Shown: one piece after another, positions 1 to 52,694 of the stretch | Numbering within the stretch: the first letter of the stretch is position 1 | Layout of the letters: each line of letters opens with the position of its first letter | From: Ignavibacteria bacterium | GTDB taxonomy: Bacteria; Bacteroidota; Ignavibacteria; Tepidaquicellales; Tepidaquicellaceae | Reading direction: 5' to 3' | Assembly (NCBI GenBank): GCA_039925865.1 | Contig: JBDSYA010000213.1 | Location: 1 to 52,694 of the forward strand | Length of the DNA: 52,694 nt | The notes under the pieces: generated by a model | Seen by the model: the letters and a program-made list of their open reading frames with translations, nothing else | What the model was told of the DNA's origin: nothing | The model's database searches: none | Translations under genes and position numbers: made by a program

Positions 1-503
1 AACTCAGGAGAAATTTCAATTTTAAGATCCTCATTTATCAGATAAATAAAATCCTGTTTAAATATTTTTTCCGCACAATCAATTTTATATTCAGATATTC
101 TCTTAACTTTATCATCATTAACAGAATATTCACAATAATAAAATTCAGACAAACGTGAATTTGATGTTACTAAAGAAATAATATTCTTTTTTGATTTATA
201 CTTTCCCGCAATTATGTCAAGAGTTGATATTTCGATGAGTTTGGATCCCGTTGTAAAACAAATTCCTTTTGCGATCGCAGAACCTATGCGAAGCCCTGTG
301 AATGAGCCCGGGCCGTTGGACAAGCTTACAAATTCAATCTCGCCAAACTTTATGTTATTATTTTCAAAAGATCTTTTAAGGAAATATGTTAAAGTGTCTG
401 CATTGCAGTTTATGTCAAGCTTCTCATTTATTATAATTTCCTGCTCAACTGCATAACCAAATTCAATCTTTTCGGAAGAACTTTCTATTAATAATATTCC
501 CAA
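1..503 (-). CDS. tsaB: tRNA threonylcarbamoyladenosine biosynthesis protein TsaB (YeaZ), 5' part; runs off the window start
   Basis: Absent from the ORF track. The reverse frame from TTG at 503 reads MGILLIESSSEKIEFGYAV...LSNGPGSFTGLRIGSAIAKGICFTTGSKLIEISTLD with no stop down to position 1. GPGSFTGLRIG is the TsaB/YeaZ signature. The + ORF 214..456 is its antisense shadow. Confidence 0.7.
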   Translation of the reverse strand, partial: MGILLIESSSEKIEFGYAVEQEIIINEKLDINCNADTLTYFLKRSFENNNIKFGEIEFVSLSNGPGSFTGLRIGSAIAKGICFTTGSKLIEISTLDIIAGKYKSKKNIISLVTSNSRLSEFYYCEYSVNDDKVKRISEYKIDCAEKIFKQDFIYLINEDLKIEISPE

Positions 504-509
504 TATTAA

Positions 510-950
510 TCAGAATTTTATTAGTCTTTCATTAAAACTTTTACCATGTTCAAAGTATATTTTTGCAATATCGCCTTTGAAATATTGATCTGCCAGCTCA
601 GGCCATTCAATAACGCAAATTGAACTATCGCAGACATAATGATCAATGCCGATCTCTGTTAACTCCTTAATATTTCTCAATCGGTAAAGATCGAAATGAA
701 TGATCATTATCTTTGAACCTGAAGTATTTTCATTTCCGGTATATTCATTTACAATTGTAAATGTAGGACTGCTAACAATGTCATTCACATTATAATGACG
801 GCAAATACCTTTAACGAACTGAGTTTTACCCGAGCCGAGGTTTCCGTATAAACCGGTTACCGTGTTTTTTTTTAATGAAGAAGCATAGCCTTCACCGGCT
901 GAAAGTGTTTCTTCGGGTGAAGATGAAATTATTTCTTTTTTAAAACTCAA
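510..950 (-). CDS. tsaE: tRNA t6A biosynthesis ATPase TsaE
   Basis: P-loop GNLGSGKTQFVKGI followed by SPTFTIVNEY and HFDLYRL, typical of TsaE/YjeE. TTG start overlaps the upstream stop (TTGA). Confidence 0.85.
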   Translation of the reverse strand: MSFKKEIISSSPEETLSAGEGYASSLKKNTVTGLYGNLGSGKTQFVKGICRHYNVNDIVSSPTFTIVNEYTGNENTSGSKIMIIHFDLYRLRNIKELTEIGIDHYVCDSSICVIEWPELADQYFKGDIAKIYFEHGKSFNERLIKF

Positions 951-2533
951 GCTTTAGGCTCAAGAGTTATAACAGGAAGTATCATCTCATCTATAGAGAT
1001 GCCGCCGTGCTGAAACGTATCGTTGTAATGATTTAAATATTTGTGATAATCGGTCGGATAAACAAAATAGAAGTCTTCTTTTGCGATTATGTAATTATTG
1101 ATACCATTGCCTCTTGGCAGCCTGTATTCAGTCGGGTTTCTTATGAATAATGCATTACGTGAATCTGACTTAACATTCTTTCCGGATTTATATCTTAAGT
1201 TTGTTGAAGTATCCTTATCACCCATTGCTTTCACTCCATGAAGACATCTGATGCTGCCGTGATCTGTTGTAATAACAATTTTAACATCGTTCCTTGTTGA
1301 GAGCTGTCTCAGCATCCCAAAAAAGGAAGAGTGTTCAAACCACGATTCTGTAAGTGAACGATAAGCTGACTCATCGGGTGCAATTTCTTTCAGTATTGCA
1401 TTATCACTTCTGGAATGAGCGATCATATCTACAAAATTTATTACAATGGCATTCAAATGATTATTACAGTAAGACATGATTTTGCTTTCAATTCCTCTCC
1501 CGAAATTTGAATCCATTATCTTCGTATATTTAACTTCGTTTCTCAGCTTAATCCTTCTTCTCTCAAGAAGCTTGATCAAGAAATCCTTTTCATAATTATT
1601 TTTACTGTTCTCATCATCATCACTTAATTTCCAGAGTTCAGGATAGTGATGTTCAAGTTCGGAAGGATACAATCCTGAAAAAATTGAATTACGGCTGTAG
1701 GGAGTTGCAGTTGGAAGAATAGAGTAATGGTAATCTTTTGTAATTCTGAAGTAATCATACAGATATTTTTCCATTACCATCCATTGATCCATTCTCATGC
1801 AGTCGATCACAAATAAAAATACTGATTTCGTTTTATCAAGTTCAGGAATGACAAACTTATCCACGACTTCATTTGACATGATGGGTTTGTCATCTTTAGA
1901 ATTGACCCACTTCAGATAATTCTTTTCCACATATTTTGAAAACTCTGTATTACAATCCCGTTTTTGTGTTAAGATAGTCTGCTTAAGGCCAAGGTCGGGA
2001 TGTTCATCAAGTTCAATTTCCCATCCGGTCATTTTTAAATGTATGTCTATCCAGTCTTTCCAGTCAGGACCTTCAAGCATTGCCATAGATATCTTATTAA
2101 ACTCCTGTATATAATCTTTTGAGGCCTGGCTTCCTTTGAGACGCTTAGACTCCAGCATTTTTTTACAAACCAAAAGTAATTGTGTCGGGTTTACAGGCTT
2201 GATAAGATAATCAGAAATCTTATTGCCAATAGCCTCTTCCATTAAACTTTCAGTTTCATTTTTTGTAACCATTACTACAGGCAAACTGGGTTTAAGATCT
2301 TTTATTTCAACCAAAGTCTGAAGACCGCCCATTCCTGTCATCATTTCATCCAAAAATACCAGATCGAAATCATTATCACGTATAAGATTTATTCCATCTT
2401 CCCCGTTGGTTGCTTCCTGAACATTGTAACCTTTTTGCTTTAAGAACATTATATTGGATTTCAATGATTCGATCTCATCATCAACCCATAATATATTGTT
2501 TTTATCTTTCGACAGAATTTCTGCACTATGCAT
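947..2533 (-). CDS. porX: PorX-like response regulator: CheY receiver plus PglZ (alkaline-phosphatase superfamily) domain
   Basis: N-terminal receiver (ILWVDDE...DLVFLDEMMTGMGG...KP). C-terminal PglZ-like motifs (FLFVIDCMRMDQW, ITTDHGS). The 528-aa size and architecture match PorX. Confidence 0.7.
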   Translation of the reverse strand: MHSAEILSKDKNNILWVDDEIESLKSNIMFLKQKGYNVQEATNGEDGINLIRDNDFDLVFLDEMMTGMGGLQTLVEIKDLKPSLPVVMVTKNETESLMEEAIGNKISDYLIKPVNPTQLLLVCKKMLESKRLKGSQASKDYIQEFNKISMAMLEGPDWKDWIDIHLKMTGWEIELDEHPDLGLKQTILTQKRDCNTEFSKYVEKNYLKWVNSKDDKPIMSNEVVDKFVIPELDKTKSVFLFVIDCMRMDQWMVMEKYLYDYFRITKDYHYSILPTATPYSRNSIFSGLYPSELEHHYPELWKLSDDDENSKNNYEKDFLIKLLERRRIKLRNEVKYTKIMDSNFGRGIESKIMSYCNNHLNAIVINFVDMIAHSRSDNAILKEIAPDESAYRSLTESWFEHSSFFGMLRQLSTRNDVKIVITTDHGSIRCLHGVKAMGDKDTSTNLRYKSGKNVKSDSRNALFIRNPTEYRLPRGNGINNYIIAKEDFYFVYPTDYHKYLNHYNDTFQHGGISIDEMILPVITLEPKA

Positions 2534-2642
2534 TTTTAATCCTTTCTTTTTTTTACTTTTAAACTAAAAAGTAAAGTAAAACCATATCATCGATTTATTT
2601 AAATTTTAAATAGTTAATTAACATAACAATTAAAGCAGTTCT

Positions 2643-4061
2643 TTAAAAGTCATTCATAATCTTCAGCGAAACTACATTTTCTATATGATATGTATGAGGA
2701 AACATGTCTACCGGCTGTACCTTTTCAATACTATACATATTCTTACTGCAAATAATTTTCAGGTCTCTTGCCTGTGTATGAGGATTACAACTTACATACA
2801 GAATTTTTTCAAACTTTGTTTCAGAAAGTATTTCACAAATAGAAGGATGAAGCCCTGAGCGCGGAGGGTCAAGTATCAGTTTATTAATACCACTAATGTC
2901 GTTTTTATTTTCGAGATAATTTTTTATGTCAGAGCATATAAATTCAGTATTGGTCACATTATTCAATTGCGCATTTTGCCGTGCGTCGGCTATAGAATCT
3001 TCTACCAGTTCAACCCCGATAACAGTTTGCACAAGCCCGGAAATCATAATTGAAATGGATCCGGTGCCACAGTACAGATCAAGTATGTTATCTTCTTTTT
3101 TCAATTCTGCAAAATCCACAAGCACTTTAAATAATTTTTGAGCCTGAAGTGTATTTGTCTGAAAAAATGATTGTGGTGAAATTTTAAAAGTATAAGAATT
3201 TCCTGAACCGGTTTTCAGATCTTCTTTAATAAATCCCGGCCCGTGCATAATAAATTCGCTTTCCCCGACTGCAACCTGAGCCTTTCTTTGTGATATGGAA
3301 TTTATAATTGTAGTAATTTCAGGAAATTTAATTTTCAGATCTTGAGAAAATTCATTCATTAATGAAGCATCGTGTTCGTAGGTGATAAGATTGACCATAA
3401 GATCCGAAGTGTTTTTACTTTGTCTTATAATTAGAAATCTAAGAAAACCTGATTGTGTTTTGGTAGAATAGACTGAAACATTTCTGCTCTTAAAGAACTC
3501 TCTTGTAAAGTTTAAAATTTCACCGGAGATTTCCGATTGTAAAAAACATTTTCTGATATCAACTATTTTTGAGTGAAATTTAGGAACATGAAGTCCAAGT
3601 GCAAAATTTTGTTTAACGTTGTCTGAATCTTTTTCGGTAAGCCATTCATCATCGGAAAATGAAAACTCCATTTTATTCCTGTAGTAGAAAATCTCAGTGC
3701 ATTCAGTAGTTTCAGGCACAATCAAGTCTTTAAATCCACCAATTCTCTCAAGAGCATTTCTAACAACCCCGGTTTTATATTTGATCTGTTTACTATATTC
3801 GTAATTTTGGATCTTACATCCTCCGCAAATTCCAAAATATACACATGGGGGAATGATACGGAATTCAGATGGATTGATTATCTCAAGTAAGGTCGCTTCA
3901 GCATAACCGGACTTTTTCTTTGAGATCCTGATCAGGGCTTTATCACCGGGAAGGGTTTTTTCAGAAAAGATCACCAATCCATCATCAAGTTTGGAGATTC
4001 CTTTTCCTTCAGAACTGAGTTCTAAAATATCTACTTCGATCTCAGCACCCTTTTTTATCAT
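2643..4061 (-). CDS. rlmD: 23S rRNA (uracil-C5)-methyltransferase, RlmD/RumA family (TRAM + Fe-S + SAM MTase)
   Basis: TRAM-like N-terminus, cysteine cluster CVYFGICGGCKIQ, SAM motif LDLYCGTGSISI, catalytic region ILDPPRSG...YVSCNP. Confidence 0.8.
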   Translation of the reverse strand: MIKKGAEIEVDILELSSEGKGISKLDDGLVIFSEKTLPGDKALIRISKKKSGYAEATLLEIINPSEFRIIPPCVYFGICGGCKIQNYEYSKQIKYKTGVVRNALERIGGFKDLIVPETTECTEIFYYRNKMEFSFSDDEWLTEKDSDNVKQNFALGLHVPKFHSKIVDIRKCFLQSEISGEILNFTREFFKSRNVSVYSTKTQSGFLRFLIIRQSKNTSDLMVNLITYEHDASLMNEFSQDLKIKFPEITTIINSISQRKAQVAVGESEFIMHGPGFIKEDLKTGSGNSYTFKISPQSFFQTNTLQAQKLFKVLVDFAELKKEDNILDLYCGTGSISIMISGLVQTVIGVELVEDSIADARQNAQLNNVTNTEFICSDIKNYLENKNDISGINKLILDPPRSGLHPSICEILSETKFEKILYVSCNPHTQARDLKIICSKNMYSIEKVQPVDMFPHTYHIENVVSLKIMNDF

Positions 4062-4124
4062 TGGGAATGTTATTTTATAAAAATTACATAATAAGTATTA
4101 TATCTAAATTTTAATACGTTATCA

Positions 4125-5120
4125 ATGAGTAAATCCAAAGCGCAGAGAGAAATTGTTTCCAACGCAAGGCGTGTGATATCAATTGAGAAAAAAGCTGTGA
4201 TCGATCTTGAAAACAGGTTCAAAAATGAAAAATATTTAGAAACATTTATACGTGCTGTCGAAACAATCTACGAATGTAAAGGTAAAGTGGTTGTTACAGG
4301 AATTGGTAAGTCCGGTATAATCGCACAGAAGGTCGTTGCAACTTTTAATTCAACGGGTACTTATTCAATTTTCCTACATTCCTCAGACAGTCTGCACGGT
4401 GATCTTGGAGTTTTAAGGAAAGAAGATGTAGTACTTATAATTTCCAAAAGCGGGGACACGTCCGAGATTAAACAGCTTATACCAAATTTCAAGCTGCTGA
4501 ATATTAAAATTATCTCGATAGTCGGCAATACAGATTCAGAGCTTGCAAATCTTTCATTCATAACTTTAGATGCATCGGTGAAAGAGGAGGCTTGTCCGCA
4601 TAATCTCGCTCCTACTTCATCTACAACGGCTGCTCTCGTACTCGGAGATGCAATTGCAATTTCACTTCTTCAGAAAAGAGAATTTACATCAGAAAATTTT
4701 GCCATGATACATCCGGGTGGAAATCTTGGAAAGAGGCTCTTGTTGAAAGTTGAAGATATCATGACAAAGGATAAAGATATCCCGGTTGTGAACATAAATA
4801 CCAAACTGAAAGATGTCATTTATATGATCTCTTCGAAGCGGCTGGGGTGTACGTGTGTAATTGATAAATCAAAAATTGCAGGAATAATTACGGACGGAGA
4901 CATCAGAAGACTCCTGGAAAAAGATCTTAATAATATAAAAGATCTCAGGGCAAAAGAATTTATGAATTCAAACCCGATAATAATTTCTAAAAGCATGCTC
5001 GCCAATGAAGCCCTGAAATTAATGGAAAAAAATAAAATTATGCAGCTTGTAATCGGAGATAAAAAAAACAGGCCTGCTGGAGTAATACATATGCACAGAC
5101 TGGTTGAAGAAGGATTATAA
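4125..5120 (+). CDS. kdsD: Arabinose-5-phosphate isomerase (KpsF/GutQ family; SIS + tandem CBS)
   Basis: SIS motif VVVTGIGKSGIIAQKVVATFNSTGT, then two CBS-like repeats at the C-terminus. Sits next to lptC-like genes. Confidence 0.85.
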   Translation: MSKSKAQREIVSNARRVISIEKKAVIDLENRFKNEKYLETFIRAVETIYECKGKVVVTGIGKSGIIAQKVVATFNSTGTYSIFLHSSDSLHGDLGVLRKEDVVLIISKSGDTSEIKQLIPNFKLLNIKIISIVGNTDSELANLSFITLDASVKEEACPHNLAPTSSTTAALVLGDAIAISLLQKREFTSENFAMIHPGGNLGKRLLLKVEDIMTKDKDIPVVNINTKLKDVIYMISSKRLGCTCVIDKSKIAGIITDGDIRRLLEKDLNNIKDLRAKEFMNSNPIIISKSMLANEALKLMEKNKIMQLVIGDKKNRPAGVIHMHRLVEEGL

Positions 5121-5654
5121 ATGCATAAATTAAAAATTTTAGTAATAACTGCCATTGTTTTTTTGATATCACTTAATTCATGCGATGATAAATTCAAACC
5201 AACTCCGACAAACCTTTTAGGTGAAGATTCACCGTCCCAGGAAAGCTGGAATTCAAAAGTAGTTTTTTCAGATTCAGGAAATATTAAAGCGATATTAAAC
5301 GCCGGACATATCTCGATCTTTACAAATAAAGCATATACTTTAATTGACAGCGGTGCTATAGTAGATTTCTACAGGGAAGGTATTAAAGTCTCAACATTGC
5401 AAGGTGAAAAAGGAAAGATTGATGACAGAACAAAAGATATTGAAATTTTTGACAGTGTGATTGTTGTGAACAATGAAGGAAGTGAACTAAGAACACAAAA
5501 ATTATTATGGAATAACAAAACTCAAAAAGTTTCTTCAGATGTATTTGTCAGAATCAAAACTCCAAATGAAACTATTGAAGGTATTGGTTTTGAGTCGGAT
5601 CAGAATTTAAAAAATTACAAAATTTATAAAGTCAGCGGTACCTTCTCAAAATAA
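5121..5654 (+). CDS. LptC-like periplasmic lipoprotein
   Basis: ATG abuts the kdsD stop (TAAATG). Lipobox LISLNSC. Size, beta-rich sequence and the kdsD-lptC-lptA-like order are consistent with LptC. Confidence 0.5.
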   Translation: MHKLKILVITAIVFLISLNSCDDKFKPTPTNLLGEDSPSQESWNSKVVFSDSGNIKAILNAGHISIFTNKAYTLIDSGAIVDFYREGIKVSTLQGEKGKIDDRTKDIEIFDSVIVVNNEGSELRTQKLLWNNKTQKVSSDVFVRIKTPNETIEGIGFESDQNLKNYKIYKVSGTFSK

Positions 5655-5725
5655 AAATATTGCTGTTTTGAAAAAAGAATTTAATAAGAATTATAACAAG
5701 AGTTATAAACAGTTTATAAAATAAT

Positions 5726-7204
5726 TTGAACAATTTTTGCAAAAGTTTTCATAGTTGCTTAACAAAATCAAATAATATTTTATGCATCTTTGCGAAATGC
5801 ATTAAAATATTTTCATTTCTGTTTTTAATTTCACAATGCGCTGAAGCGCAGGAGAAGATCGAACTAAAAAATGCAGATCAGCTTTCGGGTAAAGTAATTG
5901 ACGGGCAAAATGTAAGAGAAGCAACCGGCAACGTAGAGTTTGTGCAGGGAAATGTGAAAGTTTTTTGCAACTCGGCTACTCAGTTCATTGAAGCAAACCG
6001 GGTCGAGCTGAGAGGCAATGTCAGAATCTATCAGGATACACTTTCATTGCTGACACCGAAGGCAACTTATTTCGGAGATGACAAAAGGGCGGTATGTGAA
6101 AGTGGTGTCACATTAAAAGATCCCAATGCAACACTCAGAGCCGATAACGGTGTATATTTTTTCAATGAAGCCAAAGCGATCTTTAAAGGTGATGTAATTA
6201 TTGTCAACCCACAGTACAGGATTACTTCAAATGAAATAACTTACTTCAGAAATAATGAGGATTCATTTGCAAGAGGTAATGTAATTGTTACTACAGATTC
6301 GGCAACTATAAAAGCTGACAACATTGATTTTTTTAAAAGACAGGGAAAAACTTACGCTTTGGGGAATGTCAGAATTGAAAGCGATTCAACGGTTATAACA
6401 TCTGATACGGCAACAAACTTTTCATCGGAAAAAAAATCATTGGCTAACGGAAATGTGAGAATAGTCAGCCTTAATAATAATACAGTTATTTCAGGAAGAG
6501 TTTTAGAGAATTATGAGAAAGAAAATTATACAATAATAAAAGATAATGCAAAACTTGTACAGGCTGAGGACGGTAAAGATTCTTTGTATATTTTTTGTGA
6601 CACAATGCAGGCATTCCGTGTTAAGCCGGAATATTATACTGCATCCGGAAATGTAGAAATAATACGGGATAATTTTTTATCTAAATGCGGGCTTGGAGTT
6701 TATTATAAGAACAGGGAAACGGTATCATTGTCATTGAATCCTGTTGTATGGCAGGACAGGCTTCAGGTGACAGGTGATTCAATTTATGCAGAACTTCCCG
6801 GAAATAAACTTCAGACAATTTTTGTTAAAAAACTTTTGACTGTTCCAAATTCGAAAACATCATTTGTTATTTCTTCAAATGAGGATGAATATTTCAAAGA
6901 CAGATTTGATCAGATAAGCGGGAAGGATATAACTTTAAATTTAGTAAATGATAAAATTAACCTGATCAACGTCGAAGGCGGTTCAAACAGTATTTATTTT
7001 GTGTATGAAGAAGATGAAGCAAACGGATTGAATAATATAGAAGGAGAAGAACTGCAGATCTTTTTTGACGGGGATGAAAAAGTTTCCAGAATAAAAGTTA
7101 CGACGGATCCAAAAGGGGAATATGTACCCGAAGCACTTCTCAATACTGTCAATCTTATACTTCCCGGCTTTGGCCTGAGAGAAGATAAACCCTTAAAAAG
7201 ATAA
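5726..7204 (+). CDS. Multi-repeat OstA/LptA-like periplasmic protein
   Basis: Signal peptide (FSFLFLISQCAEAQ). Repeated OstA_N-like strands (GNVEFVQGNVKV, LRGNVRIYQD, FKGDVIIV, ARGNVIVTTD, ALGNVRIESD, ANGNVRIVS, ASGNVEIIRD). The TTG start is uncertain. Confidence 0.55.
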   Translation: MNNFCKSFHSCLTKSNNILCIFAKCIKIFSFLFLISQCAEAQEKIELKNADQLSGKVIDGQNVREATGNVEFVQGNVKVFCNSATQFIEANRVELRGNVRIYQDTLSLLTPKATYFGDDKRAVCESGVTLKDPNATLRADNGVYFFNEAKAIFKGDVIIVNPQYRITSNEITYFRNNEDSFARGNVIVTTDSATIKADNIDFFKRQGKTYALGNVRIESDSTVITSDTATNFSSEKKSLANGNVRIVSLNNNTVISGRVLENYEKENYTIIKDNAKLVQAEDGKDSLYIFCDTMQAFRVKPEYYTASGNVEIIRDNFLSKCGLGVYYKNRETVSLSLNPVVWQDRLQVTGDSIYAELPGNKLQTIFVKKLLTVPNSKTSFVISSNEDEYFKDRFDQISGKDITLNLVNDKINLINVEGGSNSIYFVYEEDEANGLNNIEGEELQIFFDGDEKVSRIKVTTDPKGEYVPEALLNTVNLILPGFGLREDKPLKR

Positions 7205-7231
7205 TTTAACGTTAAAATAAATAATCTGAAG

Positions 7232-7762
7232 ATGGAAACATTAGCAAAAAACTACCTGCATAATTGTATCAAAGAATTTAAAAAACTTAAAGAACTTGGT
7301 GATAACACATTCATGCAGATAAAGGATCAGGATTTTTTCTGGTCTCCGGATGAAGAATCCAACAGCATTGCAATTATTGTAAGACATCTCAGCGGAAATA
7401 TGTTATCAAGATGGACAGACTTTCTTAATTCTGACGGGGAAAAACAAAACAGAAATCGTGATGAAGAATTTGACAGGTTATTTTATACGGACAAAGATGA
7501 TGTGATCTACAGATGGGAAAAAGGCTGGAAGTGTTTATTTGAAACTCTTGAATCATTGAAAGAAGATGACCTGATCAAAGAAGTATTCATAAGGAAGGAA
7601 AAGCATTCGGTCATTGAAGCAATTAACAGGCAGCTGACACATTATGGATATCACCTGGGTCAGATCGTGTATTTAGGAAAACATCTTGAATGTGCGAATT
7701 GGAAAAGTCTGTCGATTCCCCGAGGAAAGTCAAAAGCTTTTAATGAAAAGCTCGGAATGTAA
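7232..7762 (+). CDS. DinB-superfamily (DUF1572-like) protein
   Basis: Four-helix DinB-like pattern with H-containing helices (IIVRHLSGNM, QLTHYGYHLGQIVYLGK). Confidence 0.55.
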   Translation: METLAKNYLHNCIKEFKKLKELGDNTFMQIKDQDFFWSPDEESNSIAIIVRHLSGNMLSRWTDFLNSDGEKQNRNRDEEFDRLFYTDKDDVIYRWEKGWKCLFETLESLKEDDLIKEVFIRKEKHSVIEAINRQLTHYGYHLGQIVYLGKHLECANWKSLSIPRGKSKAFNEKLGM

Positions 7763-7832
7763 TTGAGTTGTAGTTATAATTATTTTTGCAAGTAGAATTT
7801 TTGTTTTAATTATTATCAAAGCAAATCTATTA

Positions 7833-8441
7833 TCACAACTCCATTCCAAGGACAGCATCTTTGAGCTTTCCGTTATTCATTTTATAAAATGGAATTCCCA
7901 GTATCTCCATCGAGTCATACCTCATATCATATTTAAAACTTTTTATCGTATCACTTTTTTCCGCTTCAAGAGAGATCAGAATAAATTCGGAAAGTTTTTT
8001 TGCGTCATCTTTGCCATACGCAAAACCTACAAGCTTTACATTATACTTCTGAGGAGAAGCGACAGGATGGCGGAGTGTGAACTGAGTTGCAAATTCCTTC
8101 ATTGTATCAAGCGGGCAATAAAAAGCCGGAATATAAAATGTAATATCTCCTGAAGTCATTTCTCCTGAAGACCCAAACAGATTTTTCAGAAATTCACCTT
8201 TAGCTTTTCTCTCTAAAATATTAACATTAACCTTGATAAGCCAGAATGGTTTATAGATCATTTCACCTTCAGACGGAATAGCAGCTGCAGCAAAATTTAT
8301 TTCTATTGGTATGAGATCACCGTTGAGGATCTCAAATCCGCTCCCACAGCTTGAGCAATAAACAATATTATCATTTACTTCAATGATAAGGCCGCTGCCG
8401 CAACTTCTGCATTTTACTGCTTCTAATTTGAAATCAGACAA
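7833..8441 (-). CDS. Soluble zinc-ribbon protein, paralogue of the two upstream ribbon-TM proteins
   Basis: TTG start. C11-x2-C14-x14-C29-x2-C32. Repeated aromatic-Pro motifs (YKPFWLI, YIPAFYC, GIPFYKM). No TM segment. Confidence 0.6.
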   Translation of the reverse strand: MSDFKLEAVKCRSCGSGLIIEVNDNIVYCSSCGSGFEILNGDLIPIEINFAAAAIPSEGEMIYKPFWLIKVNVNILERKAKGEFLKNLFGSSGEMTSGDITFYIPAFYCPLDTMKEFATQFTLRHPVASPQKYNVKLVGFAYGKDDAKKLSEFILISLEAEKSDTIKSFKYDMRYDSMEILGIPFYKMNNGKLKDAVLGMEL

Positions 8442-8510
8442 TATTCTAGTTATTTATTTAAAAGATCAGATTATAAAATTATAAAAAAAAATGGTTAAGA
8501 CAGATATCAA

Positions 8511-9653
8511 CTATCTTCTTGAGTTTAACAGAGCTCCAAGGACGCTGCCGATCACCACTGATGTTGCAACATCTTTTGCAATGTTAAGACCGCTATTGTT
8601 TTGAAGATTTTTAATTGTTAATTTTTTATCCTGCTGAGTTTCGATCCCCGTTCCTTCTTCGATCTCACCGCCGTATCTAAATTTTTTATAACCCCATTTT
8701 GCAAGAAATATTCCCATGACAAAAGAAAATATGAATGCAAAGAATGGAAATTTTTCTGCAACTTCAAACATTGCAAATACTCCAAATAATGTCATGAAGA
8801 ACATGCCTGCTCCTGTCCCGGCAATTCCCATAATTGCTCTGTATAAATTATTTCCGGGAGCCTTTCCATAGCAAAGACTACCGTCTTCGCCGTCAATAAT
8901 AACCTGATAAGTTCTTTTCTCATAGCAATACCTGACAACCCACAAAGGATAGTAAATAATATCAATGTTTTCCCTGACAAGGTCATAATGTTCGAAAGAG
9001 ATATTGTCCAGATTTATTGAATTTCTTGCTGCGGAAGCAAAATTATTTTTTGCAAATTCAAAAGCTTCCTTTTCCGAAGCAATTACATTAAACATCATCC
9101 CTTCTCTTTGAAGTAATTCGAAGTCAACAGGGACAATTGTATCGCCGGTCAGATTGATTTTTTTTACTCCGAGCTCTGCTACATCACACGCAGAATAGGT
9201 TTGTTCAAAGGACTGCTGGATTTTTTTTTCCATATCAACATAATATGTAGTTGTCCTTCCGTTTGATGTGCTTGTCCTTTTCTCCTGTCCAAATACCCAG
9301 CCAACTACATCGGCTCTGACTCTCCAGTAAGGGATATATACCAGAAAAGTTTCGGCAATTTCTGAATTTGCTTTTAAACCCTTAGCTTTTGCAATCCCTG
9401 AACCCAGCCATCCAATTGCCTTTGAAACAGCATCTTCTTTCTTCAGCTTCTTTGGGACATAGTATCGCAAAGTTCCACTCTCGCCTTTGATGACAAGCAA
9501 TGCCCCGCAATATTTACAGTTAAAAGATTTTAAACCTTCCCTGATATCCAGCTCGCCGCTGCATGAAGGGCACGTTATACCTTTTATAACTTTTTCTTTT
9601 TTTAACTTAATTGCCTGGTCTGCTGTCTGTTGCTGCTCGGTGATCTCACTCAT
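8511..9653 (-). CDS. Zinc-ribbon membrane protein (two C-terminal TM helices plus hydrophobic tail)
   Basis: C28-x2-C31-x14-C46-x2-C49. Motifs YIPYWRV and YYPLWVV. TM segments IMGIAGTGAGMFFMTLFGVFAMF and FPFFAFIFSFVMGIFLA. Tail VATSVVIGSVLGALL. Confidence 0.65.
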   Translation of the reverse strand: MSEITEQQQTADQAIKLKKEKVIKGITCPSCSGELDIREGLKSFNCKYCGALLVIKGESGTLRYYVPKKLKKEDAVSKAIGWLGSGIAKAKGLKANSEIAETFLVYIPYWRVRADVVGWVFGQEKRTSTSNGRTTTYYVDMEKKIQQSFEQTYSACDVAELGVKKINLTGDTIVPVDFELLQREGMMFNVIASEKEAFEFAKNNFASAARNSINLDNISFEHYDLVRENIDIIYYPLWVVRYCYEKRTYQVIIDGEDGSLCYGKAPGNNLYRAIMGIAGTGAGMFFMTLFGVFAMFEVAEKFPFFAFIFSFVMGIFLAKWGYKKFRYGGEIEEGTGIETQQDKKLTIKNLQNNSGLNIAKDVATSVVIGSVLGALLNSRR

Positions 9654-9748
9654 TGAATAAAATAATTTTTGCTTTTGTAAATCTTAATACCGGATTTATA
9701 ATAAATCCTTTCTTACACACCCATTTATTACATTACATCCGAATAAAA

Positions 9749-10570
9749 CTAAACTTTTTTTGCGATCCAATATGCCATGATAGTTAAAGGCACAGCGGCT
9801 ACTATATAAGCAACGATCTTTATTCCCTCGCCGGCAAGCAAAATCCCTTCAAATGAATCAGTAACCATATATGCGATTACATATGAGATAAGACTTGCAA
9901 GCGCAAATATAAGTATAGCTGCGGCGAATAAAATTTTAAAAGGAGCTTCACTTTTTGCGGGCCATAAATTTGCATAGACCATTCCTGAAGATGCCTCAAC
10001 TAAAGCGGAATACTGTTCCGATTTATAATTGTAATAAAAGTGATGAAATGGAACGTGTACAAGATTAGATTCAGCAATAGACTCTTCATTAACTCCTGAT
10101 TGTGATAGCCAGCTTTTTGCAGATTCATATAATACATCCGCATCCACAAATTCCTTTGGGTTAAAATCTTTTTTTTGATAGGGTTTTAAATTCCCTGCAG
10201 GGATCTTAATGTTTTTAATTTCGGAAACAGGTGTTGAATGAGCAGGCTGTAAATGTATTTTATCTCCTGATGCATCCTTGGTTTTAAAATACCATAACGG
10301 AAAATAATAAAAATCTGACCGGGTTATCTGCGCGGTTTTATCGAGATCTTTCACATGAAAATTACTTGCCATCCACCTTCGTAAGTTTCCTTCAGCTTGT
10401 TCCTTAGTGAAATTTGAAGTTACAATATAATGGATTACAACTTTCTTTTTGTCAACATATATAGCCGAACCGCAGAATTCACATTCGAAAAATCTTTCGT
10501 CTGTAGGTATTTTATTTTCTCCGCCGCATTGAGGACAGATAATTGTTGGTGATGTAATTAGTTCAGACAA
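9749..10570 (-). CDS. Zinc-ribbon membrane protein (two C-terminal TM helices)
   Basis: TTG start. C12-x2-C15-x14-C30-x2-C33. Motifs YYFPLWYF and HVPFHHF. TM segments FKILFAAAILIFALASLISYVIAYMV and IVAYIVAAVPLTIMAYWIA. Confidence 0.65.
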   Translation of the reverse strand: MSELITSPTIICPQCGGENKIPTDERFFECEFCGSAIYVDKKKVVIHYIVTSNFTKEQAEGNLRRWMASNFHVKDLDKTAQITRSDFYYFPLWYFKTKDASGDKIHLQPAHSTPVSEIKNIKIPAGNLKPYQKKDFNPKEFVDADVLYESAKSWLSQSGVNEESIAESNLVHVPFHHFYYNYKSEQYSALVEASSGMVYANLWPAKSEAPFKILFAAAILIFALASLISYVIAYMVTDSFEGILLAGEGIKIVAYIVAAVPLTIMAYWIAKKV

Positions 10571-10667
10571 ATATTCCGGATTAAATTTCTTTAATAACTT
10601 TAAAGCAAAAATGAATATCTGTTAAAATATTATCTGGGTAATCAATTGATCGAATCTGAAGACGCGC

Positions 10668-11663
10668 TCAAAGTTTTGCAAGCAGCTCTTTTTTCTTTGC
10701 ATCAAACTCTTCCTGGGTAAGCAATCCGGTTTCTTTCATCTTACCTAATTTTTCAATAGCACTCATTATCTCATCTGCGCTCATTTTTTGGACAGGCTGC
10801 TGTTGCTGATTTCCCTGCTGTTGTTGATTTTGCATCTGCTGTCCCATTATATTTGCCATGGTCATACCTGCACCAAGTCCTACACCGGCTCCTGCAAGAC
10901 CTCCGCTTTCATTCTCTGCAGCTTTTTCTATTGCACCTGCAGTTTTAAATTTCATGTAAGCATCGAGATTTCCGACAGCCCCCATCGAACTTCTTTCGTT
11001 GATTTTTTCCTGAACTTCTTCAGGCGGTACTATCCCGACAATAATCAGATCGGTTAACTCAATGCCCATTGCATTGAAAAAGTCCGCAACTTCTGCTTTT
11101 ACACCGGTCTCTATCTGCTGATAAAATTGGCCAAGCTCAAAAACTGTCTTTAGATTTTTTCCAAGGACAGAATTTAAACGTGATACGATTGCATCTCTTA
11201 AATAATCTTCGATCTCATTGGTAGTATAAAGTCCCTGTGTTGAAACTATCTCGATCATGAATTGTCTCGGATCTTTTATCCGTAGAGAAAATTTTCCTGA
11301 AGCTCTCAGCTGTACATATGTCAGCTCTGAATCTTTAAAATTGATTGGTGACTTTGTGCCCCATTTCAGATCAATGAATTTTTTCATTGAAATAAAATAA
11401 ACCTGTGCCTGAAAAGGTGAAGTGCCGCCAAAGGGCAGGCTGATTAACTTTGATAGAAAAGGAATATTTTCTGTAGTAAGGGTATGCCTTCCGGGACCGA
11501 AGACATCTAATGCTTTCCCGTCACGATAAAAAATTGCAGATTGTGAATCCTGCACTATTAATTGTGTACCTAATCTGAAATTAGATGAACCGTCCTGCGG
11601 CTCACGATGAACCAATGCCTTACCTGTTTCATCAAAATATTGTATTACATCTATTAGAGCCAT
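10668..11663 (-). CDS. SPFH/Band-7 protein of the YdjI-like subtype, with Gln-rich linker and C-terminal SHOCT domain
   Basis: N-terminus [14 protein letters not shown]...[35 protein letters not shown] is typical of the Band_7_1 type. Linker [16 protein letters not shown]. Tail [28 protein letters not shown] is SHOCT-like. Confidence 0.85.
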
Positions 11664-11710
11664 ATTGTTAAATTTTAAATTTTAAAAATTAAATGATAAT
11701 TGTTAACTTT

Positions 11711-12238
11711 TTATAATTGTTTCAGAAGTTGTTCCCGCTCATCAAATTTTTTTAAAAGATCATCCAGATTATTTGATATCTGAGAAATGTGATTTTTCAA
11801 TTCTTCTTTTGCATTAGCTTTTGATTCCATATCCGCAAAATCTTTATTGACATTTTCTACATAGGTCAGAAGATTAAAATCAAATTCATAAACCCTTGCA
11901 AGCTTGTCTTCTTTGACTTTTGAAATATCGAATGCTCCGCTGTAGCCTCTCGCTGCTGATTTAAACTTTGCGATGGCATTTTCATTTTTTTTCTCAAGTT
12001 TCTCAAGGTCTGAAGTCTCAAATAATTTTCCGTCCTGAGAAAGTTTAAGAATTGTATTTTTTATTTTGGTTTTATTATCCTCAAGTTTATTTGCAAGGCT
12101 GTTCCTGAGAATCGTATCAAGTTCGCGGGAGTTGTCTCTGTTAACATAGCCGTCATAGCCGGGAATGTACCTTTTGATTTTTTCAAGCCACGACTCATTT
12201 GACTTTACCTGTTCTAAATGGGAATTTAAATCACTCAT
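11711..12238 (-). CDS. All-helical coiled-coil protein, first gene of the SPFH/zinc-ribbon module
   Basis: 175 aa, charged heptad-like sequence throughout. Motif YIPGYDGYVNRDNSRELDTILRN. No TM segment and no recognisable catalytic motif. Confidence 0.55.
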   Translation of the reverse strand: MSDLNSHLEQVKSNESWLEKIKRYIPGYDGYVNRDNSRELDTILRNSLANKLEDNKTKIKNTILKLSQDGKLFETSDLEKLEKKNENAIAKFKSAARGYSGAFDISKVKEDKLARVYEFDFNLLTYVENVNKDFADMESKANAKEELKNHISQISNNLDDLLKKFDEREQLLKQL

Positions 12239-12304
12239 GGATTAGTGGGTTTGATTTTTATTCTAAAAAAATTTAATTGTTAAAGAAAATTTAAAGGAGA
12301 TTTA

Positions 12305-12838
12305 ATGGCCACCGAAAAAATTTTCTTGTCTGTTCTTTTATCACTTTTCCTTATTATTCCTTCAAAGAGTAAAAATGAACAGGGCAAATATAGTGAAACC
12401 TCTTATAATTTTCTTGATACAAATATAAATATCAGGGAAGTTATTGATTATACTTTACTGCTATTGCCCGGAGAAGTAACAAAGGTAGAGAAGAAATTCA
12501 AAAAAGATATTCCTATCTGGAAAATTAATATGATCACATCTACGGGTGGATCAATTGAGGTAGAACTTTCCTGTAAAGATAAAAAGTTATTGAATCTGGA
12601 AGCTGATGAAGGTCCATTTGATTATGAGATAATTCCCGATAACGGAATGGTGTCATTTACCGCAGCTAAAAAAACTGCGGAAGAATATACCTCTCAGAAT
12701 ATTTTAAAATGGTGTCTGAAACAAAACCGTGATAAAATGGAATATAACTTCTGGCTTTTTACAAAAACCGGAAAAGCTCAGGTAAAAGTCGATGCAGAAT
12801 CAGGAGATATAGTTACAAAGACGAAAAAGAAAAAATAA
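12305..12838 (+). CDS. Secreted PepSY-like protein
   Basis: GGAG SD. Signal peptide IFLSVLLSLFLIIPSKS. Two PepSY-like units (IWKINMITSTGGSIEVELS...; KAQVKVDAESGDIV). Confidence 0.45.
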   Translation: MATEKIFLSVLLSLFLIIPSKSKNEQGKYSETSYNFLDTNINIREVIDYTLLLLPGEVTKVEKKFKKDIPIWKINMITSTGGSIEVELSCKDKKLLNLEADEGPFDYEIIPDNGMVSFTAAKKTAEEYTSQNILKWCLKQNRDKMEYNFWLFTKTGKAQVKVDAESGDIVTKTKKKK

Positions 12839-12895
12839 TTTCAGGTAAGCTAAATTAAACCTGAATAAATTCTGAGTGATAATGTCGGGATAAAT

Positions 12896-14146
12896 TTACT
12901 CAGCCTTTAGCTTATAATCATATACTTTGCTTTCCTCTCCTGAAGTTACAATATATTTCACTTCGATTTTATGCTCGCCTTTTGAAAGCCTTGTCTGAAA
13001 ATCCGTTTTAGGGTGTCGCTGAGATGTCTGCATGCCGAAGTTTGCAATCTCCCCGGTATTTATGAATTCACTATTGCCGTCCATTTTATAAAAAATATTT
13101 GTTGCAAGATAATCAGTACAGATAAAGACAACCGAATATTCTCCCCCGCCCAGTGCATACATCTGTACATTGATAGGATTTTTTATCATATCACCCAGAG
13201 GTCCCGTCTTATTTAGATTTGTTTCTGTCTGAAGTGTTTTCTGTGCTTCGGTAAGCATATCAGCACTGACAAAATATTCTTTCAATTGCTTATTCGCCGG
13301 AAGAGCAATCATAGCATCGAGATATTTTACCTGCTTATCTCTGTCAAGCATCGAAGCCTGCGGCAGATTAGCATAGGAATATTCAGTGATCAGCATATAG
13401 ATTAATGGTGCTGTAGGATCACCCTCGGCATATATTTTTTCGTAACCTTTGACTCTTTCAGCTCTGTCATCCAGAACTTTTACTTTCATAATTTTAATTA
13501 GCTGATTATTTGAATATTCATCTGAAAGTTTTGTAAAATAATCAATCAGATATTCTTTTCCTTTCACATTTTTCGTAAGCTCGATGTACTGCAGATACGG
13601 ATCGATATAGTTAAGATTAAATTCAAAAAGTTTTTCAAATGCTTTTATCGCATCTTCGTTCAACCCTTTTAGTTTATACAAGACGGCGTTACTGTACCAT
13701 TCCTGTGGAGTCCTCGGACTGCTGATGATCCCGCCGTTAAGATCCACCTGCGTTATCTTTGCAGTTAAGTTGTCGAGCTTGGAATCAATTTTCTTAACAT
13801 CTCCTTTTATCTCTGTTACATCTTCGCCGATCTTCAAAACATCTGTCTGGAGTTTTGAAATAACATCAATGTTGTCAGCGAGATATCCCTGCGCAGGGCC
13901 GGCTTTTGATATTGGAATATAAATCCCCCACATTAAAGCAAATACCGCACATGAGAAAAATGCAGCCACCCATTTTTCTTTATGAATTACCTTACCTTCT
14001 TTTGATTTATAACGAAGAAGTGCTATCCCTGTTATTAATGCTCCTGCTATGGAAATAATGAGGAATATTAAACCAAAATCTGCAAATGGCTTGAGCACAT
14101 CACCGATAAAACCTCCGACAGAACCGATAAGCCCGAGTGGCAGCAA
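12896..14146 (-). CDS. Membrane-anchored protein (2 TM, coiled coil, helical-repeat region, C-terminal beta domain), function unknown
   Basis: TTG start. TM segments FGLIFLIISIAGALITGIALL and VAAFFSCAVFALMWGIYI. Coiled coil TDVLKIGEDVTEIKGDVKKIDSKLDNLTAKI. Beta-rich tail. Confidence 0.5.
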   Translation of the reverse strand: MLPLGLIGSVGGFIGDVLKPFADFGLIFLIISIAGALITGIALLRYKSKEGKVIHKEKWVAAFFSCAVFALMWGIYIPISKAGPAQGYLADNIDVISKLQTDVLKIGEDVTEIKGDVKKIDSKLDNLTAKITQVDLNGGIISSPRTPQEWYSNAVLYKLKGLNEDAIKAFEKLFEFNLNYIDPYLQYIELTKNVKGKEYLIDYFTKLSDEYSNNQLIKIMKVKVLDDRAERVKGYEKIYAEGDPTAPLIYMLITEYSYANLPQASMLDRDKQVKYLDAMIALPANKQLKEYFVSADMLTEAQKTLQTETNLNKTGPLGDMIKNPINVQMYALGGGEYSVVFICTDYLATNIFYKMDGNSEFINTGEIANFGMQTSQRHPKTDFQTRLSKGEHKIEVKYIVTSGEESKVYDYKLKAE

Positions 14147-14409
14147 GTGATTTTCTTAAAAGCGGTTTATACATAGTAAAATTTTTAAATTAAATATTCG
14201 AATTATCACGATGACAACTTACGATAGTTAATAGCTGTATAAAAATTTTGTTATGAAAGTTCTGTAAAATAAATAATTGTCAGAATTTAGAAAGGCGGTG
14301 CCTTTTATCAGATGCAAAAGAGTTAATCCATATTTGGTATCAAAGATTGTTATTCAAAAAAACAAATATTCTGTCAAGTGAATCTATAATGATTCTATAT
14401 TATTTCAGT

Positions 14410-17022
14410 TTATTTCAATTCATCTTTAACTTTCTTCAAAATGTTCATCGCTTCCAGTGGAGTTATATTATTCAGATCAACTTCATTCAGCATTTTCCTC
14501 ATAGCCTCGTCTTTAAATTCAGTCACAGCTGTTTCAAACATGCTTATCTGAAACTGATCCTTATGTTTCCGTTTATATTCTTTGTCTTCAAGAGAACGAA
14601 GTATTTCCTTTGCTCGCTTTGTAACAGAATCGGGCAAACCCGCCATTTGAGCTACCTGGATGCCGTAGCTGTGATCGGCAGTTCCTTCGGTTATCCTTCT
14701 GAGAAAGATTACTTTATCATTAAATTCGCGAACTTCAACTCTGTAATTTTTTATTCTGGGATAAAGATCTGCAAGCGCATTTAATTCATGATAGTGAGTT
14801 GCGAATAAAGTTTTTGCGCTGACGTTTGGATTTTCATGAAGATATTCCGTCATTGCCCATGCTATAGATATTCCGTCATATGTACTAGTTCCTCTGCCTA
14901 TCTCATCCAGCAATATAAGGCTTTTTGGAGTTGCATTATTGAGTATGTTTGCGGCTTCATGCATTTCAACTAAAAAAGTACTTTCACCTTTGGCAATATT
15001 ATCGGAAGCACCTACCCGTGTAAAAATTTTATCGACGATGCCAAGTTTCGCACTCCGGGCGGGTACGAAACATCCTATCTGTCCAAGCAAAACAATTAAA
15101 CCGACCTGTCTCAGGTAGCTTGACTTTCCGCTCATGTTTGGTCCGGTGATGATTATTATCTGATTATCTTTGGTATCGATTGATGTGTCATTTGCAATAT
15201 ACTTTTCGCCTGCCGGTAGCAGCCGTTCAATAACAGGATGACGGCCTTCTTTGATGTCAATGATATCCGATTCGTTGATCTCAGGCAAAACGTATTTATA
15301 AGCATCTGAAACTTCCGCAAAACTGATTAATGTATCTATCGTTGCAATTATCATTGCATTCTTCTGAATATTTTCTGTGTATTCCAGAATACTATTTCTC
15401 ATTTCCAGAAAAATTTTTTTTTCAAGATCATTTATTTTTTCTTCAGCATTGAGAATTTTATCTTCATAAATTTTAAGTTCATCTGTTATATATCTCTCTG
15501 CATTTACAAGGGTCTGCTTTCTAATATATTCAGGCGGTGCTTTGTCGAGATTTGCCTTGGTAATTTCAATATAATATCCAAACACATTATTGAAATCTAC
15601 TTTCAGTGAATTTATCCCTGTTCTTTTCCTCTCTTTACTCTGAAAGTTTTCGATCCAGGTTTTTCCGTTTATCAAAATATCTTTTATCTCATCGAGGTCG
15701 CTGCTGTAGCCCTTATTGATTACTCCGTAATTATCAATTCCACTGGTGAAGTTTTCATTTATACAGGATTCTATTTTTATAATGAGTTCGTTTATTTCAA
15801 TGAGATTATTGCTCAATGACTGTACTGAGGCGGAAGAAAATTTTTGAAGCATCTCCTTAATAAGGATAATTTTTTTCAAAGATATCTTTAACTGAATAAT
15901 GTCTCTTGCGACAGCCTTTCCGGTTGATACTTTTGAAAGTAATCTTTCCAGATCAGCGATAGATTTCATTTCCTCAATAACTTTTTTTCTTTCGTTCTTC
16001 CGGTCAAAGAAATCTTTCACAGAGTTCAGTCTTTTTTGGATCAGATCAATTTTTTTCAGAGGACGCGAAACCCATTTCTTTAAAAGTCTTCCGCCCATTG
16101 CTGTCTGCGTCCGGTCTAAAATGGAAATGAGAGTTCCTTCACGGCTTCCCTCAGACATTGAAGTTGTGATCTCGAGATTTCTTTTCGTTGACGGATCGAG
16201 AATAATGTAGTCTGTATAATCATAATTGTAAATTTTTTTTATGTGGATCAGATTGGATTTCTGAGTTTCATTAAGATAATTCATGACACAGCCCGCAGAA
16301 ATAATTCCTTCGCGCATATCATCAATCCCAAAACCTTTTAATGAATGTGTTCCGAAATGATTTGTAAGAACCTCTCGTGCATAGTCAGGATTAAAAACCC
16401 AGTCATCGACTTTTGTAAAAAAAAATTTATTTTTTTGCTCGTTGAAAGATGCGTCAGGATCGTAATGAAGTGCTTTAAAGACTTTCTCTTTTTCTCTTTT
16501 TGAAATTAATATTTCAGAAGGGTTGATAATATCAATCTGTTCTTCCAGTGACCTTATATGAACTTCAGATGCAGCAAACTCGCCTGTTGAAACATCACAA
16601 AATGAAAATCCGCAAATATCATCTTTAATATAAATTGCAGCCAGAAAATTGTTGGATTTGTGATCAAGTAATTTTTCCGAAAAGTTAGCTCCGGGAGTTA
16701 CAACTTCGATCACGTCGCGTTTGACAATGCCTTTTGAAAATTTCGGATCTTCAAGCTGCTCGCACACTGCAACCCTGTAACCGCTTTTGACAAGCTTAGG
16801 CAGGTAATTATCAAGCGCATGATGAGGAAATCCGGCAAGCGGAACTTCTGAAGCCGCTCCATTTGATCTTTTTGTTAAAGTAATTCCAAGGACCTTTGAT
16901 GTGATCACCGCATCTTCTTCAAAAGTTTCAAAGAAATCACCCATCCTGAACAGTAATATAGTATCGGGATATTTTTCTTTGATCTTCCGGTATTGCTTCA
17001 TTAAAGGAGTTTCGTCTTTCAT
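14410..17022 (-). CDS. mutS: DNA mismatch repair protein MutS
   Basis: N-terminus TPLMKQYRKIKEKYPDTILLFRMGDFFETF. Walker A ITGPNMSGKSSYLRQ. Also STFLVEM, LLDEIGRGTSTYDG and THYHEL. Confidence 0.95.
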   Translation of the reverse strand: MKDETPLMKQYRKIKEKYPDTILLFRMGDFFETFEEDAVITSKVLGITLTKRSNGAASEVPLAGFPHHALDNYLPKLVKSGYRVAVCEQLEDPKFSKGIVKRDVIEVVTPGANFSEKLLDHKSNNFLAAIYIKDDICGFSFCDVSTGEFAASEVHIRSLEEQIDIINPSEILISKREKEKVFKALHYDPDASFNEQKNKFFFTKVDDWVFNPDYAREVLTNHFGTHSLKGFGIDDMREGIISAGCVMNYLNETQKSNLIHIKKIYNYDYTDYIILDPSTKRNLEITTSMSEGSREGTLISILDRTQTAMGGRLLKKWVSRPLKKIDLIQKRLNSVKDFFDRKNERKKVIEEMKSIADLERLLSKVSTGKAVARDIIQLKISLKKIILIKEMLQKFSSASVQSLSNNLIEINELIIKIESCINENFTSGIDNYGVINKGYSSDLDEIKDILINGKTWIENFQSKERKRTGINSLKVDFNNVFGYYIEITKANLDKAPPEYIRKQTLVNAERYITDELKIYEDKILNAEEKINDLEKKIFLEMRNSILEYTENIQKNAMIIATIDTLISFAEVSDAYKYVLPEINESDIIDIKEGRHPVIERLLPAGEKYIANDTSIDTKDNQIIIITGPNMSGKSSYLRQVGLIVLLGQIGCFVPARSAKLGIVDKIFTRVGASDNIAKGESTFLVEMHEAANILNNATPKSLILLDEIGRGTSTYDGISIAWAMTEYLHENPNVSAKTLFATHYHELNALADLYPRIKNYRVEVREFNDKVIFLRRITEGTADHSYGIQVAQMAGLPDSVTKRAKEILRSLEDKEYKRKHKDQFQISMFETAVTEFKDEAMRKMLNEVDLNNITPLEAMNILKKVKDELK

Positions 17023-17055
17023 GCGTTAGCAGCAGGGTTTACAAACAAGGTAAGC

Positions 17056-17097
17056 AAAATACAAATCTAAAATCTAAAATCACAAATTTAAAATCAA
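17056..17097. repeat. Six degenerate heptads (AAATCTA-like)
   Basis: Reads aaaatac aaatcta aaatcta aaatcac aaattta aaatcaa, between the sigma-gene stop and the mutS start. Confidence 0.6.
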
Positions 17098-17120
17098 TCG
17101 ATTCTCATATCTGAGATCGA
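17098..17120 (-). terminator. Possible intrinsic terminator or attenuator after the sigma gene
   Basis: Minus strand TCGATCTCA-GATA-TGAGAATCGA (9 bp, one bulge), followed by TTGATTTTAAATTT. Confidence 0.4.
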
Positions 17121-17127
17121 AAATTGT

Positions 17128-17739
17128 TCAATAATTTTTTATTTTCTCTTTAAGGTATTTATTAAGGAGTTCTCTACCGCGGAATATATGAGCCTTTATA
17201 GTGCCAAGAGGCAGCTTCATTTTTTTTGCAATTTCTTCGTACTCAAGTTCTTTCTTGTGCCTTAAAACAATTACATCCCTGTATTTTTTCGGAAGAGATC
17301 TGATGGCTTCATCAAGAATTTCTTTCATTTGGTTATTCATGATCTGCTTATCCGGTTTATTTTCATGATCCGGGATCTCAAATCTATATTCACTGTCATC
17401 AGACTCAATGTCCTTATCAATGGAAAATGTTGCAAGTCTTTTTTTTCTTAAATAATCAATTGCGTTATTTGTTGCGATCTTAAAAAGCCATGTGGAGAAA
17501 GAGAATTGCTTGTCAAAATTATGTAGAGAATTAAATGCTTTTATGAATGCCTCCTGAGTAAGATCTTCCACATCTTCTTTTTTTGAGATCATCCGGTAAA
17601 CAAGATTGTAAATAAGCTGGTAATATTTTTTCATCAGCTTTTCATATGAGGCTTGTTTGCCTGAAAGGGCATCTTCGATTAGAATAATATCATCGGCTTT
17701 TGATTTACTGTAAAACTTAACGGGATTTTCGATTTTCAT
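17128..17739 (-). CDS. ECF-type RNA polymerase sigma-70 factor
   Basis: Region 2 (EDLTQEAFIKAF...FSTWLFKIATNNAIDYLRKK) and region 4 (YRDVIVLRHKKELEYEEIAKKMKLPLGTIKAHIFRGR). Confidence 0.85.
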   Translation of the reverse strand: MKIENPVKFYSKSKADDIILIEDALSGKQASYEKLMKKYYQLIYNLVYRMISKKEDVEDLTQEAFIKAFNSLHNFDKQFSFSTWLFKIATNNAIDYLRKKRLATFSIDKDIESDDSEYRFEIPDHENKPDKQIMNNQMKEILDEAIRSLPKKYRDVIVLRHKKELEYEEIAKKMKLPLGTIKAHIFRGRELLNKYLKEKIKNY

Positions 17740-17872
17740 TAATTACTGAGGGGGTTGTGGGGTCTACAAAAATTAACATTAGGTTCAGCAAAAATTACAT
17801 CTATTAGAAACGAATATCAATAAAGAAATATGCATTTGACGTTCATGTTTTATTTTTTACTTTATTAAAGTT

Positions 17873-19561
17873 ATGGAAAAAGTAAATATTTTAAACTTAA
17901 CTGCAGAAGAGCTTGAACATGAGATTATTGTTTTAAATGAGCCTAAATACAGGGCTGAGCAGATCTTCACTTCACTTCACAAAAATCACAGCAGGGAATT
18001 GAGAAATATTTCAGGAATATCCTCCGTTTTAAAAACCACACTCGATGACAATTTTTTTATACCGGTTTTAAAAAATACAAAGATTACTGATTCAAAACAT
18101 TTCGTTACTAAAAAATTTCTCTTTGAAATAATCCAAGCTAATGAAACCTGTTACATTGAATCTGTTCTCATTTCTGAAAAAGAAAGGAATACCATTTGTT
18201 TGTCAACTCAGGTCGGATGTAATGTCGGGTGTGAATTTTGTGCTACCGGAAAAATGGGATTTAAAAAAAATCTGAATGTCAGCGAAATTGTTATGCAGGT
18301 TTATGAAGTGATCAGGCTTACGGGTATAATACCTACCAACATAGTTTACATGGGCATGGGTGAACCGTTTCTCAATTATGATAACATGATCAAATCCCTG
18401 AAAATACTGACACATCCAAAAGGGCTGGCCATATCGTCAAAAAGGATAACAGTATCAACTGTCGGATTCAAAGGCAAGATCATAAAATTTGCAAATGATC
18501 TTATGCTTGAAGAAAATAAGTATATCAAGAATGTTAAACTTGCACTATCCCTGCATTCTACAGACAACGGAGTGAGAGAATCTATTATTCCAACTTCAGT
18601 TAAAAATAAATTACCCGATCTTTATAAAGAGATAAGTTATTTTTATCAAAAAACCAGGAACAAGATCACTTATGAATATATTCATTTTGAAGGATTGAAT
18701 GACACAATGGATGATATAAAACGGCTGGAGAAAATCTCACGAATGGTGCCTTCGAATATTAATATTATTCCTTTCCATCCGATTGATTTCGAGTTAAGCA
18801 AACCACTGGATATTTATAACGGCAAAAAAGATATTAATAAATTACTTTCAAATCAAAAATTATTTGATTTTATTGCCGAACTTAAAAGGCAAAAAGTTAT
18901 TGTAAATCTTCGTTCGAGCAGCGGAATTGATATACATGCAGCATGCGGACAACTTGCAGTAATTCAAAAAGAATCACATAATATAAAAAACATGTATCAG
19001 TTAATTATTTTCGGGCCTCCGGGAGTTGGTAAAGGAACACAAGCAGAGTTGCTGGCAAAAAAATTAAATCTTGAGCATATCTCCACAGGAGCCATATTGA
19101 GAAAAGCTTTTGATGAAGGAAGCGAGCTCGGTATAAAGGCAAAAGAAATTATGGATAAAGGAAACCTTGTGCCCGATGAGATCATGAACGGAATAGTTAA
19201 AGAAAATCTGAAAAGCAGTAATAAAGAAGGATTTATTCTTGATGGATATCCGCGTACCGTTAAGCAGGCGGAAGCTTTATCCGGTATTTTCGATGAACTG
19301 GATTTAAAAGAGATAATGGTTATAACATTAAGTGTTGATGAAAAAGAAATAATTGAAAGGTTACTGAAGAGAGGCAGGAGTGATGACACAGAGGATTGCA
19401 TAAAAAACCGACTCGATATTTATACGGATTCAACCAAGCCAATAATTGAATATTTTAAAAACAAACACACAACTCTTAAGGTCAACGGTGCAGGTGAAAT
19501 TGATGAGATCAATGAGTTGATATTATCTTCAATTGAGAAAGAAGCAGCTCATAACAGTTAA
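17873..19561 (+). CDS. rlmN: Single ORF joining RlmN (radical-SAM 23S rRNA/tRNA A2503 C2-methyltransferase) to a short-LID adenylate kinase
   Basis: Residues 1-~365 carry CNVGCEFCATG (CX3CX2C), GMGEPF and a C-terminal AACGQLA. There is no stop codon before an in-frame Adk module. Confidence 0.85.
   Translation: MEKVNILNLTAEELEHEIIVLNEPKYRAEQIFTSLHKNHSRELRNISGISSVLKTTLDDNFFIPVLKNTKITDSKHFVTKKFLFEIIQANETCYIESVLISEKERNTICLSTQVGCNVGCEFCATGKMGFKKNLNVSEIVMQVYEVIRLTGIIPTNIVYMGMGEPFLNYDNMIKSLKILTHPKGLAISSKRITVSTVGFKGKIIKFANDLMLEENKYIKNVKLALSLHSTDNGVRESIIPTSVKNKLPDLYKEISYFYQKTRNKITYEYIHFEGLNDTMDDIKRLEKISRMVPSNINIIPFHPIDFELSKPLDIYNGKKDINKLLSNQKLFDFIAELKRQKVIVNLRSSSGIDIHAACGQLAVIQKESHNIKNMYQLIIFGPPGVGKGTQAELLAKKLNLEHISTGAILRKAFDEGSELGIKAKEIMDKGNLVPDEIMNGIVKENLKSSNKEGFILDGYPRTVKQAEALSGIFDELDLKEIMVITLSVDEKEIIERLLKRGRSDDTEDCIKNRLDIYTDSTKPIIEYFKNKHTTLKVNGAGEIDEINELILSSIEKEAAHNS
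18992..19561 (+). CDS. adk: Adenylate kinase module (189 aa), in frame with rlmN; possible internal start
   Basis: MYQLIIFGPPGVGKGTQAELLAKKLNLEHISTGAILR...GFILDGYPRT...RGRSDD. The LID is short and lacks a Cys4 knuckle. No SD precedes the ATG at 18992. Confidence 0.75.
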   Translation: MYQLIIFGPPGVGKGTQAELLAKKLNLEHISTGAILRKAFDEGSELGIKAKEIMDKGNLVPDEIMNGIVKENLKSSNKEGFILDGYPRTVKQAEALSGIFDELDLKEIMVITLSVDEKEIIERLLKRGRSDDTEDCIKNRLDIYTDSTKPIIEYFKNKHTTLKVNGAGEIDEINELILSSIEKEAAHNS

Positions 19562-19650
19562 GAATTTCTTGTAATTAATTATACAGACACTTTTATAATT
19601 GCAATTTAGAATGTAAAAGTATATTTTGTTAATCAAATTTTCACTACGAC

Positions 19651-19998
19651 ATGGCATCAATTAAAGCTACAGAACATTCTGACAAAGGCATTGTAATCCT
19701 TGAACCTAAAGGAAATTTTGTCGGAGGTGATGAAACAGACGAGTTAAGGGATTCAATTAAAAAATATTCGGAGCTCGGCAATAAAAAACTAATAATTGAT
19801 CTAGGTGATGTTTTGTATCTTAACAGTACAGCCCTCGGAGTTTTAATATCTGCACACGCAAACTATTCTAAAAGAGAAGGCAAAATTAAACTTTGCCAGC
19901 TCAGTAAAAATCTCGAAAACTTATTTGTAATTACTAAACTGGCTTTGATCTTTGATTCGTATTCAACACAGAATGAAGCGATCAAAAGTTTTGAATAA
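19651..19998 (+). CDS. STAS-domain anti-sigma-factor antagonist (SpoIIAA-like)
   Basis: 115 aa. LIIDLGDVLYLNSTALGVLISAH has the Ser/Thr phospho-site context. Confidence 0.75.
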   Translation: MASIKATEHSDKGIVILEPKGNFVGGDETDELRDSIKKYSELGNKKLIIDLGDVLYLNSTALGVLISAHANYSKREGKIKLCQLSKNLENLFVITKLALIFDSYSTQNEAIKSFE

Positions 19999-20071
19999 TA
20001 ATTTTTTAAAAAATAATCTACTAATTTAATAAATTAAAACTCTGAACAGAGTTTAATGGAGGTTAAAATTA

Positions 20072-20854
20072 ATGAAACAATCTGTCTTCATGACTGTAAT
20101 AATTGTAGTAGCTTTAGTGGTTTCTGCGGTCATTTTTTATGGTGTATTCGGAAATCCCGGTAACTTCAAAACTCCGGAAAAACAAGTACCAATTAATATT
20201 ATGGGCGCTATATATCTTGGTGGTCCCATTGTTATTGTTTTGATGGCGTTAAGTATTATGGTAATAACTTTTACCATAGAAAGACAGCTTTCACTTTCAA
20301 AAGCAAAAGGTAGAGGTCCTATCGAGCCATTTCTTAAAAAAGTTCAGAGTTCACTCCTAGAAGGGAATATTGACGAGGCCATTGCCGAATGCGATAAGCA
20401 GCGGGGGTCAATAGCAAATATTCTTAAGCAGGGGCTTGAACGATACCAGGTCCTTTCAGCTGATAATAAGCTGGAAGCTGACCAGAAATTACAGGAAGTT
20501 CAGACAGCAATTGAAGAAGCTATGATGCTTGAAGTACCTCTATTGGAACGAAATCTTGTTGTGTTATCGACTATTGCTTCGGTATCAGTGTTAATAGGAT
20601 TGTTCGGAACGGTAGTGGGAATGATAAGAGCTTTCCAGGCACTTGCAACAGCGGGAACTCCCAATGCTGCAGAGCTTTCATCCGGTATTTCAGAAGCACT
20701 GATCAATACAGCAGGCGGATTGTTCGGAGCTATTGTAGGAACGATATCTTACAATTATTTCGTTACCAAAGTCGGCAACATTACTTACATGATCGATGAA
20801 GCCACATACAATATGCTGCAGATATTATCTATCAGAGGAAGAAAGACTGCATAA
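20072..20854 (+). CDS. exbB: MotA/TolQ/ExbB proton-channel protein
   Basis: GGAGG SD. Three TM segments. Conserved LIGLFGTVVGMIRAF...ISEALINTAGGL. Confidence 0.85.
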   Translation: MKQSVFMTVIIVVALVVSAVIFYGVFGNPGNFKTPEKQVPINIMGAIYLGGPIVIVLMALSIMVITFTIERQLSLSKAKGRGPIEPFLKKVQSSLLEGNIDEAIAECDKQRGSIANILKQGLERYQVLSADNKLEADQKLQEVQTAIEEAMMLEVPLLERNLVVLSTIASVSVLIGLFGTVVGMIRAFQALATAGTPNAAELSSGISEALINTAGGLFGAIVGTISYNYFVTKVGNITYMIDEATYNMLQILSIRGRKTA

Positions 20855-20901
20855 CAAATGACAGAAACGAATTTTAAAAACCAAATTTATTTGGACATTT
20901 T

Positions 20902-21489
20902 ATGAAGAAAGCCAGATCAATAAAAAAACCCGGTGTAAATATAGATATGACTCCCTTAGTGGACGTAATTATGTTGCTCCTTACATTCTTCATGCTTGTT
21001 GCTACTTTCAAAGCGGAATCAACTGAAGCCATTGAGATCAAACTTCCCGAATCTGTTGTAACGGATACAACTAAACTGCCTGAAAAAGATATTATGACAC
21101 TGACCATTACTAAAAGTAGTGACGTATTTATAGATGTTGATAATTACAAGGTAAGAGAAAAAGTATTTGGTGATGCATTTGGTGTGGGACTTTTTCATTC
21201 TGACAGTCTTTCAAAGAGCGAGTATGAAAATACAGGAGGACTGGTGGGCGGAAAAGCTTTCAAAAGGAAAGTTACGATTTTGAACAGGGCACAAATGGAA
21301 AAGACAATGTCCGATCTGAGGGTTGCTTTGAAAAATGAAACAGCAGGTAAATCAGATTTTCGGATCGTAATTAAAGGAGATACACAAGCAGACTTTGGAG
21401 TTGTTGAAGATCTGATGGATATTTTCAAAGCTACAAAAAATACCAGATTTGCCCTTGTAACTGACGTTAAATCAGACAAACCAAAATAG
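20902..21489 (+). CDS. exbD: ExbD/TolR family protein
   Basis: NIDMTPLVDVIMLLLTFFML N-terminal anchor, then a periplasmic domain. Confidence 0.8.
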   Translation: MKKARSIKKPGVNIDMTPLVDVIMLLLTFFMLVATFKAESTEAIEIKLPESVVTDTTKLPEKDIMTLTITKSSDVFIDVDNYKVREKVFGDAFGVGLFHSDSLSKSEYENTGGLVGGKAFKRKVTILNRAQMEKTMSDLRVALKNETAGKSDFRIVIKGDTQADFGVVEDLMDIFKATKNTRFALVTDVKSDKPK

Positions 21490-21526
21490 TAAACAATTTT
21501 AAATTTAATTTATAAGGAATTAAATT

Positions 21527-22054
21527 ATGGCAGGTGGCGGATTTGATGCCCCGGAAAGTGGAGGCGGGCTTCATAAACAGAAAAAGTATAAAAAAGGTAA
21601 GAAGATCGGCGTCAGAATAGATATGACTCCGATGGTTGATGTAATCATGCTTCTATTGACATTTTTTATTCTTACTACCACTCTAAATACACCTCAGATA
21701 ATGCAGATCAATCTTCCGAAGGGAGATAAGGATGATAGAGTGAAAGTTGATATGGGTGATGTACTTTATATGAGAGTGGCCGAAACAGGCAACGTATATT
21801 TTTCCAGAGGTCAATCGGATGGTTCAGAAACTCCTCCGGAAAAGGTTGATTTTAACGGTATGAAATCCAGGATAGAAGGATATTATACATCGAATCCAAA
21901 TCTCTTAATTTTATTGAAGTTTGACAGGAAAATGAAATATAACCTGATGGTTGATATTCTTGACGAAATAAATAAAGCCGCTATTACAAAAAGATACAGC
22001 TTTATGAAAATGGAAGACCCTGACAAAGAGATTGTTAAAAACGCCGGTGGTTAA
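21527..22054 (+). CDS. exbD: ExbD/TolR family protein (second copy)
   Basis: RIDMTPMVDVIMLLLTFFIL anchor motif. Confidence 0.8.
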   Translation: MAGGGFDAPESGGGLHKQKKYKKGKKIGVRIDMTPMVDVIMLLLTFFILTTTLNTPQIMQINLPKGDKDDRVKVDMGDVLYMRVAETGNVYFSRGQSDGSETPPEKVDFNGMKSRIEGYYTSNPNLLILLKFDRKMKYNLMVDILDEINKAAITKRYSFMKMEDPDKEIVKNAGG

Positions 22055-22080
22055 TAAAGTTTAATTTTATAATAATTGTA

Positions 22081-22111
22081 AAGCGGTCTGATTTATCGGA
22101 TCGCTTTTTTT
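22081..22111 (+). terminator. Rho-independent terminator after exbD2
   Basis: AAGCGGTC-loop-GGATCGCTT stem (7-8 bp, one G-U) followed by TTTTTTT. Confidence 0.65.
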
Positions 22112-22138
22112 GTTTTTAAAAGTTTACCTGAATATAAT

Positions 22139-22933
22139 TTGATAAAAATATTTTTAATATTTTTATATATCTTAACTGCTTTTTTCTCTTCCACAGTTTA
22201 TCCCCAGGATAAACCTCAAACATCAATGTCTGACAATCCAACACAACTCAGACAATATGCAGTTGACGAAACAGGCACACTCACTTATTCTCAATTGAAT
22301 TATCTGAACAATAAATTAAGGGATGAGGAAAAAAACACTTCTAATCAGATAGTAATATATATGATCCCAAGCCTTAACGGTGAATCACTTGAAGATGTTT
22401 CCATAAGACTAGCTGAAAAAAATAAGATCGGCAAAAAAGATAAGAATAATGGCGTGCTTTTGCTAATTGTTAAAAATGATAAAAAGGTAAGATTAGAAGT
22501 CGGATACGGCCTTGAGGGTGAAATCACCGATGCAGTCTCATCACAGATTATCAGAAATGAAATTACACCATCTTTTAAATCAGGTAACTTTAATGAAGGT
22601 ATTAACAAAGGCGTAGATGCAATCATTAAAACTATCAATGGTCTGTATACTGCGGATAAGGATTCTAATGATATCGATGCCGGCTGCTGTTTTGGAATTC
22701 CTATCTTTGTTGTTTTAATTTTCGGATTTATTTTCGTTTTTATTTTTATGTCTTTCATTAAAGGAATTTTAGGAATTGGCAGATCAGTTTATTCCGGCAA
22801 AAGAGGCTGGAACAGTGGCTGGGGCGGAGGCGGTTTCGGTGGAGGTTTTGGTGGTGGCGGCAGTGGCGGAGGCGGTGGATTTTCAGGCGGCGGCGGCTCT
22901 TTTGGCGGCGGGGGTGCCAGCGGAAGCTGGTAA
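22139..22933 (+). CDS. TPM-domain (YgcG-like) membrane protein with Gly-rich tail
   Basis: Signal peptide. TPM core QIVIYMIPSL...NNGVLLLIVKNDKKVRLEVGYGLEGEITD. One TM segment. Tail GWGGGGFGGGFGGGGSGGGGGFSGGGGSFGGGG. Confidence 0.8.
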   Translation: MIKIFLIFLYILTAFFSSTVYPQDKPQTSMSDNPTQLRQYAVDETGTLTYSQLNYLNNKLRDEEKNTSNQIVIYMIPSLNGESLEDVSIRLAEKNKIGKKDKNNGVLLLIVKNDKKVRLEVGYGLEGEITDAVSSQIIRNEITPSFKSGNFNEGINKGVDAIIKTINGLYTADKDSNDIDAGCCFGIPIFVVLIFGFIFVFIFMSFIKGILGIGRSVYSGKRGWNSGWGGGGFGGGFGGGGSGGGGGFSGGGGSFGGGGASGSW

Positions 22934-22972
22934 TAACAATTAACAGTTAAAAATTAACTATTAACAATATCA

Positions 22973-23437
22973 GTGTTAAAGAAAAATTTTATTTCGGAAT
23001 ACTTATCAACTGAATCTCTGGAAAAGATCTCATCATCCATTGGCGAGATTGAAAAAAATACAAGCGGAGAGTTGAGATTGTGTATAAAAAAAAGGAGAGG
23101 CTTTCTTGAAAAAAATCTTACTCCCAGGGAAATTGCACTGAAAGAATTTTTTAAATTAAAGATGGATAAAACTTCGGATAAAACCGGAGTTTTATTTTTC
23201 ATAATTTTTGAAGAACATAAATTCGAAATAATTGCAGACGAAGGACTAAACACTAAGATCTCCGGGGAAATGTGGAATACAATTTCTAACGAGATCAAAA
23301 TTTCTTTTACTAAGGAAGATTATCTTGAAGGAATATTAAAGGCCTTAAAACGCGTTGGAGTAACTCTTATCAGCGAGTTTCCTGTGAAACCCGGTGATAA
23401 AAATGAATTGTCAGATGATGTTATATTGAAACGTTGA
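22973..23437 (+). CDS. TPM/DUF477-like protein
   Basis: GTG start. TSGELRLCI...KTGVLFFIIFEEHKFEIIADEGL resembles the TPM fold core. Confidence 0.6.
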   Translation: MLKKNFISEYLSTESLEKISSSIGEIEKNTSGELRLCIKKRRGFLEKNLTPREIALKEFFKLKMDKTSDKTGVLFFIIFEEHKFEIIADEGLNTKISGEMWNTISNEIKISFTKEDYLEGILKALKRVGVTLISEFPVKPGDKNELSDDVILKR

Positions 23438-23497
23438 TGCGATCTTTTTCAAATCTATAGAAGCTTTAACCCGTACGATATTATAAATGTATTTTTT

Positions 23498-24052
23498 ATG
23501 CCTGATCAAAGTTCGTCTGAGAAACTGCTTTTCCAATTCATTAAAAATGAAAGTCTGCGTAAACATTGTTTTGCAGTAGAATCAGCCATGAGATTTTATG
23601 CAGGGAAGACAGGAGAAGATCAGGAAATGTGGGCTTCCGCCGGTCTGCTGCATGATCTCGACTGGGAAATTTATCCTGAGACACATCCAAATACTGCCGT
23701 TCCGATTTTAAAAGAAGCCGGCTATAATGAAGAAGTTATCGATGCAATTCTTGGTCATGCATATCCGGACAGAACAAATGTACCCAGGCATACGAACATT
23801 TCAAAATATCTTTTTGCATGCGATGAGATCACTGGTTTTATAATGGCTTATTCGCTGATGAAACCCGGTGGTCTGAATGACGTTGAACCAAAGAATATTA
23901 AGAAAAAATTGAAAGACAAAGCATTCGCAAGAAATGTGAACAGGGATGATATAATTAATGGTATCAAAGAAGTCGGGATAGATCTTGATGAACATTTAAA
24001 AAATATTATTGAAGCAATGAAAAATGATCCCCGTTTAAATTCAGTTAAATAA
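23498..24052 (+). CDS. HD-domain phosphohydrolase
   Basis: H...GLLHDLDWE...LGHAY metal-binding pattern. Confidence 0.65.
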   Translation: MPDQSSSEKLLFQFIKNESLRKHCFAVESAMRFYAGKTGEDQEMWASAGLLHDLDWEIYPETHPNTAVPILKEAGYNEEVIDAILGHAYPDRTNVPRHTNISKYLFACDEITGFIMAYSLMKPGGLNDVEPKNIKKKLKDKAFARNVNRDDIINGIKEVGIDLDEHLKNIIEAMKNDPRLNSVK

Positions 24053-24059
24053 AATTTCA

Positions 24060-24986
24060 ATGAACGTTATAGCGACAAAAAATCTATCCAAAGAATATTC
24101 CTCCAAAAGTTTTTCGAAAGAAAAAATCCTTGCATTGAATAATTTTTCTTTTGAAGTTCAAAGCGGTGAAATATTCGGAATTCTTGGACCAAACGGTGCC
24201 GGTAAAACAACTTTAATAAAAATTCTGCTGGGTATAACACACCGTACAAATGGAGATATAAAAGTATTTGATAAGGAAATTTCTGATGAGTCATATAAAC
24301 TTAAAATAGGATATCTTCCTGAAAATCATAAATTTCCAAATTATCTTACAGGGGATCAGGTGCTTAGTTTTTTTGGAAAATTAAGCGGCATGAACAATGT
24401 TGATGTAAAGAAGACATCAGATAAATATTTAAAACTTGTTGACATGGAGAAATGGAGAACTACAAAAATTAAAAAATATTCTAAAGGCATGCTGCAGAGA
24501 CTGGGCCTTGCTCAAGCGATGCTTAATAATCCTGAGCTCATATTTTTGGATGAACCTACAGATGGAGTCGATCCGATCGGTAGAAAAGACATAAGGGATA
24601 TTCTTAATAATCTCAAGAATGAAGGTAAAACGATTTTCCTGAACTCCCACCTGCTCAGTGAAGTCGAATTGATCTGTGACCGTGTAGCGATACTTAATAA
24701 AGGTTCACTGGTAAAGTCAGGAAGAGTTGAGGATATTACAGCTCTTTCAAATAATTATAAATTCAATACTGCCGAGATAGAAGAAATAATACTGAACGAT
24801 CTGCTGAGTAATTATAAAGCGACAATAAACGCGAAGAATGAATTTATAATCAGTGCAGCTAATGTTGAAGAATTGAATAAGCTAATAGATTTCCTGCGTT
24901 CGAATAAAGTTATGATCCATAGTATAGTCCGGGAAAAGGATACTCTTGAAAATATGTTTATTAATTTAATTGAAAGTCAGAATTAG
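24060..24986 (+). CDS. ABC transporter ATP-binding protein
   Basis: Walker A GPNGAGKTT, signature YSKGMLQRLGLA, Walker B LIFLDEPTDGVD. Confidence 0.9.
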   Translation: MNVIATKNLSKEYSSKSFSKEKILALNNFSFEVQSGEIFGILGPNGAGKTTLIKILLGITHRTNGDIKVFDKEISDESYKLKIGYLPENHKFPNYLTGDQVLSFFGKLSGMNNVDVKKTSDKYLKLVDMEKWRTTKIKKYSKGMLQRLGLAQAMLNNPELIFLDEPTDGVDPIGRKDIRDILNNLKNEGKTIFLNSHLLSEVELICDRVAILNKGSLVKSGRVEDITALSNNYKFNTAEIEEIILNDLLSNYKATINAKNEFIISAANVEELNKLIDFLRSNKVMIHSIVREKDTLENMFINLIESQN

Positions 24987-24987
24987 A

Positions 24988-25788
24988 ATGATATTTTTAA
25001 CTTTAGTATTCAGCACCTTCCGGGAAGCATTTGCAAAGAAAATTTTTCTTGGCTTCTTTGTGATTTCTACTCTGATAATTTTGCTTGAGCTTTTTGCAGT
25101 AAATGTCGAGTCTGTCGAAGGTATAATGAATATGCTGGATGAAGAAGGAGTGAAGCAAGCGGTAATAAGTGCGGAAATTGAAATATTGAACATTTCTTAT
25201 TTTCTGATAATAACATTTTGTTTGATTTCAGTCTCATCTTTTATTCCATCCATGCTTGAAAAAGGAAACATAGATCTTCTTTTATCTAAGCCTGTATCAA
25301 GATCCAAAATTATTATAGCTAAATTCACCGGAAGTGTTTTACTTATTTTTATAAGTCTGGTATACCTGATAGGTTTTGTGTGGTTAATACTGTCTATAAA
25401 ATCAGGCTATTGGCACTTTCCCTTTTTGCTGTCTATTTTTTGGCTGACTCTATCTTTTGCAGTTGTATTTTCATTTACATTGCTGGTAGGGCTGATATCT
25501 CAAAGTTCTATTTTATCAGTACTCCTAAGCATCTTCTTACTTATTGTTACAAAAATTCTATCTATAAGAGAAGTGGCAATATTCAGTTTCGTTGAAAATG
25601 AACCTGTCAGATTTATTATCAATTTTTTTTATTATATCTTACCCAAGCCTTCTGATATCAATTCAATAGCAGAAAATATTATAAAACAATTGCCTGTAGA
25701 ATCTTATATGCCCGTCATTTCTTCTGTGCTTTTTATGCTGGCAGCGTTGTCAGTGTCGATAATTTATTTTAAGAAAAAAGATTATTAA
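24988..25788 (+). CDS. ABC-2-type permease
   Basis: ATG at 24988 lies directly after the ATPase stop; the track's TTG at 24970 overlaps it. About six hydrophobic segments. Confidence 0.6.
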   Translation: MIFLTLVFSTFREAFAKKIFLGFFVISTLIILLELFAVNVESVEGIMNMLDEEGVKQAVISAEIEILNISYFLIITFCLISVSSFIPSMLEKGNIDLLLSKPVSRSKIIIAKFTGSVLLIFISLVYLIGFVWLILSIKSGYWHFPFLLSIFWLTLSFAVVFSFTLLVGLISQSSILSVLLSIFLLIVTKILSIREVAIFSFVENEPVRFIINFFYYILPKPSDINSIAENIIKQLPVESYMPVISSVLFMLAALSVSIIYFKKKDY

Positions 25789-25851
25789 TCCTCATTAACT
25801 TTTTAAATTTGTATTTGCAGTTTTACCTTTTAATATTTCAGTTCTGAATAT

Positions 25852-26922
25852 ATGAAATTTATAAATTTTATTACTATCCTGATTCTTTTAGCCTCCGGCT
25901 GCAACTTTAAGCCGGAGCCTGAACCGCTTCCATTGTCTGTGAGATCAACTTTAAATCTCCTTCAGGAAAGTCCCCAGTTTGTCATGTATCTTAATTTTAA
26001 AAATATGCGGCGGACAGAATTTTGGAAAAAGAATGTTTCGGATTCTCTGTTTAATGCAGAAAAAACATTTGGCAGCCTCCTGAATACGTTTAAGATGGCA
26101 ACAGGTGCTTCAATATCTGATGGACTTGACGAGCTTTATTATTCAAACTCCTGGTTTGGAGAAAATGCGATTGTAATGAAAGGCGTTTTTGACAGAAATA
26201 AACTTACGGAATATTTAACAACTGACAGCCTGTTTTCAATAGCCAAATATGCCGGCGAAATTCCGGTCTATATAAAAAATGATATAGGCCTGTATTTTTT
26301 CTTTAAAGATGATTTTACTTTGTGTGCAAGCAATTATTTGAAACAGCTTGATGTAATGAGCAATACCCGGGATACCTCGCAAACAGGGGTCCTGGCAAAT
26401 GCAAGGATCTATGATGCTGTAAGTAAAATTATTTTTAAAGAAGATCTGTGGATGGTTAGCACTGAAAAAATTTTTATCCGCGGGATCTTTCAAAATTTTG
26501 TGGAAACAACTTCCGGTATAAAAATTGAAAATTATGATTCACTCGGTAATAATGATACACTTAATAAAATTGAGCCCGGAGTTTTGAATGATTCGACCGC
26601 AGATAAGGAAAAACTTTCAATGGTTAATCTCTACAAAAAATTTAATGCAATTTCCTTTTCTGCAAAGATGTCAAATGAACTTAAATTTCTTGTCCAGTGT
26701 GAATGTGTGAATGAAGAAGCTGCTAAATATTTTCGAAGTATTCTTAACGGAGTAATTACAGTTTCAAAAATCAGTTCAGCAAGAAATAAAGCAGGCTCCG
26801 GGAAGATCTTTGAAAAGCTGAAACTTGACAGGTATGATAATTCGGTATTCATTGAATTGAATATTGATGAGAGTAACTTGCAGGAGCTGAAGAAAACAAA
26901 TTTAATGAGTGAGCCTGAATAA
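25852..26922 (+). CDS. Lipoprotein of unknown function
   Basis: Lipobox ILLASGC. No recognisable domain. Confidence 0.55.
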   Translation: MKFINFITILILLASGCNFKPEPEPLPLSVRSTLNLLQESPQFVMYLNFKNMRRTEFWKKNVSDSLFNAEKTFGSLLNTFKMATGASISDGLDELYYSNSWFGENAIVMKGVFDRNKLTEYLTTDSLFSIAKYAGEIPVYIKNDIGLYFFFKDDFTLCASNYLKQLDVMSNTRDTSQTGVLANARIYDAVSKIIFKEDLWMVSTEKIFIRGIFQNFVETTSGIKIENYDSLGNNDTLNKIEPGVLNDSTADKEKLSMVNLYKKFNAISFSAKMSNELKFLVQCECVNEEAAKYFRSILNGVITVSKISSARNKAGSGKIFEKLKLDRYDNSVFIELNIDESNLQELKKTNLMSEPE

Positions 26923-26977
26923 GATTACTATAAATAAATCAGCCCCAGGGCTTTGCTGAAGATTTTTAAAAAACAGC

Positions 26978-28012
26978 TTATGCTTCGGTTTCTGTTTTAT
27001 CTTTCGCTAAATATTTTTCAATCATTATAACATCTTCTTCACTTCCGATAAACAATGGGGTTCGTTGATGAAGGCTTTTAGGTTCAATATCTAGAATTCT
27101 TTTATTTCCATCTGTACTTCTTCCTCCTGCCTCTTCTATGATCATGCTTAAAGGATTCGCTTCATACATGAGTCTTAATTTTCCGTTTACATTTTTATTG
27201 TCTGAAGGATACATGAAAATTCCACCATACAATAAATTGCGGTGAAAGTCAGCAACGAGAGATCCGACATAGCGGGATGAATAAGGCCTGGAGCTTTCCT
27301 GATCTATTTCTTTAAGGTAGGAAACATAATCTTTCATGCCCCGGCTCCATTTGCAATAATTCCCTTCGTTAACTGAATAAGTTCTAGACTTTTTCGGAAT
27401 AGTTATATTTTCATTTGATAAAAGAAATTCACCCACTGAAGGGTCTAATGTAAAACCATGAACTCCCTGTTTATTAGTATACACAAGTACTGTACTTGAT
27501 CCATAGATCACATAGCCTGCAGCCACTTGCTCAGTTCCTTTTTGAAGGCAGTCTTCCAATGACCCCGGTCCTGACTTAGTAACTCTTTTGTAAACTGAAA
27601 AAATTGTTCCGATAGAAACATTTACATCTATATTTGATGAACCGTCAAGAGGATCAAAATGACAGATATATTTATTTGTCACATATTTGTTATCAGTAAA
27701 CTTATCCTCAATAGGAATGAAATTCACCTCTTCTTCAGAACACACAGCGCAAATATGTCCACCCTGTTTCATAACGTGAGTAAGCACGTCATTTGCAAAT
27801 ACATCAAGCTTCTTAACCTGCTCGCCCTGAACATTTTCTTCTCCGGTAAATCCAAGCAGATCTATCAGGCCTGCCCTGTTGACCTCAAGTGATATTACTT
27901 TACATGCTAATGCAATATCAGCAAGAAGATCTGAAAGCTGACCTGTAGCTTCAGGAAATTTTCTTTCCTCTTCAACTATGTGCCTGTAAAAAGTTGTGAA
28001 CTTATTTACCAT
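26978..28012 (-). CDS. fbp: Fructose-1,6-bisphosphatase class I
   Basis: [11 protein letters not shown] metal site and GGIFMYP...[11 protein letters not shown] motif. Confidence 0.9.
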
Positions 28013-28021
28013 TAAACTAAA

Positions 28022-35611: not shown

Positions 35612-36559
35612 ATGACAGAAAGTTTTCACATACCAGTTCTTTCTCATGAAGCTGTAAAATTTCTTATCAACGAAGAGCTACCCGAACAAATTTTAGTTGA
35701 CGGGACGCTTGGCGGCGGAGGATATACTAAACTGATATGTGAAAAAACAGGCGATTCAGATAAAATTATTTCAATTGATAAAGATCTCAATGCTCTTGAA
35801 TATGCAGGCAGGGAATTAATTGACTGTAAAGAAAAGCTGATGCTTGTCAATGGTAATTTCGGAGAATTGAAAAACATTTTATATGAAAAGAATATAAAGC
35901 AAATATCAGGTTTAGTACTTGATCTGGGACTGTCATCCTTTCAACTGGAGTCTGAAGAAGGATTTAGTTTTATGAGAAATACCCGTCTTGACATGAGAGC
36001 ATTTAAGAATGACGATATAAAAGCTTCAGATATTCTGAACGAATACAGACGCAGTGAGCTTACCGAACTTTTTGAAACTTTTGGTGAGATAGGAAACGCT
36101 GAGAGACTGGCCAAAGCAATTATTGAAAAAAGAAGAATAAAAAAGATAGAAACCACCTTTGATCTTGTAGAAATAGTAAAAAGTGAATACAGTATAAATC
36201 AAAAAAACTCAATAGATTTTTTAGCGAAGATATTTCAGGCATTGAGAATAAAAGTCAATAAAGAACTTGATAATTTAGAGAAGGTTTTGAGTGATTCTTT
36301 GGAATTACTGGTTAAGGGCGGAAGGATAGTTGTTGTTTCGTATCATTCTCTTGAAGACCGGATTGTAAAAAACTTTTTTAAAGAAGGAACCAGGAAGTTG
36401 ATAAAAACAGACAACCCGTTTTTTGATGATGAGGTCGAACCCAAATTAAAATTGCTTACAAAAAAAGCTTTTATACCGACTAAAAATGAGATAAAAAATA
36501 ATCCAAGATCCAGAAGCGCAAAGCTACGAGCAGCTGAATATCTTATTAAAAATATCTGA
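35612..36559 (+). CDS. rsmH: 16S rRNA m4C1402 methyltransferase RsmH (MraW)
   Basis: HIPVL...DGTLGGGGY...DLGLSSFQL...SYHSLEDRIVK. Confidence 0.9.
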   Translation: MTESFHIPVLSHEAVKFLINEELPEQILVDGTLGGGGYTKLICEKTGDSDKIISIDKDLNALEYAGRELIDCKEKLMLVNGNFGELKNILYEKNIKQISGLVLDLGLSSFQLESEEGFSFMRNTRLDMRAFKNDDIKASDILNEYRRSELTELFETFGEIGNAERLAKAIIEKRRIKKIETTFDLVEIVKSEYSINQKNSIDFLAKIFQALRIKVNKELDNLEKVLSDSLELLVKGGRIVVVSYHSLEDRIVKNFFKEGTRKLIKTDNPFFDDEVEPKLKLLTKKAFIPTKNEIKNNPRSRSAKLRAAEYLIKNI

Positions 36560-36598
36560 AATAATATTAAGCGAAATGATCTTATCCCGGAAAAATTT

Positions 36599-36916
36599 AT
36601 GAAAAAAAATAATTCAGGTAAAAACAAGATCTCAATATTTTATTTTTTAATTTTTCTGATACTCACTTCAGTCATACTTGTGATTTATATAAATAACATT
36701 ATTTATGTAAATCAGCTCGCTGTCAGTAATAACGAACTCAAAGAAAAGATAAAGCTATATATACAAACAAACGATTTGCTGAGAACTGAAACGGAAAAAC
36801 TGAGCAGCTTTGAGAGGATCAGAACTATAGCAGGGGACAAATTTAATCTGTCATTCAAAGAGAATTCGGTAGATGAAAACAACACAATAATTATCAAAAA
36901 ATCGCAATTGAAATAA
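36599..36916 (+). CDS. ftsL: FtsL-like division protein
   Basis: 105 aa, single TM segment then a coiled coil. Lies between rsmH and ftsI. Confidence 0.6.
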   Translation: MKKNNSGKNKISIFYFLIFLILTSVILVIYINNIIYVNQLAVSNNELKEKIKLYIQTNDLLRTETEKLSSFERIRTIAGDKFNLSFKENSVDENNTIIIKKSQLK

Positions 36917-36926
36917 ACTTTACATT

Positions 36927-39125
36927 TTGCAGTTCAAAACATACAAAAATCCCGGCAAGCAAATAATACAAAGAAGAAAGATAAACTTTTTTTTTCTGGC
37001 ATTGTTCGCCTGTTTTATACTAATTCTTTTAAAACTTATCAACGTACAGATAATTGAATCTGAGAAATACAAAATAGCGGCACGCAAACAATACGAAAAT
37101 AAAGTACAACTCAAACCTTACCGCGGACTTATCTATGACAGGAATATGAATCTACTTGTCTCCAACACCTATGAATATTCATTTGCAGCTGATCCGAATA
37201 TGGTAGAAAAACCCGAATTGATCGCCGAAATATTTTCAAAAACTTTTGGAAAAAATAAAGAAGACTATTTATCAAAACTCACTTCGCAAAACACATCTTT
37301 TGTATATCTTGAAAGAAAAATTGATATTTCTAAGGCTAATGGACTTGATACACTGAATATAAACGGACTGATTGTAATAAAAGAACCGAAAAGAATTTAT
37401 AATTACGGCAGCATGGCTTCCCACATATTGGGATTTACCAATGTTGAAAATAAGGGGCAGTCAGGAATAGAATTTTCCATGGAGAAGAGCCTTCAGGGTA
37501 AAGAAGGTTTTGTAATTATGCAGAGAGATGGAAGAGGAAATAACAGACCGTCTTTAGAATTTCCAAAACAAGATCCTGAACATGGCAATAATATAGTATT
37601 AACTCTTGATATAAATATCCAAAGATTTGTCGAAGAAGAAATGCTGAAAGGTGTAAAAGAATTTAATGCAGATCATGCTAAAGTAATTGTAATGTCGGTT
37701 AAGACCGGAGAAATTTTAGGGATGTCGTCCTATCCCACATTTGATCCGAATAATATTTCCCTTAGTGATACAGCTGCGATGAAAAACTCGGCGATATCAG
37801 ATGTATATGAACCGGGATCAACATTCAAAATAATTACCGCTGCTGCAACTCTTGAAGAGAAGCTTGAAGATCAAAATTCTATTATTGCCACAGAAAGTGC
37901 AAATGAAATTAAAGGGGCAAATATTACAGATGTTCACGGAGCTTCAAGCATGACCTTTCAGGAAATAATTGAACAATCCAGTAATGTTGGTTTCAGCAAG
38001 ATATCTTTAAAACTTGGTGCAGAGAGGTTTTATAAATATGCGCGGGATTTCGGTTTTGGAATTTATAACGGCATCGAATTGCCGGGTGAGAACAGAGGTG
38101 TACTGAAAAGGCCAATAGATTTTTCTTCAATATCATTACCATACATGTCGATTGGATATGAAGTTTTGGTAAACGCGATGCAGATCGCAAATGCCTATGC
38201 AGCCATTGCTAATAATGGTTTGATGATGAAATCATATATTGTAAAAAAAGAATTTGGAACAAATAATAATACAATTTTTGAATCACAGCCAACTCCAATA
38301 AGGCAAGTTGTTTCTGTGAATACTGCAAAGACGCTTACATCATTACTGGTGGGAGTAGTTGAAAGAGGAACGGGCGTGGATGCGAAAACTGAAGGTGTCA
38401 AAATTGCCGGCAAGACGGGGACAGCTCAAAGATTAGTTAATGGAAAATATTCCAGTAATTCACATAACGCTTCATTTGTAGGATATTTTCCTGCTGACAA
38501 TCCGCAAATTTTGATCGCAGTAATCTTAGATAATCCAAAGTCCGGTCAATATTACGGCGGTAAAGTTGCAGCCCCGATCTTCCAAAGAATTGCAGCGAGA
38601 ATAATTGGATTCAGCGGCATCTCGGATATTTCTACAAAAGATTTTGTGAATGTAAATTATAAAGAAGATAAAAATACCATAAATACATTAACGGGATCAA
38701 ACGAACAAAAAATTTTAATTCCCAATCTGATAAATCTACGTCTTGAAGATGCAAAGGAAATTTTAACAGAAAGCAATATCAATTTTGAAGTGATAGATAA
38801 TGAAATAATAAATAATACAGAGGGACAGAAAAATAATAAAAGCGTCATATATGTAGAATCTCAATTGCCGATGCCAAATGAAAGTATATCTTATAATGAA
38901 TGCAAAGTAAAGCTTGTAGTGAAAAATACTAATGTCATCTCAGACAGATTAATAACTGTTCCCGATGTAACAAATCTCAGCATAAGAAAAGCTATGAACA
39001 TTCTTTTGTCAGAAGGTTTTGATGTGTCACTTAATGGCGGCGGCAAAGTGGCCGGACAATCGCCGCAGCAAGGAACGATGCAGCTTCCGGGCTCTAAAAT
39101 AATTTTGTTTGGAAAAAATCAATGA
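36927..39125 (+). CDS. ftsI: Class B penicillin-binding protein FtsI (PBP3) with two C-terminal PASTA domains
   Basis: TTG start, TM anchor, STFK, SSN and KTGT motifs. PASTA-like repeats occupy 38709-39122. Confidence 0.85.
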   Translation: MQFKTYKNPGKQIIQRRKINFFFLALFACFILILLKLINVQIIESEKYKIAARKQYENKVQLKPYRGLIYDRNMNLLVSNTYEYSFAADPNMVEKPELIAEIFSKTFGKNKEDYLSKLTSQNTSFVYLERKIDISKANGLDTLNINGLIVIKEPKRIYNYGSMASHILGFTNVENKGQSGIEFSMEKSLQGKEGFVIMQRDGRGNNRPSLEFPKQDPEHGNNIVLTLDINIQRFVEEEMLKGVKEFNADHAKVIVMSVKTGEILGMSSYPTFDPNNISLSDTAAMKNSAISDVYEPGSTFKIITAAATLEEKLEDQNSIIATESANEIKGANITDVHGASSMTFQEIIEQSSNVGFSKISLKLGAERFYKYARDFGFGIYNGIELPGENRGVLKRPIDFSSISLPYMSIGYEVLVNAMQIANAYAAIANNGLMMKSYIVKKEFGTNNNTIFESQPTPIRQVVSVNTAKTLTSLLVGVVERGTGVDAKTEGVKIAGKTGTAQRLVNGKYSSNSHNASFVGYFPADNPQILIAVILDNPKSGQYYGGKVAAPIFQRIAARIIGFSGISDISTKDFVNVNYKEDKNTINTLTGSNEQKILIPNLINLRLEDAKEILTESNINFEVIDNEIINNTEGQKNNKSVIYVESQLPMPNESISYNECKVKLVVKNTNVISDRLITVPDVTNLSIRKAMNILLSEGFDVSLNGGGKVAGQSPQQGTMQLPGSKIILFGKNQ

Positions 39126-40594
39126 TGAAGTTTTCAGAGATCGCTAAGAAATTCAACATTACTGTAAATCTTGAATCAGAGAATGACTTTGAGGTAAAAG
39201 GACTTTCCTGTAATTCGGAAAATGTAAAGGAAGGGTATATATTTTTTGCGATCAAAGGATTAAAGAATAACGGGAATAAGTTTACAAATGATGCGATCAG
39301 GAACGGTGCAAAAATAATTTTTAGTGAAGAGGATGCAAAAGAATATGTGCCTGTCGGTTTTCATAAGGTTAATCAAATAAGAAAGTTAATGGCTTTGGTA
39401 AGCGGATATTTTTATGGTAATCCTTCCTTAAAACTTAAGCTTATGGGAATAACCGGCACGAATGGCAAGACTACAACAAGCTATCTGATCCGGTCATTTT
39501 TAAAAGATGCAGGATTTAAAACAGGTATTATCGGTACAATAGGTTATGATACCGGAGATGTAAAAATGGATTCGACAATGACAACACCGGATTCAATTGA
39601 AACAAATATGATGTTGGGAGAAATGGTAAATTCAAAAATAGATTTTTGTTTAATGGAAGTATCATCCATAGCATTATCAATGGACAGGGTTTACGGAATG
39701 AATTTTGAGACGGCTGTATTTACAAATTTAACCAGTGAGCATCTTGATTTTCATCATGACATGAGTAATTATTTCGAAGCAAAAAAATTGTTGTTCGACA
39801 GATTAACAAGTTCGGCACACGCAATTTCAAATACTGATGATGAATATGGCAGAATTATATTAAATGATACAAAAGCAAAAAAGTTTTTTTATTCAATGAA
39901 AAATGAAAGCGGTCTTAAAGCATTTAATGAAAGAATAACACTAAGCGGCCTTGAGTTTGAAGTTAAATATAAAGATAAGAGTTATAAGCTTAGTTCAAAT
40001 CTGACAGGAAGATTTAACATTTACAATATTCTGGCATCGGTTTCAGCAGTATTACAATACGACATAGACATGAATTTTCTAAAAGAGTCACTTCAAAACT
40101 TTAAAGAGGTTGACGGAAGATTTAACAGGATAAAATTGCCTAACGGAGCAATTGCTATAATTGATTATTCTCACACATCTGATTCTCTGAAAAATGCGAT
40201 AGAATCTGCCCGGGAAATAGTTAGCGGAGAGCAACAGGGAAAAGTAATTACAATATTCGGATGCGGAGGCAATAAAGACAGGACTAAAAGACCTGTTATG
40301 GGAAATTATGCAACTGAACTATCCGATCATTCAATAATAACTTCAGACAATCCCAGATATGAAAATCCTATGGAAATAATAAAAGAAATACTGACCGGAG
40401 TGAATACTAAGAATAACTATGAAGTTATCGAGAACCGTGAAGAGGCAATCAGCAGAGGAATTGAGATTGCAAGATCCGGTGATATAGTTTTGATCTGCGG
40501 AAAAGGTCACGAAACTTACCAAGACATCGGCGGAGTAAAAAGTCACTTTGATGACAAAGAAATTGTAGCCAAGTATTTATCTTTAGCAAAATAG
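39122..40594 (+). CDS. murE: UDP-MurNAc-L-Ala-D-Glu--2,6-diaminopimelate ligase
   Basis: GITGTNGKTTT plus the DNPR motif (TSDNPRYENP), indicating meso-DAP specificity. ATGA overlap with ftsI. Confidence 0.9.
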   Translation: MMKFSEIAKKFNITVNLESENDFEVKGLSCNSENVKEGYIFFAIKGLKNNGNKFTNDAIRNGAKIIFSEEDAKEYVPVGFHKVNQIRKLMALVSGYFYGNPSLKLKLMGITGTNGKTTTSYLIRSFLKDAGFKTGIIGTIGYDTGDVKMDSTMTTPDSIETNMMLGEMVNSKIDFCLMEVSSIALSMDRVYGMNFETAVFTNLTSEHLDFHHDMSNYFEAKKLLFDRLTSSAHAISNTDDEYGRIILNDTKAKKFFYSMKNESGLKAFNERITLSGLEFEVKYKDKSYKLSSNLTGRFNIYNILASVSAVLQYDIDMNFLKESLQNFKEVDGRFNRIKLPNGAIAIIDYSHTSDSLKNAIESAREIVSGEQQGKVITIFGCGGNKDRTKRPVMGNYATELSDHSIITSDNPRYENPMEIIKEILTGVNTKNNYEVIENREEAISRGIEIARSGDIVLICGKGHETYQDIGGVKSHFDDKEIVAKYLSLAK

Positions 40595-40595
40595 A

Positions 40596-41987
40596 ATGCT
40601 GAGAATAGAAGATCTGCTGAAGGTAACGCATAATGATAATCTGAACATTGATAAATTAAAGACAAGGAAGTTTAAAGGTGTTTCAATAGATTCAAGAGCA
40701 ATAAAGAAAAATGAAATTTTTTTTGCGATCAAAGGTGATAAAACAGACGGCCATAAATTTATCAGAGATGTTTTTGAGAAAGGTGTTGAGGCGGCAGTTG
40801 TAAACAGATCATGGTACAGTAAAAACAAAAATAAATATCCGGATAAGGCGTTCATAACAGTAGATGATACAACCTCAGCACTTGGGGAATTTGCAAAGAT
40901 CCATAAGAAAAATTTCAATTTACCCGTTTTGTGCATTGCGGGCAGCAACGGCAAAACAACTACTAAAGATCTGATAGCAACTGTTCTTTCGCAGAAATTT
41001 AATGTGTTAAAGACCGAAGGCAATTTTAATAATCACATAGGCCTGCCTCTGACGTTACTCAGATTAAATTCGAAACATAATTTTTGTGTGCTTGAAGCGG
41101 GCTGCAATCATTTTGGAGAATTAAAATATTTATGCGGGATAGCCGAACCGGATTTTGGATTGGTGACAAATATTGGTAAAGAGCACCTGGAGTTTTTTAA
41201 AGATCTGAATGGTGTTGCAAAGGCAGAATTTGAATTGTTTGATTATCTCATTAAGAAAGAAAAAACAAAATTGTTTTTAAACCTAGATGATAAATTCATC
41301 ATTAAATATTCAGGGAGAGTTAAGAATGAAAAGAAATTTACTTATTCTTACAAACATAATCCGGATGTCAAAGGAAGATTTAAGGATTATAATAAGGATT
41401 TTGAACCCAATATTGAAATTGAATATAAAAAAGAAAAATTCGAAACGAGTATAGCAACATTTGGCAAACATTCTGTTTACAACGGTTTGGCAGCAGCAGC
41501 AACCGGTTTGTATTTTGGAATTGGTAAAAACAAAATAAAAAAAGCATTAAAGAATTTTTCACAATCTTCTTCAAAAAGAATGGAAGTTCTGAAAACAAAC
41601 GGGATGACAATAATAAATGATACATATAACAGTAATCCTGAATCGGTAATGATGGGGATTGAAACAATGATGGAGTTTGATACAAAAGGAAGAAAGTTTG
41701 CGGTTCTGGCTGACATGCTTGAGCTTGGAAAAAGCAGTAAGCGTGAACATTCTGACATAGGCAAATTTGCAGAAAGAAGGGGCGTAAAAAATTTGTATAC
41801 ATTTGGAGTGGAATCATATCATACTTTTTATAATGCCAGAAAAGTAAAGAACAATTTGCATTTCGAAAGTAAGCAAAATATGATTGAGTTTTTAAGAAAG
41901 AATATTGATAAGGGAGATCTTATCTATGTCAAAGGTTCGCGCGGAATGAAGATGGAAGAAGTAGTCAACGCATTAAGAAAACTTTAA
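40596..41987 (+). CDS. murF: UDP-MurNAc-tripeptide--D-Ala-D-Ala ligase
   Basis: IAGSNGKTTTK, Mur ligase middle and C-terminal domains, dcw position. Confidence 0.85.
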   Translation: MLRIEDLLKVTHNDNLNIDKLKTRKFKGVSIDSRAIKKNEIFFAIKGDKTDGHKFIRDVFEKGVEAAVVNRSWYSKNKNKYPDKAFITVDDTTSALGEFAKIHKKNFNLPVLCIAGSNGKTTTKDLIATVLSQKFNVLKTEGNFNNHIGLPLTLLRLNSKHNFCVLEAGCNHFGELKYLCGIAEPDFGLVTNIGKEHLEFFKDLNGVAKAEFELFDYLIKKEKTKLFLNLDDKFIIKYSGRVKNEKKFTYSYKHNPDVKGRFKDYNKDFEPNIEIEYKKEKFETSIATFGKHSVYNGLAAAATGLYFGIGKNKIKKALKNFSQSSSKRMEVLKTNGMTIINDTYNSNPESVMMGIETMMEFDTKGRKFAVLADMLELGKSSKREHSDIGKFAERRGVKNLYTFGVESYHTFYNARKVKNNLHFESKQNMIEFLRKNIDKGDLIYVKGSRGMKMEEVVNALRKL

Positions 41988-41993
41988 AACTTT

Positions 41994-43103
41994 ATGCTAT
42001 ATAAACTGGCTGAATATATTAATATGAAATACAATCCTCCGGGATTTGACATATTCAGGTTTATTACATTCAGATCGGCACTTGCCGCAATGACAGCATT
42101 ATTGATAAGTTTTATATTGGGTCCGAAAATAATCCGTTATTTAAAAAAGAAACAGATCGGTGAAGCAAGAAAGGAAGACGGTCCAAAGTTTCACTGGTCA
42201 AAAGCAGGAACACCAACGATGGGAGGCATTATAATCCTTGTGTCGGTACTGATACCTGTTTTGTTTTGGGGTGATCTAAGCAATGTTTATGTATTAATAA
42301 TTTTATTTGTAACAATAACTCTGGGGATTGTAGGATTTGTAGACGACTATCTTAAGGTTATAAAAAAATATAAGAAAGGTCTTGCAGAACGTTATAAACT
42401 GGTAGGACAAATATTTACCGGGCTTGCTGTAGGCTGCGCAATTTATTTTCTGCCATCATTTGACGGAATACATTCTATCACTACAATACCTTTTCTGAAA
42501 AGCTATGAATTTGATTTCTCATATTTTTATATACCAATAATTGTATTTATAATTACCGCGACGTCTAATGCTGTAAATTTTACAGACGGGCTTGACGGGC
42601 TTGCAGCTGGGACTGTAGGCATTGTTGCCCTGACTTTGGGTATAATCGCATATGTATCGGGAAATATTGAAACTTCCAAATATCTTAACATAATTTATCT
42701 TAAAGGCAACGGCGAGCTTGCCATATACTGCGCAGCATTAGTAGGAGCGGCTTTAGGTTTCATATGGTATAATTCTTATCCCGCCCAGGTATTTATGGGA
42801 GATACAGGATCACTTGCACTTGGTGGCGCTGTTGGAACATTATGCATATTAGTTAAAAAAGAATTTATGCTTCCGATACTCGGCGGAATATTTTTTGCTG
42901 AGGCTTTATCTGTAGTGCTTCAAAGATATTATTTTAAATTTACAAGGCTTAGATACGGGGAGGGCAAAAGAATTTTCAGAATGGCTCCTATCCACCATCA
43001 CTTTGAAATGCTTGGGATTCCCGAACCCAAAATAGTTATCAGATTTTATATAATTGCCATAATATTAGCTATCATAACTTTAGCTTCACTGAAGATCAGA
43101 TAA
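41994..43103 (+). CDS. mraY: Phospho-MurNAc-pentapeptide translocase
   Basis: KxGTPTMGG, NAVNFTDGLDGLA, FMGDTGSLALGG, APIHHHFE. Confidence 0.95.
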   Translation: MLYKLAEYINMKYNPPGFDIFRFITFRSALAAMTALLISFILGPKIIRYLKKKQIGEARKEDGPKFHWSKAGTPTMGGIIILVSVLIPVLFWGDLSNVYVLIILFVTITLGIVGFVDDYLKVIKKYKKGLAERYKLVGQIFTGLAVGCAIYFLPSFDGIHSITTIPFLKSYEFDFSYFYIPIIVFIITATSNAVNFTDGLDGLAAGTVGIVALTLGIIAYVSGNIETSKYLNIIYLKGNGELAIYCAALVGAALGFIWYNSYPAQVFMGDTGSLALGGAVGTLCILVKKEFMLPILGGIFFAEALSVVLQRYYFKFTRLRYGEGKRIFRMAPIHHHFEMLGIPEPKIVIRFYIIAIILAIITLASLKIR

Positions 43104-43108
43104 CTGAA

Positions 43109-44482
43109 ATGGCAGATATCAAAAATAGTTCTTTCACAGTTTTAGGTGCCGGCAGGAGCGGAATTGCAATTGCAAAGCTTCTCAAATATAATGGTGCTGA
43201 AGTATTTCTAAGTGATGAGCATGAAAGAGAGGAACTTAAGTATTTTGATGAACAAATTTTTATAGATGGCGGTATTAAATATGAATTAGGAAAACACTCG
43301 GACAAAGTATATGAGAGCGATGTAGTTATAAAAAGTCCGGGAATTGCTCCTGAGAATGAAGTTATTCTAAAATCCAAACAGCTCGGCAAGAAGATTTATT
43401 CAGAAATCGAAGCAGCGTACTGGTTTTGTAAGGCTCCGGTAATTGCCATAACAGGAACCAACGGCAAAACAACTACGAGCGTATTAACGGGAGAAATTTT
43501 TAAGAATGCGGGATTTGATGTAAAGGTTTGCGGAAATGTAGGATTAGCTTTTTCGGAAGTGATTCCGTTTTTAAAAGAAGAATCGATAGTAGTACTTGAA
43601 GTCAGCAGTTATCAGTTGAATGACATTAAAGATTTCAGACCGGCTGTTTCTGTGATAATGAATATAACCCCTGATCACATTGACTGGCACGGAAGTTTTG
43701 AAAATTATATGAATGCGAAATTGAATATTTTAAAAAATCAATCGGAGACAGATATTACAATTATAAATTATGACGATGACCGTTTGAAGAAAGCCGTAAA
43801 AGATATTAAGCCTGAAAAAGCTTTTTTCAGCATAGAAAAAAATTTGACGGAATCTGATGTAAAGAGAGGCAGCTTTATTAAAGATGATAAAATAATTTAT
43901 TTTGACAAAGAAAAGAGTATTGAAGAAGAAATAATGCTTGTAAAAGATATCAACATAAGGGGAAAGCATAATCTGTACAACTCGCTGGCAGCAATAATCT
44001 CAGCACGTGCATTTGAGATCAGAAATGAAGTACTAAGAAATACACTGATAAGTTTTCCGGGAGTTGAACACAGGATAGAATTTGTAAAAGTACTTCACGG
44101 AATCAGCTTTTACAATGATTCGAAAGCTACAAACATTGATTCGCTTATAGTTGCATTAGAATCATTTGAAAAGGATTTGATCCTGATAATGGGTGGCAGG
44201 GAAAAAGGTAATGATTATACAGTGATTGATAAATTAATAAGCGAACGAGTCAAGGTTATTATAGCTATAGGAGAGACGAAAGATAAAATTTCAAAACATT
44301 TTGAAAAAATTAAAAAAGTAATTTCAGCAGATTCGATGGAAGATGCTGTAATCAAAGCCATAGAGTCGGGAAAGGCCGGTGACACAGTGCTCCTTTCACC
44401 GGCATGTAAAAGTTTTGATATGTTTGAAAATTTTGAGCACAGAGGTGAGGAGTTTAAAAAAGCAGTTAACAGGCTGAGATGA
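43109..44482 (+). CDS. murD: UDP-MurNAc-L-Ala--D-Glu ligase
   Basis: VLGAGRSG and ITGTNGKTTT motifs, dcw position. Confidence 0.9.
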   Translation: MADIKNSSFTVLGAGRSGIAIAKLLKYNGAEVFLSDEHEREELKYFDEQIFIDGGIKYELGKHSDKVYESDVVIKSPGIAPENEVILKSKQLGKKIYSEIEAAYWFCKAPVIAITGTNGKTTTSVLTGEIFKNAGFDVKVCGNVGLAFSEVIPFLKEESIVVLEVSSYQLNDIKDFRPAVSVIMNITPDHIDWHGSFENYMNAKLNILKNQSETDITIINYDDDRLKKAVKDIKPEKAFFSIEKNLTESDVKRGSFIKDDKIIYFDKEKSIEEEIMLVKDINIRGKHNLYNSLAAIISARAFEIRNEVLRNTLISFPGVEHRIEFVKVLHGISFYNDSKATNIDSLIVALESFEKDLILIMGGREKGNDYTVIDKLISERVKVIIAIGETKDKISKHFEKIKKVISADSMEDAVIKAIESGKAGDTVLLSPACKSFDMFENFEHRGEEFKKAVNRLR

Positions 44483-45597
44483 TGCAGCAAAAATATAAAA
44501 TTGACATATGGATATTACTGCCGGTATTGATGCTGATGATATTCAGCATAGGTGCAGTTTACAGTGCAAGCTCAACATTTGCCTTTGAAAAATATCAGGA
44601 CAGCAATTATTTATTTAAACAGCATGTAATAAAAGTTGTCATATCGATCGCCGTAATTTTTATTTTTGCGAAAATCGATTACAGATATCTTGAGAGCATA
44701 GCGAAACATATGATATGGGCATCGGTCATACTTCTGCTGATAACACTATTCTGGAGCAGCGGTCCGATAAAAGGCGCAAGCAGGTGGATCAATCTCGGGC
44801 CTCTCAGTTTTCAGCCTTCAGAGCTTGCCAGATATACACTTGTGATCTATATTGCTTTACTGCTTGCAAGAAAAAAGGATTACATTAAACTTTTATACAG
44901 AGGATATCTTCCAGTAATTTTTTATGTCCTGCTGGTAACAGGTTTAATATTGATCCAGCCAAATTTTTCGATGGCTCTAATAATATTTACATCATGCATG
45001 GTAATGATCTATTTGTCGGATGCGAAAAGAAAACATATTGTGTTTACAATGCTTGCGCTGATGCCCCTTGCAGCACTATTTATTTTATCGAAGGATTATA
45101 TTATGAGCAGGATAACTTCATATGCCGATTATACCAGCAACGGAAATTCGAGTTACCAGCTGCAGCAGGCATTGATCGGATTTGGCAACGGCGGCTTATT
45201 AGGAATTGGTCCGGGAAACTCCAATCAGCGGGATTTTTTTTTACCGGAGGCTCACGGTGATTTTATTTTTTCAATAATCGGTGAAGAATACGGATTTATA
45301 GGAACGTTCATTATACTCTCGCTATATTTTGTAATTTTAACAAGAGGATTCAGGATCGCAAAAGAAAGTAAAGATGAATTTGGAAAATATCTGGCATTTG
45401 GAATTGTGATGCTTATTACTATGAATGCACTGGTCAATATGTCAGTAGCGAGCGGAGTGATCCCGACTACAGGAGTGACACTTCCTTTTGTAAGTTACGG
45501 CGGAACGTCAATATTATTTACTTCGATGGCAGTTGGAATACTGCTTAACATTTCTTCACAAAGGGAAGAAATAGATGAAGGGTTAACAATTGAATAA
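44479..45597 (+). CDS. ftsW: FtsW/SEDS peptidoglycan polymerase
   Basis: SEDS motifs (LQPSELAR, PEAHGDFIFS, LPFVSYGGTS). ATGA overlap with murD. Confidence 0.9.
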   Translation: MMQQKYKIDIWILLPVLMLMIFSIGAVYSASSTFAFEKYQDSNYLFKQHVIKVVISIAVIFIFAKIDYRYLESIAKHMIWASVILLLITLFWSSGPIKGASRWINLGPLSFQPSELARYTLVIYIALLLARKKDYIKLLYRGYLPVIFYVLLVTGLILIQPNFSMALIIFTSCMVMIYLSDAKRKHIVFTMLALMPLAALFILSKDYIMSRITSYADYTSNGNSSYQLQQALIGFGNGGLLGIGPGNSNQRDFFLPEAHGDFIFSIIGEEYGFIGTFIILSLYFVILTRGFRIAKESKDEFGKYLAFGIVMLITMNALVNMSVASGVIPTTGVTLPFVSYGGTSILFTSMAVGILLNISSQREEIDEGLTIE

Positions 45598-46685
45598 TGA
45601 AATATTTATTTGCAGGTGGCGGGACAGGCGGTCATATTTTTCCGGCTATAGCAATTGCGGACGAGATCAGAAAAATTGATAAAGAAGCGAAAATAATTTT
45701 TATCGGCGCAAAGGGCAGAATTGAAGAAAAGATCGTTCCATCAAATAATTACAAGCTGGAAACAATTGATATAAAGGGATTTAACAGAGAAAGTTTTAAT
45801 AAAAATGTAACACTGCCATACAAATTTATTTCAGCATTAATAAGATGCAGAAAAATTATGAAAGAATTTACACCGGATGTAGTAATTGGAACAGGGGGGT
45901 TTGTCTGCGGGCCAGTTATTTATACTGCTAACAGGATGAGAATACCAACTCTGATACAGGAAGGCAATTCCTATGCGGGAAGAACAATTAAATTCTTAGC
46001 TCCGAATTCTGATAAAGTTGTCATCAATTTTGAAGAAACAAGAAATTATTTAAAACGAAAAGATAATATTGTCAAAATTTCACACCCGATCAGGAGTTCA
46101 TTAAAAAAGACTGACAGGAAAACAGCTTTGGAATATTTTGAACTATCATCTGATAAAAAAACATTATTTATTTTTGGAGGAAGCCAGGGTGCAAGGGGAA
46201 TAAACAACGGAGTTGAAAAAATAATCAATAGGTTATCGGACAATAAACTCAACGTGATCTGGCAGACGGGTAAAAGCGATCATGAAAGATTAAATAAAAA
46301 ATTCAGCTATCTCAGAAGCAGTTTAAAAATTCTGGAGTTCATAGAAAACATAGAGTATGCATATTCAGCCAGTGACATAGTGATTTGCAGAGCGGGGATC
46401 ACGAGTATTATGGAAATCGCATATCTTGAAAAAGCATCAATATTAATTCCACTTCCATCATCGGCGGATAATCATCAGGAGCTGAATGCGAGAAGTCTTG
46501 CGGCAAAAGGTGCTGCGATATTGGTTAAGCAGAGCGAGATAGAAGAGAAGTTGTTAGATGAAATCACAAATTTGTTAAAGGATGAAAAGAAGATAGAAGA
46601 GATGAAAAAAGAAATAAAGCTTTTTGCGGATGTTGATGCTGCATCCAAGATCGCAAAGGAAGCAATAAAGCTGATAAATAATTAA
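45597..46685 (+). CDS. murG: UDP-GlcNAc--lipid I transferase
   Basis: GGGTGGHIFPA...CRAGITSIMEI...NHQELNA. Confidence 0.9.
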   Translation: MKYLFAGGGTGGHIFPAIAIADEIRKIDKEAKIIFIGAKGRIEEKIVPSNNYKLETIDIKGFNRESFNKNVTLPYKFISALIRCRKIMKEFTPDVVIGTGGFVCGPVIYTANRMRIPTLIQEGNSYAGRTIKFLAPNSDKVVINFEETRNYLKRKDNIVKISHPIRSSLKKTDRKTALEYFELSSDKKTLFIFGGSQGARGINNGVEKIINRLSDNKLNVIWQTGKSDHERLNKKFSYLRSSLKILEFIENIEYAYSASDIVICRAGITSIMEIAYLEKASILIPLPSSADNHQELNARSLAAKGAAILVKQSEIEEKLLDEITNLLKDEKKIEEMKKEIKLFADVDAASKIAKEAIKLINN

Positions 46686-47162
46686 ATGGAAGAAAGAGCG
46701 TATAAATATAAATTAGATTATTATTATAAGTCTTTAATAATTTATCTGATAACGCTTATTGCTTACATTCTTATTAAAGGAAATTTTTCACATGAGACAT
46801 TTGAAGTTGTAGTAAAAGATCCAATAATATACATAATTTTTATTTTCATCGGATTTTTTTTAATAGTTCTGATAGCAAATGCAATACGGGCGAGACAAAT
46901 AATATTTAATGAAAAGAAAATAGTTTTCAAAAACAGATTCGGACAAAGAGAGATCGCCTTCAACGAAATACTCCAGGTGCGGTTTTCAAGACCTAAAAGG
47001 CTTTCAAAAGAAGAAAGAAGTGAAGTAAGAATTGTTAAATTAAAATTACAGAACAGAAAAAGATTTTTAAGAGTGAGGCTGAATGATTTTCAGAATGAGA
47101 AACAGCTGATAAGTGAATTCAGGAATATTTCAAAGAAAATTACTGCTAAAGTATATGAGTGA
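46686..47162 (+). CDS. Small two-TM protein with basic C-terminal domain, inserted between murG and murC
   Basis: ATG abuts the murG TAA, and its stop overlaps the murC ATG by 8 nt. TM segments LIIYLITLIAYILI and IIYIIFIFIGFFLIVLIANAI. Confidence 0.55.
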   Translation: MEERAYKYKLDYYYKSLIIYLITLIAYILIKGNFSHETFEVVVKDPIIYIIFIFIGFFLIVLIANAIRARQIIFNEKKIVFKNRFGQREIAFNEILQVRFSRPKRLSKEERSEVRIVKLKLQNRKRFLRVRLNDFQNEKQLISEFRNISKKITAKVYE

Positions 47163-48549
47163 AGAGACGGACATTTTTGAGGGTGTAAGAAAAGTTCATC
47201 TGATCGGTGTTGGCGGGATCGGTATGAGCGGAATAGCTGAATACCTTGCCAGGAAAAAATACATAGTTTCAGGGAGTGATTTAACTAAAAGCTTAATAAC
47301 AAAGAGGCTCACAAAATTCGGAGTTTTAATATCGGAAGGACATGTCGAAATGAATCTTCCTGATGATGCTGAACTTGTGATATATACCTCGGCTGTAACG
47401 GAAGATAATCCGGAATTTTTAAAAGCAAAAAAAACCAACAAGAAATTAGTTAAAAGAGCAGAAGCACTGGGAAATATAGTTAATAACAAGTTTGTGATCG
47501 CGGTGAGCGGAACTCATGGCAAGACAACAACAAGTGCGATGATCGCAAAGATATTGATTGATAATAAATTTGACCCGACCGTTTTTATCGGAGGAAATCT
47601 CGACTTCCTTGATGGCGGCTCGTCAAGAATTGGCAACAGTGATATAGCAGTTGTAGAGGCTGATGAATACGACAGAAGCTTTCATCAATTGAAGTCCGAC
47701 ATAATAGTAATAACAAATATTGACTCGGATCATTTAGATATTTACAAAGATATAAATGAGATAAAAGATAGTTTTAAGAAATTTGTAAATAACGCTAAGA
47801 AAAATTTACTGGTGATTGCATGCGGAGATGATGAAAATGTCATTGAAGTGCTTAAAGATGTTAAGAATAAATACACATACGGTTTCAAAAAAGAAAACGA
47901 TTACAGTATAGAAGACATTACTTTTGGGAAAAAAGCAGTCAGTTTTATATTGGATAATAATGAAATAAGACTGAGAGTTTTAGGAAAACATAATATTCTT
48001 AATTCATCGGCTGCTTTTTTAGCTGCTAAAAAATTGATGATCGGTGATGACAGGTTTAATGAAAGCATCAAATCTTTTTATGGGGTAAAGAGGCGTCTGG
48101 AGTTGAAGCTTTCAAATGAGATACTGGTTTACGATGATTATGCGCATCATCCGACTGAAGTTGAAGTGACATTAGATGCTCTAAGGAAGAATAATAAGGG
48201 CAGAATAATTACAGTCTTTCAGCCTCATCTTTACACAAGGACAAGAGATCTTTACAGAGAATTTGGAAAAGCATTTGCAGGCAGCGATTTGCTGTATCTT
48301 GCAAAGATATATCCGGCAAGGGAGAAAGTTATTGAAGGAATCACGAGCGAATTAATTCTTACAGAATATAAGAAGTCCGGAAAAGAAGGATGGTATTTTG
48401 AGGATAATAATGCATTACTTGACGAACTGGAATCAATAAAACGACCGGGAGACATAATAATTTTTCAGGGTGCAGGTGATATCATTGATCTTTGCGAAGT
48501 GTTTGTAAACAGAATAAAGATAAAGACAAACGGAAAAGTACCTTTATGA
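47155..48549 (+). CDS. murC: UDP-MurNAc--L-alanine ligase
   Basis: HLIGVGGIGMSGIA and VSGTHGKTTT. ATG at 47155 is preferred over the track's GTG at 47113. Confidence 0.9.
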   Translation: MSEETDIFEGVRKVHLIGVGGIGMSGIAEYLARKKYIVSGSDLTKSLITKRLTKFGVLISEGHVEMNLPDDAELVIYTSAVTEDNPEFLKAKKTNKKLVKRAEALGNIVNNKFVIAVSGTHGKTTTSAMIAKILIDNKFDPTVFIGGNLDFLDGGSSRIGNSDIAVVEADEYDRSFHQLKSDIIVITNIDSDHLDIYKDINEIKDSFKKFVNNAKKNLLVIACGDDENVIEVLKDVKNKYTYGFKKENDYSIEDITFGKKAVSFILDNNEIRLRVLGKHNILNSSAAFLAAKKLMIGDDRFNESIKSFYGVKRRLELKLSNEILVYDDYAHHPTEVEVTLDALRKNNKGRIITVFQPHLYTRTRDLYREFGKAFAGSDLLYLAKIYPAREKVIEGITSELILTEYKKSGKEGWYFEDNNALLDELESIKRPGDIIIFQGAGDIIDLCEVFVNRIKIKTNGKVPL

Positions 48550-49316
48550 GTGTAAAAAAAATAATTTTAATTGTGATAATAATATTTATTGCAGCAGCAG
48601 CACTAATGTCCATAAAATGGAGAAGCGGCAGTAAATTTGAAAAGATAACGATCACCGGAAATTATACAATTACATCAGAAGATATTTTGAATGTATCAAG
48701 ATTGAATGATACATTATTAAATGCAAATGAAGTTAATATAGACATTATACAGGACAGAATATCAAAGCATCCCGAAATAAAAAAAGTTTATGTCAGCAGG
48801 AATTTGCCATCTGAAATTAAGATCGAGATCATTGAAAGGCGCCCAGTTGCAATTCTTAACGGTGAAAATGAAATGAAGCTGATAGATGATGAGCTGGAAG
48901 TATTTCCGTTTAAAAACTTTATTAAACTCTACGACCTGCCTGTAATAAGCGGAGTACGCGTGGAGAACAATCCGAACCATAAGAATAGGTATAATAAAGA
49001 TGATCTTCGACTGGGCCTGTTTTTAATTTTAAACAGTTATAAAGAAAGTAAAACACTTTACAATAATATTTCGGAAGTAAATTTAAATGACAGCAGTAAA
49101 ATCATTATTTATCTTTCTGAAGATTCGAGCCCTTTTTATTTGCCAAGAAATATGAATGCAAATGTTTCAAACCCCGAATATCAGGCATTATTAATTAACA
49201 AGCTCAGGGTCTTTGACTGTTATGTCAGGCAATCACTTAATACACATTTAAAAAAATCTGTAAATTATGTAGATCTCAGATACACAAACCAGGTTGTAGT
49301 TAACTCTAACAATTAA
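48546..49316 (+). CDS. ftsQ: FtsQ-like division protein (POTRA)
   Basis: MSVKKIILIVIIIFIAAAAL anchor, then a POTRA-like region (ITITGNYTITSEDIL). ATG at 48546 overlaps the murC stop. Confidence 0.7.
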   Translation: MSVKKIILIVIIIFIAAAALMSIKWRSGSKFEKITITGNYTITSEDILNVSRLNDTLLNANEVNIDIIQDRISKHPEIKKVYVSRNLPSEIKIEIIERRPVAILNGENEMKLIDDELEVFPFKNFIKLYDLPVISGVRVENNPNHKNRYNKDDLRLGLFLILNSYKESKTLYNNISEVNLNDSSKIIIYLSEDSSPFYLPRNMNANVSNPEYQALLINKLRVFDCYVRQSLNTHLKKSVNYVDLRYTNQVVVNSNN

Positions 49317-49319
49317 AAA

Positions 49320-50603
49320 ATGGCAGTTAAAAGCAGAAAATCAAAAGCTATAAACGATGAAAATATTATTGTCGGGCTTGATGTAGGTACCACGAAGATC
49401 TGTGTCATAGTTGCAAGAATTAAAGACAACAACAGCATGGATATATTAGGAATTGGCAAAGCTCCGTCATTTGGGCTTCACAGAGGAATAGTTGTTAATC
49501 CGAATAAAACTACCGAGTCAATAAAAGCTGCACTCGAAGAGGCAGAATTAAATTCCGGCGTTACTATCAATTCAGTATCAGTCGGAATAGCGGGTCATTA
49601 TATAAGATGTATCCAGTCAAGCAGTATAATAGGAATAAATAACTCAGACAGGATAATTCAGGAAGAGGATATAGCCCGCCTTATTGAACAGGCGAAAATA
49701 ATGAAGCTGCCCAGCGATACAACGATCATTGATGTAATCCCTCAGGAATATGTAATAGACGGTAAGGACGGAATTTTTGAAACACCGGTGGGGATGTTTG
49801 GAATAAAATTAGAAGCAAAAGTAAATATTATTACAGGACTTGTTTCATCGATTGATGATCTTTCAAAATGTGTCACCAGTTGTGGCGTTGACATAGATGA
49901 CATAGTACTTGAGCCAATTGCATCTTCCAATTCAGTACTTGATGAAACTGAAAAGAAAGTTGGAGTAGCAATGATAGATATCGGCGGCGGTACGTCTGAT
50001 ATTGCAGTATTCAAAAAAGGGGTTTTAAAATATACGGCCGGTATTGGCATCGCAGGAAATCTTGTAACAAATGATATTGTGGAAGCTTTGGGAATTTCCG
50101 AAAATGAAGCAGAAAGGATCAAGAGAGAGTATGGATATGCAATGGTTTCAGAAATACTTAATGATGAAGAAATAATAGTACAATCTATTAAAGGTAAAAT
50201 TCCAAAAGTAACAAGCAAAAGTATACTTGCCAGAATAATTCAGGCCAGGATGCAGGATATATTTGAATTGTCGGCAATAGAAATTCAGAATTCACAAATT
50301 GCAAAGGAACTACATGCGGGAGTAGTAATAACCGGCGGCGGTTCTTTGATCAAAGGAACGAAAGAGTTAGCGGAAGACATACTGGGAATGGAAGTGAATC
50401 TAGGAATTCCTACCGGGTTAACCGGAGGTTTGATAAAAGAAGTTGAAAACCCGATCTTTGCAACCGGTGTAGGACTGGTGCTTCACAGGCTAAAGACAAT
50501 GAATGATAAAAATAAATTTTATGAGATCAGAAAAGGCAACAAAAAATCTATAAGTATGACAAACATATTCAAGAAGATCAAGGAATGGTTTGATGAGCTA
50601 TAG
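49320..50603 (+). CDS. ftsA: Cell division protein FtsA
   Basis: Actin-fold motifs GLDVGTTKICV, IDIGGGTSDIAVF, VITGGGS. C-terminal amphipathic helix IFKKIKEWFDEL. Confidence 0.9.
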   Translation: MAVKSRKSKAINDENIIVGLDVGTTKICVIVARIKDNNSMDILGIGKAPSFGLHRGIVVNPNKTTESIKAALEEAELNSGVTINSVSVGIAGHYIRCIQSSSIIGINNSDRIIQEEDIARLIEQAKIMKLPSDTTIIDVIPQEYVIDGKDGIFETPVGMFGIKLEAKVNIITGLVSSIDDLSKCVTSCGVDIDDIVLEPIASSNSVLDETEKKVGVAMIDIGGGTSDIAVFKKGVLKYTAGIGIAGNLVTNDIVEALGISENEAERIKREYGYAMVSEILNDEEIIVQSIKGKIPKVTSKSILARIIQARMQDIFELSAIEIQNSQIAKELHAGVVITGGGSLIKGTKELAEDILGMEVNLGIPTGLTGGLIKEVENPIFATGVGLVLHRLKTMNDKNKFYEIRKGNKKSISMTNIFKKIKEWFDEL

Positions 50604-50697
50604 TGAATGGTGAATAAAAATTTTACAAATTAAATTCAAATTTTTTAAAAAAATTTTATCTCTTATAATATAATTTAAGAAGAAAGGAAAATTAAAA

Positions 50698-51942
50698 ATG
50701 CCAATTAGAATTGTTCCCAGTAATCAGAACGGTGCAAAGATAAGAGTTGTCGGAGTGGGAGGCGGAGGCGGAAATATATTAAACGCAATGATGGACAAGG
50801 GAATCGAAGGAGTTGAATTTATCGCGATCAATACAGATGTACAGGCTTTGGATACCAACAAAGCGGCCATTAAAATACAGATCGGAAAAAGCCTTACAAA
50901 AGGTCTTGGCGCAGGTATGGATGATGAGATCGGTTACCGGGCTGTTGAAGAAAGCAGAAATGAGATAGAGGAAGTTTTGACGGGAAGTGATATGATCTTT
51001 GTAACAGCAGGCATGGGTAAAGGAACGGGTACAGGCGGCGCCCCTGCAGTTGCAAGAATTGCTAAAGGTTTGGGTGTGCTGGTTGTAGCAATTGTAACAA
51101 AGCCGTTTAATTTTGAAGGCCGGCCGAAAATGGATCTTGCGATGAAAGGTCTGGAAAAATTGAAAAATGAAGTTGACAGTATGATAGTAATTCCAAATCA
51201 GAATATTGTAAGGCTTATTAATAAAGATGCGAATAAGGACGAGGCATTTGAACTTGCAAACAGGGTCCTATATAATGCAACGAGAGGAATTTCACAGATC
51301 ATAACGCGTCCCGGGGAAATCAACGTTGACTTTGCGGATGTAAGGACAATCATGAAAGATATGGGCGATGCAATGATAGGAACCGGAATTGCAAGCGGAG
51401 AAGGCAGAGCAGAGAGAGCAGCAAAAGATGCACTATCAAATCCGGTACTTGATGAAATTAATATAGAAGGGGCAAAGTGCGTACTTGCAAATATATGCGG
51501 AGGCAAAGATCTGAAATTTCATGAAGTTGAAAAGATCAATGAAATAATTCAAAAAACTGTCGGCGAAGATGCAAAATATATTTTTGGGTTGGCAGAAGAC
51601 TCAAAATTGGGTGAAGAGATAATGGTAACAGTTATTGCAACAGGCTTCAGTAAAAAAGAAAAGCTTTCAATAACTGCCGAACAAAAAAGGGAAAGAGAAG
51701 AGAAATTTTACGCAGGATATGAACAGCAAAAGGGCCGGATCACAAGCATGCCATCTGTTGATGAATTAAGCCAGCTGGATAAGCCCGGATTTATCAGACG
51801 CGAAATAAAATTAAATGAAGATCTTAGTGAAGATGTGAAAAAAATCAAGATTGAAATTGAAGATGATGATTTCGGATTTGATGATCTGAAGATTGAAGAT
51901 GATTTTTCCAAACCGGCATTTCTCCGCAGACAGATGGACTAG
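50698..51942 (+). CDS. ftsZ: Cell division GTPase FtsZ
   Basis: GVGGGGGN, TAGMGKGTGTGGAPV-like T4 loop, NVDFADV, C-terminal peptide DFSKPAFLRRQ. Confidence 0.97.
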   Translation: MPIRIVPSNQNGAKIRVVGVGGGGGNILNAMMDKGIEGVEFIAINTDVQALDTNKAAIKIQIGKSLTKGLGAGMDDEIGYRAVEESRNEIEEVLTGSDMIFVTAGMGKGTGTGGAPAVARIAKGLGVLVVAIVTKPFNFEGRPKMDLAMKGLEKLKNEVDSMIVIPNQNIVRLINKDANKDEAFELANRVLYNATRGISQIITRPGEINVDFADVRTIMKDMGDAMIGTGIASGEGRAERAAKDALSNPVLDEINIEGAKCVLANICGGKDLKFHEVEKINEIIQKTVGEDAKYIFGLAEDSKLGEEIMVTVIATGFSKKEKLSITAEQKREREEKFYAGYEQQKGRITSMPSVDELSQLDKPGFIRREIKLNEDLSEDVKKIKIEIEDDDFGFDDLKIEDDFSKPAFLRRQMD

Positions 51943-51944
51943 TT

Positions 51945-52007
51945 GTAGAGTGTGTAGAGTGTGTAGAGTGTGTAGAGTGTGTAGAGTGTTTAGAGTGAGT
52001 AGATTTT
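51945..52007. repeat. Tandem 9-mer array (GTAGAGTGT: 5 perfect and 2 degenerate units)
   Basis: Read directly from the sequence. It starts 3 nt after the ftsZ stop. Confidence 0.95.
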
Positions 52008-52034
52008 TAGAATTAATAAACTTCGCAAGTAAGG

Positions 52035-52251
52035 ATACTCAATACTGAATACTCAATACTGAATACTCAATACTGAATACTCAATACTCAATACTCAATA
52101 CTCAATACTCAATACTCAATACTCAATACTGAATACTCAATACTGAATACTCAATACTCAATACTCAATACTGAATACTCAATACTGAATACTCAATACT
52201 CAATACTCAATACTGAATACTCAATACACAATACTGAATACTGAATACTCA
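52035..52251. repeat. Tandem heptamer array, 31 units of ATACTCA/ATACTGA
   Basis: Counted directly. The C/G variant order shows a duplicated 42-nt super-unit (52126-52167 equals 52168-52209). One ATACACA variant is present. Confidence 0.95.
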
Positions 52252-52694
52252 ATTATAATTGATCCATCTTCTGACAACGAATCTTTTGCCGTCAGTAGAA
52301 TTCCAGTCACTAACGGGAATTCTTTCATTCATTACACTTTTCAATCTGCCTTGAAGATCACTCTTATGTACGCCCTGTGCAGGAGTACTTTCGATAACCA
52401 TATTATTTTCAAGAACTATTATGACGTGTCCGCTCCAGGCGATCAGATCAAGAGGCTGAAGCATATCAAAGATCTGTGAAGAATTCTTTCCGGAGATATC
52501 CAGTCCTTCACCGTAATTAATTAAAGATGAAGTATTTCTAGGAGTGCTCCCGTTTGTTGCCTGATACACAAGCCCTGAACAATCCACACCTTTAAGACAC
52601 CACAGATCCCTTGTATGATCCTGCAATTCATTTTTCGGTTTGTAAAAATCCAATAATTGTTCGATACCGTTTCCGTAGTTTCCTCCCCACATAT
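52249..52694 (-). CDS. NlpC/P60-family cysteine peptidase, C-terminal part (probably continues beyond the window)
   Basis: GVDCSGLV catalytic Cys context and downstream SGHVIIV His. Its stop TGA overlaps the last heptamer unit. Confidence 0.6.
   Translation of the reverse strand, partial: MWGGNYGNGIEQLLDFYKPKNELQDHTRDLWCLKGVDCSGLVYQATNGSTPRNTSSLINYGEGLDISGKNSSQIFDMLQPLDLIAWSGHVIIVLENNMVIESTPAQGVHKSDLQGRLKSVMNERIPVSDWNSTDGKRFVVRRWINYN

Follow-up and report, generated by a model that had tools for sequence, protein, structure and literature searches.

In Bacillus subtilis, the pspA-ydjGHI operon (renamed pspA-samGHI) encodes an SPFH protein, YdjI, whose membrane localisation requires both YdjG and YdjH (PMC8581546; bioRxiv 10.64898/2026.02.06.704340), and YdjI is in turn required for recruiting PspA in Bacillus (PMC8581546; bioRxiv 10.64898/2026.02.06.704340; PMC11237479). 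A proteobacterial operon combining Band_7_1, DUF4178, DUF350 and polyamine genes has also been described (Ravi et al. 2024, PMC11237479), and in the SPFH-NfeD operons of the stomatin, flotillin and YqfA types (PMC2636767) a small partner gene conserved across phyla stands beside the SPFH gene. Here we analysed a five-gene locus on a 52,694-nt stretch of DNA from an Ignavibacteria bacterium (contig JBDSYA010000213.1; the whole stretch is hereafter called the window). A preliminary description of this DNA had likened the locus to the B. subtilis operon, which it described correctly (PMC8581546).

A conserved five-gene operon in Ignavibacteria

The ORF check confirmed five minus-strand ORFs at 7833-12238, with a divergent and a convergent neighbour, as first described. 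The spacers from G1 to G5 are 47, 97, 95 and 69 nt; 66 nt separate G1 from the start of the divergent PepSY gene, and 70 nt lie between G5 and the end of the convergent gene. The features are as follows.

G1, 11711..12238, minus strand: 175 aa, four-helix-bundle protein of a large unnamed family
G2, 10668..11663, minus strand: 331 aa, soluble YdjI-type SPFH protein
SPFH domain of G2, nt 10980-11582: aa 28-228
SHOCT tail of G2, nt 10680-10760: aa 302-328
G3, 9749..10570, minus strand: 273 aa, YdjG-like protein with a zinc ribbon, a cytosolic alpha/beta region and a C-terminal TM hairpin
G4, 8511..9653, minus strand: 380 aa, protein with a zinc ribbon, a TM hairpin, the KKFRYGGEIEEGTG motif and a terminal hydrophobic helix
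G5, 7833..8441, minus strand: 202 aa, soluble zinc-ribbon protein
Intergenic region between G1 and the divergent PepSY gene, 12239..12304, no strand: 66 nt

The intergenic region 12239..12304 is the only possible promoter site ahead of G1. It contains a weak sigma-70-like match on the minus strand (12283..12254), in a scan whose scores barely exceed those of shuffled sequences.

All five genes occur in identical order in 41 of 78 Ignavibacteriota loci, about a dozen further loci being interrupted by a contig end, and the flanking genes vary. Protein identity across the 41 complete loci is 50-89%, with G2 the best conserved of the five (75-89%) and G5 kept as the fifth gene at 50-77% identity among Ignavibacteriota loci. 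The same order was found in two loci reached via G4 rather than G1, and in one relative (L022) the spacers are very tight, at 7-37 nt. In one Ignavibacteria subclade, G1 is separated from the other four genes. The five genes form one conserved operon of Ignavibacteria, an arrangement far beyond chance, and the earlier view of them as a conserved unit holds. Likewise in agreement with that description, in none of the five proteins did searches with Pfam and NCBIfam profiles at E<=1 find an enzyme, NfeD or PspA_IM30 domain. The operon lacks a TPM-domain (YdjH) protein and PspA, as do the rest of the window and all 78 Ignavibacteriota loci. The operon's surroundings are housekeeping genes (KdsD-like, LptC, LptA, DinB and MutS).

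The SPFH protein and its zinc-ribbon partners

G2 matches Band_7_1 (E 2.4e-56), Band_7 (2e-14) and SHOCT (E 1.1e-7), and Band_7_1 with SHOCT is a known, common architecture (PMC3581485). The SPFH domain is followed by a Gly-rich hydrophobic segment (about aa 255-276) and then by a Q-rich linker, and hydrophobicity stays under the TM threshold throughout (maximum KD19 1.56). The initial assignment of G2 as a YdjI-type SPFH protein with a Q-rich linker and a SHOCT tail was therefore sound.

A single CxxC...CxxC ribbon lies close to the N-terminus of each of G3, G4 and G5 (cysteines C12, C15, C30 and C33 in G3; C28, C31, C46 and C49 in G4; C11, C14, C29 and C32 in G5). Paired C-terminal hydrophobic helices are present in G3 and G4, as the preliminary description had noted, and in none of G1, G2 and G5. 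G3 and G4 are full-length paralogues (BLASTP 2e-11; hhalign 100%, E 1e-88) in which a zinc ribbon is combined with a pair of alpha/beta units and a TM hairpin; in G4, each unit consists of a helix and a long beta hairpin and lies between the ribbon and the TM hairpin. Beyond the TM pair, G4 ends in a third hydrophobic helix, which had been missed, and carries a KKFRYGGEIEEGTG motif that follows the pair and is invariant in the alignment; it also has a glycine-zipper-like TM helix. The AF2 model of G4 (pLDDT 68 overall; core aa 61-330 mostly 70-90) had no informative structural match, and no PDB match was found by fold or sequence. G5 does have the ribbon and lacks TM helices, as would befit the soluble ribbon paralogue first proposed, but its likeness to G3 and G4 is confined to the ribbon and the first beta strand (YKPFW; hhalign to G4 92%, E 6e-7, 64 columns).

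The likeness of G3 and G4 to YdjG is based on the published YdjG architecture, which matches theirs and that of a Vibrio homologue (PMC11237479), on this homologue itself and on a similar N-terminus inferred from a primer. The Vibrio protein, WP_021456963, is matched by G4 (tblastn 5e-8, HMM 9e-31) and by the G3 HMM (E 1.4e-27). Its gene adjoins Band_7_1 on a plasmid, and in archaeal-looking contigs G1-Band_7_1 is preceded by a soluble G4-like gene, findings that strengthen the earlier proposal of ribbon-TM proteins as SPFH partners.

Like pspA-ydjGHI, the window operon pairs zinc-ribbon membrane proteins of YdjG-like architecture with a soluble SPFH protein of the Band_7_1 type, which has both a low-complexity linker and a small domain at the C-terminus. 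It differs in lacking PspA and the TPM-domain YdjH, in having the SPFH gene second rather than last, in an SPFH protein ending in SHOCT rather than a C-terminal zinc finger, in encoding three ribbon proteins rather than one, and in an extra first gene, G1, which is unreported for the Bacillus operon. The polyamine operons with Band-7 and SHOCT share a similar SPFH protein, as tblastn with G2 spans 99% of its length in Novosphingobium, Ralstonia and Burkholderia replicons, and their DUF4178 component is the fusion partner of some G1 domains. The window, however, lacks DUF4178, DUF350 and polyamine genes, and the Novosphingobium operon lacks a G1 gene.

G1 and its pairing with Band_7_1 genes across phyla

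G1 had been described as a coiled-coil protein; its AF2 model (pLDDT 81.5, pTM 0.78) is instead a four-helix bundle (aa 37-68, 72-99, 110-142 and 148-174). Two strongly conserved motifs, IPGYDGYvNRDNsRElD (aa 25-41) and SAARGYSGAFD (aa 94-104), fall in loops of the model, probably at the same end of the bundle. The family comprises 1,292 clusters at 50% identity. No Pfam match, no PDB relative and no informative Foldseek match of the AF2 model was found for G1. The nearest named model, NCBIfam NF047596 (the LIMLP_15305 family of Leptospira), matched G1 over its full length (E 2e-9, 37.6 bits) and was the only one to match both G1 and its distant relatives full length; these score 37-83 bits, far under the 210-bit cutoff, so G1 is a remote relative of the LIMLP_15305 family rather than a member. 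Our literature search returned nothing functional on this family, the LIMLP_15305 locus tag being merely listed beside an sRNA (PMC7567364).

Outside Ignavibacteria, 62 metagenome loci had sufficient downstream sequence, and in 51 of these the G1-family gene lies upstream of a Band_7_1 gene (44 adjacent, 5 with one intervening gene and 2 with overlapping ORF calls). Many junctions are at -16 to +4 nt, with touching or overlapping codons. The pair occurs in the same order and strand in Eremiobacterota, Acidobacteriota, Planctomycetota, Chloroflexota and archaeal-looking contigs. In Eremiobacterota, Pirellulales and Chloroflexota (L079, L081 and L082), Band_7_1 immediately follows the G1-family gene, one ZnR-DUF4097 gene intervenes in Acidobacteriota (L080), and a ZnR-TM-DUF4097 gene occupies this position in some loci. 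Band_7_1 is the sole universal neighbour of the G1 family, and G1-G2 of the window is one instance of the pair, both families matching. Elsewhere the SPFH tail is usually a double zinc ribbon or HTH rather than the SHOCT of G2, and the accessories are none, ZnR-TM-DUF4097, DUF4178, PspA or one soluble G4-like protein. A nearby SPFH gene is missing from 21 Ignavibacteriota loci and 11 other loci with G1, so an SPFH-independent function of G1 is possible.

A putative membrane-tethered SPFH scaffold

The explanation we favour, at somewhat better than even confidence, is that the region is an operon for a membrane-tethered SPFH scaffold complex resembling YdjGHI/SamGHI of B. subtilis, with a G1-SPFH core. 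We infer the physical interactions and topology of the five proteins and a role in membrane stress or homeostasis, the stress role by analogy. The reading is in keeping with a link between the G1 family and the PSP network, seen in the G1-DUF4178 fusions encoded ahead of PspA_IM30 and Band_7_1, in the ZnR-TM-DUF4097 genes between G1 and Band_7_1, and in the proteobacterial operon that joins Band_7_1 with DUF4178, DUF350 and polyamine genes. G2 would oligomerise beneath the cytoplasmic membrane, with its Gly-rich segment and SHOCT tail contributing. G3 and G4 probably anchor G2 at the membrane and may act as sensors too; they would recruit it as YdjG and YdjH (SamG and SamH) recruit YdjI (SamI), and G5, as a soluble truncated relative, may modulate the docking of G2. 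G1 would be a general partner of the SPFH subfamily and is most likely a direct binder of SPFH oligomers, given the frequent translational coupling of its gene with the SPFH gene in other phyla; it may act as an assembly factor, regulator or adaptor. The closest analogy for this proposed role is the pairing of NfeD with stomatin-type SPFH proteins, although G1 has no similarity to NfeD and G2 lacks the N-terminal TM anchor of the SPFH proteins in those operons.

It is also conceivable, but unlikely, that the SPFH protein forms a cage regulating a client encoded outside the operon, such as a membrane protease, a transporter or polyamine machinery, with G1 and the ribbon proteins as client adaptors. 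This would parallel HflK/C, whose regulation of FtsH is established (PMC13086221). Ring-like SPFH megacomplexes have been reported on membranes (bioRxiv 10.64898/2026.02.06.704340), as has a distant bacterial SPFH homologue forming a 24-mer that encloses a membrane compartment (PMC10936438); the Band_7_1 and SHOCT genes in proteobacterial polyamine operons and the loci with G1 and no SPFH neighbour would also fit. The neighbourhood survey, however, revealed no recurrent client-like gene beside the G1-Band_7_1 pair, and the Ignavibacteria operon contains neither a protease nor a transporter.

The preliminary description had assigned G1 a PspA-like role, in which it would be a membrane-binding, polymerising effector recruited to damaged membrane by the SPFH/ribbon scaffold. 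We consider such substitution quite improbable, although G1 holds the first operon position, as does pspA in pspA-ydjGHI (PMC8581546), its model is all-helical, PspA is missing from the window and related Ignavibacteriota loci, and some polyamine operons have Band_7_1 proteins in place of the PspA dyad (PMC11237479). G1 gave no PspA_IM30 or Snf7 signal at E<=1 and no BLAST similarity to real PspA proteins; its model is compact, with helices of roughly 30 residues, and the 50 Foldseek matches listed include no ESCRT-III structure. Nor was any membrane segment, hydrophobic or clearly amphipathic, seen in G1. Moreover, in two contigs (L164 and L165) a G1-DUF4178 fusion is followed by a true PspA (PspA_IM30) and then Band_7_1, which indicates that G1 is an extra partner and not a PspA substitute.

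An anti-phage or abortive-infection module, in which the TM-hairpin proteins G3 and G4 permeabilise the membrane once an SPFH/G1 sensor triggers, is very unlikely. One G4 orthologue is labelled 'phage holin family protein' by its source, the glycine-zipper-like helix of G4 would suit such a function, and the Vibrio SPFH/YdjG-like pair adjoins a cluster of TIR-domain and TRAFs-binding-domain genes; the B. subtilis operon also depends on sigma-W, which membrane stress including phage infection activates (bioRxiv 10.64898/2026.02.06.704340). Against this, PADLOC returned no match for any of the five proteins, PHROG matches were limited to the ribbon or SHOCT, and zero G1 relatives were found in 2.9 million viral contigs. 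The neighbourhood is one of housekeeping genes, and the module is core-gene-like across many Ignavibacteriota species rather than patchy as defence islands are. That the five genes are merely chance neighbours, as spacers longer than those of tightly coupled operons and the unlinking of G1 in one subclade might suggest, is contradicted by the order kept in 41 loci despite changing flanks and by a G1 to Band_7_1 linkage that persists in several phyla, and can be practically dismissed.

We found no publication describing the G1-family and Band_7_1 pair or a G1-SPFH core. G1 is a phylum-spanning partner of Band_7_1-type SPFH proteins, and the ribbon trio is the lineage-specific part.

A conserved five-gene block in Ignavibacteria

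ORF calling returned five genes on the minus strand, designated G1 to G5 in transcription order, in agreement with the preliminary description.

Genes of the block, in transcription order
G1: 12238..11711, minus strand, ORF of 175 aa, four-helix-bundle protein
G2: 11663..10668, minus strand, ORF of 331 aa, SPFH protein
G3: 10570..9749, minus strand, ORF of 273 aa, zinc-ribbon transmembrane (TM) protein
G4: 9653..8511, minus strand, ORF of 380 aa, zinc-ribbon TM protein
G5: 8441..7833, minus strand, ORF of 202 aa, soluble zinc-ribbon protein

The genes are separated by spacers of 47, 97, 95 and 69 nt. Upstream of G1, a divergent gene begins after 66 nt, and a convergent gene ends 70 nt downstream of G5. 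No segment of G1, G2 or G5 exceeded the TM threshold. As had been read from the sequence, Pfam and NCBIfam searches at E ≤ 1 found no enzyme, NfeD or PspA domain in the five proteins. NfeD was also absent in Pfam searches of the flanking genes at 12305-12838, 7232-7762 and 12896-14146, and no SPFH–NfeD pair was found among the genes searched. Promoter and terminator scans gave counts near those of shuffled controls, and terminator-like sites on the minus strand fell within ORFs.

Co-occurrence was assessed by scanning the G1 alignment against one genome per species, which yielded 78 loci from Ignavibacteriota or unclassified relatives and from no other group; their operon content was read by tblastn with the five window proteins. 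The complete set G1–G5 was found in unchanged order and orientation at 41 of the 78 loci, thereby bearing out the expectation that the five genes are conserved together; approximately 12 further loci fit the same order but end at a contig boundary. The identical five-gene order was also seen at two loci that had been located independently, with G4 homologues as the starting point. Spacers within the block shrink to 7–37 nt in some genomes (e.g. locus L022), and protein identities across loci were 75–89% for G2, 53–80% for G1, 56–75% for G3, 51–76% for G4 and 50–77% for G5. Close homologues came exclusively from Ignavibacteria/Ignavibacteriota assemblies. The PepSY and DinB flanks are retained in closer relatives only, and the block outlasts them. 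Because the order is kept across loci while the flanks change, and is the same at the loci reached through G4, we regard the five-gene block, on gene order, as a conserved operon-like unit.

A solo G1 orthologue (approximately 56% identity), with no G2–G5 in the downstream sequence of at least 700 bp, was found in 21 loci. These loci represent one Ignavibacteriota subclade in which the G1 motifs are intact (L040, L047, L051-L053, L057-L066, L068, L071, L073, L075-L077). At one of them (L052:8001-8528), the solo G1 has a TPR-like gene on one side and a TonB-dependent receptor-like gene next downstream.

G1, a predicted four-helix bundle, belongs to a large family

Two G1 motifs, IPGYDGY.N.DN.RE.D and SA.RGYSG.FD, are invariant among Ignavibacteria, and both are nearly invariant over 40 distant members. 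G1 displays the traits of its superfamily: a length of approximately 170 aa, the two motifs IPG[YF]xGY...RRDxD (N-terminal) and YGYSGFFD, and a core of four helices. The AF2 model (pLDDT 81.5, pTM 0.78) is a four-helix bundle with helices at 37-68, 72-99, 110-142 and 148-174, roughly 30 residues each, preceded by 30 low-confidence N-terminal residues. From the helix topology of this model we infer that both motifs would lie at one end of the bundle.

G1 belongs to no Pfam family. Its sole named relative is NCBIfam NF047596 (LIMLP_15305, Leptospira), which it matched over the full length; its score of 37.6 bits lies below the equivalog cutoff of 210. Against this model, distant members of the G1 family scored 37–83 bits. 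For LIMLP_15305, the Leptospira paper and its supplements give nothing beyond locus tags (PMC7567364). Foldseek against the PDB returned nothing at E ≤ 0.001, the best match being the IncA four-helix bundle (E 0.07), and no PDB entry was recovered with G1 by profile or by sequence.

When the G1 profile was searched against 1.84 billion representative proteins, 1,292 clusters were recovered at E ≤ 0.001, of which 703 passed E ≤ 1e-10; most members have approximately 170 aa. Those named by a second search belong to Planctomycetota, Eremiobacterota, Armatimonadota, Acidobacteriota, Chloroflexota and a bin labelled Candidatus Nealsonbacteria, every one of them annotated as hypothetical. The profile search also returned P0303, a long, repetitive and possibly eukaryotic protein of 1080 aa with 12 tandem matches (W/SGYGGYTSSDDVTELDTA) to the N-terminal motif region of G1 (profile positions 20-52). 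Its resemblance to IPGYDGYVNRDNSRELDT is striking, yet is likely a low-complexity coincidence.

The preliminary description had cast G1 in the role of PspA, a reading that found no support: G1 resembles PspA in neither sequence nor fold, and elsewhere G1-domain proteins stand beside PspA within one operon. Neither PspA_IM30 nor Snf7 appeared among the Pfam matches of G1 at E ≤ 1, BLASTP against two PspA proteins gave E values of 0.9 or worse, and no PspA, Vipp1 or ESCRT-III chain was among the 50 Foldseek matches listed. On these searches, PspA identity was rejected for G1; its AF2 model, a four-helix bundle, also departs from the ESCRT-III fold of a long helical hairpin with further helices. 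PspAA and PspAB are equally unfit because G1 is all-helical, PspAA being described as three helices with a four-stranded sheet.

G1 is linked to Band_7_1 SPFH genes across phyla

Outside Ignavibacteria, a Band_7_1 gene follows G1 on the same strand in four assemblies of four phyla (L079-L082), immediately in three of them and after one intervening gene in the Acidobacteriota locus L080. We extended the comparison by a metagenome scan that added 80 diverse loci, in which ORFs were called and searched with HMMs. Outside Ignavibacteria, 62 loci extended at least 700 bp beyond G1 on its downstream side. In 44 of these, a same-strand Band_7_1 ORF began no more than 300 nt away; the rest had one gene between (5), overlapping ORF calls (2) or no Band_7_1 (11). 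Many junctions measure −16 to +4 nt, which suggests that the two genes are translationally coupled. When all neighbours were clustered, Band_7_1 alone was universal. A plasmid search with G1 gave no match.

The accessory genes differ between lineages. On archaeal-looking contigs, which have UPF0147 and p27-type neighbours, a soluble G4-like ribbon protein of 248 aa comes first, followed by G1, Band_7_1 with a double zinc ribbon, and a small membrane protein. The Acidobacteria-type order is G1, a ZnR-TM-DUF4097 protein and Band_7_1, DUF4097 being a model of Toastrack type. Fusions of a G1 domain to DUF4178 also occur, and two of them precede a genuine PspA_IM30 gene, after which comes Band_7_1. 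These accessory genes connect the G1–Band_7_1 pair with the phage-shock-protein network. The Proteobacterial DUF4178-DUF350-polyamine operon, which is already known, is headed by a Band_7_1+SHOCT-like gene and is without G1 (PMC11237479).

In a locus that looked actinobacterial (L166:6001-9383), a low-complexity tail of 260 residues, with abundant Gly, Ser and Thr, is attached to the G1 domain; the gene is followed by a 261-aa gene without assignment and then by a protein scored at E 8e-134 by the G2 HMM, with no Pfam match recorded.

Comparison of G2 with the YdjGHI system of Bacillus subtilis

Soluble Band_7_1/YdjI-type SPFH proteins are widespread. To our knowledge, the B. subtilis system is the only soluble Band_7_1 SPFH system that has been studied, and the link between scaffold, membrane anchors and PspA there is under study. 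A 2009 survey of SPFH proteins documented no members of soluble SPFH subfamilies. YdjI (SamI) of B. subtilis is a cytosolic protein that requires the membrane proteins YdjG and YdjH to arrive at the membrane, and PspA recruitment in turn requires YdjI (PMC8581546; bioRxiv 10.64898/2026.02.06.704340).

G2 matched Band_7_1 (PF13421) at E 2.4e-56, Band_7 at E 2e-14 and SHOCT at E 1.1e-7, which upholds its description as a YdjI-type SPFH protein with a SHOCT tail; the Q-rich linker is present as well. It shares with YdjGHI/SamGHI the soluble Band_7_1 SPFH protein that has no TM anchor and carries a low-complexity linker, whereas the small C-terminal domain is a zinc finger in YdjI and SHOCT in G2. 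Two components of the Bacillus operon are missing here: the YdjH-type TPM-domain protein (no TPM_phosphatase match in the five proteins at E ≤ 1) and the PspA/IM30 gene (no PspA_IM30 match in the five proteins). A tblastn search with two PspA proteins found no match, either in the window or across the 78 related loci.

The SHOCT region of G2 also matched GvpG weakly (E 0.027), and the Acidobacteriota G1/ZnR-DUF4097/Band_7_1 operon (L080:170-6768) adjoins a gas-vesicle cluster (GvpA, F/L, G, K); both are probably coincidental.

The ribbon proteins

Each of G3, G4 and G5 has one CxxC...CxxC ribbon close to the N-terminus. The paired C-terminal hydrophobic helices previously noted in G3 and G4 are present, and G4 has a third at its extreme end. 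G3 and G4 matched each other by BLASTP at 2e-11 across the N-terminal 90 residues and by hhalign at 100% (E 1e-88, 260 columns including the TM region); on these alignments they are full-length paralogues. G5, described earlier as a soluble paralogue, is indeed soluble, but its likeness to G4 is confined to the ribbon and first strand (hhalign 92%, E 6e-7, 64 columns, with YKPFW aligned to YIPYW).

For G4, AF2 gave a model of mean pLDDT 68 in which most of residues 61-330 score 70–90. It comprises the poorly modelled ribbon, two units of a helix and a long beta hairpin, and two TM helices; after an invariant KKFRYGGEIEEGTG motif, read off the G4 alignment A2, a disordered stretch leads to a terminal helix. 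No PDB entry matched G4 in Foldseek at E ≤ 0.001, and profile searches of PDB sequences were empty. Kinship of the G3/G4/G5 domains with PepSY/YpeB received no support, since hhalign against the neighbouring PepSY family gave less than 10% probability.

A plasmid tblastn search yielded one informative relative, a 352-aa protein of Vibrio coralliilyticus encoded 3 nt after a Band_7_1+GYF_2 SPFH gene. It has two zinc ribbons, a G3/G4-type alpha/beta region and one TM helix, and was scored at E 1.4e-27 by the G3 HMM and 9e-31 by the G4 HMM. Its N-terminus reads MLIDTKCSNC, and the ydjG cloning primer (PMC8581546) translates to MIISYKCPNC. Compared by description, G3 and G4 agree with the published architecture of YdjG, namely ribbon(s), an alpha/beta domain and a TM segment (PMC11237479). 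On the published architecture, the Vibrio homologue and the primer-derived N-terminus, G3 and G4 would be YdjG-like. The Vibrio pair (L163, plasmid NZ_CP048695.1, 1-3860) adjoins a divergent cluster encoding a TRAFs-binding-domain protein, a TIR-domain protein and two hypothetical proteins, which may constitute a defence-type neighbourhood.

Genomic surroundings and the possibility of a defence role

The operon lies in a housekeeping context. On one side are genes for a KdsD-like SIS-CBS protein, LptC, an LptA/OstA-like protein and a DinB-family protein, and on the other those for a PepSY protein, an uncharacterised membrane protein, MutS and an ECF-type sigma factor. Throughout the region the GC content is level, and no sign of a mobile element or defence island was found around the operon. 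In the YdjGHI/SamGHI-type module, induction by envelope stress runs through an ECF sigma factor; nothing connects the ECF-type gene near this operon with it. The following genes lie elsewhere in the window.

Neighbouring genes
947-2533, minus strand, 528-aa protein, fusion of a response-regulator receiver and a PglZ domain
12305-12838, plus strand, PepSY-domain protein, divergent neighbour of G1
12896-14146, minus strand, 416-aa protein with a hydrophobic N-terminal region and no family assignment
17128-17739, ECF-type sigma factor, 5 kb from the operon and without any link to it
17873-19561, plus strand, single 562-aa ORF joining RlmN_N and Radical_SAM (RlmN-like) to a complete adenylate kinase domain (ADK, E 2.4e-50)

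The genes at 12305-12838 and 12896-14146 are probably outside the module because they stand beside G1 in the closest relatives only. The 562-aa ORF has two readings, an unusual fusion and an ORF call that ran through two separate genes. The PglZ protein is solitary, with no BREX-like context in the examined part of the window.

That the operon is an anti-phage defence system receives little support. The only hints of it are one 'holin' annotation and the TIR gene in the cluster beside the Vibrio pair; against these, PADLOC-DB 2.0 gave matches at the level of the zinc ribbon only (E ≥ 0.0045), PHROGs and a viral-contig scan were negative, and the genomic context is that of housekeeping genes. 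A search of open-access papers on SPFH-based defence found nothing relevant.

A possible membrane module and its implications

Only gene linkage and domain identities are observed; we propose a role in membrane-stress sensing or maintenance, together with the interactions that it would involve. By analogy with YdjG/YdjH and YdjI, G3 and G4 would anchor a G2 oligomer at the membrane's inner face, G5 could modulate its docking, and G1 may act as a dedicated partner bound to the SPFH assembly.

Tentatively, and with rather less than even confidence, we propose that G1 and the soluble Band_7_1 SPFH protein constitute an ancient two-protein membrane module of many bacterial phyla and archaea, in which G1 would be the counterpart of NfeD. 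Lineage-specific adaptors or effectors (YdjG-like, Toastrack-type, DUF4178, PspA) would have joined this pair, and among its PspA-free forms that of Ignavibacteria would be the most elaborate. Earlier work covers the SPFH type, the fusion to SHOCT, and the ties to ribbon membrane proteins and PspA (PMC3581485, PMC8581546, PMC11237479, PMC10936438); searches of the open-access literature found no description of the G1 family, of its pairing with Band_7_1 across phyla, or of the PspA-free three-ribbon form of Ignavibacteria.

If G1 is a general partner of the soluble SPFH class, it would supply a missing piece for models of scaffold assembly and signalling, and a family of more than 1,000 sequence clusters now without a Pfam entry or function would gain a name. 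PspA-free versions of the system would further help to distinguish the contribution of the SPFH protein from that of PspA.
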